Part shown: in pieces, positions 1 to 64,000 of the stretch
Numbering within the stretch: the stretch's first letter is position 1
Layout of the letters: each line of letters opens with the position of its first letter
Virus record (IMG/VR): IMGVR_UViG_3300028044_000003
Location: 1 to 64,000 of that record
From: a virus
DNA length: 64,000 bases
Reading direction: 5' to 3' (one strand)
The notes under the pieces: model-generated
The model's database searches: none
Told to the model about the DNA's origin: nothing
Seen by the model: the letters and a program-made list of their open reading frames with translations, nothing else
Position numbers and translations under genes: made by a program

Positions 1-188
1 AAACATGTGATCTCTGTAAAAAGGTCATCGTTAACAAATAACTTACCTTCTTTTTCTAACTTCTTAAGAGCAAGTTTTGAGTATTTACTTATAACACTGT
101 AAATAACTCTATCTGTAACAAAAGTATCTTCTTTTGTAAATTTTAAAACGGCTCTTATTCTCGATACTGCTTCGGCTATTGTAATCAT
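1..188 (-). CDS. Virion structural protein, N-terminal part (runs off window)
   Basis: ATG at 188, open to the window edge (MITIAEAVSRIRAVLKF...); starts right after the 190..783 stop. Confidence 0.55.
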   Translation of the reverse strand, partial: MITIAEAVSRIRAVLKFTKEDTFVTDRVIYSVISKYSKLALKKLEKEGKLFVNDDLFTEITC

Positions 189-189
189 A

Positions 190-783
190 CTAGTCTATTA
201 AATCAAATTCGTCATAATTATCAGGAATATCCCTTTTTTTATTATTTATAGTTTGTGTTTTAATATAGTTTCTAAACATAGAAGATATTTTTCTATGATC
301 TTCTACTTGAACATATTTCTTCCATTCGTTTCTATAAACAGAAGAAGCTTCTCTTGAAAAATTCCTACTAGATTCAAATACCCACAAGTTTCTATTTTCA
401 AAAGAATATTTAGTAGAAAAGTTTGAGTAAAAAATCTTTAACATGTGATTATCAGATTCCCAGTTATAATTTTTAAACCTCACATCGTTTTTCAAAGATT
501 TACCGTAATCAGTACTAAACATTTTAGACTGTTTACAGGATCCTAGAAATATATAACCAAGACCTTCTGGAAATTCTACACCATCTCTTTCTTTTATCGC
601 GGTTTTCCAAATCAGAGTATTTACTGAATCGATTATCTTGCGAATCTGTGTTTCCGAAAGATTTTTATGTTTAGGAAACTTATCGTAAAACATTTCAAAA
701 AACTCTTCGTCTAAGACGTTTTTAACTTCTTTCCTATAACGCGGTGCGTTAAGATTTGGTTTTTTTATCAGATGGTTTATCAT
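190..783 (-). CDS. HU/IHF-like protein of crAss-like late module
   Basis: Helical N-terminus then GVEFPEGLGYIFL strand pattern resembling HU/IHF; late-module context. Confidence 0.5.
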   Translation of the reverse strand: MINHLIKKPNLNAPRYRKEVKNVLDEEFFEMFYDKFPKHKNLSETQIRKIIDSVNTLIWKTAIKERDGVEFPEGLGYIFLGSCKQSKMFSTDYGKSLKNDVRFKNYNWESDNHMLKIFYSNFSTKYSFENRNLWVFESSRNFSREASSVYRNEWKKYVQVEDHRKISSMFRNYIKTQTINNKKRDIPDNYDEFDLID

Positions 784-823
784 GAAGTGAAGTTAGTATT
801 AATATACGAAATTTTCGAGTAAT

Positions 824-847
824 AAAAAACCCGGACGAGTGTCCGGG
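824..847 (-). terminator. Intrinsic terminator
   Basis: CCCGGAC-4nt-GTCCGGG hairpin followed by a T-run on the minus strand. Confidence 0.7.
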
Positions 848-891
848 CCTGGTCTTTATCACAAACAAACCAACAAGTTGTGATTTCTGAC

Positions 892-1446
892 TTAAAGTAA
901 AGCTTGTTTAGTAGTTAATCTAATCGCTAAAGAAGAACATTTCGGAGAACCCGGATCTTCACCACAATTAGATATTACTTTGATATCGTAAGTTGTATTT
1001 GATAGAAGAGGTGATATTAATTGACTAGTATTTAATGTAGATGGTAAATTGGTATAACTTACATCTATTGCTTTCTTATAACTAACAGTATAACTAGTAG
1101 CTAAAGTCACGGCATCCCACTCGATACTAATCGAATTACTTGTTACAGCTATCCTATCTAACCCTAAAGGTGATTGACAAGGGTTACCTGGTAACATACA
1201 GCCAGGATTAAGAAACAGCGAAAATATTCTTTGTATAATATTATCTACACGGTCTCCTGATTTTAAACCTATTTCTGGTAAATCCGGGCCCATATATACT
1301 ATACACTCTGCGCTAAAAGTTTCAGCACACCTTTCAGGTACCGGGCAAACAGGAGTATCGGTAGCACAAGGAGGTGGAGTTGTCAAACCTTTGTTCGCAC
1401 AACCACACTTTGATTTTGTTTTCTTACAATTAGTACAGGTACTCAT
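892..1446 (-). CDS. Cys-rich virion protein with C-terminal FN3-like domain
   Basis: SISIEW..V..A.SY.VSY...L..NTTYDIKV FN3 pattern. Confidence 0.6.
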   Translation of the reverse strand: MSTCTNCKKTKSKCGCANKGLTTPPPCATDTPVCPVPERCAETFSAECIVYMGPDLPEIGLKSGDRVDNIIQRIFSLFLNPGCMLPGNPCQSPLGLDRIAVTSNSISIEWDAVTLATSYTVSYKKAIDVSYTNLPSTLNTSQLISPLLSNTTYDIKVISNCGEDPGSPKCSSLAIRLTTKQALL

Positions 1447-1454
1447 ACTATAAT

Positions 1455-1841
1455 TTAATCATTTTCTATGATAATATCACTATAACAGGCAATAAAATCA
1501 TTACCTAGTTTATTAAATTCTTCTAAAAACTGATGTTCTTTAGTAAACTTATAAGGTTCAAATTCTACTTTTTCATTATTTATTTCTTTTATTTTTTTAT
1601 TTAATTCTTTTAGATTATCTGGTGTAAACTTATAACCTCCATTTTCAACAATAGTATTGCCTTTTTCATCAACACTTACTAAGGATAATCTTTGTTCTTC
1701 AATTAAATCGTTAGTATCTTCTACAATCAATTTTAATTTTTTAATGTTACGTTGGAATACCCAATTTAATTTAGGTTCTTCCATTTTATTCAATGAAAAT
1801 ATTGAATATAATTCTTTAGCTTCTTTTCTTGTAATGTTCAT
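1455..1841 (-). CDS. Hypothetical protein (possible fibre chaperone)
   Basis: ORF downstream of tail fibre genes. Confidence 0.45.
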   Translation of the reverse strand: MNITRKEAKELYSIFSLNKMEEPKLNWVFQRNIKKLKLIVEDTNDLIEEQRLSLVSVDEKGNTIVENGGYKFTPDNLKELNKKIKEINNEKVEFEPYKFTKEHQFLEEFNKLGNDFIACYSDIIIEND

Positions 1842-1851
1842 AATTTATATT

Positions 1852-2268
1852 TTACATCAAATCTAATCTAATTTCAACTGTGTCTTGTCCTAAAACTTTT
1901 TCTAACTCTTCTTTTATAAACTTATGATACCCATAAGATACAATAGCCATCGGATGAGTACCTACTGGCAACTCTTGAACACATTCGTCATAATCGTTTA
2001 TTAAAGTTTGAAAATCAGCTATTTCAACTACAAACGAAGTGACCAATGTAGCTTTATTATTCAAATCGTAAATAATATCAATAGTACTATAATTTTCTAA
2101 ATCTGAAGTTAAAGTTACGTTATAGGTTAAAAATAATTTTTGATTAAAACCTTTTCTTTCACCTTGTGGAAAAAAACGAATTAATATACCATCGTTAATT
2201 CCTTGACCTATTGATATTTCTGTACCATCTGTTTTTAGTAAGCCTGTTTTTTTAATTAAAAGTGCCAT
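1852..2268 (-). CDS. Hypothetical protein (fibre-associated)
   Basis: ORF directly after the fibre gene. Confidence 0.5.
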   Translation of the reverse strand: MALLIKKTGLLKTDGTEISIGQGINDGILIRFFPQGERKGFNQKLFLTYNVTLTSDLENYSTIDIIYDLNNKATLVTSFVVEIADFQTLINDYDECVQELPVGTHPMAIVSYGYHKFIKEELEKVLGQDTVEIRLDLM

Positions 2269-2285
2269 TGTTTTTTATTTTTAAA

Positions 2286-4187
2286 TTATGCTAATAATCC
2301 TTGTGCTTTTAACGCTGCTACAACTTGACCTATTGTATATCCTCCAAATGTCGCTGTATCATTTGCTATTAATGAAGTATTGGCTACAAAGGCTGCTGCT
2401 ACTATTCCTGTAGTTTCTTGATAAATTTTAACTACATTACCATTTTCAGTTCTAAAATGTGGTGCTGCATTACCAGCTACTACATCTGCTGAATATTGTT
2501 GAAAACTATCAGTAACATTACCACTTGGTGCTGTGCCATTATTAATTACCAATGTTTTTGTTGCACTCGTACCTGCTGATGTTGTGCCAATACCAATATT
2601 ACCTAAATCACTAACAATAAATGAGTTATTATTTCCAGTTGAGTTGTGAATTTGTAATCCGTATGTTGCTTGTGTGTTGCCTGTGCCTTTAACATTTAAT
2701 ATTGCTGTATTAGTTGCACCGTTAATAGATAATTTTGCTGTTTCTGATGGAGCACCACTACCTAAAGAAGAAAAATCTAATTGCATACCAATATGACTAC
2801 CAGCAATAGTATTAGCAGCATTCCCACCAGTCCAATACATACTTGCAGTTGCAGTCCCACTATTTTGAACACCAAATTGAAGTTGTGATGAACCCCCACC
2901 AGTTCGTTTATCTGCAACAATATATGTTCTTCCAGCGGTATATGAACTTACTGCTGCGCTATCGTGTGTGGTTAGTAATTTAAGACTTGAATTATTTGTT
3001 GTTAATCCAGAACTTAAATTAATCATTGACCCTAATATATTTGCATTTGCATTTTCAGTTGATACCTCGATATAACCATTATTACCTGTTATACCTTGTG
3101 CGGTGTCTTTTATATATAAACCACCAGTTATTTGACCTAGATTATATGTTGGTGATGTGGTGTAATCTACTGATGCTGTACCACTTAGAATTGTTAATTG
3201 ACCATTTGGTGATGCAGTTCCAATACCTACTCTTCCATCATCTCTTACTACTAGAGCATTATTAGTTCCTGTGCTATTATGTATTTGTAAACCAAATGTA
3301 GATGAAGTAATCCCCGAGCCCAATACAGTTAATCTTGTACTAGCTATTGGTGAAGATGTACCTAAAGCTAATCTACTATTGGTATTATCCCAAAATAGAT
3401 TAGTACTTTGTTGAACTACATCTCCTGTGCCTTGAAATAATAATCTTCCTATTGTTCCGCTTGCTATTGCAGTTGTCCCTATTGTTATTCCACCACCTGC
3501 TGCTGTTAAAGTTCCACCACTTAAAGTTAATCCACTACCAATCGTAATTTCCTCCATTACTCCAACACCTGCCGTACTTCTACCAATAAGTCTATTAGTA
3601 GCCATAGAGGTAGATATATCAGGTGTGTTTCCTCCTGATGAAACTAGTGGAGCTGTTGCAGTTACACTTGTAACAGCTGACGTAAGATAAGTATTTGTAT
3701 CAAGAGCAAACGTACCAACAGCAGTCATTTTTACAAATGGTGTGTCACTAACCCATGTAGGATAGTTTAATGCACCCCATGTACCTACTGTTGGTATAGT
3801 AGGTTTGTTTAATATTTGATTATTTCCAGTTGCTGCGTTCCAATCCGAAGGTTGTTGAACAAGCGGATATCCCGCACCAAGATTTACCCAATAAGCAGGA
3901 GCAAGATCTGGTTGTAATGAATCATTATTAGCTATACATCTATATACATTTCCACCATACCAAACAAGATCACCAATCAAATATGGATTTCCTGTTGCTG
4001 CTATATGATCAGTTGTAAATGGTAACGCTACTAATGTTCCTCCACCTCCAGGTATAGTAATATCACCAGAACCCAATAAAGACTGGCCGTTTATTGTTTT
4101 TATGGTATCACCACTAATTAGTAAATCTTGCTTTGAAGCAATCAAAGCGCAAAGTTGTTCGTTATATTTATCTATACTTTTAACCAT
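2286..4187 (-). CDS. Tail fibre / receptor-binding protein
   Basis: IKTINGQSLLGSGDI motif, carbohydrate-binding-like Y.IGDLV.Y.G.VYRC...W module, GRVGIGT/GNIGIGT repeats, G/T/S-rich. Confidence 0.75.
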   Translation of the reverse strand: MVKSIDKYNEQLCALIASKQDLLISGDTIKTINGQSLLGSGDITIPGGGGTLVALPFTTDHIAATGNPYLIGDLVWYGGNVYRCIANNDSLQPDLAPAYWVNLGAGYPLVQQPSDWNAATGNNQILNKPTIPTVGTWGALNYPTWVSDTPFVKMTAVGTFALDTNTYLTSAVTSVTATAPLVSSGGNTPDISTSMATNRLIGRSTAGVGVMEEITIGSGLTLSGGTLTAAGGGITIGTTAIASGTIGRLLFQGTGDVVQQSTNLFWDNTNSRLALGTSSPIASTRLTVLGSGITSSTFGLQIHNSTGTNNALVVRDDGRVGIGTASPNGQLTILSGTASVDYTTSPTYNLGQITGGLYIKDTAQGITGNNGYIEVSTENANANILGSMINLSSGLTTNNSSLKLLTTHDSAAVSSYTAGRTYIVADKRTGGGSSQLQFGVQNSGTATASMYWTGGNAANTIAGSHIGMQLDFSSLGSGAPSETAKLSINGATNTAILNVKGTGNTQATYGLQIHNSTGNNNSFIVSDLGNIGIGTTSAGTSATKTLVINNGTAPSGNVTDSFQQYSADVVAGNAAPHFRTENGNVVKIYQETTGIVAAAFVANTSLIANDTATFGGYTIGQVVAALKAQGLLA

Positions 4188-4271
4188 TATATTTTAGTTA
4201 TCGATACAATAATTTAATCATTTTCTTTGATAATACGGTTATGATAGATATTAAAATTATTACTTAGTTTA

Positions 4272-4814
4272 TTAAATTGTTTTATAAATAGGTGTAACGG
4301 TATACTTCATAAACTCTACAGTAATATCACTAGTAGTTTCTCTATTTTGTACAATAAAGAAAACTCTATCACCTGTATTTAAGTCAATTATAGTTTGTAT
4401 TGCACCACCGACTGGTTGGTCGTTTAATTGATTTGAGTTAACATATATTTCACTTTCGGATATACGATCTGCATTAGGATCTAACGTACTTAAAGGATTA
4501 GTATTTCTACCAATATAAAATCCATAAGTGTCACGACTCCCACCATTAAAATTAAAAGTAACTACTATATGGAATCTACCACCTAAACCTATATATTCTA
4601 AAGCTTGACCATTTAATTGGAAATTCTTTAATATACCTGTCTGCATAGTACCAGCTACTACTTTTCTTTCATTTATAGCTGTTATAACAGTTACTGTAGA
4701 GTTATTTTTAAGATACATAACACCTACATCACTAGCAAGTTCTATATTATTTATTTGATCTTGTAGACTTTGTAATATATCACAAAGTTGTTTGTTATAT
4801 TTATCTATACTCAT
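4272..4814 (-). CDS. Fibre/spike tip protein, C1q/TNF-like beta sandwich
   Basis: C-terminal IIDLNTGDRVFFIV pattern; shares an N-terminal motif with 2286..4187. Confidence 0.5.
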   Translation of the reverse strand: MSIDKYNKQLCDILQSLQDQINNIELASDVGVMYLKNNSTVTVITAINERKVVAGTMQTGILKNFQLNGQALEYIGLGGRFHIVVTFNFNGGSRDTYGFYIGRNTNPLSTLDPNADRISESEIYVNSNQLNDQPVGGAIQTIIDLNTGDRVFFIVQNRETTSDITVEFMKYTVTPIYKTI

Positions 4815-4820
4815 GATATA

Positions 4821-6284
4821 TTATGGTAATATTTCTGATTCTGGTTCGGATGTTGTAAAAATATTCCAAGGACATGTTTTAGATACACCGTTTATCACAA
4901 TAACTATTTGCACTTTATAAACAGTGTTTGCTGTTAAACCTGCGAATGTTCCAGATATTGTACTTGGACCGATTACACCAGGATTACTACTTGATTGTAA
5001 TAAAGTTGTACCGGTAGCATCATATAGGTTAATTGTAACATCTATAGTACCTGTAAGTATGTCAACCTCAAAATTAAACGAGGTAGTAGTAATAGATGAT
5101 GTTTCTAATACTGGACAGTCTATTTGATTCACAATCGTACTACAGTAATCATATTGACAAGTACTGTTAGTTTCAGGATTAAAGTAACAAGGTCTTAATT
5201 CTAATAAGAAATTAGAGTTTACGTCTAATATTGTAGACGATAAATCTATAACTATACCACCAGGGTCATTGATAGAGCCGATGATATCAACATCAACGTA
5301 GGTAAAGCTACCATTACCGTCTGTAATTTTTATCTTCGGAGTAATACCACCGCAATAAATAAATCCTGCTGGGATTGTTCCGGTAAAATATAAAGTAAGA
5401 TTAGGATTACTGTACGCGTATTGAAACTGTACATCTATACCATCACATCCTGTAGGACAACAGTTAAGTTGAATTGTAGAAACAGCTTGTCTAAGATCAC
5501 ATATCATAAGATATATGTTATTCATAGCATTAGACAAATTTTGTACTAACTGCCAACTAGCTATATTACCACTAGTAGACAGTGCTTGAGGTGGTTGAGA
5601 CGGTAAACAATTACCTTGGATAGCACCAAACAGTTGTGTAGGAGTACCGGTGGCCGATCTTAATTGACAAAACTGAGATTCTAATGCTGCTAATACGATA
5701 CTAATATCTGTAGGAATAGCAGGTGTAATTACACAAACCGGAGTTATCTGAGGTTGAGCCGGAATCGGTAAAGGGAAATAACTTTCTAAAATTTCTATTC
5801 TATCTTCTAAATCATCAACTCTCCCTGTTAAAACACTTATTTCTAAAAGTATAGAACATATTCTATTACCGATTAATCTTACATAGTCGGTTAATTGTAA
5901 ATTAACAATAGTATCTCCAAGCTCGTTTTGATACTGTAAACAAGGAGCTAACTCTACTAGACAATCAGGACATCCTACTGAAGTTTGTCCGGATATTTGT
6001 TGAAAGCCTGTAAGTCCAGAACCTAAACAAACTTTATCTATTATTTTTTGAATAAGTTCTTTAAAAGACTCTGGTTTAGAATCTGGAGTAAAACAAGATA
6101 AATCATAAGTAGTTAAATCTACTAAATCTATAATAGTACAAAGCTCTGTAGCTAGTTTAAACACAACATCTGATACAGAATCTCCTTTACAAAGTTCTAT
6201 ACATGGGATATCCGGTCCTTGCCAGATTACACAATCTGAAGAAATCGGATCACAACTTTTATTTCTACCGTTTAATGGAATCAT
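4821..6284 (-). CDS. Cys-rich virion protein with coiled coil and C-terminal FN3-like domain
   Basis: LTGRVDDLEDRIEILE coil; FAGLTANTVYKVQI FN3-like end. Confidence 0.6.
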   Translation of the reverse strand: MIPLNGRNKSCDPISSDCVIWQGPDIPCIELCKGDSVSDVVFKLATELCTIIDLVDLTTYDLSCFTPDSKPESFKELIQKIIDKVCLGSGLTGFQQISGQTSVGCPDCLVELAPCLQYQNELGDTIVNLQLTDYVRLIGNRICSILLEISVLTGRVDDLEDRIEILESYFPLPIPAQPQITPVCVITPAIPTDISIVLAALESQFCQLRSATGTPTQLFGAIQGNCLPSQPPQALSTSGNIASWQLVQNLSNAMNNIYLMICDLRQAVSTIQLNCCPTGCDGIDVQFQYAYSNPNLTLYFTGTIPAGFIYCGGITPKIKITDGNGSFTYVDVDIIGSINDPGGIVIDLSSTILDVNSNFLLELRPCYFNPETNSTCQYDYCSTIVNQIDCPVLETSSITTTSFNFEVDILTGTIDVTINLYDATGTTLLQSSSNPGVIGPSTISGTFAGLTANTVYKVQIVIVINGVSKTCPWNIFTTSEPESEILP

Positions 6285-6321
6285 AACCTTTTATTATTAA
6301 TAATATACTGAAAAAAAATGA

Positions 6322-7656
6322 CTATACACAATCTTCACAACTACCACAATATCTAGAATCGTATTTATTAGCTACATCTACTTGTTCTTTTTTTATAATA
6401 GTTTTTTCCTCATTTACTGGACAACAGTTCTTTATACCAAATCTATTTTTCAACATGATATTATACATCATTTCAGAAAAATTACACAAAGCTTTTTTAA
6501 CCTGGTGTACAGAACAAACCGGTTTGTAAAAACACGGTGGTTCTGGATCTGGTGTAGGAGGTGCTGGTGGTGCTAACTCTTCACATCCACAAGTAGTAAA
6601 TAGTCCTTTAAGAATAGTTACCGTTTTAATTCCTGGATCAAAAGGTGGATACGGTATTAAATCATTTAACGGAACTGCATCTATACAAACATTAGATTGA
6701 GTAATCTTAGCACAAACTGTAACATTTATTGGACATACTTTTAATACTCCTAAAAAGAAACAATATTGAAATTTTATTTTTACAAACGAACCGTTAAGAT
6801 TAGAAAGATCATCTGTAGTTTTAAGAACGGTTCCTGCCGGATAAATAATTAAAGGAGGTGTTTCAGGATTTTCTGTATCTACAACATATACATCATCACA
6901 TAACTCTATATCCCAACAAGTAGAAGGGGTGTTTTCTTCTTGACAACTTTCACAAGTTCCAAAGGTTCCTAATATTTCATAAACGTCAACAATTTCCCCA
7001 TTTATATCATAACCTACTATATTTTCATGGTTACAACAATTTTCAGACTTAGTTACTAAATAACAAATATCTTCTGAAGTTTCGTTTTCAAAAGTAAATC
7101 TGAATTTAACAGTCTGATTTAAGTAACTTTCAAAATTGTTACTAATAAATAGTACTGGATATTCTTCACTACAAGGAGTTAAAGTATAACAATTATTAGA
7201 TGTTGTACATCTTATTATAGGTATTACATTTGTTATTCCTTGAACATCACCTTGTTGATCACAAAATTCTATTTGTTGAACTATTCTATATTCTACACAA
7301 GGGTCTAAATAACTAAAAACATTCCAAGATTTAAAAGCAGAACTACCTAATGTAGCTGCGTTACCGTAATTATCTCCTGTATAAGTACCATTCACATATA
7401 CTCCTGTAGATGTTTCTATCCACATTGAAAATCTCCATAAAATATTACATACATCTGGAGCAATTATAGTATCAGGTCTAATAAAAGTAGGAAAACAAGC
7501 ACTACAATCGTTTAAATTTCTAGGTATTTTTAAAAAATATCCTGGAGATAACCAAGTACCATCGTTTATATTTAAACAACCTTCTGAAGGATCGTAAAGT
7601 CCTTGTTCATTACCTGTTGTAGTAAAAAGTATTTCTAATGACATGATGTATCGCAA
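6322..7656 (-). CDS. Cys-rich virion structural protein
   Basis: Long ORF in the structural operon; start may be a few codons downstream. Confidence 0.55.
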   Translation of the reverse strand: MRYIMSLEILFTTTGNEQGLYDPSEGCLNINDGTWLSPGYFLKIPRNLNDCSACFPTFIRPDTIIAPDVCNILWRFSMWIETSTGVYVNGTYTGDNYGNAATLGSSAFKSWNVFSYLDPCVEYRIVQQIEFCDQQGDVQGITNVIPIIRCTTSNNCYTLTPCSEEYPVLFISNNFESYLNQTVKFRFTFENETSEDICYLVTKSENCCNHENIVGYDINGEIVDVYEILGTFGTCESCQEENTPSTCWDIELCDDVYVVDTENPETPPLIIYPAGTVLKTTDDLSNLNGSFVKIKFQYCFFLGVLKVCPINVTVCAKITQSNVCIDAVPLNDLIPYPPFDPGIKTVTILKGLFTTCGCEELAPPAPPTPDPEPPCFYKPVCSVHQVKKALCNFSEMMYNIMLKNRFGIKNCCPVNEEKTIIKKEQVDVANKYDSRYCGSCEDCV

Positions 7657-10475
7657 TCTTTTTTAGTGAAATCATTTGGTACACAACCATCTGTTTTTAA
7701 TCCCGGTTCTATACAACGCACTTTTAATTCTGGTTCAAAAGGTGTTATGTTATCAGGACTAGGTGGACATCCTGGACCCGCAGGTATTGACTCAACTTTT
7801 AAACAATAAGCTTGTCTTGTACCTTGACCAATAATTTCAAAACCTTCTGGACAAGTATAACAAGGAAATACTGTTGGCGCTCGATATGTATTATCTTTTA
7901 TTTCAAAACCATCATCATTTTTAGATGAAAATACAGATAGATTATCTAAATCACTTTCTGTAGCCACAGCTAATATTTGAGGTAACTCAGCATCTAGTAA
8001 TTGATAAGCAAAGCCCGCATCACCAGAATAATTCAGAGTTTCTAGTTTCATTATGTGAGTCCCTGCAGGTAATGTAAGTTTGAATAGGTGAGCAAATGTA
8101 AAAGTAGGTTTAATACCGTCTCCAACGTTAGCTTCTATAAGAAGATTATTGTTCAAAAACACTCTAAAACTATTATCTGAAGAAATAGCTAAATGAGTTA
8201 CTCTATTATCGGGTGATATTAAAACCTTTGTAACACCGTACCAAACATTATCTTGTTGTTCAGGAACAACCATATCTATATTTGAAACACTAGTTATTAT
8301 AGGAGGGTTATTATTATAACTACAGTAAGCACCTGTAGTATCAGCAAGCCACGTAGGATCGTCTATAATATTTACAATAGGTGTTCCGTCATTATAAAAC
8401 TCGTCTCTAAGATTTTCAGTAATCCAAACTTGAGTTCCAATTTTAACCCCGTTATAATAATTACCAGTATTATCCTGATAAGCATTATATATCCAGGTAC
8501 CATCGGTTAAAAGAAGTTCGGTTACAGATGCGTTTCTAAAAATTCTAACACTCATACCAGTATACTTAGCTGCAGCTCCCCTATCTATCGAGGCATTACC
8601 GCCAGAAAGACCTCTATAAAAACCGTTAGCTCCAAAATTTTCAGTAGATGTCCAATAATATGTACTTATGTTAGGTAAACCAAAAGGAGGATTACGTACA
8701 CTTCCCGGTAAAGAAGTAAAACCTACACCATTAGTCGCCCCTACATTTGAAGGAAACCAGTCGGCTGTACCTCCTATTTTTAAAATTCCTCCAACAGTTC
8801 CGCTTTGAGATCCTATAGTAGGTATAGGAGAAAATCCCGGATCTATATATCCTATAAGAGTATCCCATTGAGCATCGGTCGGTACTCGCCAGTTACCCGT
8901 GGTATTAATATTTACTATACCTCTAGTACCTCTACCATCAGATCCTGATACACCGTTAGTTAACGCGTGCCAGTTATAAAGAAAACCGTAGTTTACATTT
9001 TGAGTAGTATTTGTTAATAACCCTCCATTCTTACCGGTTTTACCAATACGGTTCATCCAGGAATCACCTGGTTGTACCCACGGTGGTCCAAGAACTGCAA
9101 CTAACGCTTTAAGAGGAGCTCCTTGACCCAGGAACTTAGTCGTAGGAGGTACATTAAAAATCGGACTTTGTCTAAAGACTGTTTTCTGAAACTCTGCTAT
9201 CTGAAAAGAATTTACTAAACCCGGAACAACAGTATCGGGCCAAATTACAGGAACTGCGGTATTTACATTATTATGTCGATTTCCTGTAAGAGGACATGGT
9301 AAAAATCCAGAAGTATAATTACCAGGATTTGTAGTAACGTATCCCGGGCCCGGCTGAGGTATCTCTGCGTTGGTACATTGTAAATTACTATCGGGAAAAA
9401 CGTTCTGAGGAGTTAATATTAAAGGTAAATCTTTATCTAAGACTTCTTCGTAAATAAGAGCACCTTTAGAATTGTAATTACTATTCGGTAAAACACTTAC
9501 TACTGGTACTATTGGTATACAAATTTCAGTGGTTATACTTGTTTGACCAGGAATAACATCAGTAATAATTACTCTTTCACAAGTGTTACTTGCAACTATA
9601 AAATCATAACCCGGAGGACAAACTTCACAAGGACCTTGACAATTACAATTATCATAAACACCCTCAGATATATATGCGTTAGGATCGTTTAAAACTTCTT
9701 GTAAAGTTTCAACATCTTCACAACTTTCGACCTTTTCTATGAAAATACATCTAGCATAAGTTTCATTAGTAGATTCTAGTGTAACATTTACAATAGCATA
9801 TTTACCATTAAATAAATTTGGTATATTACTTGCTAAATATGATTCTCCATTAAAAGGATCAGTTATATCATCAACTGGACAAAAAGTTATTCTATGACAA
9901 GAAGTATCTTCAGGATCACACCCGTCTGTAACTAAAAAATCAAAGAATCTTTCGTCACAAATATTCAAAGGTCCTGCAGGATCGCTACACAATGATACTG
10001 TAACACGTATTGTCCAAATACCAAAAGCGTTAGGATCTGAATAATTTACTGTCCACCCGCCTCCAAAATTAGCATTACCACCATAAATAATATAGTTTGT
10101 ACCTGTATCGTAAATAGAACTACCTCCTAATCCAGTACCGGGAGCAAGAGTTCCAGTAGGATCGTAAACCCATATAATTATTCTAAAATACTGTCTAGCA
10201 CACGAATTAAAAGTTAATGCCAACCAACTACCACTAACTAGTAAATACACTTTACAATTATCTTCAAGACATAGTTTAATTTCTTGAGTAGGTTCTATAT
10301 TATTTATAGGATCACCTGTAACATAGTTAACAGGGTTTTCCTGAATAGAACAAAATCCTTGTGCGTTTTGAGTATACGGAATATAACGCGTCCAAAAGTT
10401 TTGTAGAAACGAAGTTTGTCCACTAGAACCGTTACAAAAAGGATAAAGATCTATAGTATTTAAGTCAACAGCCAT
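7635..10475 (-). CDS. Large Cys-rich tail/spike protein with FISUMP (Fib_succ_major)-like domain
   Basis: YGFLYNW, WRVPTDAQWDTL, GATN..GFTSLPG, YYWTST, GMSVR, KIGTQVWITENL motifs. Confidence 0.7.
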   Translation of the reverse strand: MAVDLNTIDLYPFCNGSSGQTSFLQNFWTRYIPYTQNAQGFCSIQENPVNYVTGDPINNIEPTQEIKLCLEDNCKVYLLVSGSWLALTFNSCARQYFRIIIWVYDPTGTLAPGTGLGGSSIYDTGTNYIIYGGNANFGGGWTVNYSDPNAFGIWTIRVTVSLCSDPAGPLNICDERFFDFLVTDGCDPEDTSCHRITFCPVDDITDPFNGESYLASNIPNLFNGKYAIVNVTLESTNETYARCIFIEKVESCEDVETLQEVLNDPNAYISEGVYDNCNCQGPCEVCPPGYDFIVASNTCERVIITDVIPGQTSITTEICIPIVPVVSVLPNSNYNSKGALIYEEVLDKDLPLILTPQNVFPDSNLQCTNAEIPQPGPGYVTTNPGNYTSGFLPCPLTGNRHNNVNTAVPVIWPDTVVPGLVNSFQIAEFQKTVFRQSPIFNVPPTTKFLGQGAPLKALVAVLGPPWVQPGDSWMNRIGKTGKNGGLLTNTTQNVNYGFLYNWHALTNGVSGSDGRGTRGIVNINTTGNWRVPTDAQWDTLIGYIDPGFSPIPTIGSQSGTVGGILKIGGTADWFPSNVGATNGVGFTSLPGSVRNPPFGLPNISTYYWTSTENFGANGFYRGLSGGNASIDRGAAAKYTGMSVRIFRNASVTELLLTDGTWIYNAYQDNTGNYYNGVKIGTQVWITENLRDEFYNDGTPIVNIIDDPTWLADTTGAYCSYNNNPPIITSVSNIDMVVPEQQDNVWYGVTKVLISPDNRVTHLAISSDNSFRVFLNNNLLIEANVGDGIKPTFTFAHLFKLTLPAGTHIMKLETLNYSGDAGFAYQLLDAELPQILAVATESDLDNLSVFSSKNDDGFEIKDNTYRAPTVFPCYTCPEGFEIIGQGTRQAYCLKVESIPAGPGCPPSPDNITPFEPELKVRCIEPGLKTDGCVPNDFTKKDCDTSCH

Positions 10476-10636
10476 TAGGGTTGTGTTTGTTGTTGAGGTG
10501 GTTTTTGAATATTCTTAAGAACCTTAAGATTTAACTCATACTTTGTTATACAATTAGAACAAACTATTCTACCATCTGAAGCTTTACGAGACTGACATCC
10601 GCACGATAAAGTTTTTTTACAATTTTGACATATCAT
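10475..10636 (-). CDS. Small Cys-rich (Zn-finger-like) protein, 53 aa, not in ORF track
   Basis: MICQNCKKTLSCGCQSRKASDGRIVCSNC...; TAATG coupling to the next gene. Confidence 0.65.
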   Translation of the reverse strand: MICQNCKKTLSCGCQSRKASDGRIVCSNCITKYELNLKVLKNIQKPPQQQTQP

Positions 10637-10648
10637 AATTGGTTTATT

Positions 10649-11221
10649 TTAACATGTTTTACAATCTAACTTATCTAAAAGTTTTACTGCGTAATTAAAC
10701 AAAGTTATACCTTTTTCCGGTTCGTGACAATACTCTACTTTAGCTTTGGCCGCGTCAATATATCTTTTAATTAAAGTTAAATAGTTTAATTTATCTTTTA
10801 TATCTTTTGGAGGTTCACAATCAGACAATTCTAACTCACAAAGTAAATTGTTATATCTTCTTAAAGCTTTACTAATTCTTAGATGATTATATTCTACATA
10901 TACTGTTTCGTTTGGTGAAACACTATATTTTATAATGTATATACCATCAGGTAGATTATTATAAGAGTTACCACAATCATCTTTTTGTAATTCTAAGTCA
11001 CAGGCTGTAAGATTTAGATTAAAGTAAAACCCGGCACCTATGTTACCAGGAAATAAACGACTCTCTTCAAATACAATAGAACGATTAAATCCTGGAGGAG
11101 TTACTAGTAATACCGGACACTTTAAAGCTACGTATTCGCTATAAACACTAGTGTCAATGATTTTAATTATACAAGTATTACTTACTTCAGGTATTTCTAA
11201 ACTCAAAACGTGATTGGCCAT
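10649..11221 (-). CDS. Virion structural protein (ring/collar-type)
   Basis: LPDGIYIIKYSV motif; position in the crAss-like structural block. Confidence 0.55.
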   Translation of the reverse strand: MANHVLSLEIPEVSNTCIIKIIDTSVYSEYVALKCPVLLVTPPGFNRSIVFEESRLFPGNIGAGFYFNLNLTACDLELQKDDCGNSYNNLPDGIYIIKYSVSPNETVYVEYNHLRISKALRRYNNLLCELELSDCEPPKDIKDKLNYLTLIKRYIDAAKAKVEYCHEPEKGITLFNYAVKLLDKLDCKTC

Positions 11222-11280
11222 GACTAGTCTTTATAAAAATATACAAAATATTTTGGACTTATTACTAAAGTATAAAGATA

Positions 11281-11313
11281 AAAAAACCCGGACTAAGCCG
11301 GGTTATTTTTTTT
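11281..11313. terminator. Intrinsic terminator, possibly bidirectional
   Basis: AACCCGG-ACTAAG-CCGGGTT flanked by A and T runs. Confidence 0.7.
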
Positions 11314-11324
11314 AAGATAATTAA

Positions 11325-13046
11325 TTAAGTTAATAACGGAGCAACAGGTATCGGTAAAGGTTCTGTATCACAAGAAGAACATCCAAAATATTCTGTATCT
11401 GGACAGTTATCACAATTACCAATAGATCCATCCCAAACACTTAAAAACGCGTTTACAGGAAAAGATTTTGGAAAAATTACCTCTAATAAGTAACGATCAT
11501 TATCAAATACTCCTGTAGGATTATTAAATCTTGGAACACTATGTTGAATATAAAAACGGTCGTACATAGCATTTCTATCAACAGCATTTAAAACATCGCT
11601 TCCTTGAGTAATCTCACGTATTCTGATATCTGTTGCAAAAAAGTTTTGTAAATAAGACTCCGATAAAATTAAATCTCTTAAAACTTGTTCACCAAAACCA
11701 ATACCTTGTTTACCAGGACATTCTTCTACAATACAAATTTGATTAAAACAAGCATCACCATTAATATCTACTAGTTGAGCATAAATCTTAATAGGTTCTT
11801 TTTCAAAGAAATCTGTAATTTGGAATGAACAATTACCAAACTTAGTATCAACATAAGCTCCTTCTAAACGTAAACCTGCACAACAAGTAGGAGGTTCTTC
11901 CACAAGACAAGTTGTACTCCAATCAATAGCTGTCTGAGACTCTTTGTAATTATTAGTTACGGTTCCGTCAGGATTTATTGTAGCCCATTCGAATATACCG
12001 TTATTAGTACCAGGAGCAAACCATGCTTGACCAGTATAATCAAATACTACAGGGCTTATAAAATCTCTTAAATAAGGATCATTAACAATTTGTTCAGCCC
12101 ACTGTAAATAAATAAGAGTAGGATCAACAGGAGTACATACGTCACAAATTGCTTCTCTTAAACTTGGACATGCTGCGCCACCATTTAATTGAGCTTCAGT
12201 CACAACTGGATTACAACAAGTACCTCCCTGAGCTAAAAGAGTTCTATAAAGATTGTGATTAGCGAAACGTAATGCTGGAGATCCTTTTACATCAATTCTT
12301 AGATAGTAATTTTTTTCACAACAAAACGTAGGACAACAATTTTCATCAACACTAGTTACACTAACAGTTGCTACTGTAATAGTAAATATTTCACCACCAG
12401 CTTCTGCTATTAATACATCAGTATCAGTATATTTTACACCAGCATTGGTAATTGTAGTACTAGTAATAGCACCTGATTCAACAACTACTGTTACAACAGC
12501 ACCATAACCAGTACCTCCTGTAAGAGCAATAGTATATGTTCCATCAGCAGGAATCGAACCAAAAGAACCATCGGTAGTAAAACTAACAATTTTACCAGAT
12601 AATCTAAGATTGGTTAATCCGATATGAACTACAGCTTGTTCTGGTAAACATGATTCAACAGCGTATGATTTCTGAATATACTTGGGATTAATTACTTTAG
12701 ACTTATTTGTTTCTTTGTAACCACCGTGATATGGTCCAATTTTATCGTTGGTTAATAAGGAAGAACCAGCAATAATAAAAGGACAACATTTAGTATTTGC
12801 ATATCCTGATGACGCTGTATCCTCTATATTATAGAGCTTATATGTTTTCGCGTCAAAAAGTCCTATATAACCCGGAGGAAATTTTGCAAGATCTGCCGTA
12901 GTAAAATTAGGATCTTGAGATACAATTACTCCTGCGTCTGTTTCAACAGGTGTAGTAATATTAGTACCAGGTACTTTGTCTCCTGGATTTAAAGTTGCTC
13001 CATTAACTAAGAAGCGTTTTGTAAAAGAATGATTAAAATAACTCAT
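11325..13046 (-). CDS. Virion structural protein (auxiliary capsid/stabiliser-like), Cys-rich
   Basis: Own promoter-like motif and terminator, downstream of the MCP block. Confidence 0.55.
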   Translation of the reverse strand: MSYFNHSFTKRFLVNGATLNPGDKVPGTNITTPVETDAGVIVSQDPNFTTADLAKFPPGYIGLFDAKTYKLYNIEDTASSGYANTKCCPFIIAGSSLLTNDKIGPYHGGYKETNKSKVINPKYIQKSYAVESCLPEQAVVHIGLTNLRLSGKIVSFTTDGSFGSIPADGTYTIALTGGTGYGAVVTVVVESGAITSTTITNAGVKYTDTDVLIAEAGGEIFTITVATVSVTSVDENCCPTFCCEKNYYLRIDVKGSPALRFANHNLYRTLLAQGGTCCNPVVTEAQLNGGAACPSLREAICDVCTPVDPTLIYLQWAEQIVNDPYLRDFISPVVFDYTGQAWFAPGTNNGIFEWATINPDGTVTNNYKESQTAIDWSTTCLVEEPPTCCAGLRLEGAYVDTKFGNCSFQITDFFEKEPIKIYAQLVDINGDACFNQICIVEECPGKQGIGFGEQVLRDLILSESYLQNFFATDIRIREITQGSDVLNAVDRNAMYDRFYIQHSVPRFNNPTGVFDNDRYLLEVIFPKSFPVNAFLSVWDGSIGNCDNCPDTEYFGCSSCDTEPLPIPVAPLLT

Positions 13047-13115
13047 TGTGTTTTGATTTTAAGATTAATAAACAATATTATAATATAAGAAACAATTTTT
13101 TACTATCCAAATTTT

Positions 13116-13823
13116 TTAATTATTTTGTTCAACTTGTTGTGATTGTCTTTGATATTGAACCAACGATTCTATATCTCCTGCAATTATTTTTGAAGCTTCG
13201 TCAATAATTACCTCAACAATATCATCTTTAAATTCTGAAGTAACATTGACTGTAGAAACGGTTTGGGTATAAGGATTACTTTGTCCTAATATTTCTATTT
13301 TACGAGGTTGACGATAATAAACTAAAGAAGCTTTTTTAATGTCAAACTCATTATTAGTATAGATTCTAACTCTATTATTTAATAGAGTACAAACAGTTTC
13401 TCTCCACTCAAAGTTAGGTTTTCTATTAAAATCTTTTAAGATTTCTGGTATATTACCTTCTTCTACTTGATAAACAATCATATTTTTGGAACCTGGACAA
13501 CAATCGCTTGAACCTTTAATATCTAACCGTTTCCAATGAAAATAGTTATCCGGTATCAATGAAGTTTCGTAAAACAAATCTTTTTTGAAAAGATTAAAGT
13601 CATGAATAGTAAGTAAAACCTGGAAATCATCAATACGTCTAGAAGAAGATTCATCCCCTTCTTTTAATTGATTAATACCATGTAAGTTTCTACGAGACCA
13701 GTCTGATTGAGCTTTATTAAAAGCTTCTATAATGGCCCAGTCTTCGATATTGTCAAAATCGTTACTAGACAGTTTATTCAACCTCTGTTTTATTTTTAAT
13801 AAAATTGTCTCATTGTTTAACAT
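13116..13823 (-). CDS. Ring / head-tail connector protein
   Basis: IIEAFNKAQ ... YYRQPRKI ... EF.DDIVEVIIDEA adaptor-like pattern; position downstream of MCP. Confidence 0.6.
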   Translation of the reverse strand: MLNNETILLKIKQRLNKLSSNDFDNIEDWAIIEAFNKAQSDWSRRNLHGINQLKEGDESSSRRIDDFQVLLTIHDFNLFKKDLFYETSLIPDNYFHWKRLDIKGSSDCCPGSKNMIVYQVEEGNIPEILKDFNRKPNFEWRETVCTLLNNRVRIYTNNEFDIKKASLVYYRQPRKIEILGQSNPYTQTVSTVNVTSEFKDDIVEVIIDEASKIIAGDIESLVQYQRQSQQVEQNN

Positions 13824-13826
13824 TAA

Positions 13827-14114
13827 TTACCATTTTACTTTATTAGCCCAATAAGCCGCACTCATTTTACCTTTTGATATATTACTAGCGTGTCTTGCTT
13901 TAAAAGATTCTCTACGATTACGACTACTTTCTGATTCTCCTTCTTTTTTTGGAGAACCAGATACACCCTGTTGACCAAAGCGAATAGTCTTTACTTGATC
14001 ACCAGATTTAGCTACTACAACGTGCGATTTTGTCGGGTGACTAGGAGTTTTTTTTGGTTTATTATAACCACTAACTCCGGCTTTAGTAAGTCTAGAATCT
14101 TTTTTTGTAGACAT
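13827..14114 (-). CDS. Small basic phage protein (DUF6321-like)
   Basis: IRFGQQG ... RRESFKARH ... SAAYWANKVKW. Confidence 0.6.
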   Translation of the reverse strand: MSTKKDSRLTKAGVSGYNKPKKTPSHPTKSHVVVAKSGDQVKTIRFGQQGVSGSPKKEGESESSRNRRESFKARHASNISKGKMSAAYWANKVKW

Positions 14115-14116
14115 AA

Positions 14117-14359
14117 CTATCTGTTTTTACCTTTATGTAAACCGTGTGACGCATGTTGTTTTCCAGTTCTTGTAGCTTCTCTTTTCTTAGCATTTGCTTG
14201 TGCTAATTTTTTTCTACCAGATTCTGTACTTTTTAATTTTGATATAGTCTTGGTCGGAGCATATACTTCACCAGTTTCCCCAGAAGGTTTACCGGACGAA
14301 GTAGTCCACTGTTGTTTAGTCCAACGATCTAAACTTTTTTGTGATATAGTTTTAGCCAC
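14117..14359 (-). CDS. Small basic protein (DUF5872-related, C-terminal half-like)
   Basis: QKSLDRWTKQQWTTSSGKPS...GEVYAP motif. Confidence 0.6.
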   Translation of the reverse strand: MAKTISQKSLDRWTKQQWTTSSGKPSGETGEVYAPTKTISKLKSTESGRKKLAQANAKKREATRTGKQHASHGLHKGKNR

Positions 14360-14556
14360 TATTTACTAAAAGTTTTTAAAACCGACATTTGTTCATTAGC
14401 TAATTTTTTTACATCAGACATCATTTTAGAATCTTTACGTATTTCGTCAGCTCTTTTTAAAGTACTCAACGCATTTTCGATTTCCCATTTTCTTTCTGAA
14501 GCTACCAAACCTCCAGTTTTTTTAACGCTAGGTTTTTTAGATGTACTTTTTTTCAT
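14359..14556 (-). CDS. Small basic hypothetical protein
   Basis: Translationally coupled Lys-rich ORF. Confidence 0.55.
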   Translation of the reverse strand: MKKSTSKKPSVKKTGGLVASERKWEIENALSTLKRADEIRKDSKMMSDVKKLANEQMSVLKTFSK

Positions 14557-14561
14557 GATTA

Positions 14562-14753
14562 CTATTTTTTAGTTTTATAACCACCACCTTTTGATTTGTA
14601 CTCTTTTGCTAGTAACTGAGCTTTACGAGCCGACCACTCTCCGGGATCGCCACCCTTAGAACCAGCTTTAATCTTTTCAAATAAAGATTTTCTCATACTT
14701 GGTTTGGTATAGTTACCTGCTTCGTTAACCTTTGATTTAGTACTCTTAGTCAT
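14562..14753 (-). CDS. Small basic protein (DUF5872-related, N-terminal half-like)
   Basis: NYTKP.MRK...IKAGSKGG.PGEWSARKAQLLAKEYK..GGGY. Confidence 0.65.
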   Translation of the reverse strand: MTKSTKSKVNEAGNYTKPSMRKSLFEKIKAGSKGGDPGEWSARKAQLLAKEYKSKGGGYKTKK

Positions 14754-15772
14754 TACTTATTCCATTGAACTTCTAATCGTTTCATCAAATCTTCAAGAAT
14801 CTTTTCGTTTAAAGGATTCTTTAAAAACTCTACACACTCTGAAGGATTTCTTCCGATAATTGTATTAGTCGATAAGTGATATATAACCCCATCAGCTTTT
14901 GGAGCGATGTATTTGTAATAAGACGAATCGTTAACTATAGCTTTAAGTTTTAACGTTTCCATATCTAAAGCGGCAGCTTCCATAAATTGTTTAGGAGCTT
15001 TCTTAGTACTTTTTTCAATACCTTCCCCGTTTATATACTTATCCATGTTATCATAAACAATATCGTTAGGTGTATTCTTTTTATATTGAACAGAGTTTCC
15101 GTCAATACTTTTAGCTACTAACCACAACTTATTAGTATTCTTATCAAATAATTTTTGTAATTCAGCAAGAGCTTTATTACGTAATTTTTTGATTTCGGTT
15201 TTAGTAGAAATAGTATCTACAGATTTATCTAAATAAAACTTATAAGGAAAACTACTCATACGGGCCCATTCAAAACTTTTAGCTATCAACGAAAATCCAC
15301 CGGCTTCAATAGCATGAAGTTTTATAAGATCCATAGGTTCTGTATGAATATTCAAATGGATCTCACTATTACTACATCTCATAGTAATATTACCCCAAAA
15401 AATATCATTATCAGGTCTTAATAATTTTACTTTAGACCAAAACTGAGGATCATCTTCGTCTATAATATTAGACGATAATTCTTTTTCAAGCTGGGCCACA
15501 GTTCTTCTTATTTCTAAGATTTTACCTTTTTTTTCTTCAGGATCCGCAATTGTTTTAATTTCAGGAGCAAATTCGTTTAACCCAGTAAGATATCTTCTTA
15601 TTCCGTTATTTTCAACGTAAGCGAGTTGTTCTTCCTGGTATACTCCATCGAATACAACCATGTTGTAATTCTCAAGACCCATGTTTTCTTTTGCACGATC
15701 TACATAGGGTTTTACAGTAATTGTGTTTTTTACTTCTACTGTAGTTGTTGGTTTTTCTAAAGTACTAGTCAT
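14753..15772 (-). CDS. Conserved crAss-like protein downstream of MCP
   Basis: 339-aa ORF at a syntenic position. Confidence 0.55.
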   Translation of the reverse strand: MTSTLEKPTTTVEVKNTITVKPYVDRAKENMGLENYNMVVFDGVYQEEQLAYVENNGIRRYLTGLNEFAPEIKTIADPEEKKGKILEIRRTVAQLEKELSSNIIDEDDPQFWSKVKLLRPDNDIFWGNITMRCSNSEIHLNIHTEPMDLIKLHAIEAGGFSLIAKSFEWARMSSFPYKFYLDKSVDTISTKTEIKKLRNKALAELQKLFDKNTNKLWLVAKSIDGNSVQYKKNTPNDIVYDNMDKYINGEGIEKSTKKAPKQFMEAAALDMETLKLKAIVNDSSYYKYIAPKADGVIYHLSTNTIIGRNPSECVEFLKNPLNEKILEDLMKRLEVQWNK

Positions 15773-15795
15773 TGTTTTATAATTGTTGGTTTAAG

Positions 15796-15840
15796 AGCTG
15801 AGTACAGGATACGAACCCGTCAAAGTGCATATTACTCAGC
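15796..15840 (-). ncRNA. tRNA-like minihelix (acceptor stem + T arm only)
   Basis: GCTGAGT-13nt-ACGGG TTCGTAT CCTGT-ACTCAGC. Confidence 0.55.
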
Positions 15841-15850
15841 TTAATAGTTA

Positions 15851-15985
15851 TTAACAAGCTTTTTTCATAGATCCACCTTTTTTCATCATAGAGGTTTTAC
15901 TTGTTTTTTTAGAACCGCCATACATCATTGAAGGTTTAGCTGAAGCTGTTTTTGTAGCTTTTTTAGTAGGAGTTTTTGTTTTCAT
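15851..15985 (-). CDS. 44-aa Lys-rich peptide, not in ORF track
   Basis: MKTKTPTKKATKTASAKPSMMYGGSKKTSKTSMMKKGGSMKKAC; A-rich leader. Confidence 0.6.
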   Translation of the reverse strand: MKTKTPTKKATKTASAKPSMMYGGSKKTSKTSMMKKGGSMKKAC

Positions 15986-16012
15986 TGTTTGAAAATTTAG
16001 TGATTATAATAA

Positions 16013-16045
16013 TAAGAGAGCTGTTTTCACAGCCCTCTTTTTTTT
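16013..16045. terminator. Hairpin/terminator after MCP
   Basis: AAGAGAGCTGT..ACAGCCCTCTT hairpin immediately after the stop. Confidence 0.55.
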
Positions 16046-16046
16046 A

Positions 16047-17675
16047 CTAGAATGATCCACCGGTAATCGGGTTTCTCATAACAATCTTTAACACTTTAGT
16101 TGGATCTTTTACCCAAATAGCCGGGAATGTTTGAGACATATACACGCGGTAACCGTTAAATTGACCAGATGAGTTAAACCCTTGAGTTTTACCCATGTAA
16201 TCCATAGTACCATTTTGATACCACCATTTCAATTGATTATCCCAAGCTAATTTTAACAAGTAAATGTTATCATTAGTGTTATCAGTAACATCAAAAATAA
16301 TGTAGTTATAAGAACTTAACGGGAAACCATCGATCAATGGGTTTTCAATATCGTTAGTATGAACGTTGTCAAATGCCGGATTCAATACAAATTTTACATT
16401 TGCTAAGAAAGGAATAACGTAGCTAGTATAAGCAAATCCAAAATTCAAGTCCATACCTTGACCAGTGATAGCGCCAATACCATTATTAGCAGCAGCCTGG
16501 ATAACAAGACCTGAATTAGCAGCTTCTCTTTTGATTGATTCGTTAATAAGTTTCATACCTCCCATACCAGTTTGTACGATAAGTTGTCTCTTAGGATCTG
16601 GACCTTGAAACTCAACGCGACCGTTGTAGAAATTATAAATCTCAGAACGGAACAACTCTAAGCTAAAACTTATTTTGTTATAAACACGTTTAAAAGAGTT
16701 ATCTAATTGTTTCCAAAGACCTACAGATAATCTGATATCATCCGGACCATCTTGTTTAACTCTACCACCATGACCCCACATTAAGTAAGTCTCAATGTCA
16801 GTAGCAATTTTAGTTAAGTGAGCAGCTTCTAAAGAAGTCAAGAAAGTTCTAGTTAATGTACCATTTGCCATAGCTTTTTTAACATAATCTTTACCCTTAA
16901 AAGCAACGATATCTTCAATCTTACTAATAGACGGATCTAAAGATTTATCAAAATTTCTCCAGATTTCAGTTACAGGAACTGCGCCATCAGCTTTCATACC
17001 ACCTTTAATCATCAAGTCTGCGCGACTAGAGATAGAATAATGAACGTGAGCTTCAGCACCACCTACGTAGTTGTAAAATTCACGGAAACCAGATTTAGTG
17101 ATAATATCAGAAAATCTTTCACCGTACTCACCACGAGCAGAACCTTTACGGAAGAATTTAGTACCAGAAGCTAAATACTTGTTATCCAAGAATTTAAAGT
17201 TATCATTGTTCACTAATTGAACAGTGTAGATGTAACCGTCAGATACTGGTAAAATATCTTCAGTTGGTGTAATGTACAATTCAAGACCATTGTACTTGTC
17301 GTAAGTAATAATGTCACCACTACCAAACTCTCTACGAGATAATTTGATTTTAAAGGTTTGACCATCAATACCTTTGTTTGTGTTATCTGGTTCTACGTCA
17401 TCGATTACATAAGGTAGATCCTGAGATACAGGAGTCTGCCACTTATATTCACCACGAGCGTTATCTACCATGATAACGTTTTTTCCACCAAATGATGACA
17501 TTTGATAAAGAGGCATCTCAACCTTCTGTGTCATAGCCCATATATCTACAGGGCCCATGTCCATAGGTTCAGCGTCTTTAAGCATGTTCACCAAGTGATA
17601 AGAATCTACGTGAGACGAAGCTTGATAGTTCGTGTCGCGTAGGAAAATACCATTGTTAAATACTGGAGTTGCCAT
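16047..17675 (-). CDS. Major capsid protein (crAss-like, HK97 fold)
   Basis: 542 aa, high-expression codon bias, order terminase-portal-scaffold-MCP, GLWKQL and QTGMGG motifs. Confidence 0.8.
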   Translation of the reverse strand: MATPVFNNGIFLRDTNYQASSHVDSYHLVNMLKDAEPMDMGPVDIWAMTQKVEMPLYQMSSFGGKNVIMVDNARGEYKWQTPVSQDLPYVIDDVEPDNTNKGIDGQTFKIKLSRREFGSGDIITYDKYNGLELYITPTEDILPVSDGYIYTVQLVNNDNFKFLDNKYLASGTKFFRKGSARGEYGERFSDIITKSGFREFYNYVGGAEAHVHYSISSRADLMIKGGMKADGAVPVTEIWRNFDKSLDPSISKIEDIVAFKGKDYVKKAMANGTLTRTFLTSLEAAHLTKIATDIETYLMWGHGGRVKQDGPDDIRLSVGLWKQLDNSFKRVYNKISFSLELFRSEIYNFYNGRVEFQGPDPKRQLIVQTGMGGMKLINESIKREAANSGLVIQAAANNGIGAITGQGMDLNFGFAYTSYVIPFLANVKFVLNPAFDNVHTNDIENPLIDGFPLSSYNYIIFDVTDNTNDNIYLLKLAWDNQLKWWYQNGTMDYMGKTQGFNSSGQFNGYRVYMSQTFPAIWVKDPTKVLKIVMRNPITGGSF

Positions 17676-17707
17676 TTTTAAATAATTGTTTTTATTGTGA
17701 ATTAATG

Positions 17708-18931
17708 TTAATCTCTTCTAAAAAAGTTTTTTGATGGTTTTTGTATTGTTTGTTTTTTCAAATTACGTTTATTATCATCATCGTTTGTTATAACAGCAGA
17801 ACCACCTTTTTTAAGACTTTCTTCTGTTTTCAAACTTCTTACAGTTTTTTCAGTCGCAATCTTTTCTCCAAGATTTAAAACTTTTTCTCTATAACCTTTA
17901 GGGTCAGCTAAAAGGTATAAAGCTTCAGCTACTAAAGCGTGGTTAGGTTCTACGAACTGATACTTTTCAAGTAAATGACCTAAAAGACTAGTCTGGTTAC
18001 CGGTTACTGAAGGATAATTCATGTTTACTAAACCGGTATAAAGAATGTTTTGAACTTTTTTATCTAGTTTTATACCATTCAAATCACCAGGGGCCAAAGC
18101 ATTATATACGTTTTCGATATATATCTCAGCCTGTTCTTCTTGTTTTCTTTTTAAAACTTCTTGTTGTTTTAACTTTTTAGTTACTTCTTGCTCAGTTAAT
18201 TCATCAAGTTTTGGTTTAAAATTACCGGCTTTTTGTTCAAGAACGTTTTGGTCTTTCCAAAGCTGGATTTGTTCTTCTATCTCTTCGTTATTAAACTTAG
18301 TAGTAGCTGACAAATATTTAAAAATTATCGTTTCACTATCAGTAGAAGGATCTAGTTCTTTAACTTCTTCTACATGAGAAAGAACTCTAAACAAAGATTT
18401 TAAATCATTACCACCATCGGCTATATATTTAGCCGCGTACTGCATCTCTGGAGGAAGAGCTTCAAAAAACTCTTTAGTCGTTTTTCCTCTAAGATTACTT
18501 TCCTGGTTATGAAGATTAGCTTCAATAAGTTCTTCAAGATCTTCTTGACTATAATCTTCTAAAGGTTTATCATCTTCAAAAGGTACTAATGAACCTTTTT
18601 CAAAAAGTTTATTAAGGGTTGATACCATAAGATCTTTAGATACTTTTGGTCTACCCCCTTTATCTTTTAATTCTTCTTCTTGTTCTACCGATAAAGTATC
18701 ATCTATTTCTTCTGCCGAAATTACAGTTTCTACTTTCTTTTCTTCAGTTACCTGTTTTTTATCTTTTAGATCAGGGTTGTCAAGGAACTCTTTTTCATCT
18801 TTACCAGGGGCTTGAAACATTTTTTCTTTCTCTGGTTCAGTATTAATCAATCCTTCTGTCGATGTTCCAAAAAGATTTTGAAGATTTAGATCTTCTTCTA
18901 ATACTTGGGTACTTTCTTTAATTTGCGTCAT
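17708..18931 (-). CDS. Putative scaffold protein
   Basis: Acidic disordered N-terminus and coiled coil; between portal and MCP. Confidence 0.6.
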   Translation of the reverse strand: MTQIKESTQVLEEDLNLQNLFGTSTEGLINTEPEKEKMFQAPGKDEKEFLDNPDLKDKKQVTEEKKVETVISAEEIDDTLSVEQEEELKDKGGRPKVSKDLMVSTLNKLFEKGSLVPFEDDKPLEDYSQEDLEELIEANLHNQESNLRGKTTKEFFEALPPEMQYAAKYIADGGNDLKSLFRVLSHVEEVKELDPSTDSETIIFKYLSATTKFNNEEIEEQIQLWKDQNVLEQKAGNFKPKLDELTEQEVTKKLKQQEVLKRKQEEQAEIYIENVYNALAPGDLNGIKLDKKVQNILYTGLVNMNYPSVTGNQTSLLGHLLEKYQFVEPNHALVAEALYLLADPKGYREKVLNLGEKIATEKTVRSLKTEESLKKGGSAVITNDDDNKRNLKKQTIQKPSKNFFRRD

Positions 18932-19044
18932 AAGGTTGGTTTTATTTCTTTGACATTAATAATATACTCAAAAATATAAACTTAAACATAAAAAAGTTGC
19001 TTTTGAATATTTAACATATCTAATTTACTGCACTATAACGCTAA

Positions 19045-21810
19045 CTATTTTTTAGGTTTATCTTTTTGTTTTACATCGTACTTATTTTTGTTAGTACGGG
19101 CAATTTCTAGTTGTTTATTAGCTATATCTTTTTGAGCGTTTATTTTTTCTCTTTCTATACTTAATTTGTCCCGAGATAATTGAGATTTAGTTGTTTCTTT
19201 TTCTCTATTAAAACTCATTGTATCAACAAATTCTTGAGACTTTCTCATATCCGTCATGTAATCTTGAAAATCAGATTGTTGATTCTTATCTAAATCGACC
19301 ATTGATCCCATACCGGCTGCTCTAATCTCAGCTATCAAGATATCTTTTCTACGATCTTTTTCTTTTTCTAAACTTGTATAATCTCTTTCTAACTGAGCTT
19401 CTTGAGTTCTAGATTGTAGTTCTTGCTCCAACATTTGTTGTTGTTGTTGCATCTCTTGTTGTTTAGCTTGTTGAAGCTTATCATCTAGTTTTTTAAGAAC
19501 CGTATTCAATTCTCCTAAAGATTGAGATTGAACAATATTACCTAAATCATATATAGTGGCCCCTGTAGTATTATTACTTTCAGCTATTAATTTTAGTTTT
19601 TCTAAAATAGCTCTATGGTTAGCTTTAGTGGTAGCGAAAACATTTATATCTCTGAGTAATAAATCGTTACCGTTTAACTCCATCATAACTCTTTCATCGT
19701 TACTAGTACTATACTGCATTCTTAAAGAAGGTTTTGTACTAGCGTAATACTGAGCAAGGTCTGTTCTCATTCTATGGACCCTGGGCATAAGGTAATCCGA
19801 GTGTTGTATAAAATAATTTTCTGTCTGAGCGTAAGAACCGGCTACGGCTTGTTCTATACCCCTAGCTGTATCAGTCTGACCGATTTGTTGACCCATACGC
19901 TGCGGAGTAACTCCTACTATCTCCATACACTGCAACTTAAAATAATTAGCCAACTGTATTCTAGACATCAAACGATTAGTTTGTTCTAGATTAAGAGTTT
20001 GGAAATGTTGAAAGTTTAGCGCGTTTTCAGTATTAGTAATAGATGTATCTAATGGTAAAATCTGGAAATTCTTCATCGCAACATAAGCGTTGGCGTAGTT
20101 ACCTTTACCCCAATCTTCTCCAAGAGAATGTTTAGGTAAAGAGTTTTGATCTAATAATACCACGGTACCAAGCTCGTCTACTAGAATGTCAGCGATCTGA
20201 TTATTTACAATATTGTATCCAATTTGAAAAGGTTTTGTAAGATCTACTAATGAAGTAGACTTCGTATTTCTATCAGAAAATACAGAACCTTCTACTGGAA
20301 TTAAACAACCATATAATGTATTATCACCTTTAAACTGATATTTCAAAGGTCCTAGTTGGTTTTGATTGATCCCAATATAAATAGGATTTATACCACCGGT
20401 ATTATTCATACCCCAATAAGTAGGTCGATTCGGACCTATTTTTACACCACCGTAGCTTTGGTTAATCCATATCCAATCAATATGTTCACCAAAAATTAAA
20501 TTATCTTTTGTCTTATTTTTGAACAGTGTTGTATTATAAACAGGTTTATCAGTAATCTTATAATTTTCACCAATTACTTCATTTATTACTTCACCAGCTT
20601 CTGTTATTTTAGTAAGATGTCCTACTTTACGCTGAGACTTCCAGTAGCAAGTAGTAACCCTTAACATGGTAGCCATATTAAGATCCCCACCATCTTCAGA
20701 TTGACTGGTTATTAAACCAACCACATCATTATCGTTAAAACTATTTTCTAACATAGAAGTTAGCTGACGATATTCCAACGAAGGTCTGTTGGTATTCCAT
20801 TCATGAGATTTAGTAGGATCGTAAAAAGAACCATCGTTTTGTAAACCTCCAATATTATATCCTGCAGATCTTACCGGGTATAGCGACTCTAAAGATTCTT
20901 GTTGTTCTTGTGTCATTAACCAGCCATACTTATCAAGAACATCCGGTATAGTCATAATATCTAGCTTACCTACATAGTTACTTTGAGATATATAACGTAC
21001 CTCCGGAGACTTGTGATAAAAAGTTAAAACCGGATTCCATAGTTCTATTTCATAATCGTCTTCTCCCATTCTAAAATGCCAGAACTCTCGGTCAGTAATC
21101 AACATATCTCTAAACGCTCGCTCTTCAAGTTCTTCCATACTAAATCTCTGATCATCTATTTTCATTTGTTTAGTAGCCCACTGTTCAGCAATACTTTTAT
21201 AACTCTTAGTATAGAAATCTTGTATTTCAGGTAAAGTTTTAAGATTTTCTCTGGACATCTGCTTCTCCATGTACTCTTGTACTTGAGGATCTTCAGGATC
21301 TAAACCCTGTTCTAACATCCCAATCATCATTTTTTCTTCAGCAATTTGTACAAGATAGTTTTCTATATCAGCTCTTTTCTTCTCCATTAATTCGTTATAA
21401 GAGTAATCATCTACAGCAGTAAACTGTATCATAGTATTTCTCTTAGCAAACTCACTGGTTAATACATTAATAATGTTAGGAATTATAGGATAAAATTTTA
21501 ATTCTAACACTGAAGACTCGTTACCGGAAGAAAGAGTTTCTACTAAATCTAAGTATTCGTTATCATTCTCTACTATATAATCAGACTTGTCAATTTGACC
21601 TTTAGCGAGTTTGTAATTTTTCATAAGTCTAGTAGCGTTCTTACGTACCTGACGTATTCCCATCCACTCTAACCAATCCATATTCCAGGCACACCATTCA
21701 TCGTCTTTATCTTTAGAAGACAAAAACTGTATAGGTTGAGTAATACTACTCATTCTATTATAATCTACTTTAGCACCTTTCTTTAACTGTAACGCGTTAT
21801 ATATTTGCAT
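19045..21810 (-). CDS. Portal protein
   Basis: 921 aa after terminase; YPIIPNIINVL, GVTPQRMGQ, Q-rich C-terminal coil. Confidence 0.85.
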   Translation of the reverse strand: MQIYNALQLKKGAKVDYNRMSSITQPIQFLSSKDKDDEWCAWNMDWLEWMGIRQVRKNATRLMKNYKLAKGQIDKSDYIVENDNEYLDLVETLSSGNESSVLELKFYPIIPNIINVLTSEFAKRNTMIQFTAVDDYSYNELMEKKRADIENYLVQIAEEKMMIGMLEQGLDPEDPQVQEYMEKQMSRENLKTLPEIQDFYTKSYKSIAEQWATKQMKIDDQRFSMEELEERAFRDMLITDREFWHFRMGEDDYEIELWNPVLTFYHKSPEVRYISQSNYVGKLDIMTIPDVLDKYGWLMTQEQQESLESLYPVRSAGYNIGGLQNDGSFYDPTKSHEWNTNRPSLEYRQLTSMLENSFNDNDVVGLITSQSEDGGDLNMATMLRVTTCYWKSQRKVGHLTKITEAGEVINEVIGENYKITDKPVYNTTLFKNKTKDNLIFGEHIDWIWINQSYGGVKIGPNRPTYWGMNNTGGINPIYIGINQNQLGPLKYQFKGDNTLYGCLIPVEGSVFSDRNTKSTSLVDLTKPFQIGYNIVNNQIADILVDELGTVVLLDQNSLPKHSLGEDWGKGNYANAYVAMKNFQILPLDTSITNTENALNFQHFQTLNLEQTNRLMSRIQLANYFKLQCMEIVGVTPQRMGQQIGQTDTARGIEQAVAGSYAQTENYFIQHSDYLMPRVHRMRTDLAQYYASTKPSLRMQYSTSNDERVMMELNGNDLLLRDINVFATTKANHRAILEKLKLIAESNNTTGATIYDLGNIVQSQSLGELNTVLKKLDDKLQQAKQQEMQQQQQMLEQELQSRTQEAQLERDYTSLEKEKDRRKDILIAEIRAAGMGSMVDLDKNQQSDFQDYMTDMRKSQEFVDTMSFNREKETTKSQLSRDKLSIEREKINAQKDIANKQLEIARTNKNKYDVKQKDKPKK

Positions 21811-24020
21811 TATCGTATATTTTTAAATGGATTTCTTTTAATACTATTTAAACCACGAGATTTACCTCCTATATGTCTAAATGGACTTATAGATAATTTA
21901 CTCATTTTATTCGACTTGTCAAAGTTAGTAGTTTGTACACGATCTATTCTCTTTTTATAACCCAGGGATGAAATTTGTACCTTGGCAAAGGATATAAGAG
22001 CTGCTAACGAAACTAATCTGTCCACGTTTAACCCATCGACATAGGCTAACATTTCTTTCATAGCCATTATATCAGGTATTCTTTCTATACCATAATACTT
22101 CTTTACGATAGTCCCATCAGTTTTACTTTCTTCATCAATAGTCTCTTTGATAAACTCTATCAAGTAAGATAACATGTGAGCTTTAAATAATTGGCCGGTG
22201 TTTTTCCAACCGTATTCTTGATACACATTTTTGTTAGAACCAAGATCTTTTAAAAAAGTAATCTGATCTTTTGGTACAAGATATTTTTGTTTTTTGTGAA
22301 ATATCATGTGTCGAATAAATAACGACACGTTACTTTCTACAATAGTCCAAGCGTTGTACGCTTCTATCATGTGTTCAAGACGTTCATGAGTTTTATTGAT
22401 ATCATCAAATCTACCACACCACCAAGCAACAATACGATCTCTTTCTACATAAACCGTGGTTTCATCACCTTCTATTTTAGTTACTTCAACAGGATTCTTG
22501 TAGATATAAATAGAACATAACGATTCACTCGTAGTTGTTTTACCTTCTCCTACCGGGTCAATTGAAGCGTAATAAGTTCCCCACGGAGCGTTAGGATCAG
22601 GTTTTTCTGTAATAACAACTACTCCTGATTTATCTATCATTTTTTTATCAACCGGAAAATCTTTAATTGGTAGCTTAAAAGTACTTTTAAATTCAAATTT
22701 ACCTTCCAGTGTTTTTACTAAATCAATATACTGTATAGAATATTCTTTATCTTCTATTAGTTTAATCTGGTGATTAATTAGGTGAGTAGGAAAAATAGAT
22801 TCTTCACGATTAGCAAATGCTTCTTCAATAGTTCTTGGATGCTGAGAAATCTCTAACTGATAATCTCTAGGATCCATATTAGCTTTACACTTCTCAAAAT
22901 ATTCGTCAAGTGCCTCTAAAGATTTTTCTACAAGACTGTTTCCATACTTATCTATGTAAGGAGGCATGGACCATTGTTCCGGAATAAACAAACCTGATTT
23001 TCCAAAAGTCCTTTTATTATTTATCAAATCCGTCTCGACAGAATAAATGTCATTTATATCAGGATTTAGAATAAATTTTTTAAGAGGACCACACTGACTG
23101 AGATCACCGACAGAACCTGCTATAATAAATAATCCAGTAGTCATCATACCGGATTTCATAGCTGGTCTCATATAACCGTAAGTTAAATCTGCAGTAGGAG
23201 CGATACCACCCTCTTCGTAAAAGAAATACGTACACGGCCCACCGACACCATTTGTAGGATCTTTCTCAAAAGACATACCTTGAAGAACTCCCTTTAAACC
23301 GGTTTTAGTTTTACGACCATTAATAGTCTCTTCAATTTGTTGTTGCCAAATAAGAGTTTTACCAGGATTCATCGGTCTAATCCAAGCGGTATGAAGATCT
23401 AAGAAGTTACGATATTCGTCTAAGAATTTCCAAGAACCTTTTTCGTTAATATAATCTTTAAGACTAGCACCCATTTTTAAAATAGGTGTTTCTTCAAACC
23501 AAATCTGATTGATTAATTTGGCCATGTGAAAATAGGAAGACGCTATCTGACGTTTCTTAAGAATAGCCGCGTGTTTATAATGTAGTTCGGCTAGTATTTC
23601 GTATAGAGCCATGTGATACTGAGCATCTCTTACATCCGGAAAACTAAACCTTCTTAATTCTTTATTATTAATAGGTAAGAAATTTAACCACATATAATAA
23701 TCTCTACTCAAATACCAAACGTTATCGTTATTTTTAAAAATAACTCCTTTACGACATTTGTTTTTTTGATCATCCCAGTATTTCTTATAATCTTTACTTT
23801 TATAAGGGGCTGCACAGAAATATTGGTTAGTATTAAAAAACCGAGCTTGTTCGTTAAATATTACTGAAGTTTCATCAAACTCATATTTACCGGGTTCTCT
23901 AAACACAGAAAGTACAAATTCTTTAAATTCATCTCTGGTTTCAAATACAGTTTCTAACCATTCACCATTATCCCAGGTTGGTACAGTTATAAAATTACCA
24001 TCATTATTAGGAGATACCAT
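21810..24020 (-). CDS. terL: Terminase large subunit
   Basis: LKKRQIASS Walker A region, FFYEEGG Walker B, ASIDPV and NVDRL nuclease residues. Confidence 0.9.
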   Translation of the reverse strand: MVSPNNDGNFITVPTWDNGEWLETVFETRDEFKEFVLSVFREPGKYEFDETSVIFNEQARFFNTNQYFCAAPYKSKDYKKYWDDQKNKCRKGVIFKNNDNVWYLSRDYYMWLNFLPINNKELRRFSFPDVRDAQYHMALYEILAELHYKHAAILKKRQIASSYFHMAKLINQIWFEETPILKMGASLKDYINEKGSWKFLDEYRNFLDLHTAWIRPMNPGKTLIWQQQIEETINGRKTKTGLKGVLQGMSFEKDPTNGVGGPCTYFFYEEGGIAPTADLTYGYMRPAMKSGMMTTGLFIIAGSVGDLSQCGPLKKFILNPDINDIYSVETDLINNKRTFGKSGLFIPEQWSMPPYIDKYGNSLVEKSLEALDEYFEKCKANMDPRDYQLEISQHPRTIEEAFANREESIFPTHLINHQIKLIEDKEYSIQYIDLVKTLEGKFEFKSTFKLPIKDFPVDKKMIDKSGVVVITEKPDPNAPWGTYYASIDPVGEGKTTTSESLCSIYIYKNPVEVTKIEGDETTVYVERDRIVAWWCGRFDDINKTHERLEHMIEAYNAWTIVESNVSLFIRHMIFHKKQKYLVPKDQITFLKDLGSNKNVYQEYGWKNTGQLFKAHMLSYLIEFIKETIDEESKTDGTIVKKYYGIERIPDIMAMKEMLAYVDGLNVDRLVSLAALISFAKVQISSLGYKKRIDRVQTTNFDKSNKMSKLSISPFRHIGGKSRGLNSIKRNPFKNIR

Positions 24021-24535
24021 TATTGATCATAAGCTTTTTCTCTATTACCTCTAGTACGAGTTTTTTGTTCCTCTTCAAGATCTCTAAGAACTCCTTTAAA
24101 AGATAGTCGTATATCCTGAAAATCTTTAGCCGCCCGGAGAAGTGCTGTAATATTACCGTCTCTCCCAGAAGTAATTTCGCTAGTTTCTAAATATTTTGCT
24201 AATCTATCTAACATACTTCTTATTCCATTGTAAGCTCTAACTGTAGGAGTTTCGTAAAGTTTACTACAAAACGCTATAGCCTCAATAATTAAATCATCTT
24301 CAACAGAAAAATCTGGATTAACTTCTAATAAAATAAGCTCTTCTTTATCTTCTTCCGGAACATTAAAGAAAGGATTATTCTGAGGATCCGGACAAGTTTT
24401 ATAATAGAGGTAAGTATAAACCTGGTTATAACTATCGGGATATTCTTCCATAAGTCGTTTAAGAGTACTCAGTGTATAACAATGTTCTGTTGCTGTTACT
24501 TTACCATTTTGTATATCAAAAAGTCTTATGTTCAT
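24020..24535 (-). CDS. Conserved protein upstream of TerL (possible small terminase)
   Basis: Coupled to terL; ATG at 24535 overlaps the upstream stop. Confidence 0.5.
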   Translation of the reverse strand: MNIRLFDIQNGKVTATEHCYTLSTLKRLMEEYPDSYNQVYTYLYYKTCPDPQNNPFFNVPEEDKEELILLEVNPDFSVEDDLIIEAIAFCSKLYETPTVRAYNGIRSMLDRLAKYLETSEITSGRDGNITALLRAAKDFQDIRLSFKGVLRDLEEEQKTRTRGNREKAYDQ

Positions 24536-24867
24536 TTTAAAGATTTTACATACAACCAAACTTTAACCATATCTTCTTTAGTTATTCTCAAAACATGGGT
24601 ATTAACCCCTTCAATATCAACCAATACTTCGTAAATAGATTTACCATCCTCATCAAGTTCGTCTTCAGAATAATTTTCTGAATCATTATCATCAGGATGA
24701 TAATCTCTAATACACGCTAATTTTGTAAGATCGATTATTTCTTTATCGTAAAACACATTACCTTTTATACCTAATTCTATATCTCGTTTATTAAATAAAG
24801 GGATTACTACTTCAGCAAGAGTATCGCTCAACCAAAATAATCCATCTACTTGTGGTTTATCTATCAT
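24532..24867 (-). CDS. Hypothetical protein
   Basis: Coupled ORF. Confidence 0.55.
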   Translation of the reverse strand: MIDKPQVDGLFWLSDTLAEVVIPLFNKRDIELGIKGNVFYDKEIIDLTKLACIRDYHPDDNDSENYSEDELDEDGKSIYEVLVDIEGVNTHVLRITKEDMVKVWLYVKSLK

Positions 24868-25688
24868 TTTTTAGTTTTATTTTCGTGTAACCAGTTAATA
24901 ATATCGATTACTTCTCTTTTTAAATAAGGTACTTTGTATTCTATTACTTCTTTAACTATTGGATCACCAACATCGTTCAATTTAGTAATAGGATATCCAA
25001 ATTGATTTTCATCGTCTGTTTCAAAAATTACATGTTGTAAAGATAAGTTTCTTGGTTTAAGTCTGTGATTATGTTTAAGAATAATATACATATATATACT
25101 CAATTGAAGAGCGTAATGATTTAATTCACAATCGTCAAGATGAGAAACAGGTTTTAAAAGTTTTTTACTAACTCCTTCCCAGTTTACAAAACCTTTAGTT
25201 TTAATTTCTTTGTTAGTTTTATAATCAGTAATATCAACATATTCACCAACTATTTCTACTCTATCGGATTGACCACATATCGCTGCAGATTTAAGATATA
25301 CAAAGTGTTCTGGGTATATTCCTGGTACTAATTGTTGTTGAGGAGATAATTTAATATTGTTTTCTATAATAGGTTTTATTATAGGTAACTCAATACCGGA
25401 ACGAGAAATTGTTTCTAAAGAAAGAACATCTCCCTCTCTTTGATTATGATACCAGGTACCTAACTTATTGGCTCTATCTCTTTCATCATCCCATGCTTTA
25501 ACTATTAATTCAGGTTTTACACCGTACCATTTAGATTTTTTGTTTTTACTAACTTTTTCCGCTGTGGTAACACTATCAAAAGGTTCTTTAAATTTTCCTA
25601 TTAAATTTGTTACACTTATCCAATCCACAGGATCGTTTAAATCTAGACTAGTGTATTTGTGATCTTTTTCTTCAAATTTTAGTATCAT
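24864..25688 (-). CDS. PD-(D/E)XK exonuclease
   Basis: GTWYH, E...CGQSD...ITDYKT, YALQLSIY. Confidence 0.85.
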   Translation of the reverse strand: MILKFEEKDHKYTSLDLNDPVDWISVTNLIGKFKEPFDSVTTAEKVSKNKKSKWYGVKPELIVKAWDDERDRANKLGTWYHNQREGDVLSLETISRSGIELPIIKPIIENNIKLSPQQQLVPGIYPEHFVYLKSAAICGQSDRVEIVGEYVDITDYKTNKEIKTKGFVNWEGVSKKLLKPVSHLDDCELNHYALQLSIYMYIILKHNHRLKPRNLSLQHVIFETDDENQFGYPITKLNDVGDPIVKEVIEYKVPYLKREVIDIINWLHENKTKK

Positions 25689-25734
25689 AAATTTTAGCTT
25701 TTAAATGTTGTTTTATTCCTTAACTATTAAATAA

Positions 25735-26061
25735 TCACGATTGGTTTGGGTCATAATTAATATCATTATAAAGTTTGTCTTCTTCTTCTTGAGTTAAAAC
25801 AGCACCCCATCTTTTTTCTGGATGAGGACATTCTGAAGATAAAGAACGAGTTTTAAATTTTAAATTACATCCACAAATAGAACAACAAGGTTGTGTTCCA
25901 GGTATCATACAATTAGTACCTTCTATATCAAAATGTTGACAAGTTCTACAAGAATACATTCTAGATTCTGCAATCTTTTCTATGTGTTCTTTCTTACTAA
26001 TAGTATTAGAAACTCCTTCTAATATTTGACAAATATTTTTCCAGATTTTTTTAAATAGCAT
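25735..26061 (-). CDS. Zn-binding Cys-rich protein
   Basis: R...C..C ... CCSICGC...K......CP...W. Confidence 0.6.
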   Translation of the reverse strand: MLFKKIWKNICQILEGVSNTISKKEHIEKIAESRMYSCRTCQHFDIEGTNCMIPGTQPCCSICGCNLKFKTRSLSSECPHPEKRWGAVLTQEEEDKLYNDINYDPNQS

Positions 26062-26413
26062 CTTTTGATTTTTTTAATTTTTTACGTTCTTTTTCTAAAG
26101 CTACCATATCAATAGCTCTTTCTACTTTAACTATTCTATTTTTAAGGTACATCTTTTTATCATAACCAACGAAAGTAGAAGTATTACACTTTTCTAAACC
26201 GGCTTTTAAAATATCAAGTTGCTTTTGAAGCTTTGATTTTTTTATAGTAAATACTCCAATTTTATGAAGATTGATATTTATATGTTCAATATTGGTAAGA
26301 TTAGATCTGATAATGGAATAATAGAATTTCATTACATCACCTACTACAGACTCAGGTATTTTAACCTCATCCGCAACTTCTTTGTAAAGTGTTTTAGCTT
26401 TTCGAGGAATCAT
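26051..26413 (-). CDS. HU/IHF-like DNA-binding protein
   Basis: LYKEVADE......V..V.......I...L.....INLHKIGVF. Confidence 0.65.
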   Translation of the reverse strand: MIPRKAKTLYKEVADEVKIPESVVGDVMKFYYSIIRSNLTNIEHININLHKIGVFTIKKSKLQKQLDILKAGLEKCNTSTFVGYDKKMYLKNRIVKVERAIDMVALEKERKKLKKSKDAI

Positions 26414-26816
26414 CTATATGACCAATTTTAAAATTAAGAAGAATATTACCAGTTACCTGAAATTTTAAATTTTCATTTATAACTATTTTTTTCTTAGTAC
26501 CTTCAGTTTTATAAATAAGACTATACTTTTCAAGTTTAGATATAATATTTCTAACTGTTTGAGTAGATATAGAAGGTTCTTTACCACTACGATCTTTTCT
26601 CCAAACTTCTAGTTTTTCTAAATACCACTTCTGAGAAATTTCTGTACAAAATTTACTTAAATTAGTTTCTCCCAATTTAGCAAGTTTGATAAAACATTCT
26701 ATATCACTTTCTGTAAGTAATATTTTATTTATAAAACAATGAGTAATAAGTTGGTATTGAATAATATCTTCTAAAGACATCAATACCGTTTTGTTCACAA
26801 TTTTTGTTGTGGCCAT
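26394..26816 (-). CDS. Putative winged-HTH protein
   Basis: STQTVRNIISKLEKYSLI. Confidence 0.5.
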   Translation of the reverse strand: MATTKIVNKTVLMSLEDIIQYQLITHCFINKILLTESDIECFIKLAKLGETNLSKFCTEISQKWYLEKLEVWRKDRSGKEPSISTQTVRNIISKLEKYSLIYKTEGTKKKIVINENLKFQVTGNILLNFKIGHIDDSSKS

Positions 26817-26821
26817 CGGTA

Positions 26822-27070
26822 TTATTTAGAAGGTTCTTGTTCTTTTTCTTCTTCAGGCTTTTGATTGATAGTAGCCTGTATATGTAGATATTTGAGATAG
26901 TTTTCCAAACGTTTTGTTTGGAACTCCTGAATCTCGCACTGTAATTTTTCTACAACGTGTTGAGCTTGTAGTAACTCAGTGCGAGAATTGTAATACTTTA
27001 CTAAGATTTTATTCCTTTCTCGTATTTCTTCAGGAGTCAATTGTTTTTCTTCAGTGTGTTGGTTTTCCAT
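26822..27070 (-). CDS. Coiled-coil hypothetical protein
   Basis: ORF with upstream TAACTTTA box. Confidence 0.55.
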   Translation of the reverse strand: MENQHTEEKQLTPEEIRERNKILVKYYNSRTELLQAQHVVEKLQCEIQEFQTKRLENYLKYLHIQATINQKPEEEKEQEPSK

Positions 27071-27083
27071 AACTAATTTTTGT

Positions 27084-27091
27084 TAAAGTTA
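27084..27091 (-). promoter_or_regulatory. Bacteroidota-type -7 box variant TAnnTTTA (also 29257-29264 -, 29419-29426 +, 52152-52159 -, 53507-53514 -)
   Basis: Same pattern 4-17 nt upstream of five start codons; resembles the Bacteroidota TAnnTTTG promoter. Confidence 0.5.
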
Positions 27092-27121
27092 TGGTAAAAA
27101 AGTTAAACTATCAAAAGTTAA

Positions 27122-27283
27122 CTATTTTTTAGAAAACACAGACCAAAGAGCTCCGGTTAATGTTAGTACACCACCGATAATTTCAGCTACTAAGTTTTCA
27201 TCTAGAAGACCTTTAGCTACAAGTAAACCGCCACCGAATGTTAATACGTGACGAAGTACTCCTAATACCTGTTCTTTTTTCAT
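27122..27283 (-). CDS. Putative holin (2 TM)
   Basis: MKKEQVLGVLRHVLTFGGGLLVAKG...GALWS; lysis cluster. Confidence 0.65.
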   Translation of the reverse strand: MKKEQVLGVLRHVLTFGGGLLVAKGLLDENLVAEIIGGVLTLTGALWSVFSKK

Positions 27284-27317
27284 GTTGAACGTTTTTAGTG
27301 AATTAATAAAATCTAAG

Positions 27318-27563
27318 TTAATTAATTTCATTGACTTCTTTAAAGAAGTTAGTTAAAAATTTACCAATTACTCCGGCTAGTAAAGTACCGCCAACTACTA
27401 ATTTCATACCTAAAGGTCCAAAAGTTTCTTTCAAAATTTCGTAAGAATACAATTCTCCTAAAGCTATAAAAGTAGATACAGCTAGTAAAGAGTCTCCAAG
27501 CTTTCTCATTGCGCGAGGAGTTGGTGCTGAATAATAAGACCACTTTATTTTAAATTTATTCAT
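27318..27563 (-). CDS. Membrane protein, putative holin
   Basis: Y.APTP...RKLGDSLL, two TM segments. Confidence 0.55.
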   Translation of the reverse strand: MNKFKIKWSYYSAPTPRAMRKLGDSLLAVSTFIALGELYSYEILKETFGPLGMKLVVGGTLLAGVIGKFLTNFFKEVNEIN

Positions 27564-27961
27564 TTTTCAGTTTTAGCTTTTATATAACCGGTTAGTTCTG
27601 ATAAAGAAGAACTTATTTGAGTTAACTGAACACCGAATCCTAATAACTGGGCCGATAGTTTTTCGTTAGACTCTTTAGCTTCTTCTCTAACGTATTCTAT
27701 TTTTTTAGACAAATCTTGTTCTTTTTCTTTTACTTTATCATGAAGATGAGTAATCTGATTAGCTGTAGTTGTTTTCATCTCAGTAATTATTTGAGCATAT
27801 TCTACTTTTAAATTAGTAATTTCAAAATTAAGATTATCACACTTAATAGTAACCCTAGTGGTTGATTCTCTCAAGGCATATAGAAAACCCAAAATACTTA
27901 CTAATCCTAAAACAATCGCTATAACATCTTTTGTACCAAAACTTAATTGTGTTACATCCAT
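27560..27961 (-). CDS. Membrane-anchored coiled-coil protein (lysis cluster)
   Basis: N-terminal TM plus coiled coil. Confidence 0.5.
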   Translation of the reverse strand: MDVTQLSFGTKDVIAIVLGLVSILGFLYALRESTTRVTIKCDNLNFEITNLKVEYAQIITEMKTTTANQITHLHDKVKEKEQDLSKKIEYVREEAKESNEKLSAQLLGFGVQLTQISSSLSELTGYIKAKTEK

Positions 27962-28010
27962 TTTTGAAAATTTATAAACAGTATTATATAATATAACATA
28001 TCTTACACAA

Positions 28011-28766
28011 TTAAACTAATTTTTTGTTTAATTTTATAAGATCTTGTTTTACATTATAACTTGGACATGCTTTATTTGAAAACTCGTTGTGTCCATGAAA
28101 AGTAATACCCGGTAGTTTATTTTTTAAGGTAAAGTAAATAGTTTCAAAAATTTGTTTCTGTTTAGAAGTTCTGTTATCTATAGCTTTTCCTGAAGGTAAT
28201 ATTCCCCCGATGTAGGATATATGAATTGTATCGCCATTTATACCGGCTACACCATTAGCTATTTTGTTAAACTCCTGGAGTAAAGTCCAGGAACCGTCAG
28301 GAGTAACGATAATATGATAACCAGGGTTATTCCATTTTAATACCTTTTTCCAATAATCTTTGATAGAACTGACCGTAGCCGCTTGATTTGTAGCTGTACA
28401 GTGAAAAACAACACGAGTTATTTTTCTAGTTATTTTATAAGAGTTAATATAAGCAATTAACTCTCCAATATTTTTACAGGTAGGCTCAGCTTCTTTAAAC
28501 TCTCCTACAATCATTTCTTCTTCAGGATCCGAAAAATCTTCTTTAAATTCTTGCTCGTAAACAGGATTAATATTTATAGGAATATCTTTAGTAAGAATTT
28601 CCCACGTTTTTGGTCCGACTATACCATCTGTTTTAAGTTCATTTTGTTTTTGAAAATTTTTTACTTTATTCAATGTAAAGTTTCCAAAAAAACCGTCGTC
28701 TTTTATGTTTAAAAGTTGTTGGAGTAATTTTACTTTAATTCCCCAGGCGTGTGATTTAAGTATCAT
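28011..28766 (-). CDS. Endolysin: PG-binding domain + N-acetylmuramoyl-L-alanine amidase (Amidase_2, T7 lysozyme-like)
   Basis: DG.FG..T...VK.FQ....L..DGIVGPKTW; VFHCTA, GYH, GHNEFSNKACPSY. Confidence 0.9.
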   Translation of the reverse strand: MILKSHAWGIKVKLLQQLLNIKDDGFFGNFTLNKVKNFQKQNELKTDGIVGPKTWEILTKDIPININPVYEQEFKEDFSDPEEEMIVGEFKEAEPTCKNIGELIAYINSYKITRKITRVVFHCTATNQAATVSSIKDYWKKVLKWNNPGYHIIVTPDGSWTLLQEFNKIANGVAGINGDTIHISYIGGILPSGKAIDNRTSKQKQIFETIYFTLKNKLPGITFHGHNEFSNKACPSYNVKQDLIKLNKKLV

Positions 28767-29239
28767 AAGTATTTAAAAAATAATGAATAATCGTTATCAG
28801 GTGTAGTATTACCTCCGTGATACGGTTGTCTTATAGTACTAAACCAAGAAGTATCAGGAGCTTTTAAAATCCAACTTTTTCTATTTGCTTTAAATAGTAC
28901 ATTATGTTTGTTTACTACTATGTTTAGTAAAGCTATTTCACCCTCTTTAAGAATAAGAAAAGGGAAGTCAAATTCTTTGTTAAAGTTTCTGTTTATATAA
29001 GGTATTATTTGCCAGTAATCTTCTTGAGGATTGTATTTATACGCAAACATTACTGCGTTTTTATTAGGTTTGAGACCAAAAGATATACCACACAATTTAT
29101 TCCAATCATCCTGGTCATCACAAGTATATCTTGAATCTTTAGTAAACTGAACGTAACCTTTTACTCTTTTAGTAAAAGGTGTTATCTGCCATATACGAGG
29201 CTTAGAAAAATGTTTACCTTTTGTAAATTCAAAAATCAT
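28763..29239 (-). CDS. Hypothetical beta-rich protein
   Basis: DWNKLCG ... PYHGGN; coupled to endolysin. Confidence 0.55.
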   Translation of the reverse strand: MIFEFTKGKHFSKPRIWQITPFTKRVKGYVQFTKDSRYTCDDQDDWNKLCGISFGLKPNKNAVMFAYKYNPQEDYWQIIPYINRNFNKEFDFPFLILKEGEIALLNIVVNKHNVLFKANRKSWILKAPDTSWFSTIRQPYHGGNTTPDNDYSLFFKYL

Positions 29240-29439
29240 TATTCTTCTATTTTTAATAAAGATATAAAACTTTATTAAAAGTTTCCTTTTGTAGATTCAA
29301 ACCTAGGATTTTCCAGTTAATAGTCGGTTTTCTACTGCCCGTCTTCGTAATATTGGATATGTTCATTCTATTTCATCGATGTATAATAATACTATTTTCT
29401 GTATTTGTAAATAATCTTTACCTTTACCAAAAAAAAATT

Positions 29440-30231
29440 ATGGTATTCAAAAATAGAGCTCATGTAGAAACTACAGGTTTAAAAGGTAGAAAAACATTTA
29501 TAGAAAACTCTTTTCAAATTTCTAAACAATTAGACTCTTATTTAATTGCTAGTAAATTAAACGATAAAGGTATTTCTCATCATTTTAAAGACGACGGTTT
29601 CTGGGAAGCTTGGATAACTTTATGGATGAGTAAAAATATAAAACCAGGTTCTTATTGTATAGACGGAGGACCTAATTATGGATATTATACTTTCTTATTA
29701 GAGAAAAAAAATTGCGAAGTATTAGCTATCGAAGCTAACCCTGAGATAATACCGTTTCTTGAAAAGTCTATCGAATTAAATAATTGTGCATCTAAAGTTA
29801 AAGTTATAAATAAAGCAATAGTCGATGTTACCGGAAACGTTATCGAATTAAATATTTTAACTAGTAGTTTAAATTCTACTATAATTTACCAACACCCGGA
29901 CGGACCTGTAGAAAAGACAATTAAGGTAGAAACAATTGCTTTAGACTCTATAGATAGACCCGTTGATTTTATTAAATTAGATATTGAAGGAGCTGAAGAA
30001 TTAGCATGGAACGGTATGCAAAAACTTCTTGAAAGAAATCCTCAATGTGTTGTTTTATTAGAATTTGTTTATCCTCATTATTTAGAAAATGGGAAATATT
30101 TCTTCCAATCGCTGTCTAAAAATCATAAATTAACTTATGTGGATTATAACGGTAATGAACAACTTTTTACAGAAAGTATGTTAACTGAAGATAAAGAACC
30201 TTATCGAATGGTTGTTATAAGATCTTTGTAA
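29440..30231 (+). CDS. FkbM-family SAM-dependent methyltransferase
   Basis: IDGGPNYGYYT, AIEANP, DFIKLDIEGAE; ATG 29440 follows a TACCTTTA box. Confidence 0.85.
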   Translation: MVFKNRAHVETTGLKGRKTFIENSFQISKQLDSYLIASKLNDKGISHHFKDDGFWEAWITLWMSKNIKPGSYCIDGGPNYGYYTFLLEKKNCEVLAIEANPEIIPFLEKSIELNNCASKVKVINKAIVDVTGNVIELNILTSSLNSTIIYQHPDGPVEKTIKVETIALDSIDRPVDFIKLDIEGAEELAWNGMQKLLERNPQCVVLLEFVYPHYLENGKYFFQSLSKNHKLTYVDYNGNEQLFTESMLTEDKEPYRMVVIRSL

Positions 30232-30256
30232 GCTTTACATTAATTATAATTTATAA

Positions 30257-30961
30257 TTAAAAGGTATGATCTATATAAGTTTTGTATCTATTTAATAATA
30301 TTTTTTTACCCTTATACCAGGCAGCACACTCGTAAAAATCTTTAGGACAAGTTTCTTGTAATAACTGAATTATTCCTTCAGGTTTTTTATAAATACCTTC
30401 AGGTATATTAAAATAATCTGAACAAATAGTCCAAGGTCCTTTCATAGGTATTGTAGTACCTTTACCACCAAACATTTTATAAAATATTCGACCGGTAATA
30501 GGAACAATAGAATAAGCGTGATAAGAATAAGGGACTTTATTTTTTTTTAAATCAAAAAACCCATCTATTATTTTTTTGATTATTGTATTATTAGGAGTAC
30601 ATGCTATAAAATGTGGATTTATTAATCCGTTAGATGGTTTTGATAATACTGTTAAAAATGACACATCTTTACCCAGGAATAAATCGATAGATTCGATAGG
30701 TTGTATATCAATATCAGCATAAATCCCACCGAATTTGTATAAAATACAAACCCTAAAAAAATCAGATTTTATAGGCCCGTCTTTTACAGAATCAAAAAAT
30801 TCAAGATATTTATCATGATAATTTTCTTGTAAAAATTTTCTACAATCCTCATCAGTATAAAACTCAACTTTATATTCTTGATTTAAGTTTTCCCAATTAG
30901 GAATAACGTAATCAGGTATATTATGATTTTTATACGTAAGGTAAATTACTTTTGGTATCAT
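30257..30961 (-). CDS. Glycosyltransferase family 32 (DXD, Och1/TcdA-like)
   Basis: MIPKVIY.TY, KSDFFR...LY.FGGIYADID. Confidence 0.85.
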   Translation of the reverse strand: MIPKVIYLTYKNHNIPDYVIPNWENLNQEYKVEFYTDEDCRKFLQENYHDKYLEFFDSVKDGPIKSDFFRVCILYKFGGIYADIDIQPIESIDLFLGKDVSFLTVLSKPSNGLINPHFIACTPNNTIIKKIIDGFFDLKKNKVPYSYHAYSIVPITGRIFYKMFGGKGTTIPMKGPWTICSDYFNIPEGIYKKPEGIIQLLQETCPKDFYECAAWYKGKKILLNRYKTYIDHTF

Positions 30962-30983
30962 AACTCAAAAATAATAAATTTTT

Positions 30984-31062
30984 TGTACTTCCGACCGGAC
31001 TCGAATAGGTACGAGCAAGCTCATGGGATTTTAAGTCCCACCGTTTACCACTCTCTTTTTTC
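30984..31062 (-). pseudogene. Degenerate tRNA-Leu(UAA)
   Basis: TGGTAAAC, intact TGGGA-CTTAAAA-TCCCA anticodon arm, long variable arm, TTCGAGT loop; T stem has 2 mismatches and the 5' acceptor strand is lost. Confidence 0.65.
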
Positions 31063-31503
31063 GCCTCGGTTACTACCAGGTACCAATAACGTATAACCAA
31101 AGAAAGAAAGAAAGAACAATTAGTATAGAGAAAGATCAAAAGACTCTAGGAAACAACTAAATTTTTTTTGGGTATTTTTTTTGGTCTAAGTTAGAGTGAG
31201 GAGAGGGGTGGTACCAAACTCACCCCCCGTCAGTGCTTCGAACCCCCTACCCCCTACATGTTCTAGCGTTAGTGTTTCAAACGTCCGCTAGGATTTGAAA
31301 AAAAATATCTAGGGGAAGTATATTATATGTATAGTGTATAGTAATGTATAGATGATACTATGATGATTATAATAAGATGATGTCTAATAAATTATACAAA
31401 GAAAAGAATTGTATTGTTATATAATAGTAATAATAATAGTATATAGGTATATTAAGACTGTTTTTATATCAACTTACATATCAGAACCACAAACTTTAAA
31501 GCT

Positions 31504-31677
31504 ATGAAGACAAGAACGGTATTAATTGAAGTAGTTTGTGGTGACTCAAAAGAGTTGTTACAAACACAAACTAAGTTAAACCAGTGGTCAACTACTGGTT
31601 TATTAATCAAGTATGATATTACAAGCAGTGCTACGCACTACTTGTTTAGGGTCTTACTAAAGAAAGAGGGTGAATAA
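31504..31677 (+). CDS. 57-aa early protein, not in track
   Basis: MKTRTVLIEVVCGDSKELL...; between motif and terminator. Confidence 0.65.
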   Translation: MKTRTVLIEVVCGDSKELLQTQTKLNQWSTTGLLIKYDITSSATHYLFRVLLKKEGE

Positions 31678-31729
31678 CCCTCTTATTTTTTTTATCAACC
31701 TACATATTAGAGTTATAAAATTTATAGCC

Positions 31730-31927
31730 ATGAAAAACGTAGTAACATTTATAGGCTGTGTTAGCCTATCTTTCTTAATCGCTAGTTTTGTAGCCGGGAT
31801 GATGACGCTAGGAAGCGCGTTTAGTTTCAACGAATACAACGTATTTGCTTGGATAGTACTAATAATGTACTATACAACTACTACTTGTTTCGCCATCTAC
31901 TGGTGGTACGAAGATGTAAAAGAGTGA
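31730..31927 (+). CDS. Small 2-TM membrane protein
   Basis: ATG after motif copy 2; hydrophobic. Confidence 0.65.
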   Translation: MKNVVTFIGCVSLSFLIASFVAGMMTLGSAFSFNEYNVFAWIVLIMYYTTTTCFAIYWWYEDVKE

Positions 31928-31990
31928 GTTTATACTCACTTTTTTTATATCAACCTACTTGTATGAGTCTTAGTACCAAATCTTAAACCA

Positions 31991-32065
31991 ATGGCTAAAA
32001 GCGAATTAGTTCTCTTGTTATCACAATTGTGTAACAAGAAAGGTTGGAATCTTACTGTTAAGTAA
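31991..32065 (+). CDS. 24-aa peptide, not in track
   Basis: MAKSELVLLLSQLCNKKGWNLTVK; only ORF between motif copy 3 and a terminator. Confidence 0.5.
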   Translation: MAKSELVLLLSQLCNKKGWNLTVK

Positions 32066-32153
32066 GCCTTGACCAAGATAGTAGACTTAGCGTCTACTAT
32101 TATTTTTTCATATCAACCTACTTTTTCGAGTTATTGTATCAAAATCTTACTAT

Positions 32154-32366
32154 ATGTTACACACGTATTCGGTGATTAAGAGGAACAACTGTGTTTTTAA
32201 TCACCTCGAATGGGAGGCTGCTAAAGCTATAGCAGAAGAAGGAGACTTATTACTCACCATTAAAGACAATCACATTTCTAACATCCGTGAGTTAGAACGT
32301 GTAGATTGCTATTATGGTAAACAGTTTGAGTCTACAAATGGTGTGATTACACCGTTCTATCAATAA
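32154..32366 (+). CDS. Small early protein
   Basis: After motif copy 4. Confidence 0.65.
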   Translation: MLHTYSVIKRNNCVFNHLEWEAAKAIAEEGDLLLTIKDNHISNIRELERVDCYYGKQFESTNGVITPFYQ

Positions 32367-32492
32367 TAAACAAGGTGCTATAAAGTGCTATTTATATATG
32401 AACAAGCAATGTATTGTCATATTTTAAGGATTAGCAGCCTTGTTTATTATTTTTTTATATCAACCTACATTATTGAACACTAAATTTATACT

Positions 32493-32672
32493 ATGAACAA
32501 AAATGACCGTTTTGTAATGTCGGCTATAGTAGCCGGTGTTATTATTATGTTGTACGTATGTGTATCATCTATGATGTACATCAAGTGTATAACTAAAAGT
32601 AAAACCGAGATTGACATGTGTGAGTGTCAACAGAAGTTTCGTCCTTGGAAATCAAACCCTGATTGTTTATGA
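32493..32672 (+). CDS. 59-aa TM + 4-Cys peptide, not in track
   Basis: After motif copy 5; similar to 35865..36053. Confidence 0.65.
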   Translation: MNKNDRFVMSAIVAGVIIMLYVCVSSMMYIKCITKSKTEIDMCECQQKFRPWKSNPDCL

Positions 32673-32836
32673 CAGTCGGGGCTGAAGTCCTTGTCTATGG
32701 TCAAAGGACCAGGATAAAGGAAGTATCGCCAGGCGGATCGGTAAGTTTCACGACCAAGATCAGATTACCTTGTGGTAGCTGGACCTATTACCTCGGAATA
32801 TTTGAGGTGAGCGCTATTAAGCCCGTTAACGTATAA
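32669..32836 (+). CDS. 55-aa protein, not in track
   Basis: ATGA overlap with the previous ORF, followed by a terminator hairpin. Confidence 0.55.
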   Translation: MTVGAEVLVYGQRTRIKEVSPGGSVSFTTKIRLPCGSWTYYLGIFEVSAIKPVNV

Positions 32837-32942
32837 AGTTAGCGGGTTATTCTTTTTAGGGTAAAAATACAGGTTGGTATAAAACTCAAAAGTTTAATAT
32901 CAACCTACTTAATAGAACCTTTGTACCAAAAAATATACACTT

Positions 32943-33269
32943 ATGATAGAATCATTTATTGACTTCAGGAAAGGAAATACTAATCCTGAAGAATTACCTG
33001 TTGTGTTAAACAAAAGACAGTTCGAGACTTTATTAGGTCTTATCCCTGTAGCAAGTAATGGGGGTTATCTAAAAAGTATTTCGTTTGAACTAATCGAAGA
33101 CTTGAATGATTTAGAAGTATCAGACAAAGATTACGTTGAAAGGGTTGAAGAATATGTTAACAATTACTTGAATAGAAAGTCTATTCAGGATATGGTTAGC
33201 TTTCGCCACCACACACCGACTCTTTACAACGAGATAGGAGTTATTACAGCACCTGTGGAGTGTTACTGA
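32943..33269 (+). CDS. Early hypothetical protein
   Basis: After motif copy 6. Confidence 0.65.
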   Translation: MIESFIDFRKGNTNPEELPVVLNKRQFETLLGLIPVASNGGYLKSISFELIEDLNDLEVSDKDYVERVEEYVNNYLNRKSIQDMVSFRHHTPTLYNEIGVITAPVECY

Positions 33270-33517
33270 GATGTAGTCGAAGTTTCCCCAATCATTGACT
33301 GTTAAAAGGTAATCCATTAGGATTATCTTTTTTTTTCATATCAACCTACCTATTAGAATACAAAAACGGATACAATCCTAGCAGTGACACGGCGTTGGGC
33401 TATATGTAAGTAGTTACCGTTTTTTTTCAAAAGTACTCCTGATTAAATTGGTATGATTACTCTAATTTTTCATATCAACCTACTTAATAGAACCATAGTA
33501 CCAAAAAACAAAGTACT

Positions 33518-33943
33518 ATGAAAAATTCGTTAAAAGCTATCTACATTGATAGCAACCCACAGACAGGCGTTAATTTCTTCGCCATTGATAGCGACAACCA
33601 AGCCCTTTTGGATAAGTTCCAAAAAGCCCGTGGTAAGTACGCTAGTACCATTACCGATGAATTTTCGGATTATTTCGGTATGCCGAAGTACAGTACGAAA
33701 TTCAAAGCCGCGGATTTTAACATCGGTTTTTCGGAAAGTGGTAAAATAATCCACTTAGAAGACGAAACCGATAAGTTAGTCAAACTAGTGGGTACCTATC
33801 AGGGTGCGGTGGCTGATAAACTTGCGGATAGGGTTGCTGACCTAATCTTCAAGCAACACACCAAGAAGGCTACTGTAGCACCACCTACACTAGAACAGCC
33901 TGAGTTCGTTCCAAGCGAAAATGATGCCGACTTTGAAGATTAG
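33518..33943 (+). CDS. Early protein with acidic tail
   Basis: After motif copy 8; terminator follows. Confidence 0.7.
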   Translation: MKNSLKAIYIDSNPQTGVNFFAIDSDNQALLDKFQKARGKYASTITDEFSDYFGMPKYSTKFKAADFNIGFSESGKIIHLEDETDKLVKLVGTYQGAVADKLADRVADLIFKQHTKKATVAPPTLEQPEFVPSENDADFED

Positions 33944-34387
33944 TCATTGGGTAGCACGTCAATACGACGTGTTACCTTTTTTTTTCATATCAACCTACCT
34001 ATTAGAATACAACACAGCCACGTCTCCGACCAAGAACATGATCTTGTTCTAGGTCTTGTATCAAGATCTGAGCCCTCCTCCAGAACTAGTTCAAGATTAA
34101 CGATTAGAATCCTCTATTCCATGTCTTGGAGAGGTTTTTGTTCTTGTAGACTAGTCTCACGTTTTAGATCTCTAGGAGAGTCTAGATCAAGTTACTTGAG
34201 TCCTCTGTCTAGATTCCTAGATTCCAAGATTTTTTTCATATATACCCTACTTTTTAGAATCCAAGGGCTTATGTCCTAGAACCTAGATACAAGAGCCTCG
34301 TACCTCGATCTAGACCTAGAACAAGTTCCCGAGTCATTTACACGTTTCATTTTTCATTCACAAATCCTAAAAAACAAGGAGGACACC

Positions 34388-34882
34388 ATGAGCAATTTAA
34401 TTGCTAAGTATCACGACTCTTATAAGAGCGTACAAAAAGACCCTAAAACCGGTAAAGAGATACTGGACGAAAACGGGCGCAAGATCTTGACTGCAAAATT
34501 CATCTACACCGTTGACGGTGAAGAAGAAGATGTTCAAAGATACTTGGACATCAAAGCGGACGAAGGTTACGACATGTTCGACCAGGCCTTGGGTAAAGTT
34601 CTGTTCTTTACACCACAGTTCCACGGTAACGACATCGAGTTAAAGATCACTACGAACGACAACATCGTTGTTGATACTAGTGAAATGGATCGCGTTAAGT
34701 CGTTCGTAAAAGCGAACGGTGGCGATTGGGGCCAGGTCGTAACCCAGAAAGCGTTGGCCGAACTAAACTTCGGTAACATCTTCGCTGCTCCGGCCAAGAA
34801 ATCTGTTACTAAACCTCAACCAAAGGTAGAGGAAAAAGTTACAGGTGAGGATAACGGGCCAGAAGCGGATTTAGAAAACTAG
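34388..34882 (+). CDS. Early protein with acidic tail, probable paralog of 33518..33943
   Basis: AAGGAGG SD, strong codon bias. Confidence 0.75.
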   Translation: MSNLIAKYHDSYKSVQKDPKTGKEILDENGRKILTAKFIYTVDGEEEDVQRYLDIKADEGYDMFDQALGKVLFFTPQFHGNDIELKITTNDNIVVDTSEMDRVKSFVKANGGDWGQVVTQKALAELNFGNIFAAPAKKSVTKPQPKVEEKVTGEDNGPEADLEN

Positions 34883-35238
34883 TTATATGAATTAGTTGTG
34901 GTTCATAAGTGATTGATAGTGAGAGAGTTGGAGAGGTATTGTTACCTCACCCTCTTTCATTGTCCACTTAATTGTACGAGAATCAGAACTGGGCGCCCGG
35001 CGCACCTCATAGCTAGTCTCTAAGAGAGTAGATACACTTATACTTGAAACACTATACTCGTTATAGTGTTTCTCGTATACTTGTTTCGTATACTCACTTA
35101 CTTGTTTTATCATTTACTTGGTTCTTGTATCTGGTAACCGAGGGTTTGATTCCTCTTTCTTTTATTTTAGTATCCAGGTGATTAAGGCGTGAAAATCGTG
35201 CGTTGATTATTAATCAGGTTCACCAAATCCTTCTATAT

Positions 35239-35622
35239 ATGATTTCACCTATCATTACTCTTTCTAACGATAAGAAAGTTATAAACTTTTCGTCTCCTCA
35301 TGATTTTCATTTTGTTGATGGTACTATTTTACCCAGGATATCTGACGAAGATGCCGAGCGTTTAAAAGTAACATTCATCGAAAATGTACATGATAATGGC
35401 GATGTTGAGTTATCCTTTACCCTGGGTCCAGAAGTACATACCAGGATGATGGAATGTAAAACGTTATGGGATAATGATCTAGTAGACGTTGTTTACTGTC
35501 CGTTACCTATGATTACCGCTCTCAAAGAATCCGGGTATGATCTCAAAAACTCTCCGTTTCGAGCAATTCGTGTTGAAGACCGTATCAAAAAACTTGTCTC
35601 TATCGACAAACAATGTATTTAA
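35239..35622 (+). CDS. Hypothetical protein
   Basis: NFSSPHDF.F.DGT motif; ATG at 35239. Confidence 0.6.
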   Translation: MISPIITLSNDKKVINFSSPHDFHFVDGTILPRISDEDAERLKVTFIENVHDNGDVELSFTLGPEVHTRMMECKTLWDNDLVDVVYCPLPMITALKESGYDLKNSPFRAIRVEDRIKKLVSIDKQCI

Positions 35623-35637
35623 GAAATAACAAACCAA

Positions 35638-35694
35638 AGAATAGTTCAGCACATTTCAAACATCAATCTGCTAAATTGAATTGTATCTATTCTG
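35638..35694 (+). ncRNA. TCAGCA-motif RNA 1 with Ser(GCU)-like anticodon stem-loop
   Basis: AGAATAG-TTCAGCAC-10nt-TCAAT CTGCTAA ATTGA-7nt-CTATTCT-G. Confidence 0.6.
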
Positions 35695-35864
35695 TATTTG
35701 TTAGTAACCCGTCTCTTTTAGGGATGGGTTACACATCTTAAGCGTTTCCAGGAAACAGGTACTGGTGTAAAGTCCCGATGAAACCAATCTCTGACGTGTC
35801 GAGAGTTTGGTGATATATCCGGTAAGCATGGGAAACGTATTTTTTTACTATCTTAATCTCCGAT

Positions 35865-36053
35865 ATGAAAAATAATTTTGCTTTTAGATTAGTCTTACTA
35901 ATCGTAATGATTCTTCTTATATCTGCTCTGTACCTTACTTTTATAAGATTCGGATATATTACTTGTGTTGATAAAGCCGGTTCTAATCAAAAAAAACTTT
36001 GTGCTTGTGAAGTAAAATGGTTAGATAAAGATAATAATTGTGGGTTTGAATAA
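35865..36053 (+). CDS. 62-aa TM + 4-Cys peptide
   Basis: TM followed by YITC...LCAC...C. Confidence 0.65.
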   Translation: MKNNFAFRLVLLIVMILLISALYLTFIRFGYITCVDKAGSNQKKLCACEVKWLDKDNNCGFE

Positions 36054-36228
36054 ACGGTAAACATTGATCCGGAAGGTTTCTCTTCAAAATACGCGGTGAA
36101 AATCGCGACGTACATGTCCCCTGGAAAGGACGGTTTTTATAATTGATATTTAACCTGGAAGTGTGCGAATGAGTTCCAAGCTTGACCCTAACGTAAAGTC
36201 GAGGGTGCTAATACTAAACTTTTATTAC

Positions 36229-36663
36229 ATGAATTTGAAAACACAAATTATTGACAAATTATTCTCAGGAAACGAACATGAATTGGACGCCTCAGAAAGA
36301 GTATTTATTGCTAAGTCTTTAAGTACTACAAGTAAAAACTCTATTTTAGAATCTATTACAAATAAAGGTACGTGTGACAAACATAATAAAAATTGTCAAC
36401 ATGTAGCTTTAGATTTAACTGATGAAGAAATGAATAATCTTCAAAAAAAAGCTTTTGATACGATAATTACATCAGCTTCTTTAGAAGATGTTTTAGTAAC
36501 TTTTATCAGTGGTTTAAAAGATTCTGAAATAGTTTATCTGTTAGATCTAAGTTTTATCAATCTTGCTCGTATAGAAAAAAACGAAAGAATGTCTAAAGAT
36601 TTGAATTTATTAGGAGATAGATTAAGAAAGTTAAAAGATTTTTTAGATAAAAATAATAGTTAA
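36229..36663 (+). CDS. Hypothetical protein
   Basis: ATG 36229 after a structured leader. Confidence 0.6.
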   Translation: MNLKTQIIDKLFSGNEHELDASERVFIAKSLSTTSKNSILESITNKGTCDKHNKNCQHVALDLTDEEMNNLQKKAFDTIITSASLEDVLVTFISGLKDSEIVYLLDLSFINLARIEKNERMSKDLNLLGDRLRKLKDFLDKNNS

Positions 36664-36681
36664 CTTTTAAAACCTAACTTT

Positions 36682-36882
36682 ATGACAAAAAGAGATATCA
36701 ACCAGACAATCAAAGATTTGAAAAAAGAGATAATTAAATTATCTTTACAGGAAACTCGTTTAAATCATGAATCTGACGATTATTACGAACAGATTTCTGA
36801 GATTAAATCGATGAAAGAAGAATTTAATGAAGAAATAAGTTTGCTAACTTTAGAGTTAAGTGAGCTTGAAGTTAAGTATTAG
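36682..36882 (+). CDS. Small coiled-coil protein
   Basis: Heptad pattern. Confidence 0.6.
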   Translation: MTKRDINQTIKDLKKEIIKLSLQETRLNHESDDYYEQISEIKSMKEEFNEEISLLTLELSELEVKY

Positions 36883-36901
36883 ATTTGGTGAATAATACTA
36901 A

Positions 36902-36959
36902 GGGATGTTTCAGCACATTATAAAAGCCAAAATTGAGGATTTTGTTTTATTACATCCCG
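36902..36959 (+). ncRNA. TCAGCA-motif RNA 2 with Leu(GAG)-like anticodon stem-loop
   Basis: GGGATGT-TTCAGCAC-11nt-CAAAA TTGAGGA TTTTG-7nt-ACATCCC-G. Confidence 0.6.
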
Positions 36960-36990
36960 TTTTTTATTATCTAAATTCTAGTAAAAATTC

Positions 36991-37040
36991 AGCGGAAGTT
37001 AAGTCGGTAACTTCAGTGGTTCGAATCCACTTCCGCTACA
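36991..37040 (+). ncRNA. Truncated tRNA-like RNA (acceptor + one hairpin + T arm)
   Basis: AGCGGA-AGTTA AGTCGG TAACT-TC-AGTGG TTCGAAT CCACT-TCCGCT-ACA. Confidence 0.6.
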
Positions 37041-37134
37041 ATTACCTTAATATCCTATAAAAGATAGGTGGTAACTTTAAAGTATCCATCACGTCAGTAA
37101 TGACGTACCAAGATGGGTCTTTGCCCGGGTTTAA

Positions 37135-37234
37135 AGGTTAGATCAGCAAATTACATCTACAAACATGTATTAGTTTAGTTGTAAAAGGGGGAAGTTCGTA
37201 ATCGTCAATTTGATGAGCGAATTAAACTAACCTG
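37135..37234 (+). ncRNA. TCAGCA-motif RNA 3 (longer interior)
   Basis: AGGTTAG-ATCAGCAAA ... CTAACCT-G with internal hairpins. Confidence 0.5.
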
Positions 37235-37314
37235 ATTGCCCAAAAAATTCGCTCTATCGATTTGATAGAGCGGATTTCCCTCTCATTATTTTGTCACCAA
37301 ATCAATTACCAAAT

Positions 37315-38691
37315 ATGAGTTTATTAAATGCTATGAGAACTAAAGATTCTCTAACCAACAATGGTGCTGTTACTAACAGTACAAGTCTTAACTTTTGTTT
37401 AGACATGTTTTTCCTGGCCGGAGCTTCGCGTAATATGTCTGAAGAAGATATAATTCTAGTATTCGAAAGAGCTTTTGGTCAAAACCCTTTGACAACAATT
37501 AGAGTGTTGTTCTGGGCCCGTGATGCGCGTGGAGGTGCTGGTGAGAAAAGATTCTTTCAGATAATCTTATCACATATTCAGAAAACTTATCCGGATGTAT
37601 TTACCAAAATATATCCATTAGTTTATGAATACGGATATTTCAAAGATCTCTTCAAGATGCGTCCTACACAGGAGTTATTAAATTACTTTGCCTGGGCGTT
37701 GAGTCATCATCCTCAAAGAAATCTTCTGGCTAAGTATTTTCCTCGTAAAGGGAAATGGTTTAACTCTTTTCGTATCCACCAGGAAGAAAAGCCTAAGACG
37801 CTTAGAAAGTTTCTCGTAGAGATGACCAAAGTAGTTGAGACACAAATGTGTAACAACGAATGGGATGCTATTGAGTACTCTAAGGTTCCGTCTGTAGCCA
37901 TGAGAACTTACGCTAAGTCTTTTGGTAAACATGATTATCCTAGATTCAGTCAGTACATCCAGGACGTACTTAAAGGTGATAAGAAAATAAACGCTTCGGT
38001 GTTATTTCCTAATCAACTTTACAGAGCGTATTTGATGAATGAATCAGAAGATCAGGTTCAGGCTCAGTGGAACGCGTTACCAGATTACCTTACTAAGTCG
38101 GAAAATCATCGTATTTTACCGATATGTGACGTATCGGGAAGTATGTCAGGTTTACCTATGGAAGTATCTGTTTCCCTGGGGGTATATATTAGTGAAAAGA
38201 ATCGAGGTATCTTCAAGGATGCTTTTGTTACTTTCTCTAAAGACCCTAAAATACAGATACTACAAGGTAATCTTTATCAGAGATTTCGTCAGTTAGATAC
38301 TGCAGAATGGGGTATGAATACAGATTTAAACGCTGTGTTTAGTCTTATTCTAGACTCGGCTGTAAGAGAGAACTTACCAGAAAACGAGATGCCGACATCA
38401 CTTCTTATCATATCCGATATGGAATTTGATAGTTGTGGTAAACTTTCTAATCTTGATTCGTTGCGCGAAATGTATTCTAGAGCCGGTTACAAATTACCTT
38501 CAGTGGTATTTTGGAACGTAAACGGTAGACTGAATAACGTTCCGGCTACAATGAACGATAAGGGAGTGGCTCTTGTAAGTGGGTTTAGCCCTTCAATACT
38601 GACGTCAGTTCTTGATGGTACAGTTACAGATCCGGTATCGATGATGCTGAAGGTGATTAATTCACCGCGGTACGAACAGGTAGAGCTGTAA
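37315..38691 (+). CDS. DUF2828-family protein (TROVE/Ro60-like helical domain + vWA)
   Basis: TNNGA N-terminus, RDARGGAGEK, YGYFKDL, AKYFPR, VETQMC, YSKVPS.AM, MIDAS DVSGSM, ISDMEFD, VFWNV, LVSGFS. Confidence 0.85.
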   Translation: MSLLNAMRTKDSLTNNGAVTNSTSLNFCLDMFFLAGASRNMSEEDIILVFERAFGQNPLTTIRVLFWARDARGGAGEKRFFQIILSHIQKTYPDVFTKIYPLVYEYGYFKDLFKMRPTQELLNYFAWALSHHPQRNLLAKYFPRKGKWFNSFRIHQEEKPKTLRKFLVEMTKVVETQMCNNEWDAIEYSKVPSVAMRTYAKSFGKHDYPRFSQYIQDVLKGDKKINASVLFPNQLYRAYLMNESEDQVQAQWNALPDYLTKSENHRILPICDVSGSMSGLPMEVSVSLGVYISEKNRGIFKDAFVTFSKDPKIQILQGNLYQRFRQLDTAEWGMNTDLNAVFSLILDSAVRENLPENEMPTSLLIISDMEFDSCGKLSNLDSLREMYSRAGYKLPSVVFWNVNGRLNNVPATMNDKGVALVSGFSPSILTSVLDGTVTDPVSMMLKVINSPRYEQVEL

Positions 38692-38757
38692 ATAATAGGT
38701 GTAGATAATAAAAATCTACACCTTTTTTTTTATTTTTTATTCACCAATTTTAACACC

Positions 38758-39372
38758 ATGTCAAAAATTATAATCTCATGCGCTGATCTTGTTAAAAAGA
38801 GCGCGATGGCCATAACTTACACTCGTTTAAAAAAAATAAAACCTGTAGTAACTCCTCGTATGATTGTAGGAGATAAATCGGCAAAAGATAAATCAAAGTC
38901 TCATCTGATAGAACTTGTAGGTACTTTAAAAGTAAACTCTGATTTTGATTTAAAATACACGTTTGACGAAATTGTAGATAATCATGATCATTTTGTTCTT
39001 ATAGAACACAAATACTTTGATGGTGATGAAATAGCAGATTGGTTTCTTAAGTCCTCGTTATTACAAACAGCTTTTTATGACGCGTTAGTTACTCTTAACA
39101 ATAATAAAACTTACATAACTGCAGATTACGAATTAGCTAAAGATAATCCTCGATATGAAATTATTATCGATAAACCGGTTGTATCTATCTTGGATATTAA
39201 AGACAAGAAGTACTCTATAGAAGTAACCGATGCTCCTAAACTTGTAGGGTTTTATCTTAAAAAAGCCCAGGCTACATTTGATTACACCCAGGCTAGGTTA
39301 CACGATGACTTCTATAAGAGTAAAGAGTACGAAACACTGAGTCCTTTTTTTACTTTTAAACTTTTATCATGA
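38758..39372 (+). CDS. PD-(D/E)XK-fold nuclease-like protein
   Basis: FDEI...LIEHK...LLQTAFY. Confidence 0.5.
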   Translation: MSKIIISCADLVKKSAMAITYTRLKKIKPVVTPRMIVGDKSAKDKSKSHLIELVGTLKVNSDFDLKYTFDEIVDNHDHFVLIEHKYFDGDEIADWFLKSSLLQTAFYDALVTLNNNKTYITADYELAKDNPRYEIIIDKPVVSILDIKDKKYSIEVTDAPKLVGFYLKKAQATFDYTQARLHDDFYKSKEYETLSPFFTFKLLS

Positions 39373-40688
39373 CACATATAGAAGAAACGTATCACAAAGT
39401 TTTAGAAATTATCAAATCTCTCGATTGTTTTAAGTTAGTTAAAGAGTGTACTGAAGGTGATTTTATTTATCTCTCTTTTCAAAACAAAAATGATCAATTA
39501 AATCCAAAAATAGAAATCATAAAAGATTATGTATCTCAAAATGGTTATAAAAACGCTACGGATTTTGTTACTGAAAAGGGTATGAAATATCATCGAAGTC
39601 GTTATCATACTATTGGCTATGATAAACTTAAAGATAAACTTAGTTACAAAAAATTTTACTCCGGTTATGGTATAAATAAACTCTGTAATATTTATCCTTT
39701 TAGATAAAATTGTCCGATTATAACAATAACTCCTCGTCAGGTATATTCTTTTACAAAAATTCATCGTAACAGGCTTATTAGAGTTTATAATAATTGTTAT
39801 ATTTCTTTTGATAGATCTTCACTTAATTTATTAGATCGATTAGAACGAGTTATTATCAATATCTATGAAGGAAGGGATGTATTTAGCAGAAGGCTTGTGC
39901 CGGTAAGTAGTAAACATTACCAAAACGGTATAAACGACAGTCACGTTATCGATAATCTTTTAGGTTATAAAGTTTCAAAAACACTTTCTCGCTTTAACTT
40001 TTCTATTGACGATTATTATCATTTAGTCAATGTAATCAAACGTATGAAGAATAAAAACGATTTTAGAAGTGTAATAAATACTTTAGCAAAAATTCCTATA
40101 ATTCCTGAGTATATTGATTTTAAACATGTTCTTTTTACTACTATGGGATTTACTAATTATGCAGCGCATATTTATACGTTTTCTGATTGGTTACGTGAGA
40201 TTTATCATCTTAAACTACCGTTTAATATTAAAATTAGATCCTGGAAAAGAATCGAGGAGGAACATCGTAGAAACTCGAGTCTAATAGGTCTTAAAGGTAT
40301 TCCGAAAGAATTAAAACCTGACACTTGTTTTTTAAAGTTATTTGAAAGTTTTAATCTATATCCGGTAGAAATAATTGATACTAAAGAGCGTATTATTGAA
40401 GAATCGTGTATTAATGACCACTGTGTTGGTAGAAATAATTATTACGCTAGGAATATAATTGACGGAAACATAGGTATTTATTCTGTTTTATGTGCTGATC
40501 AAAGGTTTACTCTTACTGTAAATAGATATTTTCAAATCCAATAATTTAAAGGATTCAGAAATTGCGAAGCACCTGTCGGTTTAAAAAGTGTTCTAGAAAA
40601 TTATTTAGAAACCAAGATAAGTCATTTAAAAGTTAAACATCAAATTGTAACTAATGAAACAGAGAATTTCGATAACGTTAGATTCTGA
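39369..40688 (+). pseudogene. PcfJ-like protein interrupted by two in-frame TAA stops
   Basis: Single frame from 39369 to TGA 40688 except TAA at 39705 and 40542; EES..NDHCV ... IQ*FKGFRN. Confidence 0.7.
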
Positions 40689-41106
40689 AGCAATTGAGAA
40701 AAAATTGATGGAATGTTTAAAGAAAGGTTTTGATAATCCTAAAATAGCTTTTTCATTTATAACTGAACTTTTAGAAAATACTAGAACTGAAGAAACATTT
40801 ATTAAAATGTTAAGCGGATTTGATATTATTTGCAAATATAAACCAGGAGATAAGGTTTTACTACCTTATTCTTCTGGTCCTAGTTGGAGATATAAATCTA
40901 ATCAAGAAGAACTATTGTTTAAAAATTGTTTTAGAGCTGTGGTTAATAGTGTGTCTATGAGTAAAAACACGGTTAATATTCAATTTAGTTATTTTAATGA
41001 TAAAGGTGAACTTTATACTGATGAATACGAAGTTGCTGAATACGTTTTATCAAAAGATCATACAGATCTTGAAAATGATATTGATGAGTTTTTAAGTAAA
41101 AGTTAG
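40654..41106 (+). CDS. Hypothetical protein
   Basis: ORF. Confidence 0.6.
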   Translation: MKQRISITLDSEAIEKKLMECLKKGFDNPKIAFSFITELLENTRTEETFIKMLSGFDIICKYKPGDKVLLPYSSGPSWRYKSNQEELLFKNCFRAVVNSVSMSKNTVNIQFSYFNDKGELYTDEYEVAEYVLSKDHTDLENDIDEFLSKS

Positions 41107-41189
41107 CGTTATAGTACAACAGAAATTAGTATATTTAGTACAATTTGTTAGATAACAAGTAAGTTTGTATTAAATGTTTTTGTGTATAA

Positions 41190-41516
41190 ATGTTGTATTC
41201 ATTACCTAACGGTAGAACGATAGAAATATCTCTTGAAGAGTATCTTAGTTTAACAGATCAAGATATACAGGATATCATCGCATCAAATTCAGGATACAAC
41301 GTAGCGTCACCTTTCTTTAATTCCTCTATTTCTCAGAAATCACGTTTAAAAACAGACACTGAAATTGATAAATCTATCGATTATTCAGAAGAACTTGAAG
41401 ATGGCTGCGTATCCCAGGGTATAAATCAAATAATAAATACCTTAGACATATTATCTTCTGATCCGCAAGAAATGCCGGAAATACTAATAGAACCTCCTCA
41501 TCAAGAGGAAGAATAA
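41190..41516 (+). CDS. Hypothetical acidic protein
   Basis: ORF after a promoter-like region. Confidence 0.6.
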   Translation: MLYSLPNGRTIEISLEEYLSLTDQDIQDIIASNSGYNVASPFFNSSISQKSRLKTDTEIDKSIDYSEELEDGCVSQGINQIINTLDILSSDPQEMPEILIEPPHQEEE

Positions 41517-41553
41517 AATCGTTTCATTTTTTTAATCACAAAAATCAATTCAA

Positions 41554-42030
41554 ATGGCTGTAAAAGTGTCATCTGATGCAGCGGGTAATGTAATTACTCC
41601 TACATCTAATCCTGAGTATGGTTACATCAGAGTAACCGAAACCCGTAATCTTATTGATGAAAGAGGTTTTTTAAGACCTCAAAAATTAAGTGCCTTGGTA
41701 CTAGGTCTAAAAGACGATCTTAAAAACCTGGGATGGACTGCCGGTAAAGAACTTTCCGGTAAAATCATTATCAAAGAATCTCTCATGCCGTTCAACAAAA
41801 AAGAACCTGAGAATGATTACAAAGTTGCCGGTAACACAAACGTTGTATGTTGTGTCGGTGATCAGCCTATTTATCGTAAAACCTTCTATGTTCAAAATAC
41901 AAACATGGAAGATGTATTAATCGCTCACACTAATAAAGAGCAAATAGTAGCTGCTTACGAAGAGAGTATAACTCTTCTTTCTCAAAACAATCCAGAGTTT
42001 TCTGATAACTTGGATTTAGACGAAATTTAA
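41554..42030 (+). CDS. Hypothetical protein with acidic tail (possible ssDNA-binding protein)
   Basis: Beta-rich, ends FSDNLDLDEI; terminator follows. Confidence 0.5.
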   Translation: MAVKVSSDAAGNVITPTSNPEYGYIRVTETRNLIDERGFLRPQKLSALVLGLKDDLKNLGWTAGKELSGKIIIKESLMPFNKKEPENDYKVAGNTNVVCCVGDQPIYRKTFYVQNTNMEDVLIAHTNKEQIVAAYEESITLLSQNNPEFSDNLDLDEI

Positions 42031-42098
42031 TATAATACCTGCAGATACGGTGGAGAGTAATATCTCCACCTTTTATTCACCACAAATCTTAATCAAAA

Positions 42099-42590
42099 AT
42101 GAAAACAATTGCTAATAATATTAGTGATTTGAAAAAAGTCATAGATAACTATCAGACTTTTAATCACCCTTACAAAACAGAAGTACCTTTTGAATCTTAT
42201 CATTTATCTAAAATTCAGGAAAAGTATTACAAGGAAGCTTTATATGGTATAAATTCTTACCCAGAAAAGGTTTTGAGTAACATGTCAGATTTCGAAAAGA
42301 AAAGAATTTCGAATATCTATCATAAAGCTCAGTTTATTTTAAATCTTTGGAAACAAGAAATCCTTATAGAAAAAACAAACAAAATATTTTCTATATTCAA
42401 ATCTAGCCCATTAGCTGAAAAAATTATGAATCAGGATAAAGCTAACCGAAATTTTATTTGTATGCTTTCTTTCAAAGAATTAGGTATCAAGAAACAAGAT
42501 ATAATCAACAAGTTAATATCAGAGAGAATTTTACCTAGTAATTTTTTAATCCTAAAAGAAAACGTAAAAATATGCACGTTGAATGTATAG
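42099..42590 (+). CDS. Hypothetical protein
   Basis: ORF. Confidence 0.6.
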   Translation: MKTIANNISDLKKVIDNYQTFNHPYKTEVPFESYHLSKIQEKYYKEALYGINSYPEKVLSNMSDFEKKRISNIYHKAQFILNLWKQEILIEKTNKIFSIFKSSPLAEKIMNQDKANRNFICMLSFKELGIKKQDIINKLISERILPSNFLILKENVKICTLNV

Positions 42591-42793
42591 TTAATAATTT
42601 AGGAACTAGTTTAATATTAGTTCCTCAAACTCCTCTTGAAGAAGAAATTGTTAAAAATCTTTTAAAACAGGAAAACAATATCATTGAGATAAGAGGGCCC
42701 GTTAGTGTTCTTAATCACAGTGTAAAAAACGGTGTTTATATCGGTAAACAATTATCTCCTGAAAAATATGATGAAAAGTCTGAAGGAGTGTGA
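42572..42793 (+). CDS. Hypothetical protein
   Basis: Overlapping ORF in operon. Confidence 0.5.
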   Translation: MHVECIVNNLGTSLILVPQTPLEEEIVKNLLKQENNIIEIRGPVSVLNHSVKNGVYIGKQLSPEKYDEKSEGV

Positions 42794-43181
42794 CGGTTGT
42801 AACAAATCAAAAATAATTTGGAAGAATTACGGGGGTAAGAAGTGGTGTAAGCATTGCTGGAGTTGCCATTCTAGTAACGTAAAGCAGAAACCAACTGTGA
42901 AAACTGCTTCTATACGCCCCCGGTCTTCTAAAAAAGAAAAACTAGATAATATTTATTCTCAACAACGAAAACTTTTTCTTACTTACAAACCTATGTGTGA
43001 AGCTCATATACCCGGGATCTGTACCCAGGTATCAACAGACGTTCACCATAAAAAAGGAAGACTCGGAGGTAATTATCTTGATACTACAAGTTGGTTATCA
43101 GTTTGTAGAACTTGTCATAATTATATCGAAACGAATCCTCTGTTTGCTAAAGAAGAAGGGTTTTCACAAAATCGTAAATAA
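42768..43181 (+). CDS. HNH-type nuclease with N-terminal Zn finger
   Basis: CDGC..CKHC; CE...C...STDVHHKKGR...VCRTCHNYI. Confidence 0.75.
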   Translation: MMKSLKECDGCNKSKIIWKNYGGKKWCKHCWSCHSSNVKQKPTVKTASIRPRSSKKEKLDNIYSQQRKLFLTYKPMCEAHIPGICTQVSTDVHHKKGRLGGNYLDTTSWLSVCRTCHNYIETNPLFAKEEGFSQNRK

Positions 43182-43402
43182 TGGCTAAAAAATTAATGAC
43201 AGTTAATCTAGCTTGTGGTAAAAGTTACCAAGCTAATGAAGAAAAGTTTAAAAAAGTTACTCCTGGTGAAATTCCGGGTTTTGATTTTGGTGGTTTTATT
43301 TATAAAACAAATGATGAAGAACATCATATTTTTAAACCTTTAATTACTAGTATTAGCTATCGCGAAATTTGTAGCGAAAAATATGCTAGAAAGAAAAAGT
43401 AA
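43181..43402 (+). CDS. Hypothetical protein
   Basis: Coupled ORF. Confidence 0.55.
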   Translation: MAKKLMTVNLACGKSYQANEEKFKKVTPGEIPGFDFGGFIYKTNDEEHHIFKPLITSISYREICSEKYARKKK

Positions 43403-43404
43403 TT

Positions 43405-43638
43405 ATGTTTTCTAAAAAAAATCAATGTCTTAGTGTTAAACAACGAATCTTTATTGAAGAACATATTGTTAAAAAACTAAGAATATCAAAATTACTCAAA
43501 GATCTGAAAATAACTAGGGTTCAGTTTAAACGAGCCCGTTTTGGTTTATCTATAACCAATAAACTTTATTTTAAAATCGATCAATATTTAATTGAAAAAG
43601 AAAAACAAATTAATGACGAAACGGATGAAATCGTTTAG
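43405..43638 (+). CDS. Hypothetical protein (possible HTH)
   Basis: ORF in operon. Confidence 0.5.
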   Translation: MFSKKNQCLSVKQRIFIEEHIVKKLRISKLLKDLKITRVQFKRARFGLSITNKLYFKIDQYLIEKEKQINDETDEIV

Positions 43639-43831
43639 TTATTATTCTAAACCCTGATAGAAACCTATGTGATGAATATAGGAACGGATGTAGCTGTATG
43701 AGATATGCTATTATAAACCGTTGGGAGTTCTCAGCAAGTAACTAATTTAGTTATGTGACCCTAGTTAATGACAGATGAAAATCGTTTCCTTCGGGGATAG
43801 TTAACGGGTGCTAATATTTAAACAATTTAAT

Positions 43832-44203
43832 ATGATAGAAAAAGAATTTGTGCCACATCAAGAAAGTCTTGAACTCGAAGAAATTGGTTTTAATGAACCT
43901 TGTTTTGGATATTGGAAATCTAAAAACTGGCTAATCCAAGAAAAAACAAGAACTGATGGATATACACATGCTGACCAAGAATGTTTAGCACCAACATACT
44001 CACAAGCATTTAGATTTTTTAGAGAGAAGCATAACATATCAAGTTGGATATACAATAGTGATATGATTAATTTCTTCTACACCATATTACAAGGTGGAAG
44101 AATTGTTAAAGCAAATAATTCTTATGAATCCTACGAAGAAGCAGAACTTGAATGTCTTAAAAAATTAATTGAAATTGTAAAAGATGGTAACAAGAGTAGA
44201 TAG
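43832..44203 (+). CDS. Conserved phage protein
   Basis: EFVP...SLEL.E.GF.EPC ... APTYSQAFRFFREK ... YEEAELECL. Confidence 0.65.
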   Translation: MIEKEFVPHQESLELEEIGFNEPCFGYWKSKNWLIQEKTRTDGYTHADQECLAPTYSQAFRFFREKHNISSWIYNSDMINFFYTILQGGRIVKANNSYESYEEAELECLKKLIEIVKDGNKSR

Positions 44204-44709
44204 AAAGTCTATGGTTATAAGACCGTCAGGAAGAAGTACTGATTTTCTTACTCCCACAATAATTATGGGGTGTGGTTATCAGTGCTCTTACTGTTATTGT
44301 AAAAGATATAAAACAGAAGGTGTAGATATTGCTACTAATTTAGGAGATATACTTACTACAGTAGATCATCACGCTTGGTTTGCCGATGTAGAAAAACCTA
44401 ATCAAACTCATCCGAAATTTATAACTTACGATATAGGTTGTAATTCTGATATGGCTTTACACGCTAAACACTATGACTGGAAATACTTGTTTGATTTCTT
44501 CAAGAACCATCCTCGGGCTATGGGTTCATTTGCTACTAAATATGTGAATGAGAAACTGCTTGAATATAATCCGGATGGTAAGATTAGAATCAGATTTAGT
44601 CTGATGCCTCAATCTTATTGTGATTATTTAGAACCTAAAACTAGTTCTATAGAAGAAAGAATAAAAGCTATCGATAGGTTTATAGAAGCTGGTTATGATG
44701 TACACATAA

Positions 44710-45305
44710 ATTTTTCTCCTGTTTGTTTGAGCAAATGTTGGATTAATTACTTGTGAAAAATATGTTTCTGTAGTTCCAGTGATACTTCTAATATCAGTTA
44801 AACCTTGTTTTTCTAATTCTTCTATATGTTCAATTAATGATTCACCTAACTTTGTTTTATTTTCAATATTATCTTCATTTTCAATTCTTTCTTTAATGGA
44901 TTCAATAATTTTTTTCTCTTCGTTAATGTTTAATATATCATACTTTTTAGAATACTCACTTTGAGTTGAAATTATTCCTGTCGATAAGTATTGAATATCA
45001 TTTAAATTTATTGAGTCATTACTGCTTATTCTTTGTTTCCACCTTTCCAATGTTAAATGAATTTCACTTACTCTTCTTAAAATTTTTATTGTGTCAAAAT
45101 GTCCATTAAATTCTTGTAATATTTGACTAATTGCAAATCCTATAAATAATTTAGATAACAATTCTAAAATCATATTACTGTCACCAAAAAAATGTATTAA
45201 AATTGAAGATAAAATTGGTATCCAAACCAATGGTTTAGCTAAAATCTAAGGATAATATTTGTACTGTTTACAAACCCTTTCTTTAATTTCTTCTAATCGT
45301 CTCAC
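44710..45305 (-). pseudogene. Cassette membrane-protein gene, 5' part (internal TAG at 45246-45248); its 3' end lies at 45496-45546
   Basis: GTG 45305; VRRLEEIKERVCKQYKYYP*ILAKPLVW...FAQTNRRK. Confidence 0.65.
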
Positions 45306-45350
45306 AATCTTTTTTATTTTATTCGTTAATTTCTGTTGTCCTTTAAACTG

Positions 45351-45488
45351 ACCGCCAACGGTTCTTGTGTATGTGTCAGGTGGGGATTAGAAAGCACAAA
45401 ACTTTCAACACTCACCAAAGTTTATTAACATCCACAACCGTTCAATTTACCACCAAACCCCCACTTGCACATACACAATGTTGGCGGT
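45351..45488. repeat. attC-like imperfect palindrome (Bacteroidota cassette-type repeat)
   Basis: ACCGCCAAC..TTGTGTATGTG..AGGTGGGG / CCCCACTT.CACATACACAA.GTTGGCGGT; AAC/GTT core ends. Confidence 0.75.
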
Positions 45489-45870
45489 TCGGTTTTTATT
45501 TCTTCTTTTTATTCTGTCTTTCATTTTCTCTCATTTTTCTCCTGTTATCGTAACATACGGTTGGATTAAAAAATATGAAGAACTTTTTAACCAAGTTTCT
45601 GATATAGTAGGAAATAAAGATAAGATCAAAGCTGAAGTAATCTTCTTGACTCACAATGAAGGTAAACATGAATATAATCTTAGACATTCTTTACCGGGAG
45701 AACATCTTTTATGGAGACCGGAACTCCAGGAAGATAAAATATCACAGTACGGTGGTAAAAATATAAGGTATAAACACGACCTAAAAGCTCAGTATATCAA
45801 AGAGTGGACTGAATTACATGATAAGATTATACCCTGGAATACTATAAGATATATTTTTTAAAAAACTATT

Positions 45871-46191
45871 ATGAGCGAACATCTTGAGAAATTTTTTAAA
45901 GAATTAGGTTTTGAAGGAGTGAAATATATTCAAGGAAAAGGTTATTGTGGTGTACAAAAATACGCTTTCACTTACGGTCTTGTTTATAATATTGATTTTA
46001 CCGGTTATCAAGGTCGATACTGTTACCCTAATAAATTTAATGCTTTGGCGGCCTTACAAATATGGGACGGTCAGGGAGATCCTCCTGGTTTATGGATTAA
46101 ACACAAAAGAGACGGAATTGATAAAACTAATCCTTTACTAAAAGATGAATATGAAATCGAAAATAATTCAAGGAACGTTACTAGAAGATAA
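45871..46191 (+). CDS. Conserved phage protein
   Basis: GRYCY.....ALAAL..WDG.GDPPG.WIKHK. Confidence 0.65.
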   Translation: MSEHLEKFFKELGFEGVKYIQGKGYCGVQKYAFTYGLVYNIDFTGYQGRYCYPNKFNALAALQIWDGQGDPPGLWIKHKRDGIDKTNPLLKDEYEIENNSRNVTRR

Positions 46192-46456
46192 TGATTCCTG
46201 GGTAATAGAGTGCGGAGCTGAAAAAGCCGGAAATAATACATGGTTTAATAAACTACCGTTACATCCGGATGATTTTACTTTTACTCTAAGTCACGGTAAA
46301 CAAGTTAAATTTTTAATAGTAAATGAACCCGCTCTTGAAGAGTGTGGTAAAGGCGAGACTAATTATAATATTCAGTACGCAAAGATCATTGATAATGCTC
46401 ATCTTGTACAAGGTGAAGGAGAAGAATCTATTGAAGAACTCAATTCTAAATTATGA
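46145..46456 (+). CDS. Hypothetical protein
   Basis: LPLHPDD motif; operon context. Confidence 0.55.
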   Translation: MNMKSKIIQGTLLEDNDSWVIECGAEKAGNNTWFNKLPLHPDDFTFTLSHGKQVKFLIVNEPALEECGKGETNYNIQYAKIIDNAHLVQGEGEESIEELNSKL

Positions 46457-47505
46457 AAGAAGAAAGTATAAATCTGTTTTATCGCGAAGGAAGTAGCGAT
46501 AAAGTTTACAACGCTTATTTAAAAGAAGATGGCTCTGGTTACAGAGTTACTTTTGCTTATGGTAGACGAGGTACCAGTCTAACTTCAGGTGCTAAAACAA
46601 CTCTTCCTGTAGCTTATGATAAAGCTAAAGCTATATACGATAAGTTGGTTTCTGAAAAAAAAGGTAAAGGTTATGTAGAAGATTCTTCTGGTAAACCTAT
46701 TATCCAACATGTAGATAAAACTGATTCGGGTCATAGACCACAGTTATTAAATCCGATCGATGAGTCTGAGTTAATAAAATATCTTGAAGACGATAATTTT
46801 ATAGCCCAGGAAAAATACGATGGTCGAAGAAAAATACTTGATGTAAATTTTGACGGTAGAGTCGATGCTATTAATCGCAAAGGATTAGTTGTTGGTATTT
46901 CTGATATAATTACACAAGCTTGTTCTAAAATTGGTACTGATGTTATTTTAGACGGTGAAGAAATTGGTGATATTGTACATATTTTTGACACATTGTCTTT
47001 ACCTAAAAAATATACTGATCGATATATATTTTTAAAGAATCTTGAAAATAGATTAGATAAAAATGTATTGAAGATTGTACCAACAGCTTTTACTACGGAT
47101 GAAAAGTATAAACTATACCAAAAACTTGTACAAGACAACGCTGAAGGTATTGTATTTAAAAAAGCATCCTCGATGTATTCTCCAGGTAGACCAAATTCTT
47201 ATGGCGATCAGTTAAAATTCAAGTTTTACAGTACAGCTTCGTGTGTAGTTATAGGTAAACACGATAGTAAAAGTTCTATAGAAGTAGGTGTATTTTCTAA
47301 CGGTATTACAGTACCTGTAGGTAATGTTACGGTATACCCTAATCAAACAATGCCAGAAATTGGTTCTGTAGTTGAAGTAAGATATCTATATTACTTTACT
47401 AAAGGTTCATTATTTCAACCAGTACTACTTGGAGTTCGCGATGATATCGATCAACACGAATGTATTCTTACTAAACTTAAAATAAAACAAATAATCGAAG
47501 ATTAA
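46453..47505 (+). CDS. lig: ATP-dependent DNA ligase with N-terminal WGR domain
   Basis: SDKVY..YGRRG WGR; QEKYDGRR, LDGE, EGIVFK, KFKF, C-terminal OB fold. Confidence 0.88.
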   Translation: MKEESINLFYREGSSDKVYNAYLKEDGSGYRVTFAYGRRGTSLTSGAKTTLPVAYDKAKAIYDKLVSEKKGKGYVEDSSGKPIIQHVDKTDSGHRPQLLNPIDESELIKYLEDDNFIAQEKYDGRRKILDVNFDGRVDAINRKGLVVGISDIITQACSKIGTDVILDGEEIGDIVHIFDTLSLPKKYTDRYIFLKNLENRLDKNVLKIVPTAFTTDEKYKLYQKLVQDNAEGIVFKKASSMYSPGRPNSYGDQLKFKFYSTASCVVIGKHDSKSSIEVGVFSNGITVPVGNVTVYPNQTMPEIGSVVEVRYLYYFTKGSLFQPVLLGVRDDIDQHECILTKLKIKQIIED

Positions 47506-47506
47506 T

Positions 47507-47764
47507 ATGACTAAGAAAAAAAATAAGGAAAATATATTTCCTTTAAGTACTAAAGTTTATTGTATACATAATAGTTTTTTTACTAGAGAGAGTACTAAAA
47601 ATACGACTATTAAAATAGGTCGTGTTTATAGTTATAAAAGATTTCATAACGACATCTTACCTGTAATTAAAGAGGTTGGTATTAAAAATGAGCTCGATGC
47701 TAAGTCTTATAAGATTACCAACGATTTTAAAGAAGCTTATAATTGGTTGAAAGATAGCTTCTAA
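47507..47764 (+). CDS. Hypothetical protein
   Basis: ORF. Confidence 0.55.
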   Translation: MTKKKNKENIFPLSTKVYCIHNSFFTRESTKNTTIKIGRVYSYKRFHNDILPVIKEVGIKNELDAKSYKITNDFKEAYNWLKDSF

Positions 47765-47792
47765 AAAAAAGACCTGGAAAATTGGTGAGTAT

Positions 47793-48032
47793 ATGGCCGG
47801 TGGAGTACTTACTGTAGAAATTAAAAACAATACTGTAACTATTATTCAAAAGGAATGGGATTATTCAAAAGGTTCTCGTAGAAGTTCTGATCAGAGTTCT
47901 GCTAAAGAATTAGATCGTAAATCTTTTGGAATTAATAATTACAACGCGAGAAACGATATGTATATGTATCTTTCCAGTATGACAACGTCTTATTATTCAG
48001 AAGAAGTTTTGGATTGGATTTTTAAAAAGTAA
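47793..48032 (+). CDS. Hypothetical protein
   Basis: ORF. Confidence 0.55.
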   Translation: MAGGVLTVEIKNNTVTIIQKEWDYSKGSRRSSDQSSAKELDRKSFGINNYNARNDMYMYLSSMTTSYYSEEVLDWIFKK

Positions 48033-48034
48033 CT

Positions 48035-48343
48035 ATGAAAAAATATGAATCTGTACCTGACAGTTCTAAAGAATTAAGAATTGAGGTAAAATATGATATT
48101 GGAGGTATGAATTACTTTACAGGTAGACCGCAGGAAAGAGGGTATTATTTACACGTATCTCCTGTTAATAGAAGTCATAGTAACGGAATCACTGTGGAAA
48201 GTTATGAAGGATTTTCAGGTGTTAAAAAACTTATTTTACCTGTTAAAAGACAAAGTAATACTCAGTATACTCAAGCCGTTAAACTTTCTGAAAATTCTCT
48301 TCAAGAACTTAAGGATCACGTTTTAAATACTATGAAAAAATGA
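48035..48343 (+). CDS. Conserved phage protein
   Basis: Y..GGMNYFTG....RGYYL.V.PV. Confidence 0.6.
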   Translation: MKKYESVPDSSKELRIEVKYDIGGMNYFTGRPQERGYYLHVSPVNRSHSNGITVESYEGFSGVKKLILPVKRQSNTQYTQAVKLSENSLQELKDHVLNTMKK

Positions 48344-49425
48344 TAAATCAATTAAAAGGGGGAATACAAGATGAAGCATTATTTATAATAGGTAATAAAT
48401 TTCGTTGCGGTATAGCTATATCTATGGGTGTTGGTAAAACTTATATTGCTTTACAACACATGGTCAGAAACTATACCGACTATTCTCGGTTTTTAGTTGT
48501 GGCTCCAAAAGTAGATATTTTTCAAACGTATCTTGAAGAGATGGATAAGTTTAATTTGTCTTTTCTAAAAGAGAATGTTGAATTTTCTACTTACCGTTCT
48601 TTACCAAATCAAGATCTTAATTATGATATAGTTTATCTAGACGAATGTCATTCTTTATTATCTAGTCATTCAAAATGGTTAAAATCTTATTCTGGTAAAA
48701 TTTTAGGTTTAACAGGTACACCTCCCAGGTTTAAAAAATCTGAGAAAGGTATTTTAGTAGATACTTATTGTCCTATAGTTTATGAATATATGGTAGACGA
48801 AGCTGTAAACGATCGTATTTTAAACGATTATCGTATTATAATTCATAGTCTATCGTTAGATTCTGATAGAAACATAAAAATGACAAATAAGTCTGGTAAA
48901 ACATGGTATACCAGTGAGGTAAATAGTTATAATTTTTGGACTAATTTAACAGGTACTGAATCTGGTAATAAGTTACTCAAAGCTCGTTTAATGCGTATGA
49001 AAGCGTTGATGGGGTTTAACTCAAAAATTATATACGCTAAACAATTATTTGAATCGTTTACAGATAAGTCAATAGTTTTTACTAATACAAAAGAGCAGGC
49101 AGATCTTCTTTGTAATAAAAGTTATTATTCAGGTCATCCGGAAGGAGACGAAAATTTAAAGAATTTTAAATCTGGTGTAATAACTAAACTTAGTTGCGTA
49201 GTAAAACTTAATGAAGGTATAAATATTCCTGGTTTAAAATCGGGGGTAATCCTTCATGCTTACGGTAACGAAAAAAAGGCCAGTCAAAGAATAGGTCGAT
49301 TATTAAGACTCAACCCAGATGACTGTTCTAACATACACGTTCTTTGTTACAAAAATACAATAGACGAAGAATGGGTAAAATCTGCTTTACAAGATTTTGA
49401 TCAAACAAAAATTACTTACAAATGA
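48340..49425 (+). CDS. SF2 DExH helicase
   Basis: MGVGKT, DECH, GLTGTP, LNEGINIP, QRIGRLLR. Confidence 0.9.
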   Translation: MINQLKGGIQDEALFIIGNKFRCGIAISMGVGKTYIALQHMVRNYTDYSRFLVVAPKVDIFQTYLEEMDKFNLSFLKENVEFSTYRSLPNQDLNYDIVYLDECHSLLSSHSKWLKSYSGKILGLTGTPPRFKKSEKGILVDTYCPIVYEYMVDEAVNDRILNDYRIIIHSLSLDSDRNIKMTNKSGKTWYTSEVNSYNFWTNLTGTESGNKLLKARLMRMKALMGFNSKIIYAKQLFESFTDKSIVFTNTKEQADLLCNKSYYSGHPEGDENLKNFKSGVITKLSCVVKLNEGINIPGLKSGVILHAYGNEKKASQRIGRLLRLNPDDCSNIHVLCYKNTIDEEWVKSALQDFDQTKITYK

Positions 49426-49742
49426 GCAAATCAAATTATGTTTTTGAAAAAGGGATTGTATATACCAAAGTTGGTAGAAGCAGTAACGAATCACTTAATG
49501 AATTTATTGATAATATTTTTAAATTAGAAGTTGTGGATGATCATTCACTATTTTTACCTGTTACGAATTTTAATGAAAAATTTGCTAGAAATTTAATAAG
49601 CAGTGCTCGTAGACGTTATTCTAGAAATGTAAAGAATACCGATTCAAAAAAAGAAAAATTACCCGAATTGGTTTTTGTTTACTCTAAAGTTTATGATAAT
49701 AAAAAGAAATATTTAGGTACAAGAATTTGGAGAAAAGTTTAA
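49422..49742 (+). CDS. Hypothetical basic protein
   Basis: Coupled ORF ending TRIWRKV. Confidence 0.55.
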   Translation: MSKSNYVFEKGIVYTKVGRSSNESLNEFIDNIFKLEVVDDHSLFLPVTNFNEKFARNLISSARRRYSRNVKNTDSKKEKLPELVFVYSKVYDNKKKYLGTRIWRKV

Positions 49743-49758
49743 ATTTGTAAAAAAATTT

Positions 49759-50043
49759 ATGGCAACTACGTCATTATCTATTAAAAAAAACGAGGTTAAA
49801 ACTAACCTTATGATTTCTACTATTCAAAGTGCTTCTGATGATTTACACATCGATATTATTTTATGCGATGAAGAGTTTTCTCCTAAAAAAGTAATACTAA
49901 CTTTAGCTAAAAACGCTGAAGAACAGGAGTATCATAAAACTCTTAGAGAAGAGTCTTTAGAAAAAGGTCACTTTGTTAAAGAATTTTCTACATTATTAGA
50001 TCATGAGCCGGAACCTTTAGAAAATGTCGAGGAAAATAATTAG
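49759..50043 (+). CDS. Hypothetical protein
   Basis: ORF. Confidence 0.5.
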   Translation: MATTSLSIKKNEVKTNLMISTIQSASDDLHIDIILCDEEFSPKKVILTLAKNAEEQEYHKTLREESLEKGHFVKEFSTLLDHEPEPLENVEENN

Positions 50044-50344
50044 ACTTATCGTTCCTTTCCAGGTGATATGTATCAATGATAAAGACAAACCTGAAACAAT
50101 ACCTAATAGTAAATGGGTTAAAGAAGGTGAGTTATATACTGTTGTACATGTTAGTAATTTAAAGTTTCATGACGGTCTTGCAGTAAAACTTAAAGAGAAA
50201 GATCTTTCTGATTGTGTTCCTTATACGTTCTTTGATTTATCTAGGTTTATGGTTTTAGTAGATGAAGACTTTGGAGATGATTCCGAAGAAGTAAATGACA
50301 TTATAATTGATGAAAACGATACTACTCCAATAGACGATTTGTAG
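50024..50344 (+). CDS. Hypothetical protein
   Basis: VICINDK...W..EGELYTV. Confidence 0.6.
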   Translation: MSRKIIRLIVPFQVICINDKDKPETIPNSKWVKEGELYTVVHVSNLKFHDGLAVKLKEKDLSDCVPYTFFDLSRFMVLVDEDFGDDSEEVNDIIIDENDTTPIDDL

Positions 50345-50580
50345 TGTTAAAGATACCTCTTGATAAAACCGCTGAGGGATGAGTTGAGGCTACACATGTG
50401 AGACCGATGAGACTCTCGAAAGTATAGCGATGCTGATACAACGGAACCGGAAACATTACATTATTAAAACGGTTAGCTACTATCCGGGGAAAACCTTCTT
50501 AAAGAAATTATTGGTAAAAGCGCCTCCCTAGTCGTGACCTGCAGCCGCGCAAAAGAGGAGGGTAGTAGTTAACTTATTAT

Positions 50581-50661
50581 AGTCAGGTGGCGGAATTGGG
50601 TCAAGCTATGGTACTTCTTAGCAATACTTAAGCATACAGGTTCGAATCCTGGACTGACTAC
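50581..50661 (+). tRNA. Degenerate tRNA-like gene, isotype undetermined
   Basis: AGTCAG../..CTGACT acceptor, TGGCGGAATTGG D region, CAGG TTCGAAT CCTG; no canonical anticodon arm. Confidence 0.55.
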
Positions 50662-50800
50662 GCACAAGGATCTGACTAGAGTCCTTTAGTTACTTTAAGC
50701 AGAATAGAAGTAACTCCTAAACCATACGGGTTGAACGCGTTAACCAAATAACAGGAGATGGTACAATACGGGCGTATAGCGTGCTGATACGACAGCGGAA

Positions 50801-50857
50801 GGTGTAACAAGGAGAGTTTGTCTTAGACATTCGTAGTTCGATTCTACTTACACCACA
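50801..50857 (+). ncRNA. Truncated tRNA-like RNA
   Basis: GGTGTAA/TTACACC acceptor, GTAG TTCGATT CTAC T arm, one small hairpin. Confidence 0.55.
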
Positions 50858-50871
50858 AAAAACAAATAACT

Positions 50872-51135
50872 ATGGGTAAATTTAAACCACAAGCTAGTTA
50901 TACTTCAGACGAAAGTATTAGAAATTATCGTAACGGTCAATCTAAAAGTTCTAGTGTTACTGAAGTATTTAAAGACTACGCGACTTTAAAAAAAGAACTT
51001 AATAGAATGGTAAGTTTAAGTGTAGACAACTGCGTATTCGTTTCGAGAAGTAGAAGAGGTGAATGGGGAGAATGGTTCGAAAGATGGCAAAGAGTAAATG
51101 ATAAAATTAAAATAACAAAAGAAACCTGGATGTAA
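50872..51135 (+). CDS. Hypothetical protein
   Basis: ORF, SRRGEWGEWFERW. Confidence 0.6.
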   Translation: MGKFKPQASYTSDESIRNYRNGQSKSSSVTEVFKDYATLKKELNRMVSLSVDNCVFVSRSRRGEWGEWFERWQRVNDKIKITKETWM

Positions 51136-51137
51136 GT

Positions 51138-51536
51138 ATGAGTAGCCAATTATTACAAACAAAACTTGTTAAAAAAAATGGTAAAATGGTTCATATTTCT
51201 GATGTAAAAAATGAGATTTATGAAAAATTTATTGATAAGTTAGAGGAAGGTCAAGAGATATCTGTAATGTTTGACGCTAGTCCGGACAACGGAACTTTAG
51301 CTCAATTATCAAAAATACATGCTTGTATAAGAGAATTATCAATAGAAACTGGTCAGTCGGTAGAAGATTTAAAACTTGAGATAAAGAAAAAAGTTGGATT
51401 ATGTTTTGTAAAAACAGTTGATAACGAAAGATTTATGTTTTGTAAATCTCTTGGTGATGCTTCTAAAGACGAACTTAATTTAGTAATTCAACAAATAATT
51501 GAAATAGGTGATTTTGTAAACTTAAACTTAAGATAA
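51138..51536 (+). CDS. NinB/Orf-like protein
   Basis: T.AQ..KIHACIRELS..TG....LK ... KSL...SKDEL...I. Confidence 0.55.
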   Translation: MSSQLLQTKLVKKNGKMVHISDVKNEIYEKFIDKLEEGQEISVMFDASPDNGTLAQLSKIHACIRELSIETGQSVEDLKLEIKKKVGLCFVKTVDNERFMFCKSLGDASKDELNLVIQQIIEIGDFVNLNLR

Positions 51537-51841
51537 TGGAAAATGTATCGACAAAACTTATTAACGGATTTATATCCGAACTTTCTGATTTAGATTTTAG
51601 ATATCTATGTGCTCAATCTCAAATAATAGCTAGTATCAAAGATTTACATTCTAATTATAAAATAGATAAGAAAGACTTTTGTGAGAATATAGGTATCAAA
51701 CCTTCCGAGTACAAAAAATTTATTAGTGGTAATTATATGTACAAGTTATCTCATTTAGTTGGTATTAAACACTACGGTATTAAACTCCATAGCTTACAAC
51801 AACAATCTAAAGATATAATTACTTTTGAGTATAAAAAGTAA
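51536..51841 (+). CDS. XRE-like HTH protein
   Basis: IDKKDFCENIGIKPSEYKKFISG. Confidence 0.55.
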   Translation: MENVSTKLINGFISELSDLDFRYLCAQSQIIASIKDLHSNYKIDKKDFCENIGIKPSEYKKFISGNYMYKLSHLVGIKHYGIKLHSLQQQSKDIITFEYKK

Positions 51842-52147
51842 CTATTCTTTTTGATCCTCGGGAATCATTCCTGGGTCAAATTCTTGTACAGTTATTTTAC
51901 CTTGTTCTTTCGCGCTAGTTTCTATAGCGTAGATTAAGGGTAACAAAGCGTGTATACAGGCTTCTGAAGCATCTCTTGGAGAAATATTTTCTTTTATTTT
52001 TTCAAGAGATTCTTTAAAATCATCAGGTGTTTTAGTCTCCGAAATCATTAATAATGCTTCGGTTAGTCTTTTATAAAATCCTCCTGAGATTTTTACTTCT
52101 ATAATAGCTTCAGGTAATATTGTATCGTATTTAATTTTCTCACTCAT
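51842..52147 (-). CDS. Hypothetical protein
   Basis: Counter-oriented ORF with TAACTTTA box. Confidence 0.6.
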   Translation of the reverse strand: MSEKIKYDTILPEAIIEVKISGGFYKRLTEALLMISETKTPDDFKESLEKIKENISPRDASEACIHALLPLIYAIETSAKEQGKITVQEFDPGMIPEDQKE

Positions 52148-52168
52148 ATTGTAAAGTTATAAAAACCT

Positions 52169-52879
52169 ATGAAAACAATTGATATTAACGATGTAAAAAG
52201 TAAACTTAACGAACGACTAAAATCTTCCGGTTGGAGTAATAAGTTAAAATCTTTTATTTTGAGTTCTGATTTTGATAGAATATTAGAATTTTTAGTAAAA
52301 GAAGTAAATGATAGTAAAAGATTTACTCCAAAATTAAAACAAGTATTTAGAGCCTTTGAAGAGTGTCCTTATGATGATGTTAAAGTTGTTTGTATAGGTC
52401 AAGACCCATACCCAACTCCGTCTGTAGCCGATGGTATAGCTTTTTCTTGTAGTAATACAATGAAAGAACAACCTTCTCTTACGTATATGTTTGACGAAAT
52501 CGAACGTACTGTATATCCTGGAGAAAGTTATACGCGGGACGTTGATCTATCGCGTTGGTCTCACCAAGGAATATTACTTATTAACTCTGCGTTTACAACC
52601 ACAATCAATAGGTCTGGAAGCCACTTTGATATTTGGAGACCGTTTATTACTTTTTTGCTTGATACTATCGGTAACGATCGCCGTGATATAGTTTATATGT
52701 TTCTTGGTAAACAGTCTGTTAGATATCATGAGTTAATTCCTGAAGATTCAATTAATTTTTACGCTCCTCATCCGGCATCCGCTGCTCATAATAATTTAAA
52801 AAACTGGGAGTCAAACGAGTTATTTATTAAGGTAAATGAGGCCCTTATCGGACTTAACAAATTACCTATTATTTGGTAA
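52169..52879 (+). CDS. ung: Uracil-DNA glycosylase family 1
   Basis: VKVVCIGQDPYP, GIAFS, QPSL, QGILLIN, HPAS. Confidence 0.92.
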   Translation: MKTIDINDVKSKLNERLKSSGWSNKLKSFILSSDFDRILEFLVKEVNDSKRFTPKLKQVFRAFEECPYDDVKVVCIGQDPYPTPSVADGIAFSCSNTMKEQPSLTYMFDEIERTVYPGESYTRDVDLSRWSHQGILLINSAFTTTINRSGSHFDIWRPFITFLLDTIGNDRRDIVYMFLGKQSVRYHELIPEDSINFYAPHPASAAHNNLKNWESNELFIKVNEALIGLNKLPIIW

Positions 52880-53276
52880 CAAATACTCCAACAGCTCCTC
52901 CTACTAAAATTAATAGTCCAGAGGCCCATAAAGAGTTTGACAATTTAGTTTTTATTTTTTGTTTTTTGAGAGCTTTTTGAAATTCTATCTCGTTTTCTTT
53001 AAACTTAGTAATAAGTTTTTGTTGCTCATCGGATAAAGATGTTTTAAAAATAATTATAGAATCTTGAGTCTCAATGAGTTTATTTTTATAAACATTTGAT
53101 TGCTCAGAAACTTGTAAAAGTTGACAACATTCTTTACCTTCGATTAGCTTAAAAGCTATCTGTCTCAGCTCTGATTTAGTATAAGTTTTACTTGAATCCA
53201 ATTCCGGATTCTGAGCGAATGATACTATCGAGAATAGCAACAGAACCATCAGCAATAATGATTTTAGTTTTTCCAT
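52869..53276 (-). CDS. Signal peptide + coiled coil + C-terminal TM protein (spanin-like)
   Basis: N-terminal signal, C-terminal TM; overlaps 53188..53502. Confidence 0.5.
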   Translation of the reverse strand: MEKLKSLLLMVLLLFSIVSFAQNPELDSSKTYTKSELRQIAFKLIEGKECCQLLQVSEQSNVYKNKLIETQDSIIIFKTSLSDEQQKLITKFKENEIEFQKALKKQKIKTKLSNSLWASGLLILVGGAVGVFVTK

Positions 53277-53502
53277 TTATGTATTTAATTTTTTCTGGTA
53301 AAGATTCTAAACTATCTATCTTATGACGATAAAACAGACTTTCTTCGAATTTTACAACATATAAAGAATCATATTTTTTGCGAAGCTTATCATATTTAGT
53401 AGTATCAGTGATGGACGGGGTTATATTGGTTTTTTTAAATAGTATAACTCCTATTAGAATTAATGTAATGATAATTAAAATGTAAATTATGTCTTTGTTC
53501 AT
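53188..53502 (-). CDS. Membrane-anchored protein (i-spanin-like)
   Basis: N-terminal TM, short periplasmic coil. Confidence 0.45.
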   Translation of the reverse strand: MNKDIIYILIIITLILIGVILFKKTNITPSITDTTKYDKLRKKYDSLYVVKFEESLFYRHKIDSLESLPEKIKYINGKTKIIIADGSVAILDSIIRSESGIGFK

Positions 53503-53520
53503 GTTGTAAATATAAAAAAA

Positions 53521-54123
53521 ATGTCTGTTAATGTAGATGTAAGGGAATTTTTTGATCAAATTACCTCCCAGGGAATAACGCCTAACGAATTTTATCTTTT
53601 ATGTAGTATGAGGGAATCGATAGCTCCGGTTCTTATAAACACTGCTAATGAATTAAACACTCTTAAAGGTAAGAGATGGGTTGGCGATGACAATAAACTT
53701 TCAGATGACGCTGTAAGGTTTATTGAAAAAATGGATAAATATTTTAGAATAAGTAAAAAAAAGACGTCAGCTACATTGTTGGGTAATAATTTTGAAAATA
53801 ATATTGTAAAGTACTTATCGCTGTTTCCTAAAATAAAACTTCCGAACGGTAAGTACGCACGATCTGATAGAAAACAGATAGAAAACGCGTTTAGATGGTT
53901 TTTCGAAACTTATGATTATTCCTGGGATATTATATTAGAAGCTACTGTGGTATATGTAAACGAATACCAAAGAAAAAACTGGCTTTATATGAGAACATCT
54001 CAGTTTTTTATAAGAAAACAAGAATCTGATAAAACGTTTATGTCTGATCTTGCTGTTTATTGTGAAAACTATATGAACGGTACTGATGATAACGAATCGT
54101 TTATTAAAGAGCGTATTGTATGA
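53521..54123 (+). CDS. Putative replication initiator / helicase loader
   Basis: Directly upstream of DnaB; wHTH-like N-terminus, YLSLFP ... YMRTSQFFI. Confidence 0.5.
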   Translation: MSVNVDVREFFDQITSQGITPNEFYLLCSMRESIAPVLINTANELNTLKGKRWVGDDNKLSDDAVRFIEKMDKYFRISKKKTSATLLGNNFENNIVKYLSLFPKIKLPNGKYARSDRKQIENAFRWFFETYDYSWDIILEATVVYVNEYQRKNWLYMRTSQFFIRKQESDKTFMSDLAVYCENYMNGTDDNESFIKERIV

Positions 54124-55082
54124 TATTAAGAGTAAAAAGATGGAAATCTAAAGAAAACGCTTATCAAGAATCTTTAGAATATCTCAGAAGTCGGGCTTTA
54201 GGTAAAACTACAAGTTTTATTACACCTTGGTCTAAGTTTAATGATGCAGGTGTAGACGGTATAGAATGGAACTCTATGGTAGTTATAGGAGGAAGACCGG
54301 GTAGTGGTAAGACTTTATTAAAAGATCAAATCATTAGAGAGTCATTTAACTTAAATCCTAATCAAGATTTTAGAGTCTTAGAATTTCAGTTTGAAATGAT
54401 CGGACGTGTATCAGCTATTAGAGAGTTTTCCGCTTCGTTAGGAAAAACCTATAAAGAGTTGTGTAGCGCCGGTGGTTATAAACTAAATCCTAATGATTTT
54501 GAATTGTGTAAACAATACCGAGATTCTAGATTAAATCTTCCGATCGATATTGTAGATACACCTTGTACAGTACAAGAATTTTCAGAAACTATTTCAAATT
54601 ATTACGAAGAACACAAAACAAAATTTGTAGTTACTTTAGATCACTCAATTCTTTTAAACAAGTCTCATAATCATAAAGATAAATATGAAATGTTATATCA
54701 ACTTGGTGAAGAGCTAACAAGACTTAAAAGAAAACTACCGGTTATATTTATAATTCTTAGTCAGCTAAATAGAAATGTTGATAGCCCTGAAAGAGCTGAA
54801 AATGGTAAGTATGGTAATTTTATTTTGGATTCTGATATATTCGGTGGTGATGCTTTGTTACAACACGCTGATATGTTAATCGGTATTAACCGACCGGCCC
54901 AAAGAAAAATTGAATACTACGGTCCAGAAAGATTTATAATTAAAGACGATACTATTCTTGTAGCCCATTTTCTTAAATGTCGTAACGGAGATACTAGAAT
55001 GAGTTTTTTTAAAGCTGTATTTGAGAATATGAGAATCGAAGAGATGACTACCCCGCCTACACAATCAAAAATTAAATTATGA
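54120..55082 (+). CDS. dnaB: Replicative DnaB-like helicase
   Basis: GGRPGSGKT, FQFEM, LDH, LSQLNR, SD.FG, KCRNG. Confidence 0.9.
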   Translation: MILRVKRWKSKENAYQESLEYLRSRALGKTTSFITPWSKFNDAGVDGIEWNSMVVIGGRPGSGKTLLKDQIIRESFNLNPNQDFRVLEFQFEMIGRVSAIREFSASLGKTYKELCSAGGYKLNPNDFELCKQYRDSRLNLPIDIVDTPCTVQEFSETISNYYEEHKTKFVVTLDHSILLNKSHNHKDKYEMLYQLGEELTRLKRKLPVIFIILSQLNRNVDSPERAENGKYGNFILDSDIFGGDALLQHADMLIGINRPAQRKIEYYGPERFIIKDDTILVAHFLKCRNGDTRMSFFKAVFENMRIEEMTTPPTQSKIKL

Positions 55083-55708
55083 ATTATCCAAAACCCATAA
55101 GCCCGCAAGAAAAAAGGGAAAACGCGGCTGAGATGAGAAAACATCATGAAAAAACATTTGAAAAACTCGGTCTTCCAAACGCTTATTTTTTACCCAAACT
55201 AGCTTTTGTAAAAAAAACTGGTGATGTGTCTAAAGTTATTTCATTTTTTATAAGCGAACTTAGAAGAGCTGAAGATATTTATATCGAATTTGCTTCTAGT
55301 AATAACACTGTAGAAGATCCTGAAAGAAGGTTATGGAAATGGAGGTATAATCCTCATTTTCAAACCGAATATGAAGCTAGACCTTTAGAGCAAACTACTG
55401 GTTTTTATTATCTTATACCTATTACAGAACTTATTGAAATACAAGTTCCTAAAGATGAACCAGTTATAAAACAACTAGAAGTTAAAGAAAAAATTAGTAC
55501 AAAAGATTTTGAAATAGGTTCTGAAAAAAAAGAAAGTATACCTGATCAAAATACAATTAAATCACCTAAATTTACACACGAGGAAACTTGTCGAATTGTA
55601 GATCTGGATGCTCGTGATTTTGCTTGCTTATATTTGAAAGTTCCGGAAAGTTCTTACGAATGGCTTAACGATCTTATTACCAAGCATAGAAAAGAAAATT
55701 TACTTTAA
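55079..55708 (+). CDS. Hypothetical replication-region protein
   Basis: Coupled ORF. Confidence 0.6.
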   Translation: MNYPKPISPQEKRENAAEMRKHHEKTFEKLGLPNAYFLPKLAFVKKTGDVSKVISFFISELRRAEDIYIEFASSNNTVEDPERRLWKWRYNPHFQTEYEARPLEQTTGFYYLIPITELIEIQVPKDEPVIKQLEVKEKISTKDFEIGSEKKESIPDQNTIKSPKFTHEETCRIVDLDARDFACLYLKVPESSYEWLNDLITKHRKENLL

Positions 55709-56481
55709 TGAACGAAATTGTATTACCAACAACTAAGATACCGGCTTCTATAAAGAGTCCTCGTAATCTTATTATTCTTTCTAAGCCTAAAACAGGTAAA
55801 ACAACTCTCTTAGCAGAATTAGATAATTGTTTAATTCTTGATCTTGAAAAAGGTACAGACGGTATTGACGCTATGAAAATTCATGCGTCAAGTATTGAAG
55901 AAATTAAACAAATAGGTGAAGCTATTAAGAAAGCTAATAATCCTTATATGTATATCGCAGTCGATACTGTAACGGCTTTGGAAGAAATGTGTATACCTTA
56001 TGCTGAAAAGCTTTACGCTAAGACAAGTATGGGTAAAAACTGGTTTAAGAAAAAACCGGATGGAACCCTGGCTGAAGATAGTGGTAAAGCTACTTATAGT
56101 AGTATACTTAATTTACCCAATGGCGGTGGTTATTTTTATCTTAGAGAAGCTTTTACTAAGGTTGTAGAATTTATCAAAACATGGGCCCCAAGAACTATTC
56201 TTGTAGGACACGTTAAAGATACTTTGCTAGACAAAGCTGGTGTAGAAGTAAGTTCTCTTGATTTAGATTTAACTGGTAAATTAAAAAGAATAAGTACCTC
56301 ACAGTCGGACGCGATAGGTTATCTCTATCGTAAAAACGGAGTTAATAAAATAACTTTTAAAACTACTGATGAAATTGCATGTGGGGCTCGCCCTCCTCAT
56401 TTAAGAAACGAAGAATTTGTTATCTCTGAATTAAAGGATGACAAACTAGTTACTTATTGGGACAAAATTTATATTGATTAA
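55708..56481 (+). CDS. AAA_24 / Sak4-like ATPase
   Basis: SKPKTGKTT, LDLEKG, AVDTVT, LVGHVK. Confidence 0.8.
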   Translation: MNEIVLPTTKIPASIKSPRNLIILSKPKTGKTTLLAELDNCLILDLEKGTDGIDAMKIHASSIEEIKQIGEAIKKANNPYMYIAVDTVTALEEMCIPYAEKLYAKTSMGKNWFKKKPDGTLAEDSGKATYSSILNLPNGGGYFYLREAFTKVVEFIKTWAPRTILVGHVKDTLLDKAGVEVSSLDLDLTGKLKRISTSQSDAIGYLYRKNGVNKITFKTTDEIACGARPPHLRNEEFVISELKDDKLVTYWDKIYID

Positions 56482-56500
56482 TTAATAAAAACTATACAAA

Positions 56501-57169
56501 ATGGCTTTAAGTACAAAAAATGTAAACACAGGTTCGTTATCTAAAATATTCGAACCAGGTAATTTGAAGGCTGAGATTTTATCTATAGCCCTGGCACCAT
56601 TCCCTTTTAAAGAAGGTTCTTATCACATCACATTATTTATCCAAGGTTCTGAGATCGAAGGTTTTCAAGGAATCCCTGTAGACAAAGCAAATCCTGAAGG
56701 TGAAAAATACAAAGGTCAAGTGGCTTATGTAAAATCAAACGAATACGCTTATGCTGATGGTACTACTAAAAGTGGTATTAGTGTTTCTAGAGATATGGAT
56801 ATCTTGAAATTCGTTAAAAATGTTTGTGTAGAAAGCGGTTCGGAAGCTATAAAATGGTTTGAAGAGCAAGATAACAAACACGATACTATCGAATCTTTAA
56901 TGGATAATTTTAATACAGTAAAGCCTTTCAAAGGTGTTATGTTTAATCTATGTGTTGGTGGTAGAGAATATACTAACAAACAAGGTTATCCAGCTTTTGA
57001 TTTAAACTTAGTAAGACCGGCTAAAGGTGAAAAGAATTTAGAAAACGTAGGAGCTACTAACTCTAGGTTAGTAATTTTTGACTCTTCTAAACATATTAAA
57101 AAGCAAGCCCAAAAAGAGTTTAGTCAATCTGACTCTGAACCGGCATCTGACGATACATTTTCACTTTAA
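56501..57169 (+). CDS. Putative single-stranded DNA-binding protein
   Basis: Follows the Sak4-like gene; acidic/aromatic tail SDDTFSL. Confidence 0.55.
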   Translation: MALSTKNVNTGSLSKIFEPGNLKAEILSIALAPFPFKEGSYHITLFIQGSEIEGFQGIPVDKANPEGEKYKGQVAYVKSNEYAYADGTTKSGISVSRDMDILKFVKNVCVESGSEAIKWFEEQDNKHDTIESLMDNFNTVKPFKGVMFNLCVGGREYTNKQGYPAFDLNLVRPAKGEKNLENVGATNSRLVIFDSSKHIKKQAQKEFSQSDSEPASDDTFSL

Positions 57170-57221
57170 TCATGTTTAATTTGGAGAGGGGAGAACGAAA
57201 GTTTTCCCCTTATTTTATTAA

Positions 57222-58172
57222 ATGCTTAGGACAACACAATTAGATATTCCGTCTCAATGGATTTTTAAGCATTTTTTAAATTTAGATGTTGATTTAGTTG
57301 GTCAAAGTATAACTATCAAATCTCCTTTTAATCTAAATGATAAGAATCCTAGTTTTTATTTAAAATACAATGATAATTTCCAGCAATACTTTTTTATAGA
57401 TTACAATCGTAAAGTAGAAGGTAATGCCGAGACTTTTATAAAATTACTATTTAACGTATCCATTAACGAAGCTAATTCTATTATTAGAGAAGCATATAAT
57501 AAAAGCGATGATACTAAAGTATATAATTGCGAGACTCAAATAGAATCTCGTAAAACCAAAATCATTGATTACAAACTTGGTTATTGGACAAATAAAAATT
57601 ATAATTTTTGGTTAAAGTTTGGTATAAATAAATTTATCCTGGATTATTATAACGTTAAACCTCTTAGTGAATTTATCATTCAAAGTATAAATGGTGTTTT
57701 TACTATAAAAAGAGAAATTTTATATGGTTATTTTGATAAATATGGTATGTTGTATAAGATATATATCCCGGATTCTGATTTTAAATTTTATGCCGTACAA
57801 GATTTTATTAGCGGTACTTGTCAATTAACTTATAAAACAGACTATTTACTCATTATGTCATCATTAAAAGATATGATGTCTTTTAAAAGTCTGAATATAG
57901 GTAATATAGAGTATGTAGCTCCTAACTCTGAGACTAGTTTTATACATCTAGGTCATATAAATGCTTATAAAGTACACTATAAAAAAATTGGTGTTTTGTT
58001 TGATAATGACTCGGCCGGTATAAACGGTAGTAAATCTTATAAAAACTATTATAACATTGACTATTTGAATTTACCTTTGTCAAAAGATGTATCAGATTCT
58101 GTTAAGGATTACGGGATTAAAAAAGTAAAAGAAGTAATTATACCAATCTTAATAAAACATTTTAAATCATGA
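57222..58172 (+). CDS. DNA primase (TOPRIM, crAss-type)
   Basis: SPF...DKNPSF, YKIY.P, SSLKDMM, APNSE, FDNDSAG, KDVSD. Confidence 0.85.
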   Translation: MLRTTQLDIPSQWIFKHFLNLDVDLVGQSITIKSPFNLNDKNPSFYLKYNDNFQQYFFIDYNRKVEGNAETFIKLLFNVSINEANSIIREAYNKSDDTKVYNCETQIESRKTKIIDYKLGYWTNKNYNFWLKFGINKFILDYYNVKPLSEFIIQSINGVFTIKREILYGYFDKYGMLYKIYIPDSDFKFYAVQDFISGTCQLTYKTDYLLIMSSLKDMMSFKSLNIGNIEYVAPNSETSFIHLGHINAYKVHYKKIGVLFDNDSAGINGSKSYKNYYNIDYLNLPLSKDVSDSVKDYGIKKVKEVIIPILIKHFKS

Positions 58173-58627
58173 ATATAAAAGTTGTCAAATTAGAACCAGA
58201 AAATAAGCTCCCGGTAAAGATGTTTCCTAAAGCTGGTGCTTGGGATGTATGTTGTACAGAAATTATCAGGGAGTCTGATAATTATTATCGTTGTAAGTTA
58301 GGTCTTAAGATGACTCCGCCTCCAGGGTATAGAATTGTATTTGTACCTCGCAGTAGTATTACTAAAACACAATGGATATTACAAAATAGTCCCGCTACTG
58401 GTGATGAAGATTTTACTGGAGAGTACGAGTTAAGATTCAAATGTATTCCGTATACATCTACTGAATCTGCTTACAAAGGTACATCTTACGAAAAGTTTCC
58501 TTTTAAAGTAGGAGATCGTATTGCTCAGATGTATTTAGAAAAAGTTGAAGAATTTGAATTTCAAGAAGTAAATAATTTAGATGAAACAGATAGAGGAAAG
58601 GGAGGTTTTGGATCCACGGGTAACTAA
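58169..58627 (+). CDS. dut: Trimeric dUTPase
   Basis: AGAWD, PRSS, D.DFTGE, GDRIAQ, RGKGGFGSTG. Confidence 0.92.
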   Translation: MNIKVVKLEPENKLPVKMFPKAGAWDVCCTEIIRESDNYYRCKLGLKMTPPPGYRIVFVPRSSITKTQWILQNSPATGDEDFTGEYELRFKCIPYTSTESAYKGTSYEKFPFKVGDRIAQMYLEKVEEFEFQEVNNLDETDRGKGGFGSTGN

Positions 58628-58755
58628 TCGTATTGAACATTCTTCTAAAACATTATCAAAACTTTCTAAATTAGGTATGAAGATGTGTTCGAATTGTAAT
58701 AATTTATGTAGTGATCAAGATTTTCGTTGTAAAAAATGTAAACTTCGTTTAAAAT

Positions 58756-59055
58756 ATGATAGTGACTTTAAACTGTGTAGTAAAATATGAAAACAATTTT
58801 GCGAACGTTTACCATAACGATAATTTGTTAGCTTCTGAAAACCCGGAACATGCTGTTTTAAAAGTACCTCCGTTGTTTAAAAGAATAAACAATTTATCTG
58901 AAGATAAATGTGAGGGATTAGTTATTTATTTTGAGAAGGAGGGAGAAATTGTTACACCGATTATTTTAAATAAGTGTTACATATCTGTCGAAACATATCT
59001 TTTTAAAAATACTTTTGTACATTATAAATCGCAAACGGACGATTATCCGTTATAA
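58756..59055 (+). CDS. Hypothetical protein
   Basis: ORF. Confidence 0.5.
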   Translation: MIVTLNCVVKYENNFANVYHNDNLLASENPEHAVLKVPPLFKRINNLSEDKCEGLVIYFEKEGEIVTPIILNKCYISVETYLFKNTFVHYKSQTDDYPL

Positions 59056-59058
59056 CTT

Positions 59059-59565
59059 ATGATTTCTATAGGAATTGATATAGGTAAAAAAGGAGGAATC
59101 TTTATTCAAAACGATAAAGGTGATAAAGAATCTTATAAGATGCCAATGGTAAAAGATCAGTTAGATATTTCAGGTATTTACAAAATTCTTTCTGGCTACG
59201 AAGGTATGAGAGGTATTGTAGTTTTTGAAAAACTAGCTCCTATTTTTGGATCTTCTAAAACCACGGCTTTTAGTATGGGATTTCAAGCCGGTATTATTGA
59301 AGCTTTATGTGTAAGCTTGGCTATTCGTTATCATATCGTACCACCTAAAGCTTGGCAAAAACAAATGTTTGAAGGGGTTGATGAAATAATCAAAACCGTT
59401 AAAGGTGTTAAAAAGAGAGATACTAAATCTATGGCTTTAATTGCTGTAAAAAGACGTCATCCTGACGTTGTACTTAAATTTTCAAACAAAGTCACAAAAG
59501 ATCACGATGGTCTTGTTGACGCTATACTTCTAAGCGATTATGGAAAACTCATCTACAAAGATTGA
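59059..59565 (+). CDS. ruvC: RuvC-like Holliday junction resolvase
   Basis: IGIDIGKKGG, VFEK, P..WQK, HDGLVDAILL. Confidence 0.85.
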   Translation: MISIGIDIGKKGGIFIQNDKGDKESYKMPMVKDQLDISGIYKILSGYEGMRGIVVFEKLAPIFGSSKTTAFSMGFQAGIIEALCVSLAIRYHIVPPKAWQKQMFEGVDEIIKTVKGVKKRDTKSMALIAVKRRHPDVVLKFSNKVTKDHDGLVDAILLSDYGKLIYKD

Positions 59566-59992
59566 GTTTATTTCTATCGAACAGTACTATACTTTATTAA
59601 ACATGCTTAACTCTCCTGACAAAGAAAATGTTACTTTGGCTCTGGGTGTTATTGATAGATTCGATTATGCTAAAAACATGATCCCTATGACTATGTTATT
59701 TAAGTATAGTAAAGTACCAGTTAATGAATGGAAAGTTTTAACTAACGGATTTTATCAGTATGTAGTTGATAAACAATTAATTAGTAGAAATTTTTCTTAT
59801 ACGCTTACTAAAAAACTTTATGATTTAATAGGTATAAAAAATCTAGAACATGAAGAAATTTTAGTTAAAGCTGCATTATCGGGTATTTATTCACTTATTG
59901 ATAGTTTTAAATTCGGTCAGTTAAAAAATATTATTGTCGAATACGAAGACAAATCTATTTTATTAAATAAAGAATTTGACAACAATGGATAA
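59540..59992 (+). CDS. Helical protein sharing a domain with 62766..63896
   Basis: L.NML.S.D.EN..LA. Confidence 0.55.
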   Translation: MENSSTKIEFISIEQYYTLLNMLNSPDKENVTLALGVIDRFDYAKNMIPMTMLFKYSKVPVNEWKVLTNGFYQYVVDKQLISRNFSYTLTKKLYDLIGIKNLEHEEILVKAALSGIYSLIDSFKFGQLKNIIVEYEDKSILLNKEFDNNG

Positions 59993-61184
59993 AAAAACAG
60001 AATCTTTAGCAAAAGTTTGTAAAGAGTTAATGTTAAAAGAACCTTTCTATGGATTGTTTCTTATAATGTTAAATAAATCATGGTCTAAAAAAGTACCTAC
60101 TGCTGCAGTAAGTATTAATGATATAAATTACCGTTTAGAAATAAACGAAGAGTTTTGGGAAAAGTGTAATCCTTTACAAAAAATGGGATTGCTTAAACAC
60201 GAGCTTTTACACATTGGTTTTTTCCATCTTACTAATTTTAACCATCTCTCTGATCAACGTATTCTCAATCTTGCTATGGATTGTGAGATTAACCAATACA
60301 TTGATAGAGATTGGTTACCAGGAAATCCTGTATTACCGGAGTGTTTTCCAGACTTAAATCTCGATCCGAAAGAAGGTACTATTTCTTACTATGAGAAAAT
60401 GATAACCGCTGCTAAGAATAATTCTTGTCCGAATTTAAAAGCTGCGTTAGAAGGTCAAGGTCAAGGTACTATACAAATAACTATGGCTGGTAATGAACCT
60501 GGAGAAATGGATATTCCGGAACACGACTGGGAAAAAGTAGAATTAGACGAGGCTACCCAAAAACTTATTGAAAAACAAACAGGTCATATACTAAACGAGT
60601 TAGCTGATCAGGTTAAAAAGTCTAGAGGTACTATTCCTGGCGAATTTCAAAGTATTTTGGATAAGATTAATTATACCGAACCGCCTAAGTTTGATTGGAA
60701 AGGGTTTCTAAGAAGATTTTCGGGAGCTTCAGTAAAAATTTATACAAAAAAGTCTCGTAGAAAACTTAGTAAACGATACGAAGAAAACCCTGGATTAAAA
60801 ATTAAACAAAAGAAACACGTTCTTGTAGCTGTAGATACTTCAGGTTCTGTAAGTAATGGTGAGTTGATTGAATTTTTTCAAGAAATAAACCATATTCACA
60901 AAACAGGAACTGATATTACTGTAGTACAGGCCGATGCTGATATAAAAGATATTAGTCCTTTTGATCCTAAAAAAGAAATAAAATTATTCGGTAGAGGAGG
61001 TACAAGTTTTGACCCGGTAGTAGAATACTATTCAGAAAACGTTCATAAGTATACGTGTCTGATTTATCTTACTGACGGTGAAGCACCAGCCCCAGAATAC
61101 AGTAGAGGAAGAATGTTATGGGTTCATTCTTCTAATTCATCTATTAATGAATCATTACCCGGAATAAAAATACAATTAAATTAG
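59985..61184 (+). CDS. DUF2201-type zincin metallopeptidase + vWA protein
   Basis: PFYG, HELLH, N.AMD.EIN, DTSGS MIDAS, GRGGT.F, YLTDG. Confidence 0.85.
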   Translation: MDKKTESLAKVCKELMLKEPFYGLFLIMLNKSWSKKVPTAAVSINDINYRLEINEEFWEKCNPLQKMGLLKHELLHIGFFHLTNFNHLSDQRILNLAMDCEINQYIDRDWLPGNPVLPECFPDLNLDPKEGTISYYEKMITAAKNNSCPNLKAALEGQGQGTIQITMAGNEPGEMDIPEHDWEKVELDEATQKLIEKQTGHILNELADQVKKSRGTIPGEFQSILDKINYTEPPKFDWKGFLRRFSGASVKIYTKKSRRKLSKRYEENPGLKIKQKKHVLVAVDTSGSVSNGELIEFFQEINHIHKTGTDITVVQADADIKDISPFDPKKEIKLFGRGGTSFDPVVEYYSENVHKYTCLIYLTDGEAPAPEYSRGRMLWVHSSNSSINESLPGIKIQLN

Positions 61185-61185
61185 T

Positions 61186-62733
61186 ATGTCTAAAAAACAA
61201 GTACATCTTAACAGTAATGAACTAAAAGGGTTTCTTACTCACATGATTACAAACAACAGATTTCTTGAAGTTAATAACAAGAAAAAAGTAGCCGTAGAAA
61301 TTATGGGCGAATCTGGTTTAGGTAAAACTAGCGTAGCATTACAGCTTGCTAATGAATTAAATTTGAATTTTGTAAAGTTGAACTTATCTCAGATTGAAGA
61401 GTTAGGTGACCTTGTTGGTTTCCCAATAAGACAATTTGAGTTATGTAAGTACGAAGAAACTGTAGATAGAGCTTTACCGGTAACTGAAACGGTAACTAAA
61501 ACTGTACAAATACCTGTTATTAAAACAGTTAAAAAGTTTGTTCCAAAAATAGTTACTAAAACCGGAGAAAGATTAGAATTAGTTACAGAAACAGTGATGG
61601 AATCTAAAACAGTTAAAAAACAGGTTTTAGAGAATGGTCGTATGACAATGAAAGAAGTAACTACACAAGTTCCGGTGACTAAAGAAGTAGAGAAAATGGT
61701 ACCTTACGAGTATACTGAAGAAGAACACGTTGAAATAGAAGTTGAAGAAACTGTAATGATAGATGATGTTGTTACTGAATCGGTAACTCTTGGAACACAG
61801 TTTATACAACCAACTTATTCAGGATGTATTTGGGTTGATGAACAAGCTACGGAAGAGTATCTTAAAAGAGGTTATAATTTTACCGGCAACAAACGTATGT
61901 CTTACTGTCCACCAGAATGGATTGCAAACAAAGAAGGTGGTGGTATATTAATCATTGATGATTATAACAGAGCGGATCTTAGATTCTTACAAGCAATAAT
62001 GGAATTGGTAGACCGTGGTGAGTATATTTCTTGGAAATTACCTTCTGACTGGCATATTATCCTTACAGCTAACCCGGATAACGGTAACTATTTAGTTAAC
62101 GCTATGGATAACGCTCAAACAACTCGTTTTGTAAGCGTTAACTTAAAGTGGGATTCTGATTGTTGGGCTCAGTGGGCTGAGAAAGATGGTGTTGATACAA
62201 GATGTATAAACTTTGTGTTGTTACATCCGGATATGATCCAAGGAGATGTTAACCCAAGAAGTGTTACAAACTTCTTTAACTGTATTAGTTCTTTGGAAGA
62301 TTTCTCTAAGGAATTACCTTTGGTTCAAATGATTGGTGAAGGTTCGGCCGGTTCAGAATTTACTACAATGTTTACGATGTTTATCAATAATAACCTTGAT
62401 AAGATTGTAAATCCTAAAGAAATCTTATTTGACGATAATGAAGGTAATGTGATAAAGAAAATGAGAGATTCTTTTGGTAGAGGTGTAAACTATCGCGCAG
62501 ATATCGCTTCAGTAGTAACTGCTCGTCTTATTAACTACACTCTTTATTACGCTGAGTCTAATTCTATTACGCAACCTCAGATAAATCGTTTGATAAGAGT
62601 TTGTACAGAGAGAGAAGAGTTCTTAAGCGCAGATCTTCAGTATGTAATTGTTAAAAAGTTACTAGCTGGAAACAAGCAAAAATTTCAGAAACTTTTAGTT
62701 AACCCGGAAGTTATTACAATGGCTTCTAAATAA
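61186..62733 (+). CDS. MoxR/AAA_5-type ATPase with long insertion
   Basis: GESGLGKT, GDLVGFP, PPEW, LIIDDYNRA, LTANP, NPRS. Confidence 0.85.
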   Translation: MSKKQVHLNSNELKGFLTHMITNNRFLEVNNKKKVAVEIMGESGLGKTSVALQLANELNLNFVKLNLSQIEELGDLVGFPIRQFELCKYEETVDRALPVTETVTKTVQIPVIKTVKKFVPKIVTKTGERLELVTETVMESKTVKKQVLENGRMTMKEVTTQVPVTKEVEKMVPYEYTEEEHVEIEVEETVMIDDVVTESVTLGTQFIQPTYSGCIWVDEQATEEYLKRGYNFTGNKRMSYCPPEWIANKEGGGILIIDDYNRADLRFLQAIMELVDRGEYISWKLPSDWHIILTANPDNGNYLVNAMDNAQTTRFVSVNLKWDSDCWAQWAEKDGVDTRCINFVLLHPDMIQGDVNPRSVTNFFNCISSLEDFSKELPLVQMIGEGSAGSEFTTMFTMFINNNLDKIVNPKEILFDDNEGNVIKKMRDSFGRGVNYRADIASVVTARLINYTLYYAESNSITQPQINRLIRVCTEREEFLSADLQYVIVKKLLAGNKQKFQKLLVNPEVITMASK

Positions 62734-62765
62734 AATTAAGGGAGGGAAACCTCCCGCTTTTATTT

Positions 62766-63896
62766 ATGATTAAAAAAGAAAAGATTTTTTATATCCTTAA
62801 TAAAAATGATAATACATTTTCTACTAGTACATTGAGTTATATTTCTGACCTGAGTTGCGATATGGTAGATAACTATTCTATTCAAAAAAATGATAGAATA
62901 TTTTTCTTACCTGGCTGCACAGTACCTAGATTTAAAATAAGAAATGTACTTAAAGATAATGATGCGTCAATATCTAGAACTTTAGATGGTTCTAATGTAG
63001 TAATTATGTCTAACGATACTTTTAAAAATCTATTTAAAACTATACTCTTACGTAGAGTATTTAAAGATAATTTTATACAATTTGTTTTAGCTAATCCTCA
63101 AAAGATTCAAAACGGTAATGAAATTATTGATAGACTTAATCAATTTGAATTAGAAAATGGTGATACACGGTATGTTTATTTACATCGTAGTAATTATTAT
63201 TCGTTTGTTAGACAAGGTATTTATAATAAACCTCTTGAAGACGAGTGTCCTAGTTTTAATCAAATAAAAAACTTACACGAAAACGATGATGATTTTGATG
63301 AAAATCAACATCCGGATAATCCATGTGCTAGTGTAGATTTATTGTTTACTCAAGATGATTATGACATTGAAGTTTTAGCTGATAAGCTTTATTCTAATTC
63401 TCATAACTATTCTATAGTAGATCAAGATGATCTTTTAAAAATTATTAATTGTAACAGTACTTTTATTGATGAAGCTAAGTATGAAGAGTTAAGAAACATG
63501 TGTAATAGTTCTGACAACTCAAACATGATTTTAGCTATGGAAATTATGAGTAATTGTGATTACGATGATTCTTATGTTTATTTAATATTACTGTTAGCTG
63601 AATATCATAAATCATTTTATACGGTTAAAGAACGAAATCACGTAAACTTTAAAAGTATGTTAGAGTATCTAGGTTTTAAACCTACGGATTTATCTCAACT
63701 GGGATTTAGTAGTTTTATAGAAGGTATGAAAACTAAAGGTAAGTTTACAAAAACTAATTGTGACTTATTATTAAATCGTTTAATTAAGCATTGTACCTCT
63801 TATAGCGGTAGGGACTATGTAGTCATTTCGAGCGATTATACAGATGTATTAATTTTACCAAAAGAAGAATGTTTAGACCCAGAATCTAATGACTAA
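62766..63896 (+). CDS. Protein with N-terminal BRCT-like segment and C-terminal helical domain
   Basis: IFFLPGCTVPR.K.......ASI......SNVVI. Confidence 0.5.
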   Translation: MIKKEKIFYILNKNDNTFSTSTLSYISDLSCDMVDNYSIQKNDRIFFLPGCTVPRFKIRNVLKDNDASISRTLDGSNVVIMSNDTFKNLFKTILLRRVFKDNFIQFVLANPQKIQNGNEIIDRLNQFELENGDTRYVYLHRSNYYSFVRQGIYNKPLEDECPSFNQIKNLHENDDDFDENQHPDNPCASVDLLFTQDDYDIEVLADKLYSNSHNYSIVDQDDLLKIINCNSTFIDEAKYEELRNMCNSSDNSNMILAMEIMSNCDYDDSYVYLILLLAEYHKSFYTVKERNHVNFKSMLEYLGFKPTDLSQLGFSSFIEGMKTKGKFTKTNCDLLLNRLIKHCTSYSGRDYVVISSDYTDVLILPKEECLDPESND

Positions 63897-64000
63897 TCAA
63901 ATCGATGTTAACGTTCTTGAAAATGAGTTTAAGAACACCCCTTTATTTCTTAGTTATTCTTCTCTTAGCAAACTTCACTATTCTCCTAAACTTTATTACA
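63889..64000 (+). CDS. Partial CDS, possibly a PD-(D/E)XK exonuclease
   Basis: MTNQIDVNVLENEF...LSYSSLSKLHYSPKLYY. Confidence 0.5.
   Translation, partial: MTNQIDVNVLENEFKNTPLFLSYSSLSKLHYSPKLYY

Follow-up and report, generated by a model that had tools for sequence, protein, structure and literature searches.

Integron cassettes excise as circles when IntI recombines one attC site with another. Such free cassette circles are short-lived, and their existence is usually deduced by PCR, in a handful of model integrons. During attG insertion, integrase cleavage of the folded attC linearises the cassette at that site (Loot et al., bioRxiv 10.1101/2022.09.11.507474). Phages, virulent ones included, carry attC-type sites and cassettes, and lateral transfer by this route has been proposed (Qi et al. 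2023, PMC9892861). The sites reported in that study are classical attC sites, in CALINs or integrons, mostly from phages of Proteobacteria (Vibrio, E. coli, Shewanella); neither Bacteroid- nor Flavobacter- appears in its text, and it describes no permuted, microhomology-integrated cassette.

Here we consider an 823-bp insert in a phage gene, found in a window of 64,000 nt (the whole stretch of DNA that was analysed) from a virus genome of 111,530 bp. Like an integron cassette, the insert combines a promoterless-looking ORF with a long imperfect palindrome that follows it, is co-oriented with it and is bounded by AAC...GTT terminal boxes. The palindrome belongs to a site family that punctuates large arrays, as attC sites do, and the permuted order of the insert implies a unit-length circle of gene plus site. 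A free cassette circle would be recorded here, in a natural phage genome, by the arrangement of the pieces. The insert also ties the phage to a Bacteroidota hairpin-array system that is unlike textbook integrons.

An interrupted phage gene and its permuted insert

The features of the locus, in window coordinates, are as follows.

44184..44723, plus strand: SPL-like radical-SAM gene, N-terminal 180 codons (Pfam PF20903 SPL, E 2.4e-16, plus a Radical_SAM match; collinear with 80 related loci)
44710..44723, no strand assigned: left copy of the 14-bp crossover identity ATTTTTCTCCTGTT (exact repeat; present once in the empty site of the closest related locus, L002)
44724..45546, minus strand: 823-bp insert, one gene and one hairpin, circularly permuted, right 14-mer included (absent in 79 of 79 related loci spanning both halves)
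44724..45305, minus strand: cassette gene, codons 1-194, from a GTG start at 45305 to ...FAQTNRRK at the left junction (66-85% identical to the proteins P0002, P0003 and P0004)
45246..45248, minus strand: in-frame TAG at codon 20 (Trp in all homologues, YYPW; a single G-to-A change from TGG)
45344..45495, minus strand: attC-like imperfect hairpin, a palindrome of ~150 nt (fold z -5.1 as DNA, -4.3 as RNA; matched by the covariance model R1 described below)
45496..45532, minus strand: displaced 3' end of the cassette gene, (M)RENERQNKKKK plus stop (45498-45496), adjoining the hairpin (matches the tails of P0002, RREIERQNKKKK, and of P0003 and P0004)
45533..45546, no strand assigned: right copy of the 14-bp identity ATTTTTCTCCTGTT (its minus strand encodes NRRK(M) of the cassette gene)
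45547..45861, plus strand: SPL-like gene, C-terminal 104 codons plus stop (Pfam SPL profile positions 230-337; 95% identical to L002)

Both parts of the split phage gene match the Pfam spore-photoproduct-lyase/radical-SAM family. The N-terminal frame continues for 33 nt past the junction into the insert, to a stop at 44756, and the C-terminal part has no credible start codon of its own. Excision of the 823 bp joins ...HINFSPV to IVTYGW.... With the N-terminal part as query we gathered 80 related IMG/VR loci, 79 of which span both halves; in every one of these 79 the gene is uninterrupted, with zero gap at exactly the predicted codon. The closest of them, L002, carries a single copy of ATTTTTCTCCTGTT at an empty site, between flanks that are 90-93% identical in DNA sequence on both sides. 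A first-pass annotation of the window had proposed an 823-bp insert between direct repeats whose removal restores the SPL-like frame, and the exact 14-mers together with these loci bear this out. Between L002 and the two halves dN/dS is ~0.12-0.13, a value in which most of the divergence may predate the insertion and which therefore gives no verdict on the function of the split gene.

The closest locus also differs from the window upstream of the SPL-like gene. It lacks ~520 bp of the window (43653-44175), has 21 nt there instead, and is otherwise collinear. The missing segment holds most of a 131-aa ORF (43808-44203) situated just upstream of the SPL-like gene, and it constitutes a second accessory-gene indel beside the cassette insertion.

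The repeat ATTTTTCTCCTGTT has only two copies in the whole virus genome, 823 bp apart, and the insert itself is single-copy there. Databases list the product that spans the left junction in two alleles one residue apart (P0001 and P0005), carried by 7 and 5 contigs, respectively, of up to 113 kb and drawn from JGI, Logan, ENA and GEM. Because this junction product recurs as two alleles on 12 contigs from four sources, the insert is no assembly accident. The insertion has persisted in the phage lineage, in at least two alleles.

Read on the minus strand, the insert begins with the gene tail NRRK-MRENERQNKKKK* (45546 to 45496), continues with the hairpin (45495 to 45344) and ends with the main part of the gene, from GTG at 45305 to ...FAQTNRRK at 44724. 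The 14-mer is read in the same frame by both gene pieces; translation thus confirms the order and the shared frame given in the first-pass annotation. At the left junction the MRENERQNKKKK-stop is missing, and the frame reads on through antisense SPL to 44628; the lost ending lies at the right end of the insert, at 45532-45496, within the inserted DNA. When the insert ends are joined through one copy of the 14-mer, they yield a 209-codon ORF that is collinear with P0003 (210 aa), equals P0002 in length across the joint without an indel there, and is collinear with the intact homologues apart from the TAG where these have Trp. The annotation's view that circularisation would give one continuous gene plus one att-like site agrees with this ORF. 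It had also named, as a refuting condition, that the two pieces belong to different genes; this does not apply, as intact homologues have the two together in one ORF of equal length. The insert is one gene and one hairpin, no more and no less, in circularly permuted order, which is indirect evidence of a unit-length circle.

The cassette-gene family is very small. Its close proteins are P0002, P0003 and P0004 (66-85% identity), encoded on contigs of 1,664 nt (ENA), 4,898 nt (Logan) and 21,631 nt (JGI), respectively, and a profile search of 1.84 billion cluster representatives gave five matches, namely P0003 and the new members P0006-P0009. The intact homologues P0002-4 and P0006-8 carry the C-terminal tail NRR..RQNKKKK, and every full-length member of the family has a basic C-terminal tail, for example ...NRRERREIERQNKKKK. 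The 14-mer is native to this gene, in which it encodes the codons N-R-R-K-M at a place where homologues have NRRERRE or NRRTRRE, and it is native to the phage gene too, since the intact SPL gene of L002 has one copy. Being native to both partners, it cannot be a target-site duplication, and the donor must have been circular or tandem.

The in-frame TAG at codon 20 indicates that the cassette gene is probably dead, or that its translation restarts at TTG 45230 or at an ATG further on. In databases, the gene as called in this insertion begins at MILELL, downstream of the TAG; the first-pass annotation had overlooked this codon. Nothing in Pfam, PADLOC or PHROGs assigns a function to the gene. 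An AlphaFold model of the protein is all-helical with a mean pLDDT of 61, too poor for a fold search, and the best ESM Atlas score, 0.81, was uninformative. No relative carrying the intact cassette gene was found by a related-locus search of viral, metagenome and genome contigs, and no homologue by tblastn against phage and plasmid records or by a six-frame HMM search of 401 genomes of the order to which the reference genome described below belongs.

The hairpin and the arrays of a Bacteroidota genome

On the gene-sense strand the hairpin reads CCGCCAAC (45487 to 45480) ... CTGAC ... GTTGGCGG (45359 to 45352), and its fold, whether computed for DNA or for RNA, is much stronger than that of shuffled controls. 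It is fitted closely between the gene pieces: the stop at 45498-45496 adjoins the hairpin start at 45495, and from the hairpin end at 45344 the next start, at 45305, is 38 nt on. An Rfam scan of the region returned no relevant match. Pattern scans for the hairpin gave only GC-rich chance matches, devoid of inner complementarity or an R1 match, in viral contigs, and the same held in genome contigs among the matches listed.

The terminal-box pattern singled out one genome, G353, among 401 sampled from the GTDB phylum to which a Chlorobia genome belongs. SusD is a hallmark of Bacteroidota, and G353, a member of the Bacteroidota, has 27 SusD genes. It contains at least 60 hairpins of ~139 nt, covering ~100 kb in total over several contigs, each co-oriented with the flanking ORFs, at a spacing of ~0.93-4.7 kb and in the same gene-relative orientation as in the window. 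The arrays are located on contigs C9 (279-313 kb), C13-C18 and C20-C22 (loci L227-L232). An ORF stop falls within ~30 nt of the hairpin at 10 of 33 sites, and the next ORF start within ~41 nt at 7 of 32.

Hairpins within one array can be near-identical over ~139 nt (alignment A3, 84% mean column identity). Across 35 sites in a model-fitted alignment, 93.5% of cells are paired, as against 80% in shuffled and 30-43% in slid controls, and 25 of 35 pairs vary on both sides, as compensatory change would require. The main stem (helix 2) is 98.5% paired, with 13 of its 16 pairs changed on both sides.

The covariance model R1 was built from 11 hairpins of G353 only, with the window hairpin left out. 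On the minus strand, which is the sense strand of the gene, it matches the window hairpin with 48.7 bits (E 4.8e-13) over its full length (positions 1-155 of 155). G353 having been chosen through the window's terminal boxes, the independence of this test is confined to the structure and the inner ~120 nt. This score lies within the range of diverged sites in G353's own arrays. The next best match in the 64 kb reaches 8.4 bits, the opposite strand of the hairpin does not reach E<=10, and over the whole 111.5-kb phage R1 found no second hairpin site. These results support the earlier assignment of the palindrome to an attC-like site of a Bacteroidota system: judged by sequence and predicted fold, it is a full-length, correctly oriented member of the hairpin family of the G353 arrays. 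When R1 was run over 151 Bacteroidota genomes, with 20 candidates scored in each and hence low sensitivity, the site type was found in G353 only.

The homologues of the cassette gene suggest a similar arrangement elsewhere. The N-terminal read-through of P0002, P0006 and P0008 encodes the 3' arm of the hairpin (LAVSLKK, MLAAS, GQFKK), so that, going by these read-through ORFs, the hairpin would lie just upstream in intact copies too. The read-through peptide IKHIKTMFY is identical upstream of the starts of P0002 and P0008. These two proteins align only distantly and fall into different 50%-identity clusters, and the shared peptide thus implies much stronger conservation of the hairpin arm than of the cargo, as arrays with homogenised sites would show.

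The only IntI-like recombinase of G353 is an IntI/Xer-like protein of 380 aa (L235:11596-12738). It scores 203 bits on the integron-integrase model TIGR02249, for which the cut-off is 265, in two stretches that skip model positions 182-240. Contig C6 ends 235 nt away from its gene, so that adjacency to the arrays is not visible; repeat arrays break assemblies.

A different repeat occurs in G791, from the family of G353. It is AT-rich, ~120-147 nt long, bounded by CGCCAAC...GTTGGCG and present 23 times (control 1) on several contigs, for example at C7:43208-43354. This repeat may represent another variant of the hairpin site, or else an intergenic repeat with no relation to it.

The route of entry and its alternatives

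Recombination with the phage took place within the 3' end of the cassette gene, at a distance of 38-51 nt from the hairpin. Since the hairpin is intact and internal to the insert, the crossover did not take place at the hairpin. We compared the circle with the insert-free phage genome and found exact identities of 14 nt three times, of 15 nt twice and of 18 nt once. Four ungapped circle-phage pairings score at least as high as the real site, whose extended score ranks fifth. The 14-bp homology is thus at chance level for these AT-rich sequences and not the best available. This agrees with the first-pass proposal of recombination at a chance homology rather than at an att site.

A second shared word, the 10-mer GTTGGATTAA, which the annotation had not reported, occurs at 44737 and 45560 in the same register as the 14-mer. 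It lies 13 nt beyond it, and over this stretch the 3' coding end of the cassette matches the phage target at 27 of 37 positions. We considered this word as a sign of a non-random target and dropped the idea after counting the real alternatives in the genome.

The insert must have entered as a circle or a tandem copy, crossing over at a 14-base chance identity and not at its own hairpin. In our judgement the likely explanation is that a complete Bacteroidota array-type cassette was captured by way of a circle, most plausibly one excised by a recombinase, and of a 14-bp crossover. The insert would then be a whole cassette, made up of a 209-codon gene and one hairpin of ~150 nt, of the type kept in long integron-like Bacteroidota arrays. 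In an infected Bacteroidota cell, the cassette would have been present as an 823-bp circle, most likely excised at two flanking hairpins by the IntI/Xer-like recombinase of the array. The structure of the product shows that this circle then recombined with phage DNA by one crossover or template switch within the 14-bp identity, which is shared by the 3' end of the cassette gene (codons NRRKM) and, in antisense, by the phage SPL-like gene. The event opened the circle inside its own gene and left the 14-mer in two copies; it also broke the phage gene in two and detached the last 12 codons of the cassette gene. This interpretation, which the first-pass annotation had put forward in outline, is supported as a whole; the origin of the circle by a recombinase is a part that we infer.

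The 111.5-kb phage genome encodes no tyrosine recombinase (no gene of the PF00589 Phage_integrase family). The mode of entry is compatible with a rare crossover at short homology, or with a template switch going once round the circle, whose product survived because its target was dispensable. With neither a recombinase nor another such site in the phage, the cassette is a stranded passenger. Its gene lies antisense to the surrounding phage genes, truncated and with a nonsense codon.

The explanation that survives best beside capture of a recombinase-made circle keeps the same microhomology step and has the circular or tandem intermediate arise without a site-specific recombinase, through homologous recombination of neighbouring hairpins, tandem duplication or a concatemer. 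The ~139-nt hairpins, where near-identical, share more than enough sequence for a RecA-type event to excise a circle of one gene and one hybrid hairpin, a tandem cassette duplicate would lead to the same product as a circle, and no recombinase can be placed next to an array. However, the co-oriented ORF-plus-hairpin layout of the arrays and their structure-conserving covariation resemble recombinase-run cassette systems, and G353 does encode an IntI/Xer-like recombinase, at a contig end. We consider a recombinase-free origin unlikely.

Dedicated site-specific integration is less probable still. Here the 14-mer and the in-register GTTGGATTAA would form a secondary att core of some recombinase, and the target would owe nothing to chance. 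GTT is the triplet cleaved by integron integrases, and the 14-mer ends in GTT; the 27 of 37 matching positions noted above would also suit an att core. Integrase-driven insertion outside att sites, at attG sites with the consensus GWT, is documented (bioRxiv 10.1101/2022.09.11.507474). However, the known attG insertions cross over in attC, and the attC-like hairpin is intact and internal here. The four circle-phage pairings that score as well or better, and the longer identities of 15 and 18 nt that went unused, also speak against a specific core, as do the 79 of 79 related loci with nothing at the site and a phage that lacks a recombinase.

Two further accounts have next to no probability. 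A transposon or MITE-like element with a 14-bp target-site duplication would explain a flanking direct repeat that is single in the empty site, but the 14-mer is in frame within the element's own gene and its removal breaks the frame relative to homologues, there are neither terminal inverted repeats nor a transposase (Pfam, PHROGs and PADLOC searches were empty), and a permuted gene is not an effect of transposition. An assembly chimera, or a self-splicing intron or homing element, might be suggested by the single locus and by a structured region within an interrupted gene, but the junction ORF stands on 12 contigs from independent assemblies in two alleles, Rfam gives no intron or ribozyme match at E<=10, the ORF is antisense to the host gene, and the boundary nucleotides of group I and group II introns do not fit.

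Capture of a free circle has consequences beyond this phage. We lean slightly towards seeing in the insert a naturally preserved trace of a free cassette circle that came from an integron-like Bacteroidota gene-capture system, with ~139-nt hairpins and an IntI/Xer-like recombinase without the IntI hallmark; the papers searched contained no description of such a system. If this reading is true, such circles do form in cells, virulent-type phages without a recombinase can take them up by microhomology, and cassette genes have a host-to-phage route that bypasses att sites. The capture would have used short homology within a coding region and neither an integrase nor an att site, and surveys of isolated cassettes in the style of IntegronFinder would not read such an insert as circle-mediated integration. 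The case is a single event, with a cargo gene that is probably dead and an interrupted phage gene that is evidently dispensable.

Relation to integrons and to cassettes in phages

Several properties set the locus apart from classical integrons. Unlike classical attC sites, whose boxes follow RYYYAAC/GTTRRRY, the site has boxes CGCCAAC/GTTGGCG that agree with this consensus at 5 of 7 positions, with the AAC/GTT triplets kept. A length of ~136-139 nt for sites of the window type is a further difference from integron cassettes. The candidate recombinase of G353, unlike the integrase of a classical integron, does not reach the integron-integrase cut-off and leaves out region 182-240 of the model. 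Within the G353 arrays themselves the hairpins punctuate long series of genes; in contrast, the window has one cassette, in a phage without a recombinase, which came in through a coding region and not through a hairpin.

The insert resembles SALINs and attG insertions in being a single cassette with a single attC-like site, inside an ordinary gene and in a replicon with no integrase, although the term SALIN is defined for classical attC and the likeness here refers to one R1 site and to a 111.5-kb genome without a tyrosine recombinase. In contrast to insertion at attI, attC or attG in integrons, the crossover is not in the R' box of an attC, and the junctions lie within an ORF. An attG insertion would have opened the cassette at its site, whereas the site in the window is intact and internal and the break falls in the ORF at the 14-bp identity, which points to integrase-independent short-homology recombination or template switching. 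Thus, the case differs from the published integron parts of phages in its site consensus, its recombinase type and its Bacteroidota setting, and above all in its permuted, att-independent integration.
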